37,446 bases of DNA from Pelomyxa schiedti (lineage: Eukaryota > Protista > Evosea). Both the position numbers and the translations under genes were made by a program. Below, piece by piece: positions 1 through 37,446 of this stretch. The notes below the pieces were generated by a model. That model worked only from the letters and a program-made list of their open reading frames with translations, ran no database searches and was not told the origin of the DNA. The stretch spans positions 1 to 37,446 of the forward strand of contig JAHLWZ010000445.1 of the NCBI GenBank assembly GCA_020536535.1, written 5' to 3'. Within the stretch, counting starts at the first letter, position 1; each line of letters opens with the position of its first letter.

Positions 1-990
1 TGTCTTCCGAGCAACCGCTGCCTTCGCCTCAGTCCACGTACGAAATTTGACCAATAGTGGTCGGCAGAGTTTCACCTTCACCCTGCACAGTCTGTTAGTC
101 CTCCACTGTGCGAGTTTGTGGGAAGCTATTCGGATATATAGTCAAGATCCAAACGTACACTCGGCCACTTGGCGACAATGCCTTTTTAATCTGGGCCACC
201 GTGTGTCGTGTGTCACTCAAGCCGCGTACAATGACGTAACCACGTGGTATCGTTGTCTGTTGCACCGCACACGTGTCATCTCCCATTTTGCCAGCCCTTC
301 TTTTTTGTTATGTGTGGCATGTTTGACGTGACCGATCACCATAATCCCTGCTGTGTTGCCAAAAATTAGCCTAAAGTGTCATTTGATGGAAGGGTTTTAC
401 ACCCTTTTACAGGCCTGTTGTTTGAAAACGGTGTAGGGTGATTTACTCCCATCACACACATCAGAATTGTGGGAGCATTACACACGGCTTAGAGTGCACT
501 GTTTGGTGTGGGGGATGAGGTACGGGATTTCTTTGTGGATGTTGTGCCGGGTGTTGATTGTGGGTTTAGTTGTGGTCCTGCCGTGGTGATGGGAGGGAGT
601 GTGGGATTGGAAAGAGGAGGAGGCCTTTTATGAGGGAGTGATGTGAAGTTGGAGAAGAACGAAGAGTCATCCTCCTCGTCATTGTCACTACTGATACCAC
701 CACTGGCTGTTGAAGCGGTTGTTGCCTCACAAGGGGGCGTGTTTGTGGTGGGTGTTGTATGTGATTCGTTTGTTGTTGTGGCGGTGGAAGAGGTGGTGTC
801 ACTGGAGTGTGATTCCGCTGAACTTGTGGTTGCTGATGTGGAATTTGTTTGATGATTGTGGTGCATTGATGTGGTGCCCACGTTGGTTGGCGGTTGTGCC
901 AAGTTTTGATTGAGGATGCTTGTGATTGTATCGAAATCGGGTCTGACCTGTTGTTCTTGGTCCCAGCACTGATGGTAGACGAAGAAGAAA
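1..990. repeat. Near-identical copy of 2558..3550 (alternative haplotype / assembly bubble arm)
   Basis: 1..990 aligns to 2558..3550 with 11 substitutions and 2 small indels. The first mismatch is at base 122 and the last at base 869, so exactly 121 identical bases flank each end. The same 121-mer (2337..2457) ends the middle contig. This is a de Bruijn k=121 bubble signature. The copy holds the 3' tail exon of the GAF-TK gene (stop 489) and exon 1 of the RRM-TKL gene (ATG 286). Confidence 0.9.
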
Positions 991-1090
991 NNNNNNNNNN
1001 NNNNNNNNNNNNNNNNNNNNNNNNNNNNNNNNNNNNNNNNNNNNNNNNNNNNNNNNNNNNNNNNNNNNNNNNNNNNNNNNNNNNNNNNNN
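991..1090. other. Scaffold gap (100 N)
   Basis: Run of 100 N. Confidence 1.
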
Positions 1091-2843
1091 ATGAGATGTG
1101 TAGCACACATGTCAGTGAAAACCACATACATATCAGATTTTTTGGAAGCCGCACTGTTATTTTTGATCACTTCTGGTGGCATGTAGACAGCTAAAATAAT
1201 TTTAGTGGTCATGGCTTGTTGGACTATATTGAAAGAAGGCAAGTACTTGTGCCTCCCAGTGGTGCAGAGCTTCGAATGGAATCTTTACCGGGCAAGCAGA
1301 CCTCACTGGAACCGAAATCAGCAATCTAATTTTGCGGTGAGAGAAACCATAGCCCTTTCTTTTTTGTGTTGTATACTTTGAGGCGCCAGTCATTATCAAT
1401 GAGTAGATTACCAGGCTTGAGATCCCTGAAGGAATAAAAAAAAACCCACCAAAAAGAAAGGGGAGTGAGTCCCTCACCGGTGAACAATGTTTAGTACAGT
1501 GTCCAAGTAATACATTCCTCGGGCCTAGAGATTTGTGGGTCAATAGACTACAGTTGGGCATTATGTAACATACCAGGTCCCTTGACAGTGACAATCTTCT
1601 CAGACGTGAAAGCTCTCCACCAGGCATTTCAATCTTGAGTTTATCTGCAATTTTATCTGGACGATGCAAGACAGTGTCTAAATCACAGAGCATACAAGGA
1701 AATACTATAACAGCAGCCCGTGGTGTTGCAAACGCTCCTGCATTGTATGTTTGTTTAGTGACGAATGACACTTCTGTTGTACCAAGAAAATGCAAGACGT
1801 TGATGTGTCGGGTTTCCCTTGGTTTTATTAGAATTTGGTAGTGTGAGGGAGGAAGGGTATAATACATGTGCCTATAAACTTCTGAAAGGAAAATGGCTTT
1901 GGATATTACTTTTCGATTCACTACCTTGACAGCTGCAGGAGCCCCAAGGTATTTACCTGCGGGGAAAACTGAGTAAAAGCTTGTAAGGTACATTTAAATG
2001 TAAACCTTTATAAACATCTCCTGACACCCCGGAGCCAAGACGGTCAGTAATGTTATACTGAACATCGCTTTCCCGAAGGTTGACACTGGGCGGTAGTTCT
2101 GTTCCAGTGAAGTACCATGGAGCTGCAGGAGCAGCAGCACTGTCAACATCGTCTCCATCAGAACTCTCCTCGTCACTCATGGACTCATCAGCCAACTCAT
2201 CACTAGTACTACCATCTGATTCACCATCATCGCCACCTGACTCATTAACATCCTTCTCTGAGCCACTGGATCCCAAGTGCACAGTTAACACTCTTGTTAC
2301 AGGAACTCCGTTAGAATTTGTGGTCTCACAGCTGAATGTCTTCCGAGCAACCGCTGCCTTCGCCTCAGTCCACGTACGAAATTTGACCAATAGTGGTCGG
2401 CAGAGTTTCACCTTCACCCTGCACAGTCTGTTAGTCCTCCACTGTGCGAGTTTGTGGNNNNNNNNNNNNNNNNNNNNNNNNNNNNNNNNNNNNNNNNNNN
2501 NNNNNNNNNNNNNNNNNNNNNNNNNNNNNNNNNNNNNNNNNNNNNNNNNNNNNNNNNTGTCTTCCGAGCAACCGCTGCCTTCGCCTCAGTCCACGTACGA
2601 AATTTGACCAATAGTGGTCGGCAGAGTTTCACCTTCACCCTGCACAGTCTGTTAGTCCTCCACTGTGCGAGTTTGTGGAAAGCTATTCGGATATATAGTC
2701 AAGATCCAAACGTACACTCGGCCACTTGGCGCCAATGCCTTTTTAATCTGGGCCACCGTGTGTCGTGTGTCACTCAAGCCGCGTACAATGACGTAACCAC
2801 GTGGTATCGTTGTCTGTTGCACCGCACACGCGTCATCTCCCAT
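1091..2843 (-). CDS. RRM-like domain + acidic linker + TKL-type protein kinase (multi-exon, 3' end lost in gap)
   Basis: ATG at 2843 in caaaATGG context. Spliced kinase motifs: LGSGVSGDVYKG, AAVK, IVH|RDLKPGNLLID, IADFGS, YMPPE, KSD. The N-terminus YVIVRGLS..TVAQIKKALAPSGRV..LLVKFRTWTEAKAAVA..RVLTVHL fits the RRM pattern. The model crosses the second gap through the 121-bp overlap. Confidence 0.8.
2458..2557. other. Scaffold gap (100 N) between contigs that overlap by 121 bp
   Basis: 2337..2457 is identical to 2558..2678, so the gap is spurious. Confidence 0.95.
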
Positions 2844-3048
2844 TTTGCCAGCCCTTCTTTTTTGTTATGTGTGGCATGTTTGACGTGACGGATCATCATA
2901 ATCCCTGCTGTGTTGCCAAAAATTAGCCTAAAGTGTCATTTGATGGAAGGGTTTTACACCCCTTTTACAGGCCTGTTGTTTGAAAACGGTGTAGGGTGAT
3001 TTACTCCCATCACACACACATCAGAATTGTGGGAGCATTACACACGGC

Positions 3049-6000
3049 TTAGAGTGCACTGTTTGGTGTGGGGGATGAGGTACGGGATTTCTTTGTGGAT
3101 GTTGTGCCGGCTGTTGATTGTGGGTTTAGTTGTGGTCCTGCCGTTGTGATGGGAGGGAGTGTGGGATTGGAAAGAGGAGGAGGCCTTTTATGAGGGAGTG
3201 ATGTGAAGTTGGAGAAGAACGAAGAGTCATCCTCCTCGTCATTCTCACTACTGATACCACCACTGGCTGTTGAAGCGGTTGTTGCCTCACAAGGGGGCGT
3301 GTTTGCGGTGGGTGTTGCATGTGATTCGTTTGTTGTTGTGGCGGTGGAAGAGGTGGTGTCACTGGAGTGTGATTCCGCTGAACTTGTGGTTGCTGATGTG
3401 GAATTTGTTTGATGATTGTGGTGCATTGGTGTGGTGCCCACGTTGGTTGGCGGTTGTGCCAAGTTTTGATTGAGGATGCTTGTGATTGTATCGAAATCGG
3501 GTCTGACCTGTTGTTCTTGGTCCCAGCACTGATGGTAGACGAAGAAGAAATTGAGTATTCAGAAAGGGTTGAGAAAGAGTGAAACCTTGAGCATCAGTTG
3601 GTACATGAACTCCGGAGTGTTGGGGGGTTGGGGTAGCCGGTAGCCTCTCTCAATTTCCGATATTATTTCAGCTGCACGCATGGGCTTATAAGGCGACTTG
3701 CCGCCGCTGTACATTTCCCACAGAAGCTGGGGTTCGTTCAGATGTCTGTCAGGGGTGGGTAGAATACCACTTACAACGCCAAAGCTCCAGACATCACTCT
3801 TCTTGGTCGTGATGCAATGCTGCAGGGTTTCTATCGACGCCCAAGGAACTGACGCATTTCGCATAGTGTTATTATTGCCAGGGCTGAGAACCTTCACACT
3901 GAGTCCAAAATCTGCAATCTTTAAGAGGTTAAATTTACCGTGGTTAAAAGGCAGTTACTAACCTTAAGTTGCATCCCTTTGCTGAAGAAAGTATGGAAGT
4001 ATTGTGAACGAAATTATGCCATCAAAGAATTGAAACTACCTCCCACTCATGCAAAATAAAATGTTTCCTGGGTGATGGAGAAAATGAACGTTAAAATCAG
4101 TAACAAGAAGGCATACTGGCGGCAAGGTCTCTGTGCCAAGATTAAGTCAAAATCCAGTTGCATTTGAGATACCTGTGGAGAATCGAGTTTCTGTGAAGAT
4201 ATGCCATTCCACAAGATATATCTCTTTACATTCGATCACTTAGGGAAAAAACGAACTTTTGGCAACATTGAAAAGTCAAGGAGCGTAGTAAACTGTTGCT
4301 CTTCTGTCCTCAAGTAGTTTAGTAGACAGCCATCCGCCAATTCTAGTCCGGTGTATTGTTTGTTATATTTAAGCTTAATATTTACGTTGGAATATTTGTT
4401 TACCAGTGACAAGGGAGAGATGTGCATCCACCATTGAAAGTCCGTAAAACTGTGCCGCAATAAGAAAAAAAAAGACTCATAGCAGCATCAGAAATAACCT
4501 GAATGATATTTGGATGACATAGTTGACTAAGGAGAGAAGCTTCGCTTAGAAGATCGGGCATATTGGTTACTTGAAAAACTTGTTTCACGGCAACAGGTGT
4601 GGTTCCTTCCCAATTACCCCTGTACACCTATGTGCAGTTACTTTCCCGAGGAAAAATTGGAAAAGAAATACCACTCCGAAGGCACCCTGCCCAAGTACAT
4701 TGCTGGTCATCACACCGTTGATCATCAACTTTTTAAATGACACTTTGGATCTTGCAAGAAGTAGTTTCTCCAGGGACAAAGGAGAGAGGCCCAGCTTTTC
4801 AAATCGGTCCCTATTTGATTGTTCATATTGAGAGGAACTTTGCAACGAACAACTTTGGTAACTGCTGCATGTCTCGTACAGTGACTTGGTTGTGCGAAAG
4901 CAAGTCTATGTAACTTTCCAGGCCATACTCTGAGAGTGCTTCTTTGGAGACAACTGTACAGAATTCTTATGGATGAGGAAGGCGTGTGTATAAACCTTCA
5001 GTTTCTGTGGGAGTGGAATTGTTCGGTACAATACTTCCAGTTAAATCAGTTTTGCCAGAGGGTGGTAGAGGTAGCGTAGATAGAGAGCCTGTTTCCTGAG
5101 TGTGCAGATGTGCTGGGGGTACTTGATGAACTATCAGGTTGGGGTTGGCCCCCCCACAATCAATGGAGCAGCATTGACAGCCTGTCCTATCCTTTCGACC
5201 TTCAGGAATTTGACCAACAATGCTTGAAGAGCTCGTGCAAGGTGACGTTGCAGACATTGCAGAAGAAAGGGTTTCTGGTGCTGTGTTGGACATTACGGAA
5301 AGGGTTTGAGAGGCTGTAAGTTGAGTGAGTGTTTGTTTCATTTTTGTGTAAATTGCTGTGTTTTTCAGGATGCCCCCAATAGAATTTGCAACAAGCTCAA
5401 CCAGGTCAATTACTTCTGGTGTGAATTTATTTGGCTCATAATCAGCAAGCTGTGGCACACGGGCGTTATTTTGAACAATAAGAAACAGTACACACGCACG
5501 TGAATGAGGCCAATAGCTCTTGTTTCAACAAATATCGGTACTAGTAGTATTGATAAAAACTTTTCCTTTAGGCACACCCCACGAATTTTACATCCTGTGT
5601 TTGTTACCTACGACAGATAAATTACTTCACATTTGAAATGAGTTGAGGGACTTGATTACCACATCGAGGTCCAATGAAGAATCTCCATTGTTAGTTACAA
5701 ATGAACCGCGGTGTGAGAACCAAGGTCGCCCAGGTTCTGTTATGCCAAGGATAACTGTTCCACACCTTGAGATTTATAGTTTATTTGTGTTCCCTCTTTG
5801 GATAAGATGTACATGCAATCCAGTTGATAGGGTAATGAGGTTCCTACAAAGGTTGAGTTTCTCCCATGTTGCACATACACTTACCGCTATTAAGCATTCT
5901 CTTGCCATCAACACATTTTACAAGTGAATTTTCAGTCCTTAGAAAGTCGTCAGTGAATCCCTCACTACAGTAAAAAGGGAAGTTCCCACGGTCCACCAGA

Positions 6001-6775
6001 TCAAGCAGGCGAATGGCACCACTGTTGCACTTCTTGGGGGATTTTAGTTTGATGTGATTATTGATTACAATCAGAATACAGTATCTGATCGTAGCATGGA
6101 TAGACAAGTGCGTATTGACGAGTCAAGAGATGTACCCTTTGACTGCAGCTGGACAAGAATTAGCATTAGCTAACTCTAAATGAGGTTTGATACTAGTCAG
6201 ATACATACAGTAGCCTGATACACCCTAACTCTCCTCTCCATCTTAATCAGACCCTTCAGTCTCTGCACATCACGTATATCCTCTAAATCGAATCACAATT
6301 GCAGGGGAATTTATGCTGAAAAGCAAAAAAAAAAAAAAAAACTGCGCCCACCAATATCAATCACAGGCATCCTCGCACCCCTGCCGCCCCCACCCCCGCA
6401 TACTACACCCCCACCCCCACCACCACCACCACCCCCCCCGCACCCTCGGCTCCCGCCCACCCCATTGCCAACCAGCCCGGGGCCAGTCCCCACTATTATC
6501 ACCGTCGCCGTTGGGCCCCCTTCCCCCCCTCCTCCTGCCCCGCAGCTGCATGGCGACAGCCGCCCCGGGGCCGAGGGCGCTTTGCCACAGCAGCACCCTC
6601 CCCCTCCCCCTCTCGTTGCGCCCCCCGCGCCGCAGCACCCCCCTCCCGCTCCCGCTCCCACTGCCCCACTGGCTGCTGCTGTTGCGAGAGTGAGGGTTAG
6701 CGCCGTACACGGGCATTCCGCCCGCGTCCCTTCCCCCTCCCCCGTTGTGTGGTTGTTGGGGGGCGTTGTGGCCAT
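3049..6775 (-). CDS. Cytosolic GAF-SAM-tyrosine kinase with Gly/Cys-rich N-terminus and Ser/Thr-rich tail
   Basis: Spliced kinase: LGQGAFGV|VYRGNWEGTTPVAVK, H|RDLAA|RNIL, IADFGLS, SVPWASIE, KSDVWSFGV, GGKSPY, ERGYRLPQP, CWDQEQQVRPDF. SAM at about 4770-4950: LSEYGLESYIDLLSHNQVTVRDMQQLPKDRFEKLGLS. GAF at about 5362-6035, ending SILLVPIFVETRAIGLIH|LADYEPNKFTPEVIDLVELVANSIG. The splice linking exon 1 (ATG 6775) is less certain. Confidence 0.85.
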
Positions 6776-6890
6776 CTCGCTGAAGAAAATAATCAACTGT
6801 ATGGAAGGCTGAAATTTTCGTTATCGTCGCTCAGGATGGTGTGTTATGGTTGTAAAGAAAACACCACAAGGGAAAAAAAAAAAGCAAAAC
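6776..6890. promoter_or_regulatory. Putative bidirectional promoter (115 bp between divergent ATGs)
   Basis: Lies between ATG 6775 (-) and ATG 6891 (+); contains an A-tract. Inferred from gene layout only. Confidence 0.4.
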
Positions 6891-7256
6891 ATGGCGCATA
6901 GACCAGGCACACAAGAACAATATGTGGTAGAGTCTCAGTCTGCCACAAACTATTCCTCGGAGACTTTGACAACAGACACAACAGACACCATAGACAGGTG
7001 CAGTTGATCGCATTGTGGCAAGAGCTCCCACAACGGGTTGACGAGCAGAAGAAAGAGGCTGATGAACTACGTGCTAAACTTCACGCCGCAGAGGAACGTG
7101 CAAACCAGGGCTTTGTGTGCTATTATTTTCTCTATCGTGCTCATCACATACTGCTTCGACAACATAACACAGGCCAGTCGTTTTGGGTGGGTGCTCCAAG
7201 CACTCTTTGGTTATTCTTGTGTTGGCGGTGCTGGCAATAGCACCAAGGAAGACTGA
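6891..7256 (+). CDS. Small (~80 aa) coiled-coil protein of unknown function, 3 exons
   Basis: aaaacATG start. Two GT-AG introns join MAHRPGTQEQY|VQLIALWQELPQRVDEQKKEADELRAKLHAAEERANQGF|ASRFGWVLQALFGYSCVGGAGNSTKED*. No family recognised. Confidence 0.45.
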
Positions 7257-7355
7257 CAGTGAGAATGGCTTCGGCCCACCAGGATCTTCTTGGACAGAGA
7301 CAATTGTGGATAGAAAGTCATTTTTGCCAAATAAACACATTGTTGGTGATGGTGC

Positions 7356-10300
7356 TCAGGTTATTCTGAAAAGGGGAGCGGCAAGGGAATATGATGAGGG
7401 AATGCTGTTGGGGGGCTGCCTCAGAGGCGGTGCTATTGTGAGGTGGTGTGTGGGTGGTAGTAATGTGACACTGCTAGTACTACTGCTGGATGGTGGCATT
7501 GGGGACGAGGATGTGTTTGATGCGGTTCCGGGTGTTGGGGGATTGCCTGGTGTCATGGGTGTGATGTTGGAACCCATGGGATTGCTGTTATTATTATTTG
7601 TTGTGATTGGGGTGGTTCTGCCCAGTGGCTGCATGAGCGGGGGTGGGAGGATTGATGTGGCAACTGTGGTGGTTGTTGGGGTGGAGGGAGGATATGACGG
7701 GGTCAGGGACATATTATGCTGGTGCTGCAGGTCACTGGTCGATGTTCCGGTTGATGGTAGCTGGTGGAGTGGAGGCCCGGTCAGTATTGTGGTGTCTCCT
7801 ACTGCACAGGGGGGTGCTGTATGCCCCAGGCCGGTGAGAGGAAGCATGTGCAGCATTCTGTTGTTAAGATTATTTTTGTGTGAGGTTGGGTATGCTATTG
7901 GGATGCTTGCCTGGATGCGTAAGTTGTGGGGGGCTCTGTGCTCTTCCTGACAACTGGGTCATAATCCTAGAAAAACGCTTAGGAGGAAGGAGTTTTTGCG
8001 GGAGACAAACAAAGGCGTTCACAGCTTCCTTTTTGGAGTAGAACACTTCTAATACAACGGCTTTTGGATAGGATCGCAATTGCGGTCGCCCTTCTTGATC
8101 ACAACGGACCTGCAGTATTCTCGTCCACTGGGATTCATCCCCAATAAAGTCTGGAAGACTCTTTTTTGTACCAATGTCATCTGGCCTTGGTGGATTTTAT
8201 TACAAATTGTTATTTTGTACAAGGTACCTGACCAAGTAGTGTCCTGTGTCATCTGGTTTGGAACTAACTTTATAGCCAACGGCAAACATCCCAGGATGAC
8301 TCTCACTGAATCGTATTACGAAGGTACCAGGTTCCCGTGTTCGGAGGATATCATCAGTTTCTTCCCGAGTCAGGAATCCATATATCAATCTTTGTTTACA
8401 ATGAGTGGTAAAAATAACTGTTGGTGACATGAAACGGTACCCTTCTTTCCACATCTGGGAAATGTGTCTTTGGTAACGTACTCTTTGGAGAACCTTCCCA
8501 AACCAATTCCAAAAAGTGTCAAACTGTGCCTGGGATATCATTTTGCCTCCTAGTCAGATGTGAGTACAACTTAATGCTTTGTGTGTCCTAACCAAAGAAC
8601 TTGGTATGCAAGTAGTTCAGATCTAGAGGAGAAAGGCATCTTTCTGGGGAAGAAAAATCTTGCCGTGTCGAGCGGGCAAAGTGCAATTGGAGATGATTGG
8701 CAAACAGTGGCCATGGTATTTCCATCTTGTTTTGTATTAATCGAGAGTTTAGTACAAACGAGTCTTACACTTTGTCCAAAAGCAACTTTCTTGAGGAGTG
8801 TACCGTCACTTTCTTCATATTGACATTCATTGGTAATAACTACAAAGGGCTTAGATAGCTGACTTTCCAGTCCAACTGACCCCCCAACATAATCAGCTTT
8901 TCCAGTGAACCTTTGATGCTTTGTTAATATGTCAGTGGGAAGGACCTCAGCAAACTTTAGAAATGCAGGTGTTTTTCTTGTTCCTGCGGTCATTTTGAGT
9001 GTAAATGTAAACAGTCTCCTGGTTTCATCTGTTGTTCCACTCTCAACAGCTTTTTCACAGTTAAATCGTAAGTTGGAAACTTGTTGGATAAATACAAATC
9101 ATTCGGTGAGTTGGTACTTTCTGAGGGGTTGTTTCCAATATCGGTGTGACTTTGATATCGGAAATTGCTTTGAGTTGGTCGGTCGCTCCAGTGAGAAGTT
9201 CAACGGTTATAGGGGAGTCATCCAACACGCGATTCTTAGAAACGACACTGGGAAATTCTTGTTGTATGATAACGAGGGAAGCAAAACTGACGGTTCAAAA
9301 CCGTGAGAACTGTAGTGGCAAGAAAATTAAATTACCAAGATGGCTTTCCAGCTGCAGTGAGTGCTTGGCGCAGTTCATTAATATACAGTTGAAGTTGTGT
9401 ATTGTTTATAATAAGCTCCTGCTGCATAACAGTTATCTATAAACTGTTAGGGGTGCAAAGTAGGGATTGACTGCTTGCCTTTTGTAGTTCTGGTGGAGCC
9501 AAAAATTGGGATGAGTGTATATTAGTTATAGCTTCCATTATTTCTCTCAGGGTCTAATGAGTGAAGTTACATATGTGGTTTCCAACGTAAACCGTTACTT
9601 TTTCGAGTTCACATTGACTGCGAGCCAACCATTGGACTTCTTCTTGGTTGTTGGTCAAAAGTGCGTGTCTTTGCACCTGAAAAAGTTAATCTTTGAGTAA
9701 CTCTATTATAATTCTGACCTGGCCCATTCTCGCAATAGATTCTTTGCACGTTTCAAAATTTGAGAAAACTGTCTCCAATTGATCAACAGTTTGCCTTGAG
9801 AACAGCAAACCGGGAGGTATGTTCTTGAATGGCTGACGATATTGTGGAGAATTGGATGCTAGAAGACAAGGAGATGGTGAGAGCTGGTTGGAAGGTGGAA
9901 GTGGAGTGCTGATAGGTGTAGAAACGGGTGTTGAAACGGTTTGTGAAAAGTCAGTGGGACCCTGTCAATGTGAGATACTAGATACAGTAACAAAGGATGA
10001 GTATACCTCAAAAATTGTGTGCTGTATGTCTTCATGTGAAGTTATTGTTGGAGGGGTTATCAGTGGATCCTGGTTATAACTCCGTAAGAAAGAGAGGTTT
10101 TTTTTTTTTTTGCACACGACCTGTTGCAGGTAGTGCATCTGCTGATACTGTGGGTTGTTTTGAGTGGGCTGATATACAGGAGGCTGCTGCTGTGGCTGCT
10201 GCGTCACGTAGTCGTATGCAGCTTGAGATGCAGAATCAAGTGGGTTAAGTGCTTCAACACACGTTTAGCTCAAAATAATATAGGGCGGTACTTACTGTTA

Positions 10301-10575
10301 ATTGGTTGTTCATTTATCAGAAAGGACTCCCAATCACTAAAAGCAGGAAATCAGTCCTTAAAAAAAAAACCCGAAAACGGGTCTGGGAATGCACACTGGG
10401 ATAGCACTTTCATGAGTTCCTCTGGAGTCAAGTCTTGATAGTTCTCTCCAACAGGCCCGTTGTTGTTGTTTGCGCTGTTGATGGCATTCGCATCGGTGGC
10501 GCTGCCATCAACAACGACACCCATGTTGGGGTTCATTGTCATTGACGCGTACTGGTCGTGGTACATGGCAGACAT
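7356..10575 (-). CDS. STAT: STAT transcription factor (Dictyostelium STATa-like: DNA-binding, linker, SH2, predicted pTyr tail)
   Basis: QQEFPSVVSK..VELLTGA; AGTRK; SKPFVVITNECQ; FDTFWNWFGKVLQRVRYQRHISQMWKEG; SH2 GFLTREE..PGTFVIRFSESHPG..HYLV; KKSLPDF. Predicted DYDPV (Tyr codon 7963-7961) matches Dd-STATa GYEPL. The last exon (7857-7356) is joined by a GC-AG intron; without it the stop is at 7895. Confidence 0.92.
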
Positions 10576-10917
10576 ATTCACAAACAAATCAAAGGACTTA
10601 TGGGTTGTCCTTGTGAACTCACTGAGTCTGTGCAGACGTAAAAAAAAGTGCTCGCCATAATACGAAAAACAAGAACAAAAACTAGCAAGGAAAAAAAAAG
10701 GAGAGCGATAGCGTATCACCACAACGCAAACGTCACCGTTCTTTCTTTCTTCCGGAAATCAGATTCGTCTAACCTGCAAAATCCACTTCCAGACTCCTTG
10801 ATGGTCTCCAACTGCTTCACACACACCAACGCGTGTCCTCACCATCTTTCCTCCAGCGAAAATAGACGGCAGCGGCCCCCCCAAGTTGGTCTCCACGAAA
10901 AGTAAACAAACCAGCGA

Positions 10918-13138
10918 ATGTGGATGCTTCGCAAGCCGCCTGCTTGCTCACCACAACCGCCACCAGCAAGCTCCACCACCACCACCACCACACACGAGGA
11001 GGTAGATGACGTGGGCGGGGGCAGGGGCGGCGACCCCACGTCCACGTGGACCATCGTAGGCGTCGGCAGCACCAGCAGCAGTAGCAGCAGCAGCCGTGGG
11101 AGCCACCAACAGCACCACGAGGGGGTGAGGAGCAACGTGTGCGGGGAGCCTCGCCCCCCGAGCGCCGCCGCCGCCGCTGCCGTTGCAGCACATGACCAAC
11201 ACCACCACCACGACACCACCACGATGTCGTCGGCCACGCTGGGGAGCTGGGCCACCAGGCGGGCACACGCTTGCGTGTCGGTCACCGTGGCCACCACAAC
11301 CACAACCACAACCACCACCACTTCCAGTGGCCGCAACGGCAGCAACGACGACGACAACGATAGCAGCAGCAGCAGCAGCAGCAACAAGGGAGGACACACG
11401 GCGACATGGCAGGATGGAGCTGGAGGGGGGGCCGTGGACTTGGCGGCCAATGCCACCGCGGCCACGACGACGACTGAGACCACCAGGGGAACCTGTACAT
11501 GTTGTAGTAGTAGTAGCAGCAGCAGCAGCAGCGGCAGCGGCGGCGGAACAGTGAGTGGTGCCAGTGCCCACAGTGGGAGTGGTTCCTCGCAGACAGGTAT
11601 TACTACTAGTACTACTACTTACTTGTAGACATATTAGTAATGGTTGCTTTGATGTGTAATGTCATTGGTGGGGTACAACCAAGATTGGGCGTGTTTGTGT
11701 TTTGTGTCCAACATTGCAGCTAGGTCACCAGCAGAACGGATCATCGTGGCTTCTGCCTTGGTCTTGGTGGTGGTCCCAGCCCACCAAACCAGAGAAGATA
11801 TTTTACAACAAGTCTGAGGTTCGTACCACCCACTTCAAGTTTTGTGAACTAAGTTTTTAGTTTGAGGAGATTCCACCAAAGTTGTATGATATTTTTCTGT
11901 CTGGACTTGCTGCCCCCGAATGCACTTCAATCTGCCGTTCTATTGAATCGTACATTATAAGGACGAAGAGATACCACTTACCAACTTCACAAGGTTTTTA
12001 AAAACCCTGGATACTGAGAAATGTGCCCCAAAGGTTCAGGCATTTATGAGGGTAACTTTTCGAGATCTGGCCCTTATTCTTGGTAAAAATTTTACTGCAG
12101 TCCTTTTGTACGAAATTACTAAAAAGAAAAACTTTACTAAGTTCACGCAGATACGACTGTCTTGAAAAATATGTAATGGACAAACTTTATTCAAGGTATT
12201 TCTGAAAAAATTTTGTTTCTTCCGACGTGCTTCAGAGTGTTTGCACCCGCAGTTGATACGAACAAGGACATTCATTTATTTGAGACGGTAAAACAAATGA
12301 CTTCTCCCATTTTAGGCTTACTTTCCCCACAGATTAGTAAATTAGCGTTCATATTACCCGAACACCTCGATATTCCTCCCTCAAACGTTAACGAACCCGC
12401 CTTGACCAAATGCGGAGAAAGTATTACATTCCGCCAAAAAACCACTTCTCTTATCACTACTAAGTATTATTTCAACTGATGAGTGCCCGATCTCCGCTTA
12501 GTAAAATTTTGGTAATCATAGAATGCTGCAGAAAATTATTTGGTGTGTATATTCCAAAGTGAAATTTTATTTATCGCTCTTAGGAACTCTCCCCAAAAGT
12601 GCTGGCGCCGATGACTTCCTGCCTGTGCTTATTTATACTTTGCTGAGAGTGAATCCTCCCGGATTACATTCAAACATTCAGTAAGGTTTTTCCTTTAAGA
12701 GGGCAAAATCTCCCCTATTCTTAGATACATTGTGAACTTCCGGGCACAAGATAAGATGATTACTGAGGCTGGGTACTACGTTGTAAGGTACACATCACCC
12801 CTAATATTGAGCACTGAAGTTTATGATGTTCTAATCCCTGCAGCCTATACAACGCACTTGCCTTTGTTGAGAGCATCGACGCATCATCACTTACCATTGA
12901 TCCGATTGTGTTCGACAAGTAAGTTCCACCACAACACACTCCCGTACAACTACAACTAAGTTGCGTGTTCAGGAACATAGGGGTATACACCGGCAGTATT
13001 CCTCCAGAGACTGAGGAATCCTGGGTGGTTGTTACTAGTGGTGGAAGCTATGTATCCCCCACTCTTGATGTGGCTCTTGACCACTCTTCTGCATCACATC
13101 ATACCCGTACTCACACAACAACAAACCAATCCTCCTGA
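10918..13138 (+). CDS. VPS9: VPS9-domain Rab5 guanine nucleotide exchange factor with low-complexity N-terminus
   Basis: CLEKYVMDKLYS|RVFAP, ISKLAFILPEHLDIP, SAGADDFLPVLIYTLLRVNPP and NFRAQDKMITEAGYY are VPS9 hallmark motifs. The start codon is uncertain. Confidence 0.88.
10960..11600 (+). repeat. Coding trinucleotide repeat tracts (ACC/ACA, AGC, GCC, GAC) encoding poly-T/S/A/D
   Basis: For example caccaccaccaccacc at ~10973, accacaaccacaaccacaaccaccacc at ~11293, and (agc)n at ~11362 and ~11515. Confidence 0.8.
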
Positions 13139-13371
13139 ATATACACAACAATCAAACACAAGCAAGAAATGTGAATCCAACAATAACGCGTGTAAAATAA
13201 ACTTATTTTTTTATTCAAGTTTTTTTGGTGGGTGTTAGTGTGTTTCTCAAATACAAAACGGCAACAACGGTTGAGCATATAGTTTTGTTGTTGTTGGGAG
13301 AGTGTGTTGTTTTAGTTGGTGGGTCCATAGCCTGCTGGAAATACAAAGCGAAACCGGTCGGGCAGTTGCTT

Positions 13372-15506
13372 TTAGTTACCAAATGGTCCAGGTGAGCCAC
13401 CGGCCTTGAGCGCGGCTGTGGCAACCAGCTTGTATTGATCACCAAGTAACTCTAGTGCCTTGGCTCGCCGGGACTTCACTTCTTTGGGGGATGGAACGCC
13501 GGGAGGGATTTCCATAGCTATTTCACAGACTTCCCGCAATGTGAGCTCAATTTCCAGTTTACCAGCCTTCCACATCATCTTGAGGCCGGCTTTTTTTTTG
13601 TTAATCAACAAGAATAGAGGTGGCAAGTAGTACCCTCAAGTAGCTCTGAATTGGGCGCCTCTTGGCCATTGCGCTCCGCTTGCTCCGCCTGTTACATGTT
13701 TTAGTAGTGTAATATTTTTGAGTAGAATACCCTTTCGTACTGGGATTGGGTTTTGGCTGCTGAGGCAATGGTCGATATTGTCATTTTGGCGAGATGTCCT
13801 TTTTCTTTGATTTCAGAGAGTAATGCGGGTATCCCAAAAAATGAGTCCTGGTGCTGGGTGCCCTCTTTGAAAGTTATTGATTTTCCTTGGTAGTTGAGAA
13901 AAGCCAACCTTGACTATAAACGTAACCAACAAGGTATAACAACTCCGCTCCTCCCGGGGCTTCCACAAGATCCACCGCCTCTTCAGCCAACCGTGCTTTC
14001 AAGCTTCGTGTCTTCGCACTTGTAGTCATTTCTGGTACAATTTCTTTGAAAACCCATTAGGCATGGTAATTAAACGTTAACATACGTTCCAGTTTGGCAA
14101 TCAATTTTGTTGCTAACTCTTGCCTTTTTTGTTGTTTTTTCTGGTCATACTGAGCACGCATCACCATAGGATCAGCATTTTCATCCGCACCGGCAATGTC
14201 CAAGAGGTCTATAAGGGGTGTGGAAAATATCTTTCCGTGTGTTAGAACTTTTTTTGCAGAAAAACGTAGCACACATCGTCAAATTTTCCACCACCAAAGA
14301 GCATTGTGAACAGCTTCAAGTTTGTGAGAAGAGAAAATTGGAAGCGAAAGCTTACTTGTCTGGGATCAGTCATGTCTGCCTCATCCCACACTCCAAGCTG
14401 GTGAAGGAGTAAATAATTCTTGATTCAAAGATTGAGAAATTTACCTTGTCGTATCTTTCTCTTTTTTCGACATCACTGAGTACCTGTGTTTTATGTGAGC
14501 CTGTAATTTATCTGTTCTGAGGTACCTGATACGCTTCTGAGATCATCTTGAATCTATCTTCAGCCTGTGGGTTGTCAGGGTTTTTATCTGGGTGATACAT
14601 TTTTGCCAGACGGTAGTACGCTTTTGTGATTTGGCTTTGAGTTGCGTCTTTAGGAACCTGTGAAGGGTCACTGGAAACCTCGGGAGGCACAACGGGGAAG
14701 GTTACCTCAAGTATGTCATAGAGATTTACGCCTTTTAAGAACTCCGAGGCTGATTTACCAGCACTGCTTGAAGAACTTGATGCAGATGAAGAGCTTGCCG
14801 AGCTTGCTGAACTTGCCGAGGCTGCATGGCTGGGAGGGGGATGCACTCCCACATCATCATCCGGGTCGGGGTACGATGTTGGTGTGCTGGAAGTCGCAGT
14901 GGTTGATTCCGTGTGTTTATGTGGAGGGGTTACACCAACATCGTCATCCGGGTCAGGGTAGTGCATGGGCTCCTATGCATAATTCCAAATGTTAGATACT
15001 AACACATGCTTATTTCTATTCAATAAAACTGGCCAATGCACCAGTGCAACCAAATGCATTAAAAAATGGGGGGGAAAAAAAAAATAGTGTGCGGACTTTC
15101 CTCACTATTTCGTTAACAATGGTAATAACAACAAGCAAAATAAAACTTATATAAGTGTGGGAAAAGGATAAGGTAAGGTAGTATAGTATGACAAGCTCAC
15201 ATCGTGGCCACCACCACCAGCACCATCAGCAGCAGCCGTAGTAGTCGTGGTACTCGTACTCGTACTCGTCGCTGACGACGGGGCTGACGAAGGCGATGAC
15301 GCGGATTTGTTGGAGACAGCAGCCGGGACGAGGCGGCGCTCGCAAACCAGGTCCACCAGGTCGCGCTTCTCTATGCACATCGTGAAGTCGACGCCGTTGG
15401 CCAACAGCAACTCCTTGAGTGCCGACACTGACATCGTCTCGGCGCGGGATCTCGCTTCGGCGTCGCCCCCGCTTCCGTTGCCGCTCGCATCGCCGCCACT
15501 ATGCAT
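13372..15506 (-). CDS. J-domain co-chaperone: N-terminal SAP-like motif, J domain, DnaJ-X domain
   Basis: J domain NLYDILEV|[44 protein letters not shown] with intact HPD. DnaJ-X region: [43 protein letters not shown]. Exon 1 (ATG 15506, aaaaATG) joins in frame via intron 15200..14973. Confidence 0.88.
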
Positions 15507-15768
15507 TTTTTTGATTGTTAGCAGATGGCCTCCAATCTTTGGGTGTCCCAGTGGTACTCTCAATACCAGTCTATGTGCATGCTTACTCGCGTACACAGTG
15601 CTTTGGAAAGTTAGAAGGTCTCAGATTGCCTGGAGAGGTTTTCAGTTTTCAAAGAGTCACTCACGATTGCGTTTCGTTCAATTTTTTTCTGTTTTCTTCA
15701 TCTTGCGCAAGCAACAAAATAAAACAAACCAACCCAACAAACAACCTTTTGACAGCCGGATCTACGAC
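15507..15768. promoter_or_regulatory. Putative bidirectional promoter, DnaJ / cyclophilin
   Basis: 262 bp between divergent start codons, with a CAA-rich leader before the cyclophilin ATG. Inferred from layout. Confidence 0.4.
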
Positions 15769-16552
15769 ATGTCGCGCACACAAGTATTCTTCGACATTAC
15801 CATTGGTGGTCAACCCAAGGGCCGCATTGTCATGGAGTTGTTCAACGATGTTGTCCCCAAGACCGCTGAAAACTTCAGGGCGCTTTGCACCGGCGAGAAG
15901 GGAATGGTACGTTTATCGTTTTTTTGTTGAGAAATTCATTTTATTATGCATTACAACTAAAGTCGATGAGAATAATTATATTATAATATGATAATTTTGT
16001 TTACTTGCAGTAAATTAACTGCGTTTCTGTGCAGGGACGAAGCGGCAAGCCACTCCACTTCAAGGGCAGCATTTTCCACAGGTGCATTCAGGACTTCATG
16101 ATTCAGGGAGGAGACTTCACCCGCTTCAACGGCACAGGAGGAGAATCTATCTACGGAACGTAAGTGAATTGAAATGTCACCCTTTTGCTTAACAACATAC
16201 AGCAAGTTCAACGATGAGAACTTCACCCTTAAGCACACCGGCGAGGGACAGCTCTCCATGGCCAATGCTGGACCCAACACTAACGGATCCCAGTTCTTCA
16301 TCAGTATTTAGCCTTTATTCCACCCGCGTTAACTAATACGTCCCCAGCCACCGTTAAGACCGCATGGTTGGACGGCAAGCACGTGGTATGCTCCGCTCTA
16401 TTGTAATTCCCTGTCACCCCAACTAACCTTGACAAAAGGTTTTCGGCCGCGTAACTTCCGGAATGGACCTCGTCCACGAGATTGAGCGCCAGCCAGCAAG
16501 GTCCGATAAGCCCCTCAAGGATTGTGTCATTGCCAACTGCGGCCAGCTCTAA
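15769..16552 (+). CDS. PPIA: Cyclophilin A-type peptidyl-prolyl isomerase
   Basis: [37 protein letters not shown]; [16 protein letters not shown]; [16 protein letters not shown]; TAWLDGKHV|VFG. The cyclosporin-binding Trp is present. Confidence 0.97.
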
Positions 16553-16689
16553 GCAACATCCCGACATTCATTTAATATGGTCTTTAATTCATTTTGCCAT
16601 CCAACTGAAAAAAAAAAAAGAAAAAATTTTAAACTCTTGATTAGCGACCTACTGTTACAATCCTACAATTTGGTAAGGTGTGTTGTGTG

Positions 16690-17794
16690 TCAATGGTCCA
16701 AGCTTTGCTGTAGAACCTCAGCCATGTCTTGCACTCTTGGGTCAGGTTGTAGGTTTCTGTATGGGTCATGTGGGTCTATGAGCTTGAACAGGTGCATGCC
16801 GAAGTGATGGCCTGATGAGGAATCATAGAGGGGTGTGTCAGTGACATGGACGGGGAGTGGTCCCCTTGGTGTGCTGAAAAGGGTGTCGTAGATATGAGGC
16901 GTCCCTATCGGCACTTCGGTAACGAACTTGGCCCATTCTTCGAAGGTCCTTTGCCGTTCTGATTCAGGCATGAAGGATTCAATGAATGTAGAGTTACAAA
17001 ACGTGGCTACGCCCGGAATCGTGGATTCCCGTACAGTAGGCAATCTGAAAGACGGTGTTAGGAGATACTATGTGGGAGCGTCATCTTATACATATTTTTA
17101 TCTAGGATAGTAATAAGTATAAGAGAGGAAAAAACGCGGAGAAATATTTCTCCTTCTCTTGTGAATGATTTTAGATGTACATTTTAGTCCGCGAGAGGAT
17201 ACTCTCTTATAACTATTTGAGTATCCTTTTACCTTCCTATTTATGTTTCATAAATAGTCATTTGTTTTGTGAACACATTATATATATATATATGGTTTAC
17301 ATTTCGTTCATCTCCAGGAGGTGCCTTCCCACGCTGTTTATGTACACAGGGAAGCATTTGGAGTCCAGAATTAGGAACACGAAGTCGTCCATGCTCTCGC
17401 CGATGCCCCACACCGTTTCCTTGAAATGAGATGCCGGCGATGAAGGCGCCAACGGCGGCGTCGGCGGCGGCACCTGCTGCGCACAGCTCCGCCTCCCATA
17501 ATAAACAAACGACACCGTCATCGCGCCACCCCCCTTACGGTGTCCGCGATGGTGCCGCGATTGTCTCCTGTCGTCGTCCTGTTGTCCTCCGTTCTTGTTG
17601 TTGTTGCTGATGTTGTTGGTGTTTGTGCAGTTTGCGTTTGTGGCAGCGCCAAAGGCTTGGGCAATGGCAATTAGTGTGATGCCACTGTGGCTGGTTGGTT
17701 GTAATGTTGTTAATGCCGTTTGCGGGGGAACGAGGGGGGGAGGATCTTGGGGGCTTTTATTTTCTGGTGGACCACTGGCGGCCATGAGGCGCAT
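16690..17794 (-). CDS. Stand-alone PAS-domain protein with low-complexity N-terminus (2 exons)
   Basis: Intron 17300..17045 joins the two ORFs in frame. ILDSKCFPVYINSVGRHLLEM..FIESFMPESER..YDTLFSTPRGPLPVHVTDTPLYDSSSGHHFGMHLFKLID fits the PAS/PAS_4 pattern. Confidence 0.7.
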
Positions 17795-18188
17795 GTTGCT
17801 GTTGTGTGTTTGCGGACTGGGTTTTAAGGATTATCTTTGGCGTTTGGCTTGTTGTTTTGTTAAATAGGTAGTATTGCTGTCGTGTTGTGTAATTAATTAA
17901 CACCAAAACTGGCAGGAAAGGAAAACGGCGCAGAGCAAGCGAAAACGTTCTTTGGCTGTGATTGCTGCTAACCCGATCTGTCTGTGGAAATCACTGCTGC
18001 GAATGTACCCCGACACAGTTGATTCTTACTTTCTTTACAAGGACCATTCTCAGTGATTATCAAAGGTGTCTCGCTGTTCAGGGTGTAAATGTGGGTGAGA
18101 AGGTAATTCCCAGACGAGGATTCGCCCCCGATGTTTCGTGGATGTTGTTTTTGCGTTTGGCGTGACTGTCACAAACGCCTTGGGCTGT

Positions 18189-21100
18189 CTAGGATTTGTT
18201 ATTGTTGTTGCTGTTGGGGATGGTGAGGTTGGTTGATGACGCGGATGTGATAGGGTGAGAGCCAACAGCTTCATTTATTTTCTGAAGGTGCTGTGTGATC
18301 CAAGTCAGTTTATTTGGGAATAGAGTTCGGATGTAAAATACCCTCAAAGGAGACCGGCCGAATATGAACCTGGTCTGCAGCTTCCTGGGGCTCTGGTTCT
18401 CGTCATCATCATTGTCAACTTCATCATCAGCCGGCAGCAGGATTCCTGATGTTGATGACGTGGAGTCCATCACATCAGCTTCAGGGTCACCCTCACATGA
18501 GCCATAGTCCATGTCAGAATCATCACCGGTAGTGGTGGCTAGTGCTGTTCCTATGCCGGCTCTGGTGTCCTCGTCGGCGATGGGTGGGTCATCATCACCA
18601 TCCTCTGGTTTGTTGATGAACAGTGCTGATGATGCGGGTGTGTTTTCCGGTGCTGCTGCTGTGGTTGCTGTTGTGGAAGTTCCCTTTTCTTCTGCTGCTA
18701 TGGATTTGGAGATGTGATTCCAATAGTCCGACATGTAGGGTATATAGACTTTATTGTAGAATTCGATAATATCTCCCCACTTCCCCTCATTGATAGGTAT
18801 GCATGTAACTATCTAAGGGGTGTAAGAATAAATGGAACGGGACCAAAATGCTGTAGCGCACCTTCTCTGAAGAGAACGGTAGGGTTTTAAGGTATTGGCC
18901 CACAAGTTCGGTGAACGTCAGCTTCGCTTTCATAACTTTGCAGACTGCATAAAGGCTGGAAAGGATAATGTGATCAACGTGTCTATCAAGCATCAGCCTG
19001 GGATACTGCAATATGAAAGCAACGGCCGACAGAACCTGAAGTTGAGTTAGAGGTTTGAGATGGAGGAGATGAAATAATAAAATTGAAAAATTTTTAATTT
19101 TTGTAGTGAATACAATACATGCTGCACTGCATCAAGACTCAATTTTAGTCCCTCCACTAGAGTTCTTGTCCGGATGAAGGATAGCTTCGCAACTTTTTGG
19201 AGAAATGCCTTTGCATGTTGAAAAAAAAACAGGGGATTAATGACATACCTTAACAATGAACAATTTTGATCCAGGTGGTGATCCTGTGGTGTGGGTAATT
19301 GTAAAAAAAGAAAAGGTAAAATTGTACCAGAGGTTTGGTTGAATTTTTTGCCCAGTGATTTTTGTGGACTGCTCAGTATATCCCATCTTAGTTGAGGATT
19401 CTTGGGAGGCATACCTGCACTGGTAATGCCGGGAGAGGTTGGGGGTAAGGAAACTGCTGCCGGTGAGCTTGAAGTATTCGATTCGAGTGGTACTGTGGAT
19501 GGTGGCATGGTTATATCAATTGCTAAGGATCCGGAATGCCAGCCTTCAGAGAGAAGGATGAGGTCGTGGGTACGCTCAATGTACGATTTGAGATCTTTTG
19601 GAAGTACTTCCTATTTATAATTTCAGTTGTTTCACATATGCACAGTAGCTCACCCACTGTAATCTGGCTATCTCCGGTAGTACTGAAGCTACTACTATGC
19701 AGTCAATTGACCAAATTTGTAAAACATCAGTGAACTTGACTTGTAATATGTACACATATGCTACAATAATGGCACAAATGCAGGCAATGCTCTGAAGGAA
19801 GTCTTTGTTTAAAAGCATTCTGGCACTATTATGTGGCTATGCGTGGAATGAGTTTCACTGTAGTACAATTAGGATGTAACCTCTCTATTTGATTCCAACT
19901 CTGACGCAAGGATAGACTCCAATAGCCTGTTTATGGTAAATCATGTTGAGGGAAAAAGGTGGATACATGTAAAATAATCTCGTTAAACTGAATGAATGCT
20001 GGATAAAGTGCTGTCCAAGTTCATTCGATGTCAAAAGGGGATCTAATTGCCTTCAGGGGAAAATAAACATGCTCCAGTAGTAAAAACCAAAATATATGGA
20101 ATGCAAGACATTCAGTGAGCTTGAAGGCAGATAACCCGCAGATCGTGCAAAACCTACAAAGTGATTGCTTGGATTTGGCGCCTGGGGGAAAGTCAATGAT
20201 TATCACCGAAGTGTTGAATACCCTATTTAACAGGATGGATTGAAGCCAGGAGGGAGTAGCAAGAGAAAAATGTTCGCCATTCATTGTAGTACAGTATGTG
20301 GGAGTGCTGGAATCTAATACACTTAGATGAGTAGTCGTGCCTATGCTGGCCTCATATGCACAGCTGCCACCTTGCACAATTTCAGGAGCACCAGCAGAGA
20401 ACGTATTCCCAAGCAATTCGCTAGTTTCACAAGTGTTGCCGTCATCATAAGAGGGGTTCAATGGTAGAGGTTGCAACTTTTGCAGTGGATAAGGACTGAG
20501 TCCTGTGAGTAATTAATTATAAACAACGTTCGGGAAAAAATTTCACCGTTAGGGTTTGGGTCATCAAAAGCTAGTTCCGTTCCTATTGAAAAATTATGTG
20601 AAGGAATAGTTACGTAAGTGTAATACCGAACAATAAAAGATATTCATTCAAATCCCCTGTAGTTCTAAATTGTAGTCGAACTTCATCTACTAGAAGATCG
20701 CGATTGCTGGGAGTGAGTTCACACACTGGTACCAGAACACTAGGATAGAAGTAGGTATTTTGTCTATTTTTTGAGGTCCCCTCCCCGTCTCCTATTTCAT
20801 CTCTCCTTATCCATTACGTACCCCTCTGGAGTTTGAAGTAATCGTATTCCCAAAGATCTTCCCATCTAATTAAGTAAGACAAATTAGAGAAGGTCGATGA
20901 GATACCAAGCTACCTCAGACAATAGATCAGCAAAAGTGCCACGGAGTACGGTACTTTTTATAAGAGGTTCTAGCTCGACAAGCTTACTGGAGACAATTAA
21001 CATGTCAGTTAAGCTGGAAGCGTCAAACTCTAACAATTCCCGTTGAGAAAATCAATCAAAGGTAAGTGCAAGCATACTGCACTTTCTTAATGCGAGGGGG

Positions 21101-23554
21101 CTCTGATATATTACACTGTACAATACGTAAATCAAAAAGCCTAAGCATTGTCCCATTTGAGGTGAATCCTTCAGTTTGTACCCTATCAAACTAATGAGGG
21201 AGGTACCGCAACTTGACAACACAGGAATACTTTTGGCAAGAACAAAAAACGCCCACCCAAACTGAAAGAACACATCTTCAAGACTCTCGGCTTGCTGCCT
21301 AGGTGTTGGGATTATAAGTGCGGCAAGGGTTGTGGTGACTAGGAATACCTAGTGGAAGTCGAACAGACCAAAAAACAGGAAAAGGTGTCTTTATAAAGGC
21401 CCACTAACTTTTTGGCAATCTCCCAATTGCTTGAAATGCTCTACTTTATTTAGTGGAGAAGCTTATCAAGAGGCATACCATTACTGCCTGGTGCAAGTAA
21501 GAGCCTCCAATGATTTGAAGGAATTGATCCATATAACTCAGGAAGGAGTTTAAACTGATTGAGAATAAGGATACTAAAATTAGGAAAAAGAGGCGTGCCC
21601 TAAGCTGAAGTACTGCAGTAAGTCAGACAGTTGCAGTTCGGTTTCTACGTCAATATTTTGGGTGGGGTCATATTTGGAGTTTCTTTTCCATCGCGCACGT
21701 ACAAAGCGTTTCATCCCATAATAGCACAGCAAACAGCAGACGTAAATGTGTTCGGGGATTCCACAGGATTCGTACTGAATGGGTAAGTTCGCCCCTTTAC
21801 TGACATATAATCATTATTCATACTTGATAACGTGTCATGGCTTGCTCCACAATCATCCCTAGAGGTTGGCTGACTCTGAAATGTTCCAGCACACTAGGAA
21901 GGAACGCTTGACCGCCAAAAGAATACGAAACGGGAGTCAGGGAGACTGGTGGCCTCGCCATAACCTCTGGGGCTGCCTGAATTGCAGGTGTTGGAAGACA
22001 AGCCGCCGTGGTGGCGATACCATAGCCTTGGGTTGCCAGCATGTCCATTTGGACTTTCATCCTTTCCTCCAATCTCCGCCTCACAATATCTTGTTGCTCT
22101 GGCGGCATTTGCTGTTCCTGGCTAACATGGTCCTGTGGAACTGGGAATTCGCGAACCGGGTCATGCTTCTCCCTCTGTTTCGGCTCATTCACTTGGGTTA
22201 TGACACAGTCCTCCTGCTCTCGCTTAACTTGAATACGCTGTGGTGCAGAAGCCCTCGAATTTCTCATGTCATTGGCATCGGCGGCAACACCACCACTACC
22301 ACCTGATTCTCCATCTCTTGAGGGCCCATTTTCCCTCGTATTTTGTGGTTGCACAATCTCCACTCGCGTTACCTGGATGGGTACAGGAGGCACGGGTATG
22401 GGTGTGGGTACAGATGTGGATGTGATGGAACTAGACACATTTGCCCCTGTTACTTGCCGCGGCTGCTGTGGCTGTGGTTGTGACTGTTGTGTTTTCTGTT
22501 GAGGTTGTTGTTGCGCTGGGGGTGTTGATATGTTGGGGCCATCCTGCTGTGTCTGTTCGCTAATGTCCTCACGCTCACGTTTGCATTTGGTTGCCGCAGG
22601 TGTGGGTCCCAGTGTAATGCAGGTAGTATTTGTGGTGCTTTGTGTGCCCACAGAAGCCGTTCCACTTCCACAGTACTGCTGTTGCTGTGAATGTGTTTGT
22701 GATTGTGATTGTGATTGTGGTTGTAGTTGTTGGATCAGCTGAATGTAGGGCTGTGCGGCGGTTGTGCTGGTCACCGTGATCACCCCGCCACAACCGCAAC
22801 CACCACCGATCACACTTGTTGATGCTGATGCTGCTGCTGCGGTGGTGGTGGCGTCGCCAATGGGCATTGGAATCGGGGCGATGTACCCCTCGTTGTTGTT
22901 GGCGTAGCCACTGCTGCCACCACTGGTGCTGGTGGCCGCGGCGCCTTTGGCCGGTGTGGGCGCGGGGGCGGGGGCAAGGGAGGGGGGAGGAGCGGCCGGC
23001 GGGGAGAGGAAGTGGTGGTTGTGCGTGATCGGCGTGAACAGCTCGCACTGCATGGCGGGGGCGGGCACGGTGCGGGCCGTGGCCCAGGGGTCCCGGTACA
23101 TCCCCGCCTCGTGGTGCTGCCGCCCCCCCGGTCCTCCCCCTCCCCCACCTCCCCCTCCTCCCCTTCCCGCTCCTCTGCCGCCGCCTCCGGTTCCGGTGCA
23201 TGCACCTCTGCCGCCGCCGGTGGAGGACGCTGGGCCGGGCGGGGGTGGGGGCTGCGTGGGGGGGGGATGGTACACGACGATCGGGGGAGCGGGGCTGGGC
23301 ACGGAGGACACGGGGGACAATGCCACTTGGTGCTGGTGTGTGATGTGCTGCACGTGGGTCTGTGCCGGGGCAACACCAACCGTGGTCGTCGTGGTCGTGG
23401 TCGCTGCTGTACCGTGTTGCTTTGGTTGTTGTTGTTGTTGTTGGGGCGGTGGTTGCTGGGGAGTAGGATTCCGGTTGATTATGACGGGACTGGATGGTGG
23501 TGGTGGTGTAGACGATGAAGGGGGCACAACCACAGCCGCTATTTGCCGCTGCAT
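18189..23554 (-). CDS. RB1: Retinoblastoma family pocket protein with very long disordered N-terminal extension
   Basis: RB-N: HIYVCCLL..LSDLL, FQFGWAFFVLAK. Pocket A: SWLQSIL, FLQSIACIC..IERTHDLILLSEGW. Pocket B: LMLDRHVDHIILSSLYAVCKV..LTFTELVGQY, DIIEFYNKVY. C-terminal FIFGRSP..KINEAV. ORF 21818..23554 splices in frame (CAA|gtatga...cag|TAC) into RB-N. Confidence 0.88.
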
Positions 23555-23662
23555 CGTATCGCTTCTTCAAACGAAAATGCGTCTCGATCTGCGATCTATT
23601 AAAAAAAAACCCCACGAAGCAAAGCAGGAACTGATGTTGTGATCGATGATTTGGGTGTTTTG

Positions 23663-25252
23663 TTACATGGAATTGGAGCCTCCTGAGGCTAACTGGGTCT
23701 CAATGAGTTTGAGCTACAGAAACACGTTAGAGCATTGGGGATTTGTCGTTATACACACAATTCTCTGGTTCTGCTTGTACTTGGCTTCTAGCGTCTTTAT
23801 CAGTGGTGTACAGCCGTACTCTATCAAGCGGCACAGGGACTTCTCATAAACGGCTTTGTTGTGCAAAAGTGTCAGGGTTGGTGGCAACCTTTTGGAAGCA
23901 GCGAGATTAGGTGACAGAAGGTTTATTGAAAGATACAGACTTAGTCGGAGAAACAACGGATTTCATGTATGAGTCATGTTCTTCTCTCTGCATGTTCTCT
24001 TGCATTTGGGCCAACTGTGATATTACTGGAACTGGTTGATTTATCACTTGCCTCAGGATGTTAATCGGGATATTGATTTCTTGTGGTCTAGCAGGAAAAG
24101 CCCATTAAATAAAAGTTGGAAAAAAAAAATAAGGATGATAGGTTACAAACCCTTCTACTGTGATCCGCAAATAGAAGAGAAAAGATAATAAAGTAAGTTT
24201 TTAGAAGTGGGAGGTAACGCAAACATGTTTGAAAAGATTGGAAGGCAATATATTGTACATGGCCAATCTTTATGCGGTTACCAGTATCAAGTACGTGAGA
24301 GAAAGAAAACCTTCTTTGCCGCATCGTGGTTGAAGCAAGAGAAAATGAGACCAACAAAAGTAGGATCCATAGTCTGCCAAATAGCTTGAGTGCGGAGATC
24401 TGCACAAGATAAACTAAAAATCTTACTGAATCCGAATTTTCACATACCCACGTGAGATGGGTGCACAGTGATATGTGGATGTGAGTGATACCATCCAACA
24501 ATGCGCGTTCGGCGATGTATCCTCTCTGACAACCTCTACCAAAAACAGGTCAGAATCCCAATCACCGCGCACGCGCGGTACAAACCTCAGCCTCAGCGGT
24601 AGCCCAGGCCAGCTGCTCGCTCGATATCTCGACCCTATCTTTCTTCTTGTCACTCCTCTCGAGCATCAGGACTCCCCACACGCCAACAACGAGCCCCCTG
24701 TGGTCCAACACGCAGTCGCCCAGCAGCAGACCCATAATTTCCTCCTTCTCGGTCGCCAGGGCGTGGGCGAAGCACACAAAGTAGCACTCGGCCGACAGTT
24801 GCACCGTGTACGGCCTCTTCACCTCCTGCGCCCCAGTCGCCCCGCCCCCGGTGCCCGGCGTCGTGCCCGCGCCCGTGCTGGTCGCGGGGACGGCGGCGGC
24901 CACGGGGCTCGTGCCGCTGGAGCCCACGCGGGCCGCGGTGGCGGTGGTGGTGGTGTAGGGCTGCGGGGTCAGCAGCGTGGGGATGGGCGAGGACGCCGTG
25001 GCGGGGCCGCCCTGCATCGACGTGGTGTCGAGCTGCAGCAGGGTGATGGTGCCCGTGGTGGCCTGCGGGGGGGGCCGTGGTCGGGGAGAGCAGCAGGGCC
25101 GTGGGGGACAGCACAGAAGTGGCGGGGGGAGACGGGGCGGTGGTTGTGGCGGGGAGCGGCTGGAGGTAGCGGTTGAGTGTGGTCTGTTGGGGGAGGTGCT
25201 GCTGGGGGGGCTGCGCGCCCGTGGCGGAACTACCGTTGGGTGTTGTGTTCAT
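23663..25252 (-). CDS. BRCC3: BRCC36-like JAMM/MPN+ K63 deubiquitinase
   Basis: AHALATEKEEIMGLLLG, RSDKKKDRVEISSEQL, IVGWYHSHPHITVHPSHV|DLRTQ, FVGLIFSCF and LHNKAVYEKSLC. The 5' end is ambiguous because of a frame switch at G8 25067-25074 (alternative start 25017). Confidence 0.92.
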
Positions 25253-25469
25253 CGTCTGTTGGTTCCTGTGTTTGATCAACAATTTTGGATCTGGCCCGTG
25301 GACAGGCCGTGGGGCACACAGAAACTGGTACTGCTAAGTGCACTATGTTGGCTCCATGGATAATGATTGGGTGGGTGCATCACTTGTCCTTATGATGAAA
25401 GAACACCGATCAGTGTCGATTTTATTGGGTTCAGGGCAGGCAGGGTAGGGAGTAGAAAACGAGGGACTG

Positions 25470-28400
25470 ATGCAATCAGTGAAGCTTGTGTGCGTTGGGG
25501 ACGGGACGTACAAGACGCGGTTGTTGATAGCGTACACGACCAACGTTGGTGACCCAGAATACATACCCACTGTGTTTGACAACTACACTGCTGCCGTGGT
25601 ATGTGCACGTGCACGTGCGTGTGCATGTGTGCGTTGTTCAGTGCCTTTTGGGGTTTTTTTTTCTTGTTCTGGCAATTGGCTAAGAGGGTACTGTTTGTTT
25701 TTGTAGATTATTGACGGGAAGCCTATATCTGCGGGTCTGTGGGATACAGCTGGTCAAACTGACTATGACAGGTGGGTGGGGAGATGACCCTACTGGTCGT
25801 ACTCTTACATTTCATTTTTTCAGGCTTCGGCCACTTTCATATCCTCAGACAGATGTCTTCCTTCTTGTTTTTTCAGTTCTTTCCCCCACATCATTTCAGA
25901 ACGCTGTCACTAAGGTGTTTTATACCTCCAATCTCCCTTTTTAACACACTTAATAGTGGTACGAAGAGGTTAACTTTCACTGCCCCTCAGCTGAAATACT
26001 TTTAATTGGTACCGAAATTGAAGGCCGCTCTGGAAATATACAGTGTGTCACGTATGCGCACCTCTTAGTACTGCACTCCAAACTTAATATTTAAGCCGGG
26101 AAGAAGCCATGGCTGAGGCTAAGAAAATCCACGCTGTGCAGTATATGGAATGCTCTTGCGCGACATTACAAGGTCTTGAGTAATTTATTCTTATTTTTCT
26201 GATTTTCCAGAAGGGGTGAGTAAGGTTTTTGAGGAAGGCAAGTCCATAATTGCACACTCCCCCCTCTTACCTCCACACAGCTCTTAGAGCCGCTATTTCT
26301 CCAGATACTGTTAGAAAGCAATCTGCGTTTTCTTCCTATAAAAGTTTACACAAACTAGAGGGTTTTATTTCCTCAGGAAAGTGGAAAGATGCTAGGTATC
26401 AATTTTACCACCACTGGGGTGCCAGGTCCTTGACAATTCTTTTCTTTAAGTAAAATGCTTCTTGAGAACGGAGTAAGACAGTCCGACATCGAGGGATTGG
26501 CTGAGATGGCCACCCAGAAGCATGGGAAAAAAGCTGCCGAGTTTCTCTTTATCCTGTACATGGGCCCTGTCAGTATTTAATAACTCAACTCTAAAAAAAG
26601 GTACAAGCGAGAGTTTCTGAATCCAACGTTCGCATTACCTGTTTCAGATAGTGAGATACCCCTATGGGAAGAGGACTGGCTGCGAAGACCGAAAATTATG
26701 GACGCAACAATTTGGAGATGTCTATATTCGCACTTTGCAGTCCGTATTGCTCAGTCTGCTCCCTCCACATGATTTATCTGACTAAAGTTGCAGAGCGCTG
26801 AAAGACTCACCAAATGCAGGACTTTCCCTCAAGGACTGTGCTCTCCAAATCTTTTTCCTTCCTTCTCAAGTCCCACCAACTCATCCCACGATACGAAACT
26901 TGCAAGAACTTGACTTAAGTGGCAACTTATTACAGTCTTTCCCCTCATCCTTCTTCGAATTTGCCCCATCTTTGGTTCGATTGAACCTCTCAAAGAATAA
27001 CCTGAAGGCAATCCCTTCTGGGATATCACACTCTTCACTGTTAGAGGTTAGACCTCACCTTTATTTGATCTAATTTAGCCATACTAGGCTGTAAACCTCT
27101 CTGGCAATTCCATTGACCGGGTGCAGGAATGGCGAGTCCAGTCAGGTTCACTGGAGGGTGAGATATTCAAACTCCCAGCACTGGCTGAACTTAATCTGGA
27201 AGACAATCGCCTGACTTCTGTACCACTCACCCTTGTGCAACTTGCTTTACGTCCTAGGTGAACGACCATCACTAACTTTACTGAAACTAGACCAGATTTA
27301 CATTGAAGCTTGGTGGTAACACTGGTTTGGCCATTCCACCTGAAGCCCTGACGGACTCAGCTGATCTTGTCCAGTATTTCACAAGCCTTTTGAAAGGTGG
27401 CCTTTTTTTAATCCTTCTGTTATTTATGATTCAAAGGTGAAATGATACCTTGGGAGACAGTGAAACTTGTCACTGTCGGCCAGGTGCAACTTCTAGATTT
27501 CTCCTTGTCCTGACTCTGACTCCTTCTCCATGGTAGGAAAATGTTGGAAAAACATCCCTTCTTGGCAAATTGCAAAATCTTATCACTGATGGCATGAGCA
27601 CAGATGGTATCTGCATAGGAAATCTCGCTCTTGGTATCACTCCCTCATATGTGCACTGGTCTCATGAAATCCTACAGGACAAACTAGATTCAGCACCTGG
27701 GACTTTGGAGGGCAGGAAGTGTACTATCCCACTCACCAAGTAGCTTTCTTCCTTCACACATAGAACTAATATCGCCGAAGTTCTTTCTTACAGGTTGTGC
27801 ACTTTACCTGGTTCTTTTCAATTTGTTCAATGAAGAACAATCACGCATTGACTATTGGCTGAAACAGATACATTCCCTTGCCAGCAGGTCTTTCACCAGA
27901 ATAATTCTGGTCTGGACTCCTTTTTTTGTTGGAAATAACTCACTTATTTCCAGGTTGCAACACACGTTGATGAATGGACTGAAGGAAGAAATTTACTTGA
28001 TGTGCACCTCAAACCCATCCTTGACAGATATCGCAAATTTGGTGTCAGAGTGAGTTTGCCTGCTTCATATTTCCCCTGAACTTGAAAAAGGATATTGTTG
28101 GTGTTTCCTGCACAACGGGAGCTGGATTAGGGAATCTGTGCTCATTACTCACCCAACTTTCTGCACGACCAGAATGTCAACAAGATGCTCTTTTAATATA
28201 TCTTGACCACTCATTTAGTTCACCGTCATGTCCACACTTATTGGTGCCGTCTCGCAAAAGAGATTGATGAACGGCGCGCAGTGAAGCCATACTTAACTTG
28301 GAATGAGTACATAGAACTTGCACAGTATGTACCAATGACACAAGAAATGCATGAAAGAACATTTAACAGATCATGTGGATTTGAGACCAACATACAGCGG

Positions 28401-31400
28401 GAGTGTGAAAACGCTGCGTCATTCTTACATGAAATGGGAGTATTACTTCACTTCAAAGATCCTCTCAGGTAATCCACTCCACAATTACGGGAAGGGTTTA
28501 CGAGACTATCTCAGTGACTTGGGCAACATTGTAATTATCAACCCTCAATGGTAGCAATTTTCTTACAGAGCACCTTTTTAACACAACTCAAGGCTTGCTG
28601 ATGTAATGGCTACCATCATGTGCGAAACTTCAAAATAATTATCCGTTGACTCCACATAAGAACAACCAAAGGAAATTTTGTTATAAATGGGACTTTGGAT
28701 CACTCAAATTTGGCACACCTGTGGAAAGGCAAGTACCCCATTGACATGCATGAATCGGTATTTTTTACCCTCAATTTGTTATAACTAATGCCGTTTGCCT
28801 TACAGCTCTTGCGTCTGCTATCCTTTTTTGGAGTGATGTTTCCCATGCGGTGCTCTCCACCAAAGGTTGTGTGGTGTATATTTTTTGGTGTCTCATTTCA
28901 CACAGTCTTTGGTGCCATGTCTTTTGGATGAAGAAATTCCATTGCCACAGGCACAGAGAGCATGGTAACATCCTAAACTCCAACTCAATTTTTCATAAGA
29001 TGTTCAAAGGCCAAAGCTCACTCCTAGAGGGATGACAGAGACCTCACGAATGTACACGTTCCCTTCTCTTCCTCTAGGATTTTTTGGGAGAATTGTTGCC
29101 AGACTTCTTTATCTTGATATAGTCCCTCTGGTATATCTATTTTCACTAGTCTTCTGAATTTTCTCTCAGTATTAAAGGTTCTCTGGAGGTATGGCATGGT
29201 GGCAACTGTCAATTCTGTCAATACGGTTTGCATACTTGTTGTCTGTCTACTTTCATAACCTATTTTAGGTGCTTCTATTGTACAAATTTGCTGAAAGTTC
29301 ATCGATTCATTCCGGTTCGTTTTCTTTTTCCACTTTGAGTTCTCATCTTTTGTCCCCTAGTGCACTCTTTATCTCTCTCACTGCGATCTGTCTCCAGAAT
29401 GGCTTACGCAGTTGCCTCTGAAATGGTAAAGTAATAGTTACTTAGAGACCTTAGATAGACCTTCAGATCAGTGAAAGTATAAATGGGACTGTCAATTGTT
29501 TCTACGAAAATGTCGCAAGTGAGATGGCTCAGTCTATTGTGTGTCCTGGTTGCATCAAGTCCCTGGATGGCATTTCTGACCAGCTCTCTGAACTTGTCAA
29601 ACCTCAGGGCCCACCTGAGCCAGTACTGATACCTGACTTAACGAAGGAGGATATAGTAAAAACTGGAGAGTTATTCTCTTTCTCGTAATTTGCCACCTTT
29701 TTGTACTTACACTAAATTTTATCCAGGTTGATGGATGTTATTCGTAAATTTCTTGGTGGATGCGACAGTATCCCCTGCCCAGGGATTAAGAAATTCCGGA
29801 GACTGCAAATCGTTGAGGGAATAGATCACAGAACCATGCACGAACCCTACTACACACCCCATACTGGGGGGAATGTTTTGTGAGCCTTATGACTTAGATT
29901 TGCTTCTAAATGGCACACAGAATCCGAGATTTAGCACCTGAGGTTACTATGGGTATTTTTCTTTGTGTCATGTCCTTTTCCAAATTTACCTGCTTAAACA
30001 AAGGTAGCTTTACTTTGATACACAGTGGTATTCAGAGGCACCAGTTGAAATGACATAACTGGTAATAGATTCCATTCAGTATGACCGCCTACACGACAAA
30101 CTTGGTGAAGGGGCTTTTGCCATTGCCTTCAAGTATGTTCTTCCTCGTTGTCTACCCCTTCTTTACATTCTCATTGAAGAGCTTCCTGGAAGGGGAAACA
30201 TGTTGCGGTCAAAGAATTGAAAGGCATTGCTTTCTCCCAAATTTCCTATTCTCACCCAATCTAGCATCACCAGAAGTGACCGAGTCTCCTGAGATAGTCA
30301 AAATCTTTCTCGATTTCAAACGAGAAGCAAGCATTATGCAGACCTGTACCTAAATTCTCACTTCCTTGGGTTTTTGTCATTTTTTCCCCAGTGCACCACC
30401 CCAACGTTGTTGAACTGTTTGGTATTATGTTTGATCCACTGCGTATTGTAATGTGCTTGGTGCCTTCAGGTTCCCTGGTAGGGCCAACATCCTTTTGAAT
30501 CGTTTCCTTAACTCTGTTCTCCTCACAGGATAAACTACTCAAGAAATCAAAGGTTATCTTCCCCGTTCTAAAACGTAATATTATTTCTGACTACAAAAAA
30601 GGAAAATAGTGATATGTTTCCTCCCAGCCTTCAAGTAATGCAGCTTTCCTTCCTGGTAACAATTTTTAACTGTATTAAGAATCGCATCATTGTCGATATT
30701 ACAAAAGGGTTATCCTTCCTGCATTCCCAGGTACCTCACAAACAAATGAGTATTTCTAAAAAACCCAGGAACCAGCGATCATCCACCGTGATCTCAGAAG
30801 CCCAAATGTATTCCTTGAGTGTCTTGATCCAGATTCCCCCACAGTAGCTAAAGTGACTCTTGAGAACCAACATGATATTCAACGCTAATTACAATCAGAT
30901 TGCCGATTTTGGGTTATCAGAGCGTCTTATTCCTCAAGCCAGTGGATTGCTGCTTACTTGGCAGTGGATTGCTCCAGAAGGTTTCATCTCTCGCTTATGA
31001 CACTGATAGTGATCGGCTTCACAGCAATGGATACCAGGATTTCTTCCTATGATGAAAAAAGTGATGTTTACAGCCTTGGTATGGTCATCCTTGAAACTTA
31101 TACCCGTGCACCACCCTTTGACGAGCTTTGGCTTGATCCTCGCTTTTGTAAACACATACCTGGCGAACCAGAGGGCCACCCAGGCGTACTTAACACTATG
31201 TCCATCAAATCCGCAATATGCTCAGTAAGTTTTCTGAGGAGTATTGCCTAATAATCACAAAACTTTGAAAAACCAAGGATGGACTCCGCCCTGTTTTGCC
31301 TGCAAGCTGTCCAGAAGTTATTCAGCAACTTCTTCTTGGAATGTGGGATCGTAATCCTCAAAATGTACTTCACATCATCATTTTACTTGATTCACGTTCC

Positions 31401-33189
31401 ATACATTTAAATGCCTCAGCGACCTGGTGCCAGTTTGGTGCTGAAGAAACTCAATGCTGCTTTTGGGATAGTGCAAAATGAACCACACGAGTCTTTTCAC
31501 AGCCCCCTGGTATTGTCAGTATAATACTTTGGCAGTTCTAACTCTCACCAAAAAGCGAAAGCTCACACGATTCAGCCGCGTCGAGATTGATTTACCTCCA
31601 CACCACAGGGTCGTTGTCTTTTCTTGATTTAATTCTTACCTGGTATTTTTTCTCAGGCCTGGGCAGTTATATGTGCAGGAGATTCCATTTGGTTTGGCAC
31701 TGAAAAAGAACAGAGTAAGGAATTGGGTTCCTCCAGAAACTCGGCCCACCTGCCGAACTTTCCAGAAGCCCCCAAAAAACCACCACCCCTTCCACAATCA
31801 TCCAAGATCTTGCCGCCAAAGCCGTCGGCAAAAGCACCTCCAAGGCCACCATCCTCACCAGCCACCCCTACTCCCCACGCAGAAACAGAGGTGCATTCCA
31901 GCTCAGGTTACGCCTGCATTTTCAACATTGCACCTCCAAAAGCACTGTGTGCATTGGAAATACAATCCTCGCGGGTGTATGGTCTTGTCAACCTTGGCTA
32001 TGGTAGACCTTTCCTTTTTGTATACTGTTCTTCACCGCTTCAAGATGTGTGGTGCTCAAGTGAGGAAGGTTTCATACACATTTTAAGGAGAGACACCCTC
32101 CTTGTAAAGAAGAAGGTTCGTAAAACTGCCTCGAATCTGCCCTTCCAACTTTTCCTTTCAGTTTATGCCCCATGCATCCGGACGAATGATCAAGTGCCTC
32201 ACACAAGTTACCACATTGGAAGGAGATTTACAGATATGGAGTTGCTCACCAAGCCCCTCTGACGGGTAAGACTTCAAACTTAACTGCACAATCCCACAAA
32301 AACCAATTGCAGGGAGATAGCAATTATTGATAGTAAGTACAATGTAATAGGCGCAATCCATGTAGATCAACCAACCAATTTTGGAGAACAAGTATTTCAC
32401 AAGATGCAATCAATTTTTATATATCCTTAACATTAAATAAGGTTTCAAGGGACCGGGTCTGGATTGGGTGTTACGCCTTGATTATAATCATTGACATTGA
32501 AACCCGCAAGGTTGCGATTGCCTGAAATTGTATGGATTAACCACATGAAGGAAGTGGAAAGATTTCCTTTAACAGCAAAAGCCAAAGTGACCGGGATTCT
32601 TTCGTGCCAACCTCGAGGTTCAATCGAACCCCTTGTGTGGGTTTCTTGTGGTCAAAATGTAAGTAACAAAGTTCCATATGCCGATTTAATGCCAATGAAT
32701 TTAACACCACGCAGATTTTCGGACTGGGCCTAAATAACAAGGAACTGATTTTCGCCATGGAGTTTGAAACCACAATAACATGCATGCAAGGGCTACTCAA
32801 TGACTTCATCCTATGCGGCGACGCGAACAGTAAAATTTATATCTACAGTTGAGTGGTTTTACCCATCCTACTAAACACAACCAAGCAATCAATCACACTT
32901 GACACAGAACCCCAAATGCTTACCATAAATAGGTATCAATGATAAGCACCACGAGCACCACCACCTCGTAACAACCCTCGAGGGTTTCCCCAAAAAACCT
33001 GTCAAAGCAATTGCAATAGTGTTGCCAACCACCACGTCTAATTCTTCCTCGGCATTGATGGCTGCACCCTCGCAGTCTTCCTCTGACGCCTCCTCGTCAT
33101 CAACAACCTCACACACCAACAACGACGTCAGCATCTGGGTGGCATACGGCAGCACTGACAAGGCCATTGTGTTCTCTGCCCTGTCCTAA
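25470..33189 (+). CDS. Roco-family protein: degenerate Rac domain - LRR - Roc - COR - TKL kinase - Pro-rich linker - WD40-like C-terminus
   Basis: Rac: [32 protein letters not shown]: [30 protein letters not shown]. Roc: VKLVTVGQ|[26 protein letters not shown]|FFLT, ATHVD. COR: [17 protein letters not shown]|LADVM. Kinase: [42 protein letters not shown]. The last exon 32933..33189 joins in frame. Confidence 0.9.
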
Positions 33190-33251
33190 GGAATAACAGA
33201 TTTCTCGTAAACACCGAGTGATTTCTCGCTAGAAGTGTTTGTCTTGCCGCA

Positions 33252-35745
33252 ATGTTCCCGGGGTTCGGGTTGCTGGACAAAGAAGCCGCCAACAACGCAA
33301 AGAACAGGTACTGAGGCTGCTCCCACAATCCCCACCCGCACGTTATTTATGCTCTGTTGTGGCGTCAGGGGGTGTCAAACTCAACAAAACCCAACCAAAC
33401 AGGGCGCAGGCCATAGTTGTCCCACCGAGTATTAAATTCAACAGCCGCACAAAACCAAGGGCCAAGGCCACCAAGAGTGGCTCCACCGCTGCCCCAAAAA
33501 GCAAGTCGGTAGCTCAAAACACCAAAACCCAGAGATCCACAATCACCACGCCGTCATTATCACCATCAAAGGGCTATAGACCCACAGATGGGGGCGTCGG
33601 CTATACCAACCCCCCCATCAGTGACACCCAACAACCCGAGCCACAGCAGCGCGATGACAATTACTACGGAAATGGCGATTATGCCAACCACACGACGCCG
33701 CCAGATGATCCCAACCCGGTGGAATCACCACGTGATCATCTCCTGGAGACGCAGTATGGTGACGGCGGGGTGGTGATGGATGAGCAGCCGAGTGAGATAA
33801 TAATGCCACAGCAGGAGGAGGAGGGGAAAGAGGAGGAGAGGCGCCCCGCGACACCAATTCCCGGCAATCTCGTTGGCAGGAGTGTCACTCCCGTGCATGG
33901 AAACGACACGGGTTCGTCAGCGTATGCGACGGAGGCGACAACAACCGCGGCGGATCAGAATCAGCAGCCATTTCGGGATTGGCAGTGCGCGACACCACAT
34001 GAACATGATGCTCCTGACCAAATTGGGAATGCCGGCGCATCAGAACAAGAAGAAGAAGTGGTCGAGGAATTTATTCCTGAGGAGGTCGCCGCCGAGGATC
34101 CCGAAATCCAGGCCTACCACGAGGTTGTGGAGGAGGAAGACCAGCAAGCTCAGCCGCGCGATCCTGCTGTAGATACCACCCAGACGACTACGCACACTGC
34201 ACAACAACCACCACCGGTATCTGCTCTCGAGGCAACTGACGGTGGGTGGGGAGAAATTCCCTGGGGCGATGTTGGAAACGACGAAAATGCAGAGGAAACT
34301 ATAGAACTTTCGGGGAATGGGCAAGATTTTGACGATATTTCCAGTGAGAATAACCCTGTTGTTGTAAATACCGACACACTTGTAAGTAACAACACTCTTG
34401 CTGATGAAAATATAACCACTGATGCCGTACCTGCTGTTGAACCAACGGCGGATACTGAAACATTAGAACCTGAACCCACCGTCAATAGCACCGAAGTCAA
34501 CGAGGAATATCAGGAGGTAACCGCAAATCAGGACGTACAAGCTGCATCCGAATCCAATGTAAGAGAAGAACCGGAGTCACATGTAGAAATTGCAGTTCCC
34601 AGTCAAAACGACTCCCCACCTCGATTTAACCCAAGACAAACTTCGGAACTAGAACTTCCGGAAGCAGACGTACAGCACCATAGCCTTTCACATATTGATC
34701 CTCCCCAGACTAAATCCGTTAAAAGGTCGATTCGCCATGCGCACCCCCCAAAACAGGCACCTTCCACACATCACAACTCACAGCGTTTCGATGGATCGCA
34801 ATCATGCCGCTGTAATGATGATATTGACGCTGAAATAGAGTTACTTCAGGTAACTCTACAGCGGCTTATGGAAAAGAGAACACAGCATTCCAACCCTCTC
34901 CACTGTACAGCGCCCACCTCCCGCCATCCACCCTGTACAAATCACACATCTCACAGAAGACATTCGCCAAATTGCCCAAAGGCGCGCAAGTACCTGTGCC
35001 CAGCTTCTCGCCAGTGCAGTAGATGCAACCCCCCTTTGCATCATTGTCATTGCGTGGAATCCGGATACAACTACATCCCTCCGCCGGATTGTACTCATAC
35101 TCCCTATCAACCAAACTATAACATTCCGCCACCCCAACCGCCAGCGGTGGATTACAGTACGTAGCAACATTAAGGAATTCCCGGCACTAACTTCACTATA
35201 CAGACACTCTCCTCAGTGCGGCACTGAATCCTCCGCCACTTCCACAATTCACACCGCAAATGACAACCTCGTTCCCGCCGGTGTTCGGTCCGGCGTCCCC
35301 GCTGCTATCCACAGCAGCCCCCAACAACCTTTCCCAGCTTCTGGCCATTACCGAGATATACAACAACCAGCTAGCACTCATCCGCAACGCCGTCCAGCTG
35401 AGCTCCATGCTCCGCGCCACCCAAGGAGTCACACCGGCACCACAGCAAGCGACGGGCCCACCACCTGCTACCCCTCTGTTCTGCACCCATCCTCATCATT
35501 CACCATCACAACCAACGACAGCCTACTACAATACTACACCACCTTCTGCGCTCTCGGGCACGCATGCACACCACCGTCATTCATCCCCATCCTCGTCTCA
35601 CAACACCACTCGCCCAGGAACAGGCAGGGTGCACCATCACAATCACAATCACAATCACAGCCAAGATACACAACCACAATCACCGGCAACAACAGAAGCA
35701 CACCGGCAACCACAACTCGTCCATCACCACGCAATGCACTCTTGA
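33252..35745 (+). CDS. Large intrinsically disordered acidic protein with short coiled coil and Cys/His-rich segment; function unknown
   Basis: ATG 33252. An intron at ~33308-33370 joins into the 641-aa ORF, and an intron at ~35159-35203 joins it in frame to ORF 35260..35745. No family recognised. Confidence 0.7.
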
Positions 35746-36008
35746 TGTTGTTGATACACAATGGTTGTGTGACGACTCTAAGAACGCACACGTTCCACTA
35801 CCAGATTGCGGAAAAAAAAATTGATTTCTGGACGTTCCCGGGAGGCAATCAAAACCCCAAACGTAGAAACGGAAAAAAAGAAGCCCCAAAACCCAACCCC
35901 TGGGGCCGCTTACTTCTCGTCCTTTTAAACAACCAAAAACCACGACAAAAAGAAAACAAGTCACACAGCACAAGACAACAACCACCAAACAACAAGCAAA
36001 CAAACAAA

Positions 36009-37207
36009 ATGCAGAAACTCCTAGTTGCGCTCCTCTTCGTTGCAGTTGTCAGCTGCAGCAGCATCCGATCACAGTTCGACGAGTGGACGCACCAGTACGG
36101 CCGCACGTACGCCACGCGCCAGGAGCGACTCCACCGCTACAACGTCTGGAGGTCCAACCTTCAGCTCGTCACGGACCACAACTCCAACTCCAAGAACACA
36201 TGGACCCTCGGCATGAACCAGTTCGCCGATCTCACCGTCGACGAGTACCGCGCCATGCTCTCCGCCCCAAGGACACACGCCGCCGTCGAGGCTGTCAACT
36301 CGGTCCAGGCTGTCACACCAGTCGACTGGAGGGATCAGGGAAAGGTTTGCCCAATCAAGAACCAGGGAAGCTGCGGAAGCTGCTGGGCTTTCTCTGCAAT
36401 TGCGTATGTTATTCCTCCCTCTCTCTCTCGTTCTTCCCTATATATATTATACTATCTTACTTTACAAGGGGGTTTTATTTTAACCAATGTCTGCAGATCA
36501 ATTGAGAGCTGCTATGCCATTGATAACAATGTTGACCCAATTTGCCTTTCCGAGCAGCAGCTTGTTGATTGCGCCGGCATCAAGTACGGCGACTTGGGCT
36601 GCGGCGGTGGTCTCCCTGACAACGCCTTCCGATTCGTTATGGACAATGGATGCGAGACAGAGGAGGAGTACCCATACACAGCCAAGAGGGGAACCTGCGT
36701 GTAAGCGAATAACCCGGTTATCTATCTTGAAATAACCCTTATCTTCTCAGTGAGGATGCATCCAAGTACGTCGTACACATTGGTGGCCTTACTGATATTC
36801 CCTCTGGTGACGAGGCTGCTCTTCAAGAGGCCGTTGTTAAGGCACCAGTCTCTGTTGCCATTGATGCCAGCCTTGCTAGCTTCCAGTTTGTGACCCCAAA
36901 AACTCACCCATTTCTAACCTCCTGTACAGGCTGTACAAGGATGGAATCTACTGCCCAGACAAGTGCTCAAATGTCACACTTGATCACGGTGTTGATGTTG
37001 TAGGCCAGAACACAGATAACAAGGAGGACTACTACATCGTCAAGAACAGCTGGGGAACATCATGGGGAATTCAGGGATACATCTGGATGTGTGCCAACAA
37101 GAGTATGTGTCACCAATTCAAAAATGCATAACTAACTCGTTATAACAGACAACAACTGCGGTATTGCCACCGAGGCCAGCTACCCAACAAAGTGCTCCGG
37201 CAAGTAA
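36009..37207 (+). CDS. CTSL: Papain-family (C1A) cathepsin L-like cysteine protease with signal peptide and I29 propeptide
   Basis: Signal MQKLLVALLFVAVVSC; ERFNIN-like ERLHRYNVWRSN; GMNQFADLT; QGSCGSCWAFSA; LDHGV; KNSWG; NNCGIATEASYP. Confidence 0.95.
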
Positions 37208-37446
37208 AAATTTATTTGTTTTTTTTAAAAGAGACATTTTTTACCAAGTCCTTGTTTCTCAATAGCGCGATGTAAGTTAGACGATATCCATTGCCCACTG
37301 GGGGCAAAAAAACTCTTAGAAGTGCCCGGAAAAGACATCTATCCAATAGACTTACCAATAGAAAGCTCTTAACCTAAAAGTCTAAGTCCGGATCTGAGCC
37401 TCAGGCTAGATCTGTTCGGTGAAAGGTTCTCGGGTCTGGCAGCAGA

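Follow-up and report, generated by a model that had tools for sequence, protein, structure and literature searches.

The window analysed here, viz. the whole stretch of 37,446 nucleotides of contig JAHLWZ010000445.1 from the anaerobic amoeba Pelomyxa schiedti, carries on its minus strand what is likely a nuclear gene in which a cysteine-rich GAF domain of prokaryotic derivation, which may sense a metal or the redox state, serves as the input of a tyrosine kinase. The gene itself and its GAF/kinase architecture are almost certainly real, as the deposited protein KAH3762634.1 (Pelomyxa schiedti, 791 aa; P0001), which was retrieved by an exhaustive search of proteins in which only exon 1 served as the query, corresponds to the minus-strand gene 6370-3049 and is residue-for-residue identical to the spliced gene. 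This protein is a soluble one-polypeptide sensor kinase made up of an N-terminal helix, the cysteine-rich GAF domain, a low-complexity linker, a SAM-like module and a Src/Tec-like kinase. In GenBank its name refers to the kinase only, and the Pfam domains precomputed for it in the protein database do not include a GAF. The different parts of the gene, all of them on the minus strand, with cysteine positions numbered after P0001, are as follows.

3049..6370, minus strand: whole coding region, 20 exons and 19 introns, all GT-AG and of 41-69 nt (exact protein-to-genome mapping of P0001)
6209..6370, minus strand: exons 1-2, N-terminal helix, aa 1-31 (tblastn to L038 and L040; P0042 sequence)
5339..6148, minus strand: GAF domain, about aa 32-222, exons 3-8, viz. 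6148-6080, 6032-5885, 5843-5813, 5765-5660, 5607-5500 and 5449-5339 (BLASTP, alignments A1 and A2, AlphaFold2, Foldseek, Pfam)
6033..6079, minus strand: intron, 47 nt, GT..AG, the fifth in the GAF and absent from the initial annotation (exact mapping)
5844..5884, minus strand: intron, 41 nt, position common to L038 and L040
5766..5812, minus strand: intron, 47 nt, within the Met114 codon, common to L038 and missing from L040
5608..5659, minus strand: intron, 52 nt, position common to L038 and L040
5450..5499, minus strand: intron, 50 nt, position common to L038 and L040
5572..6029, minus strand: conserved cysteine codons, viz. Cys56 6029-6027, Cys94 5915-5913, Cys113 5817-5815, Cys115 5764-5762, Cys155 5592-5590 and Cys161 5574-5572 (codon coordinates; counts per alignment column in 175 prokaryotic and 5 eukaryotic domains)
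4997..5338, minus strand: Ser/Thr/Pro-rich linker, aa 223-336 (P0001 sequence)
4720..4996, minus strand: SAM-like segment, aa ~337-400, exons 9-10 (weak Pfam SAM_1 match)
3475..4707, minus strand: tyrosine-kinase catalytic domain, aa 405-650, exons 10-20 (Pfam PK_Tyr_Ser-Thr)
3049..3474, minus strand: low-complexity Ser/Thr/Pro-rich C-terminal tail and stop codon (P0001 sequence, mapping)

The initial annotation of this DNA had described a GAF sensor with four introns at 5362-6035. All four of these introns (5884-5844, 5812-5766, 5659-5608 and 5499-5450; 41, 47, 52 and 50 nt) are of the form GT..AG, once they are removed 161 codons are read in a single open frame and yield the peptide that had been quoted, and by exact mapping the four junctions are those of the deposited KAH3762634.1 model. 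The domain is present in the described span, but the span is too short, as it leaves out the first GAF helix, which is coded by exon 3 (6148-6080), the fifth intron and the end of the last helix, near 5339. Further, the start of exon 4 had been given as 6035, whereas it is at 6032, the leading AAG being the 3' end of the preceding intron. The earlier statement that the C-x-C-G motif is created only by splicing was correct, since the 47-nt intron 5812-5766 cuts the Met114 codon between Cys113 and Cys115, and its retention leads the frame to a stop codon (ORF 5740-5880). In L040, the corresponding LDCQCG is contiguous within one exon and this intron is lacking. The splice junctions rest on the deposited model together with homology and conservation. 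That the GAF and the kinase belong to one gene is seen from the uninterrupted frame in one deposited model and from the layout itself, which is found again in two paralogues and in the genome of a second eukaryote.

In the parts of the protein outside the GAF, the N-terminal helix shows a motif, L+.L[IL]+.ERR[VI]+.Y, that is kept in a paralogue and in the second eukaryote (tblastn), and it is probably a dimerising helix preceding the GAF. The linker (aa 223-336) matched no Pfam family except for one match at chance level, and it contains a Cys-rich patch, GCQCCSIDCGG (aa ~283-292; 5158-5129, minus strand). The ~110 disordered residues that separate the GAF from the SAM-like segment count against a rigid helical transmission of the signal of the histidine-kinase type. 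The SAM assignment of aa ~337-400 is a weak one, suggested by a match to Pfam SAM_1 (PF00536; E 0.004) of 18.0 bits, under the cut-off of 23, and by four PDB sequence matches which are all to SAM domains and all weak (E 0.3-1). The initial annotation had called the kinase a eukaryotic tyrosine kinase, and the HRDLAARN motif, the match to PK_Tyr_Ser-Thr (PF07714; E 7.7e-72) and the PDB sequence matches, 60/60 of those listed being tyrosine kinases, all put the domain in this group. These matches include an EGFR construct (1e-90), a Src/Abl ancestor (2e-53) and also ITK, BTK, Src and Lck; the other kinase motifs are GQGAFG, VAVK, DFG, SDVWSFG and CW..RP.F, and the activation loop is without a tyrosine. 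From its sequence the kinase is Src/Tec-like and predicted to be tyrosine-specific. In Pfam searches of this protein neither HisKA/DHp nor HATPase_c was found, whereas 9/10 of the prokaryotic proteins that host the same kind of GAF have both.

The GAF fold consists of a central antiparallel sheet which is covered on one face by the helices of the two termini and on the opposite face by the helices and loops that form the pocket. An AlphaFold2 model of the spliced domain, with alignment A2 as the input, had a pLDDT of 81.5 and a pTM of 0.82, and its comparison with the PDB by Foldseek gave 272 matches at E<=1e-3, those listed being all GAF domains, with target-normalised TM-scores <=0.77. The Pfam GAF model (PF01590) gives 22.6 bits with the whole protein and 26.1 bits with aa 30-225 (cut-off 22.4), the match in P0001 being confined to the last third of the model; the prokaryotic relatives match the same model over positions 1-133. 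GAF_2 and GAF_3 (PF13185 and PF13492) remain under their cut-offs in P0001, and when single exons (50, 35, 36 and 154 aa) were searched against Pfam the GAF signal was absent, as expected for pieces so short. Based upon the PF01590 score, slightly over the cut-off, and on the listed fold matches, the assignment of this domain as a GAF holds.

What kind of GAF this is can be seen from its prokaryotic relatives. In BLASTP, the spliced domain matches two GAFs of one bacterial hybrid histidine kinase (PAS-GAF-PAS-GAF-HisKA-HATPase-REC) with E values of 6e-31 and 2e-28 and 32% identity over ~175-190 residues, and the alignments cross every splice junction. By tblastn, 37 prokaryotic loci from at least 13 phyla show 28-38% identity over about 140-190 residues (E 1e-17 to 3e-29), and 138 further prokaryotic domains all score 64-98 bits against the Pelomyxa GAF; this prokaryotic sample was drawn by means of two peptide patterns and word sharing and is therefore biased. 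In alignment A1, 33 invariant columns are common to the eukaryotic and bacterial GAFs, and the prokaryotic consensus (..FDAVGIRL..DFPY..GFSDDFLLTENTL..LECTCGLVISG..NPLFT.GGSFWTN..PRN.CIH.GYASVAL.PI) agrees almost letter for letter with the prokaryotic motifs that the initial annotation had listed. The likeness, at the sequence level, is far above chance, and the Pelomyxa GAF is with high confidence a member of a large, unnamed prokaryote-type subfamily. At E<=1e-10 this subfamily counts at least 784 protein clusters, whose outputs include HK, GGDEF and HD-GYP, and otherwise it provides the input for diguanylate cyclases, HD-GYP proteins and PAS/GAF histidine kinases in bacteria and methanogenic archaea (of ten host proteins, 9/10 were histidine kinases and 1/10 had GGDEF). 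Beyond the amoeba lineage, the clear relatives of the spliced domain are prokaryotic sensor proteins only. Their earlier ascription to methanogens and Desulfobacterota/syntrophs is right as far as methanogens, Smithella/Syntrophales, Geobacteraceae and Desulfobulbus are concerned, but it is too narrow, as the range also takes in Spirochaetota, Bacteroidota, Lentisphaerota, Verrucomicrobiota, Nitrospirota, Omnitrophota and more. The host lineages are mostly known as anaerobes. Because a PDB sequence profile search with the GAF returned only remote generic GAFs, and NCBIfam holds no curated model for this four-cysteine GAF subfamily, the subfamily is uncharacterised.

Among eukaryotes, the GAF/SAM-like/tyrosine-kinase layout is seen in two P. 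schiedti paralogues and in two genes of a second eukaryotic assembly, ERR12015700, which have Ras, synaptobrevin and UBX as eukaryotic neighbours and introns of 37-43 nt; the P. schiedti paralogues and the ERR12015700 genes have three or four intron positions in common. After the removal of artefacts, nothing remained of the exhaustive exon-1 search but Pelomyxa proteins, one bacterial cluster and the exon-like ORFs of a single other assembly; the artefacts (70/77 matches) were HAMP-like repeat proteins with many summed stretches under ~13 bits. Word-index searches with the GAF regions of P0001 and P0042, which cover close relatives of 215-1384 aa, returned the query only, and in these two kinds of searches no further annotated eukaryotic protein with this GAF was found. 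The sole match of a metagenome scan with a eukaryote-only alignment, L041, was a chance 12-residue match and was rejected. Literature searches turned up no account of a GAF/tyrosine-kinase protein from Archamoebae.

In the GAF trees, which are unrooted, the eukaryotic domains form one clade (support 100/100) with two subclades, each of which contains both species. A split that unites the eukaryotes with 14 variant domains, the named members of which are from Geobacteraceae, a Geobacter sp. and a Deltaproteobacteria bacterium, has a support of 94/90 (not starred) in the careful tree and an SH-aLRT of 87 in the 180-row tree. However, the eukaryotic stem is very long (about 2-2.8 changes per column), and the mean identity to the Pelomyxa GAF is 29% for the variant group versus 33% for typical members, so this union could also be due to long-branch attraction or to convergence at the ligand site. 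The lateral acquisition from prokaryotes that had been proposed is backed by the distribution and the tree, with the donor placed only tentatively: a prokaryote-to-eukaryote transfer of the GAF is highly probable, and there is about an even chance that its donor lies within the Geobacteraceae-type variant group. If so, then an ancestor of Pelomyxa would have received the GAF from a prokaryotic donor, most likely one with the Cys56 variant, the acquired piece would have gained spliceosomal introns and then joined a resident SAM/tyrosine-kinase cassette, and the GAF/kinase gene would have been duplicated prior to the split of P. schiedti from its ERR12015700 relative.

Alternatively, if the GAF were an old, vertically inherited eukaryotic domain whose prokaryotic likeness is due to convergence or retention, then the eukaryotes could be expected where the unrooted trees put them, viz. 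on one side of a branch and not deeply nested. However, a subfamily present in at least 13 prokaryotic phyla, its absence from every other annotated eukaryotic protein in the exon-1 and word searches, the 33 invariant columns of alignment A1 with homology over the full length of the domain, and the scarcely matching general GAF models make such an origin very improbable. A transfer in the reverse direction, from the eukaryote to prokaryotes, is also given a low probability. Further, since the P. schiedti genome was obtained from amplified single cells in a polyxenic culture, and the amoeba harbours Syntrophus and Methanoregula symbionts (PMC8887013, PMC10579272), one may ask whether the locus is a chimera or contamination in which symbiont DNA was joined to an amoeba kinase gene. 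As had been argued earlier, the introns indicate nuclear integration rather than contamination: the GAF has five spliceosomal introns, which resemble the remaining 14 in size class, and three or four of them are common to paralogues and species. Two paralogues and an independent assembly show the fused layout again, and the GAF is only about 28-38% identical to any prokaryote, hence a chimera is extremely improbable.

The counts of the cysteine columns in the 175 prokaryotic and 5 eukaryotic domains bear both on the variant group and on what the domain may sense. Three cysteines are nearly universal, viz. Cys113 (172/175 prokaryotes), Cys115 (175/175) and Cys161 (173/175), each also present in 5/5 eukaryotes, while Cys94 and Cys155 are found in the eukaryotes only. 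The fourth cysteine of the majority type is Cys101, accompanied by His163; this pattern is absent from the eukaryotes, which have Leu101 and Lys/Arg163 instead. Cys101 is missing in 5/5 eukaryotes and 14/14 members of the variant group and kept in 152/161 of the others, and His163 is likewise missing in 5/5 and 14/14 and kept in 151/161, whereas Cys56 is present in 5/5 eukaryotes, 13/14 members of the variant group and 15/161 other prokaryotes. At least four cysteines among positions 56, 101, 113, 115 and 161 occur in 160/175 prokaryotic domains. The initial annotation had suggested from the conserved cysteines that the domain senses redox, a metal, heme or a gas, and the counts narrow this suggestion to a conserved site of four cysteines.

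The sensing of a metal, an Fe-S cluster or the redox state by this GAF is given slightly less than an even chance, and the more specific proposal that an oxygen- or redox-labile Fe-S or thiolate-metal centre on Cys56, Cys113, Cys115 and Cys161 directly gates the tyrosine kinase is tentative and, by itself, rather unlikely. According to this proposal, the four cysteines, on the predicted pocket side of the GAF sheet, would hold a metal centre, preferably an oxygen- or redox-labile Fe-S cluster, with a thiolate-bound metal or a thiol/disulfide switch as alternatives; a change at this site would alter the geometry of the GAF dimer or its oligomerisation, to which the N-terminal helix and the SAM-like module would contribute, and the altered state would switch the kinase activity in trans. 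It is less probable that the GAF became, after the fusion, a dimerisation or scaffold module without sensing, its cysteines being structural (e.g. a Zn site) or irrelevant. The very long eukaryotic stem, the long disordered linker to the kinase and the loss in the eukaryotic clade of Cys101 and His163, both retained by the majority of prokaryotic members, would be in accordance with this, but six cysteines are invariant in five eukaryotic sequences that are otherwise 47-59% identical, and the arrangement with Cys56 in place of Cys101 is also found in bacterial sensor kinases; due to this, the cysteine site looks maintained and not decayed. Of a probability between these two is that what the cysteines bind or ligate is organic, viz. 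a cofactor or ligand such as heme, a bilin or a small metabolite, rather than a metal or Fe-S cluster, an unlikely reading for which one can cite the heme-binding DosS/DosT and bilin-binding cyanobacteriochrome GAFs among the structural neighbours (Foldseek), the heme-based methanogen sensor MsmS with its PAS/GAF domains (PMC6944256), and the modelled place of Cys161 on a short helix preceding the long strand pair, roughly that of the phytochrome-type chromophore cysteine. However, the heme and bilin GAFs are only 9-16% identical in sequence to the Pelomyxa GAF, and a set of four cysteines, the fourth exchangeable in position, is seen more typically with a metal site than with a single thioether link.

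The usual switches of tyrosine kinases are extracellular ligands or protein modules of the SH2/SH3 type. If the metal/redox reading is true, then a bacterial-type small-molecule, metal or redox sensor wired straight to a tyrosine kinase would constitute a new input logic for phosphotyrosine signalling, in a case that lies outside animals and their close relatives, and the protein would be a eukaryotic one-component sensor, from redox to phosphotyrosine, built on a bacterial input domain. In anaerobic bacteria and methanogens, this site would then also mark out the four-cysteine GAF sensors as a large class that is so far uncharacterised. These prokaryotic clusters, lying upstream of histidine kinases and c-di-GMP enzymes, are without a solved structure or a functional source name, and the ligand of one subfamily member, once solved, would annotate all of them. 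The gene would also be a clean example of lateral transfer at the level of a domain, with an anaerobic protist of a syntrophic consortium as the recipient, in which the transferred piece then gained introns and was duplicated.

Examples of the four-cysteine subfamily are a 'signal transduction histidine kinase' of Methanosalsum zhilinae (P0095), OGU03279.1 and MDU0458921.1 of Geobacteraceae, and MBI5589333.1 of a Deltaproteobacteria bacterium. The Pelomyxa GAF resembles them in its end-to-end homology, in the motifs GDFPY..EGF..FL..EN.L, L[ED]C.CG, GSF.TN and R..C, and in Cys113, Cys115 and Cys161, and with the Geobacteraceae-type variant it shares the presence of Cys56 and the absence of Cys101 and His163. 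It differs from them in the extra invariant Cys94 and Cys155, the five spliceosomal introns and the very long branch, and the protein has a tyrosine kinase as output instead of HisKA/HATPase, GGDEF or HD-GYP, with no PAS ahead of the GAF. In comparison with the cytoplasmic kinases Src, Tec and Abl, its catalytic domain is similar (E about 1e-50; HRDLAARN, DFG, SDVWSFG and CW..RP.F), whereas SH2, SH3, PH and the activation-loop tyrosine are all lacking and the regulatory part consists of the GAF and the SAM-like module. By description it is also similar to MsmS and RdmS, which are methanogen PAS/GAF proteins with cysteine-dependent redox sensing and a kinase part that is not a classical histidine kinase; however, their output is a HATPase-type domain and that of P0001 is a eukaryotic protein kinase. 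In MsmS, it is Cys656 of the GAF2 domain that is involved in heme binding. No Methanosarcina acetivorans protein is named among the 120 subfamily matches listed. The two proteins are known from that species as a heme-based and a thiol-based redox sensor, respectively, and tyrosine phosphorylation was reported for MsmS (PMC6944256), the autokinase claim having been revised later (PMC11784639). Lastly, in the chloroplast sensor kinase (CSK) and the cyanobacterial Hik2, a conserved GAF cysteine helps to hold a redox-active [3Fe-4S] cluster that gates the kinase activity, and, as in what is proposed for P0001, a GAF cysteine is associated with Fe-S and a prokaryotic sensor has been retained in eukaryotes (PMC6949291). 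However, CSK/Hik2 belong to another GAF lineage with another cysteine pattern and are of histidine-kinase descent, and their origin is plastid (endosymbiotic), as compared to a probable free lateral transfer for the Pelomyxa GAF.

The observation in the initial annotation, viz. a GAF sensor domain interrupted by four introns and fused to a tyrosine kinase, is confirmed, and its interpretation, that a sensor acquired laterally from anaerobic prokaryotes was rewired to a phosphotyrosine output, is supported. The minus strand of this region consists of open stretches broken by short GT..AG interruptions, and the four introns described earlier (5884-5844, 5812-5766, 5659-5608 and 5499-5450; 41, 47, 52 and 50 nt, respectively) are all of the GT..AG kind; once they are taken out, the peptide which had been quoted reads as a single open frame of 161 codons. 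This frame persists downstream on the same strand, with similar introns of 42-61 nt: the GAF domain is followed by a Ser/Thr/Pro-rich linker, then by a SAM-like stretch and finally by a protein-kinase domain. Single exons were too short for Pfam, and exon 1 was used as the query in an exhaustive protein search, whose best match was a deposited P. schiedti protein of 791 aa (KAH3762634.1, referred to here as P0001, whose residue numbering is used throughout) that contains the spliced product exactly and is named 'Protein tyrosine and serine/threonine kinase'. The exact mapping of P0001 to the genome divides the gene into 20 exons, separated by 19 introns of 41-69 nt that are all GT-AG; all four of the above junctions are among them, and the mapping adds the following features:

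6148-6080, minus strand: exon 3, which holds the first GAF helix
6079-6033, minus strand: a fifth intron within the GAF domain
6032, minus strand: start of exon 4

The gene is real, and since the P. schiedti genome is reported to have 7.4 introns per gene, of which 98.4% are GT-AG (PMC8887013), its structure is typical of this genome. The deposited start codon at 6370 falls within a longer open frame (6311-6796, minus strand) that starts about 135 codons further upstream (MATTPPNN...), and the stretch upstream of the deposited start (6400-6720) is GC-rich and extremely Gly/Cys-rich; the true N-terminus may be longer than deposited, or this may instead be a GC-rich simple-sequence 5' region. 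A little way downstream of the gene there is a scaffold gap, a run of N at about 2454-2560 that reads as X in all frames.

With the general GAF models of Pfam, the match is confined to the final third of the Pelomyxa domain (22.6-26.1 bits versus a gathering score of 22.4). A whole-length alignment is obtained with both GAF domains of P0020, a metagenome-derived bacterial-type protein of the order PAS-GAF-PAS-GAF-HisKA-HATPase-REC (32% identity over about 175-190 residues, E 6e-31 and 2e-28), and as this alignment shows no break at any splice junction, it provides independent support for the splice model. Further, the AlphaFold2 model of residues 36-225, built on the GAF alignment, is confident (pLDDT 81.5, pTM 0.82) and has 272 structure matches in the PDB at E<=1e-3, which among the matches listed are GAF domains in every case, including generic GAFs, cyanobacteriochromes, DosS/DosT and free Met-sulfoxide reductases. 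A sequence search of the PDB gave no close relative of this subfamily, and no NCBIfam model for it was found.

When one genome per prokaryotic species was scanned with the GAF alignment as query, 37 loci were found (28-38% identity, E 1e-17 to 3e-29), and their hosts are Smithella, Syntrophales, Geobacteraceae, Desulfobulbus, Desulfobacterales, Myxococcota-labelled MAGs, Spirochaetota, Bacteroidota, Lentisphaerota/Victivallales, Verrucomicrobiota, Kiritimatiellia, Nitrospirota, Omnitrophota, Endomicrobiales, a Clostridiaceae MAG, Methanosalsum and a Methanoregulaceae MAG. The relatives predicted earlier in signalling proteins of methanogens and deltaproteobacteria are present, as illustrated by Methanosalsum, Smithella, Geobacteraceae and Desulfobulbus. 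In the ten host ORFs that were scanned, Pfam GAF matched full-length; nine are PAS/GAF histidine kinases and the remaining one ends in GGDEF. With the GAF of Methanosalsum as query, a word-index search extended the subfamily to at least 784 clusters with E<=1e-10, in which histidine-kinase, GGDEF and HD-GYP outputs lie downstream of the GAF domain, and whose source names are only generic (e.g. 'PAS domain S-box protein') with no functional name. This is a large subfamily, mainly of anaerobic-lineage bacteria and methanogens, with the pattern C-x12-C-x-C-x~45-C-x-H; the consensus measured over these relatives is nearly identical to the motif list in the initial annotation, and the Pelomyxa GAF is a member of this prokaryotic sensor subfamily.

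Among eukaryotes the domain was expected to be rare, and the exon-1 and word-index searches found it only in P. schiedti and in the eukaryotic genes of one public run and its assembly (ERR12015700 / ERZ21831265). The real matches of the exon-1 search were P0001, P0020, two P. schiedti paralogues (KAH3744675.1, 390 aa, and KAH3733013.1, 396 aa; GAF identity 47%), in which a SAM-like stretch and then a kinase start follow the GAF domain, and short exon-like ORFs of 84 and 56 aa from the above run. These ORFs are followed by tyrosine-kinase exons, and the contigs carrying them are eukaryotic, with Ras, synaptobrevin and UBX genes nearby; tblastn together with a small splice search yielded two complete GAF / SAM-like / tyrosine-kinase genes with introns of 37-43 nt, viz. 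L038 (ENA ERZ21831265 ctg80361l, 104 kb) and L040 (Logan ERR12015700). The genes are orthologue-like and the eukaryote carrying them, of 38-41% GC, is probably another Pelomyxa-like archamoeba. Three intron positions (after residues 103, about 149 and 185) are common to P0001, L038 and L040, and the intron splitting C-M|C-G is common to P0001 and L038; in L040, LDCQCG is uninterrupted within one exon and, due to this, the C-x-C-G motif is independent of splice prediction. No further protein emerged when both Pelomyxa GAFs were used as queries in word-index searches, and the sole match of a metagenome scan was discarded as a chance match. The other 70 matches of the exon-1 search were rejected as repeat-sum artefacts: these long HAMP-like repeat proteins (within the list P0002-P0077) reached E-values down to 5e-24 with a query of 50 residues because many stretches, each below about 13 bits, were summed, which calls for caution with short-query phmmer. 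The two paralogues, which bear the deposited name 'Blue-light-activated protein', end past the kinase glycine loop; both are misnamed, and their gene models are probably truncated.

A tree of 44 domains unites the five eukaryotic GAFs in a single clade (100/100) with a long stem, and the prokaryotic phyla are scrambled, in keeping with a mobile sensor domain. The eukaryotic clade splits into two subclades, and as each contains a gene from P. schiedti and one from the ERR12015700 organism, the duplication is older than the split of the two. Both the distribution and the trees support lateral acquisition from prokaryotes, and the explanation that fits best, and is probably correct, is that the domain was transferred to the Pelomyxa lineage. 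In both a quick tree of 180 domains and a careful tree of an 80-domain subset, the eukaryotic stem joins a group of 14 prokaryotic domains, whose named members are from Geobacteraceae, Geobacter sp. and a Deltaproteobacteria bacterium, and the split of the eukaryotes plus these 14 from the rest receives 94/90 in the careful tree and an SH-aLRT of 87 in the quick one. However, this union should not be interpreted as fully secure, as both lineages are divergent, the Pelomyxa GAF is on average slightly less identical to the 14 domains than to typical members, and all of the trees are unrooted; a donor in this Geobacteraceae-type group is a tentative placement, to which we give roughly even chances.

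The cysteines of the domain were counted by column in 175 prokaryotic and 5 eukaryotic domains. Cys113, Cys115 and Cys161 are essentially universal in both sets, to which the majority prokaryotic type adds Cys101 (152/175) and His163 (151/175), whereas the eukaryotic domains have Leu101, Lys/Arg163 and invariant Cys56, Cys94 and Cys155. The same exchange is seen in the 14-domain variant group, in which Cys56 is present in 13 and Cys101 and His163 are missing, and in 160 of the 175 prokaryotic domains at least four of the positions 56, 101, 113, 115 and 161 are cysteines. Although the presence of Cys56 and the absence of Cys101 are strongly associated in raw counts, this association rests largely on one clade and it is therefore counted as a single event in evolution. 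Judged from how the secondary-structure elements follow one another in the AlphaFold2 model, a hairpin holds Cys94 and position 101, a short helix begins with Cys113 and Cys115, and Cys155 and Cys161 are in a loop and short helix ahead of the last two strands, which would put the cysteines on the ligand-binding side of the GAF sheet. That proteins found mostly in anaerobic lineages keep a site of four cysteines, with a fourth ligand whose position can move, suggests that this site may hold a metal or Fe-S centre or work as a redox switch. There are precedents in CSK/Hik2, whose GAF domain has a [3Fe-4S] cluster (PMC6949291), and in the heme- and thiol-based sensors MsmS and RdmS, which have PAS/GAF domains (PMC6944256) and whose autokinase behaviour was later revised (PMC11784639).

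The kinase domain (residues 405-650) matches PF07714 in Pfam with an E-value of 7.7e-72, and among the PDB sequence matches listed 60 out of 60 are tyrosine kinases, including an EGFR construct (1e-90), the Src/Abl ancestor (2e-53), ITK, BTK, Src and Lck. As GQGAFG, VAVK, HRDLAARN, DFG, SDVWSFG and CW..RP.F are all present, the kinase should be active; a reading of P0001 showed no tyrosine in its activation loop. The SAM assignment is weak, the Pfam SAM score being below the cut-off and the four PDB sequence matches, all of them SAM domains, having E-values of 0.3-1. A helix motif in the N-terminal 30 residues is kept in all family members and the linker between the GAF and SAM-like parts is about 110 residues long in P0001; due to these features, control of the kinase via its dimer or oligomer state would be favoured over rigid helix coupling. 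The protein was already deposited, but its name mentions only the kinase, and no published description of this GAF/tyrosine-kinase architecture was found in the literature; we rate the gene as a probable lateral sensor-domain fusion and a new tyrosine-kinase architecture. The disordered GAF-SAM linker also carries a Cys-rich patch, GCQCCSIDCGG (5129-5158, minus strand; residues ~283-292), with SCSCG at a similar place in the L038 gene, and this patch might serve for lipidation or for the binding of a metal.

What the first reader, a model, noticed from the sequence alone, without database searches (positions are those of the whole stretch)
25470..27350. Roco protein carrying an N-terminal Rac pseudo-GTPase: two G domains in one LRRK-like kinase
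Seen: the Rac domain has no stop or CAAX and splices in frame into the LRRs. The P-loop is GDGTYKT (25497-25517), one residue shorter than GDGAVGKT and lacking the Gly before Lys. G4 is GTEIE (26008-26022) instead of GTKxD. Switch [10 protein letters not shown] and G3 DTAGQ are intact, and the Roc domain keeps G1-G4. Known: Dictyostelium Rocos carry N-terminal RhoGEF, RhoGAP, RasGEF or myotubularin modules; I know of no described Rho-GTPase-Roco fusion. Inference: a nucleotide-independent Rac mimic that recruits or sequesters Rac effectors/GEFs/GAPs and couples them to the kinase.
Basis: partly seen in the sequence, partly recalled or inferred. Interest (0 to 1): 0.75.

Follow-up and report, generated by a model that had tools for sequence, protein, structure and literature searches.

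The report
Rac-like head on amoeba Roco kinase
In the anaerobic amoeba Pelomyxa schiedti, one gene (with an old sister copy elsewhere in the genome) joins a worn-down Rac-type switch domain to a complete LRRK2-like Roco kinase, a natural fusion of two signalling parts that normally work as separate proteins.

Summary
Window 25470-26303 encodes a Rac1-like G domain (E 1e-59 to human Rac1). It lacks the P-loop glycine before Lys, the TKxD guanine motif (here TEIE), the Rho insert and any CAAX box, while switch I and II are almost unchanged. It runs on through a tail and linker into LRR, Roc (G1-G5 intact), COR, an apparently active kinase and a conserved C-terminal region, ending at 33189.

The deposited model KAH3762641.1 ("Rho GTPase", 996 aa) already joins Rac, LRR, Roc and COR. 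It mis-splices the linker and stops before the kinase.

A collinear old paralog on contig C589 has the same layout, shared intron phases and a conserved linker with no ATG of its own. This makes two separate genes very unlikely. No RNA was available to me.

The architecture is not unique. Two sponge proteins are Rho-Roc-COR, other Pelomyxa Roco genes carry a Rab1-like head inside one uninterrupted ORF, and the scan noted such heads on other contigs of this genome (s1-607418, s1-611433). I found no paper describing it.

Function is inferred: most likely a Rac-derived docking module that ties the kinase to Rac regulators, perhaps GEFs. Loss of nucleotide binding is not shown.

The parts
25470..26303 (+). 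Rac-derived G domain, seven exons (25470-25598, 25707-25771, 25824-25914, 25957-26051, 26096-26172, 26214-26237, and 26281 onward). Canonical G fold, no Rho insert.
   Evidence: E 1.1e-59 to Rac1. Pfam Ras 148 bits on P0013 residues 5-165. 57% identical to canonical P. schiedti Rac. AlphaFold2 pLDDT above 90 over most of residues 1-170. Exon map.
25497..25517 (+). Degenerate P-loop GDGTYKT. The Gly before Lys (Rac1 G15) is missing and the loop is one residue short. The paralog reads GDDGAHKT.
25560..25586 (+). Switch [10 protein letters not shown], intact (T35 kept).
25743..25757 (+). G3 DTAGQ, followed by a fully conserved switch II that runs on into exon 3.
26008..26022 (+). Degenerate G4: GTEIE in place of GTKxD. 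The paralog reads GTHIE.
26238..26280 (+). GC-AG intron inside helix alpha5. The paralog has a GT-AG intron at the same position and phase.
   Evidence: GC-AG introns are 1.59% of P. schiedti introns (PMC8887013).
26304..26753 (+). Tail and linker: rest of exon 7 (to 26395), exon 8 (26451-26555) and exon 9 (26601-26753). Exon 9 is corrected here; the deposited model splits it wrongly into 26601-26627 and 26672-26743.
   Evidence: Exon 9 in frame 0 matches L005 1469-1621 at E 1.4e-7. The spliced tail and linker of the two paralogs give one 97-aa match, E 6e-16, against at most 24.6 bits in 200 shuffles. pN 0.47 against pS 0.75. Left-out codon scores are positive in these frames, computed for the deposited exons.
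26794..27396 (+). Leucine-rich repeats (exons 26794-27046, 27088-27257, 27296-27396).
   Evidence: Pfam LRR_8 E 2.6e-9 on the exon. LRR_8 at P0013 residues 301-360.
27437..28175 (+). Roc G domain with G1-G5 intact.
   Evidence: Pfam Roc 110 bits at P0013 residues 451-559. Motif coordinates.
28219..29565 (+). COR-A and COR-B.
   Evidence: COR-A 102.6 bits at residues 622-762. COR-B 20 bits, below the cut-off. Mapped to the genome.
29921..29952 (+). Small exon ([10 protein letters not shown]) that carries the frame past the deposited model's stop at 29938, using the donor at 29880 instead of 29875.
   Evidence: Conserved in the paralog at L005 5755-5811. Read directly.
30069..31470 (+). Protein kinase domain in many short exons. 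Motifs: G-loop GEGAFA 30104-30121, VAVK 30202-30219, HRDLRSPN 30784-30807, DFG 30902-30919, APE 30965-30979.
   Evidence: tblastn with Roco4-like relatives is collinear. Exon-level Pfam kinase hits. Motifs. Paralog match.
31657..33189 (+). Conserved C-terminal region of untested fold, in the position of the WD40 domain of LRRK2 and Roco4. Stop codon at 33187-33189.
   Evidence: Collinear with L005 7488-8766. Both copies stop a few codons after STDKA(I/L)VF. No Pfam hit.

Best explanation
This is one gene of about 7.7 kb (25470-33189, + strand) of Pelomyxa schiedti. Its protein runs: Rac-derived G domain, about 120 residues of tail and linker, LRR, Roc, COR, kinase, conserved C-terminal region. 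It is a complete amoebozoan Roco (LRRK2/Roco4-type) kinase whose N-terminal accessory module is a copy of the cell's own Rac. That copy kept the Rac fold and both switch regions. It lost the P-loop glycine, the guanine-specificity residues, the Rho insert and the lipid anchor. It therefore cannot act as a normal membrane-anchored GDP/GTP-cycling Rac. The architecture and the motif pattern are shown. The function is inferred: the domain most likely works as a built-in Rac-shaped docking surface. The specific guess is that, like the laboratory mutant Rac1 G15A, which cannot hold nucleotide and clamps onto active exchange factors, it ties the kinase to Rac GEFs, or to other proteins that read the Rac switch regions. 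That would place or gate Roco kinase activity where Rac signalling is switched on.
For: One gene:
- The deposited model P0013 (KAH3762641.1) joins Rac, LRR, Roc and COR.
- Contig C589 carries a collinear paralog from the Rac start codon to the stop codon, matching window 25467-33174 to L005 203-8766.
- The two copies share intron positions and phases, including the phase-2 introns at the exon 7/8, 8/9 and 9/LRR junctions.
- The spliced tail and linker align as one 97-aa match across two splice junctions, E 6e-16, against at most 24.6 bits in shuffles.
- pN is 0.31-0.47 against a saturated pS of 0.75-0.80 in the Rac, linker and LRR parts.
- In C589 there is no in-frame ATG between residues 194 and 319, so the conserved linker can only be translated from the Rac start.
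- GC content is even from 25600 to 33100, with no GC-rich island between the Rac and LRR parts.
- In sister genes on C562 and C1001, a Rab1-like G domain, LRR and Roc lie in one uninterrupted ORF.

Rac-derived and worn down in a directed way:
- E 1e-59 to Rac1.
- In a tree, the C445 and C589 domains are sisters (96/95) inside the canonical amoebozoan Rac clade (97/96) and sit on long branches.
- Of 87 columns conserved in at least 85% of 40 Rho relatives, base-contact positions changed in 5 of 6 against 16 of 81 elsewhere (p 0.003). Switch I plus II changed in 1 of 29 against 20 of 58 elsewhere (p 0.001).
- AlphaFold2 gives a confident G fold.

GEF-trap analogy:
- Rac1 G15A cannot bind GDP or GTP and has high affinity for GEFs (PMC3408411).
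- W56 and the switch II surface that GEFs read are kept. That they are the GEF-binding surface is from my own knowledge of Rac-DH structures.
Against: No RNA evidence was available to me, and the deposited model is demonstrably wrong in two places. Both paralogs keep K16, T17, T35, D57, G60 and Q61, residues whose known role is Mg2+ and phosphate binding and hydrolysis. Both also keep a conserved T-x-I-E at G4. This fits residual or re-specified nucleotide binding better than a truly empty pocket. In nucleotide-free G domains the switch regions are usually floppy, so their strict conservation may serve another partner, including the protein's own LRR or kinase. No partner has been identified. 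The GEF idea rests on analogy with a point mutant.
Confidence: 0.6

Rival explanations
1. The Rac-like head still binds a nucleotide. It may have relaxed or changed base specificity, or be permanently loaded, and it acts as a second real switch that gates the kinase. The protein would then have two working G domains.
For: K16, T17, T35, D57, G60 and Q61 are kept in both paralogs although dS is saturated. G4 is T-E/H-I-E in both copies, so the acidic residue at the D118 position is conserved as Glu. The paralog keeps an aromatic residue at F28 (Y), a canonical SAK at G5 and a P-loop of normal length.
Against: Neither copy has the Gly before Lys, and G15A alone abolishes GDP/GTP binding in Rac1 (PMC3408411). 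K116 is lost in both. The window copy also lost F28 and one P-loop residue.
Confidence: 0.3
2. The head works inside the molecule. Its conserved switch II would be a tethered substrate or pseudo-substrate of the Roco kinase, or it would bind the protein's own LRR or Roc-COR to hold the kinase off or on. It would not recruit outside partners.
For: LRRK2 phosphorylates Rab GTPases in switch II (abstract of PMC13174679). Rab GTPases bind the N-terminal part of LRRK2 and activate it (PMC9576273, PMC10708890). Removing the N-terminal LRR region makes Dictyostelium Roco2 constitutively active, and Rab1A-GTP regulates it (PMC3128523). The same genome fuses Rab1-like domains to Roco genes.
Against: Nothing here tests contacts. 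The structure model has no usable confidence outside the head. Rac switch II differs from the Rab motif that LRRK2 targets (my own knowledge).
Confidence: 0.25
3. These are two separate genes, a tail-less Rac-like gene and a Roco gene, wrongly merged by gene prediction.
For: If intron 7 is retained, the Rac frame stops at 26451-26453 and an ATG follows at 26455. My own path search showed that stop-free splice paths can be threaded through almost any sequence here. The deposited model has errors.
Against: The arrangement, linker sequence and intron phases are kept in the old paralog. The C589 linker has no ATG. There is no room for a promoter. The retained-intron tails are not conserved.
Confidence: 0.05
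4. The head is a decaying relic with no function of its own.
For: Long branches and several broken motifs.
Against: pN is 0.31 against a saturated pS. Switch I and II are almost invariant in both copies. The changes are concentrated in base-contact positions rather than spread evenly.
Confidence: 0.05

Closest known systems
Amoebozoan Roco kinases of the Dictyostelium Roco4 type, and human LRRK1/LRRK2
   Same: LRR-Roc-COR-kinase core, followed by a C-terminal domain. The Roc motifs and the kinase motifs (VAVK, HRD, DFG, APE) are present. The closest database relatives are dictyostelid and Physarum Roco kinases at 30-38% identity.
   Different: The N-terminal module is a Rac-derived G domain rather than ARM/ANK, RhoGEF/RhoGAP or myotubularin. 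None of the 119 nearest relatives has it. The fold of the C-terminal region was not confirmed as WD40.
IMLRK proteins of Entamoeba and Dictyostelium (inactive myotubularin + LRR + ROCO + kinase; PMC2927912)
   Same: An enzyme-derived, apparently inactive module sits N-terminal to LRR-Roc-COR-kinase in Amoebozoa.
   Different: The module there is a dead phosphatase, not a G domain. In many Entamoeba IMLRKs the Roc domain is also degenerate, whereas here Roc is intact.
LRRK2 with Rab29/Rab12/Rab8/Rab10, and Dictyostelium Roco2 with Rab1A (small GTPase acting in trans)
   Same: A small GTPase engages the N-terminal part of a Roco kinase and controls recruitment or activity (PMC9576273, PMC10708890, PMC3128523).
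   Different: Here the G domain is covalently attached, belongs to the Rho family rather than the Rab family, and has no lipid anchor.
Rab1-like-Roco genes of the same genome (C562, C1001; scan notes s1-611433, s1-383193, s1-620765)
   Same: A small-GTPase head followed by LRR-Roc-COR-kinase, in the same organism.
   Different: The head is Rab1-derived with intact GTKCD and ETSAK motifs, and it shares a single exon with LRR and Roc. The Roco cores are only about 35% identical to this one.
Dysidea avara (sponge) predicted proteins P0424 and P0429
   Same: An N-terminal Rac/Cdc42-like domain, then a Roc-like G domain and COR-A. P0424 also has a P-loop one residue short and degenerate switch motifs.
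   Different: They have no LRR and no kinase. Their Roc-COR is only distantly related. Their Rho domains do not group with the Pelomyxa ones, so the fusion is most likely independent.
RhoBTB/RacA and Miro (atypical Rho domain at the N-terminus of a multidomain protein); Rac-WD40 and Rac-BTB-U-box proteins of P. schiedti
   Same: A Rho-family domain without CAAX heads a larger protein.
   Different: The partner domains differ (BTB, EF-hand plus second GTPase, WD40). In the tree they form separate clades from the Roco heads.
Rac1 G15A, RhoA G17A and Cdc42 G15A nucleotide-free mutants
   Same: Loss of the same P-loop glycine with intact switch regions. The best PDB match to the whole domain happens to be a Rac1 chain carrying Ala at that position.
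   Different: Those are engineered point mutants. The natural domain has further changes, and its nucleotide binding has not been measured.

Membership tests
Roco proteins | Roc G domain with G1-G5 motifs | tested here: met
   Pfam Roc 110 bits at P0013 residues 451-559. GQENVGKT, DFGGQ, THVD and SCTTG located.
Roco proteins | COR domain directly after Roc | tested here: met
   COR-A 102.6 bits at residues 622-762. COR-B 20 bits, below the 27-bit cut-off.
Roco proteins, kinase group (LRRK/Roco4 type) | LRR before Roc and a protein kinase after COR in the same polypeptide | tested here: met
   LRR_8 hits. Kinase exons 30069-31470 are collinear with Roco4-like relatives and with the paralog. The frame can be carried from COR to the kinase through a conserved small exon. 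Continuity rests on the paralog and homology, not on cDNA.
Roco proteins, kinase group (LRRK/Roco4 type) | C-terminal WD40 propeller | tested here: inconclusive
   A conserved region of about 1.5 kb follows the kinase in both paralogs, but it has no Pfam hit. Its fold was not predicted.
Roco proteins | GTP binding by Roc and dimerisation through COR | not testable with these tools
   Biochemistry is needed.
Rho/Rac small GTPases | Rho-type G-domain sequence and fold | tested here: met
   E 1.1e-59 to Rac1. Nested in the amoebozoan Rac clade, 97/96. pLDDT above 90.
Rho/Rac small GTPases | Walker A P-loop GxxxxGK[ST] | tested here: not met
   GDGTYKT in the window, GDDGAHKT in the paralog. No Gly before Lys.
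Rho/Rac small GTPases | [N/T]KxD guanine-specificity motif | tested here: not met
   TEIE in the window, THIE in the paralog.
Rho/Rac small GTPases | Rho insert helix | tested here: not met
   A deletion of 9-10 residues in both paralogs.
Rho/Rac small GTPases | C-terminal CAAX box for prenylation | tested here: not met
   The frame continues into the tail and linker. No Cys-aliphatic-aliphatic-X end exists in any reading.
PseudoGTPases | G fold that has lost nucleotide binding and/or hydrolysis | not testable with these tools
   The motif pattern points that way, but the phosphate and Mg2+ ligands are retained. Binding assays are needed.

The most novel reading that the evidence does not exclude
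Pelomyxa has repeatedly welded small GTPases to the front of Roco kinases: a Rac-derived head here and on C589, and Rab1-derived heads on C562 and C1001. Read as Rosetta-stone fusions, these would mean that reading a small GTPase's switch surface is an ancestral, general input of Roco/LRRK kinases. The Rac head would then be a nucleotide-independent clamp for Rac exchange factors, or a tethered pseudo-substrate, that wires the kinase directly to sites of Rac activation. That is a Rho-family input not yet established for LRRK-type kinases.
Probability: 0.25. Interest if true: 0.8.

Novelty: new variant of a known kind. Interest (0 to 1): 0.6.

Why it matters
How small GTPases switch LRRK2-type kinases on is a central open question in Parkinson's research, and so far it rests on Rab proteins acting in trans. 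A natural, selected, covalent fusion of a Rac-shaped domain to a full Roco kinase gives a compact system for studying that question. Such a fusion, and Rab1-shaped ones in sister genes, could show which surface of a G domain a Roco kinase reads. It could also show whether nucleotide state matters. It adds a clear case to the short list of pseudo-GTPase domains embedded in signalling enzymes. Finally, it shows that the deposited gene model is wrong in its linker and cut short before the kinase.

Tried and rejected
1. Looking for paralogs by crossing contigs with COR-A hits against contigs with Rac exon-1 hits gave none. This test was faulty: intron-rich Roco genes do not score, and the window's own locus is absent. 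A search with P0013 then found C589.
2. I hand-built two splice paths through the linker. Option A (frame 1) is rejected by the paralog. Option B's frame and 3' donor proved right, but its 5' junction with exon 8 did not. The deposited path is also wrong for exons 9' and 10'.
3. A home-made exon-chaining search threaded an open frame to the end of the window. So 'it splices in frame' is not evidence by itself here.
4. Codon-score support for the linker is positive but weak, because predicted exons are chosen for such scores.
5. Alignment of 70 long proteins failed. Alignment A1 put the Rho rows on the Roc domain and was dropped in favour of A2.
6. The look-up of encoding contigs gave nothing for P0013, since records of the window's own genome are left out. 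No tool reaches RNA reads, so transcripts could not be checked.
7. Pfam on single short exons of the Rac C-terminal half, COR and kinase was mostly blank.
8. My corrected spliced model (exon 9 fixed, extended through the kinase) has no reference. It was therefore not sent to any search or folding tool. Joined translations were built only inside scripts from coordinates for local alignment. The searches and the fold used the deposited protein P0013 or single exons by reference.
Full report
WHAT IS THERE

The window is contig C445 of Pelomyxa schiedti. The organism name comes from the GenBank record of the encoded protein.

The ATG is at 25470. The P-loop GDGTYKT lies at 25497-25517, switch [10 protein letters not shown] at 25560-25586, DTAGQ at 25743-25757 and GTEIE at 26008-26022.

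Exon 1 alone finds Rac1, RhoG and Rac3 in the PDB at E about 8e-11, with a one-residue gap in the P-loop. The whole domain scores E 1.1e-59 against human Rac1 and 148 bits on Pfam Ras.

Compared with the two canonical Rac genes of the same genome (contigs C93 and C449), the domain is 57% identical. It differs in these ways:
- The Gly before the P-loop Lys is missing.
- F28 is changed to G.
- TKxD is changed to TEIE.
- 9-10 residues of the Rho insert are deleted.
- The G5 motif SAL is changed to SCA.
- There is no CAAX box.

AlphaFold2, run on the deposited protein with a Rho-domain alignment, gives a confident canonical G fold for residues 1-170. Nothing beyond that is usable.

THE REST OF THE GENE

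A search of 1.8 billion representative proteins with the first LRR exon returned the deposited protein KAH3762641.1, named "Rho GTPase [Pelomyxa schiedti]", 996 aa (my id P0013).

Pfam on P0013 gives Ras at residues 5-165, LRR at 301-360, Roc at 451-559 (110 bits), COR-A at 622-762 (103 bits) and a weak COR-B. The protein maps to 33 exons separated by introns of 38-55 nt, plus one of 108 nt. The genome paper says the models were made with Augustus and refined with PASA/EVM and single-cell transcriptomes. It also reports 7.4 introns per gene and 1.59% GC-AG introns, and it does not mention Roco proteins or GTPases (PMC8887013).

Downstream of the model's stop, kinase exons at about 30069-31470 are collinear with Roco4-like relatives. 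They carry [21 protein letters not shown] and APE.

IS IT ONE GENE?

In-frame splicing alone proves little here. My own exon-chaining search could thread an open frame to the end of the window.

The decisive evidence is a paralog. A search of the genome with P0013 found contig C589 (locus L005). Stop-free pieces of the window from 25467 to 33174 match L005 203-8766 in the same order. That order is Rac head, tail, linker, LRR, Roc, COR, a small bridging exon, kinase, C-terminal region. Both copies stop a few codons after the same motif.

Intron positions and phases are shared. The window's GC-AG intron (26238-26280) is a GT-AG intron in C589.

The spliced tail and linker of the two copies align as one 97-residue match that crosses the 7/8 and 8/9 splice junctions. 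It has 32% identity, 55 bits and E 6e-16, while 200 shuffles reach at most 24.6 bits.

Synonymous sites are saturated (pS 0.75-0.80). Against that, pN is 0.31 in the Rac head, 0.47 in the tail and linker, and 0.31 in the LRR exon. All three parts have therefore been kept as protein in these frames since an old duplication.

In C589 there is no in-frame ATG between residues 194 and 319. The conserved linker can be translated only from the Rac start codon. Only these two loci hold linker exon 9. GC content is even from 25600 to 33100, with GC-rich islands only upstream of the ATG.

CORRECTIONS TO THE DEPOSITED MODEL

The paralog shows two errors.
- Linker exon 9 is a single exon, 26601-26753, in frame 0 (E 1.4e-7), followed by a 40-nt intron. 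It is not the two exons of the deposited model.
- The stop at 29938 results from choosing a donor six bases too early. With the donor at 29880, the conserved exon [10 protein letters not shown] (29921-29952) carries the frame on to the kinase.

My corrected joined model has no reference. I did not send it to any search or folding tool. Joined translations were made only inside scripts, from coordinates, for local comparison.

WHERE THE HEAD CAME FROM AND HOW IT HAS CHANGED

In a tree of 25 Rho-family domains, the C445 and C589 heads are sisters (96/95). They lie inside the clade of canonical amoebozoan Rac (97/96). They have long branches, and they sit apart from the RhoBTB-type, Rac-WD40-type and sponge sequences. 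The rows were chosen, and none was dropped after the tree was built. This points to one fusion of an ordinary Rac before the duplication.

Both copies share the loss of the P-loop glycine (Y in one, H in the other), the loss of K116, D118 changed to E, the loss of the Rho insert and the loss of CAAX. The window copy lost one more P-loop residue, F28 and the G5 alanine.

I examined the 87 columns conserved in at least 85% of 40 Rho relatives:
- Base-contact positions changed in 5 of 6, against 16 of 81 elsewhere (p 0.003).
- Switch I plus II changed in 1 of 29, against 20 of 58 elsewhere (p 0.001).

This is not random decay. Guanine recognition was given up while the switch surfaces were kept.

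HOW IT MOST LIKELY WORKS

What is shown: a Rac-shaped domain without a lipid anchor, without the canonical nucleotide pocket and with intact switch regions is held covalently in front of an intact Roc-COR-kinase.

What is inferred: it serves as a docking surface for proteins that read Rac. Rac1 G15A, which lacks the same glycine, cannot bind GDP or GTP and binds active GEFs tightly (PMC3408411). By analogy, the head may clamp the kinase onto Rac exchange factors.

The main rival is that the head still binds a nucleotide. Both copies keep K16, T17, T35, D57, G60 and Q61, and both keep a conserved T-x-I-E at G4. A second rival is an intramolecular role as a tethered substrate, pseudo-substrate or regulator. 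That idea is modelled on three observations:
- LRRK2 phosphorylates Rab switch II.
- Rabs bind the LRRK2 N-terminus.
- Dictyostelium Roco2 is controlled through its N-terminal LRR region and Rab1A (PMC13174679 abstract, PMC9576273, PMC10708890, PMC3128523).

COMPARISON WITH WHAT IS KNOWN

The Roco core is an ordinary, if divergent, amoebozoan Roco kinase. Its best relatives are 30-38% identical, and none of the 119 nearest has a Rho head.

I searched long proteins carrying a Rho domain. In the 548-1743 aa range only P0013 combined Rho with COR. In the 914-2907 aa range two predicted proteins of the sponge Dysidea avara did so. They read Rho-like, Roc-like, COR, without LRR or kinase, and one has a P-loop that is also one residue short. 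Only the best 120 hits of each search are listed, so weaker cases could be missed.

In the same genome, contigs C562 and C1001 carry a Rab1-like G domain, LRR and Roc inside a single uninterrupted ORF. This partly confirms earlier scan notes of Rab1-like Roco genes (s1-611433, s1-383193, s1-620765). One unchecked first-reader note reports a Rac/Rho-like head on a Roco on another piece (s1-607418). That piece may be C589, but I could not verify this.

The nearest concept in the literature is the amoebozoan IMLRK family, which pairs an inactive myotubularin with LRR/ROCO/kinase (PMC2927912). The Roco reviews and both archamoebal genome papers do not mention a Rho or Rab head on a Roco.

VERDICT

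The architecture is real with high confidence, although RNA proof is still missing. The pseudo-GTPase reading is plausible but unproven, and the partner is unknown. This is a new variant of a known kind. It is already present, mislabelled and truncated, in GenBank, and I found it described in no paper I could search.

Noticed in passing
window 26601-26753 and 29875-29952: The deposited model KAH3762641.1 mis-splices the linker into two exons in a frame the paralog does not conserve. It also ends at 29938 through a donor chosen six bases too early. The gene really runs on through a kinase to a stop at 33187-33189.
   Followed up: yes
L006 (G000:C562:35000-42000) 1004-2203 +; L007 (G000:C1001:15000-22000) 4812-5951 -: Single uninterrupted ORFs of 400 and 379 codons hold the C-terminal two thirds of a Rab1-like G domain (E 2e-31 to Rab1A, GTKCD and ETSAK intact), then LRRs, then the start of Roc. 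A kinase lies downstream on C562 and COR-B lies downstream on C1001.
   Followed up: partly
L005 (G000:C589) 4664-5518: The paralog carries a 285-codon Ser/Thr/Pro/His-rich insert between COR and the kinase. The window copy lacks it.
   Followed up: no
P0424, P0429 (Dysidea avara, sponge): Predicted Rho-like + Roc-like + COR proteins without LRR or kinase. P0424's Rho P-loop is one residue short (GDCVGKS) and its switch I and G3 are degenerate.
   Followed up: partly
P0250, P0426, P0467 (P. schiedti); P0469, P0154 (Mastigamoeba); P0438 (Capsaspora): Other N-terminal Rac-domain fusions occur: Rac-BTB-U-box and Rac-WD40. The WD40 type is shared by Pelomyxa, Mastigamoeba and Capsaspora and forms its own clade (99/99).
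   Followed up: partly
window 22900-23500 and 24700-25300: Two islands of 65-76% GC stand in a window that is otherwise about 43% GC. The second lies directly upstream of the gene's ATG. Its nature (promoter, low-complexity exon or other) is unknown.
   Followed up: no
window 33233-36704 +: Very long stop-free stretches (643 and 616 codons in different frames) of low-complexity, 52-61% GC sequence lie just after the Roco stop codon. There is no Pfam hit.
   Followed up: no
window 36880-37128 +: A stop-free piece reads like the C-terminal part of a papain-family cysteine protease (NSWGTSWG...). This was judged by eye only.
   Followed up: no
window 3460-4695 -: Kinase-like matches on the minus strand to the kinase domains of Roco relatives. 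This is probably the tyrosine-kinase-like gene noted earlier on this window (s1-400248).
   Followed up: no
G000, whole genome: At least 74 six-frame matches to COR-A exist in a 52-Mb genome, many in open frames of 600-1200 codons. This is a very large Roco expansion. Intron-poor and intron-dense members exist side by side.
   Followed up: partly
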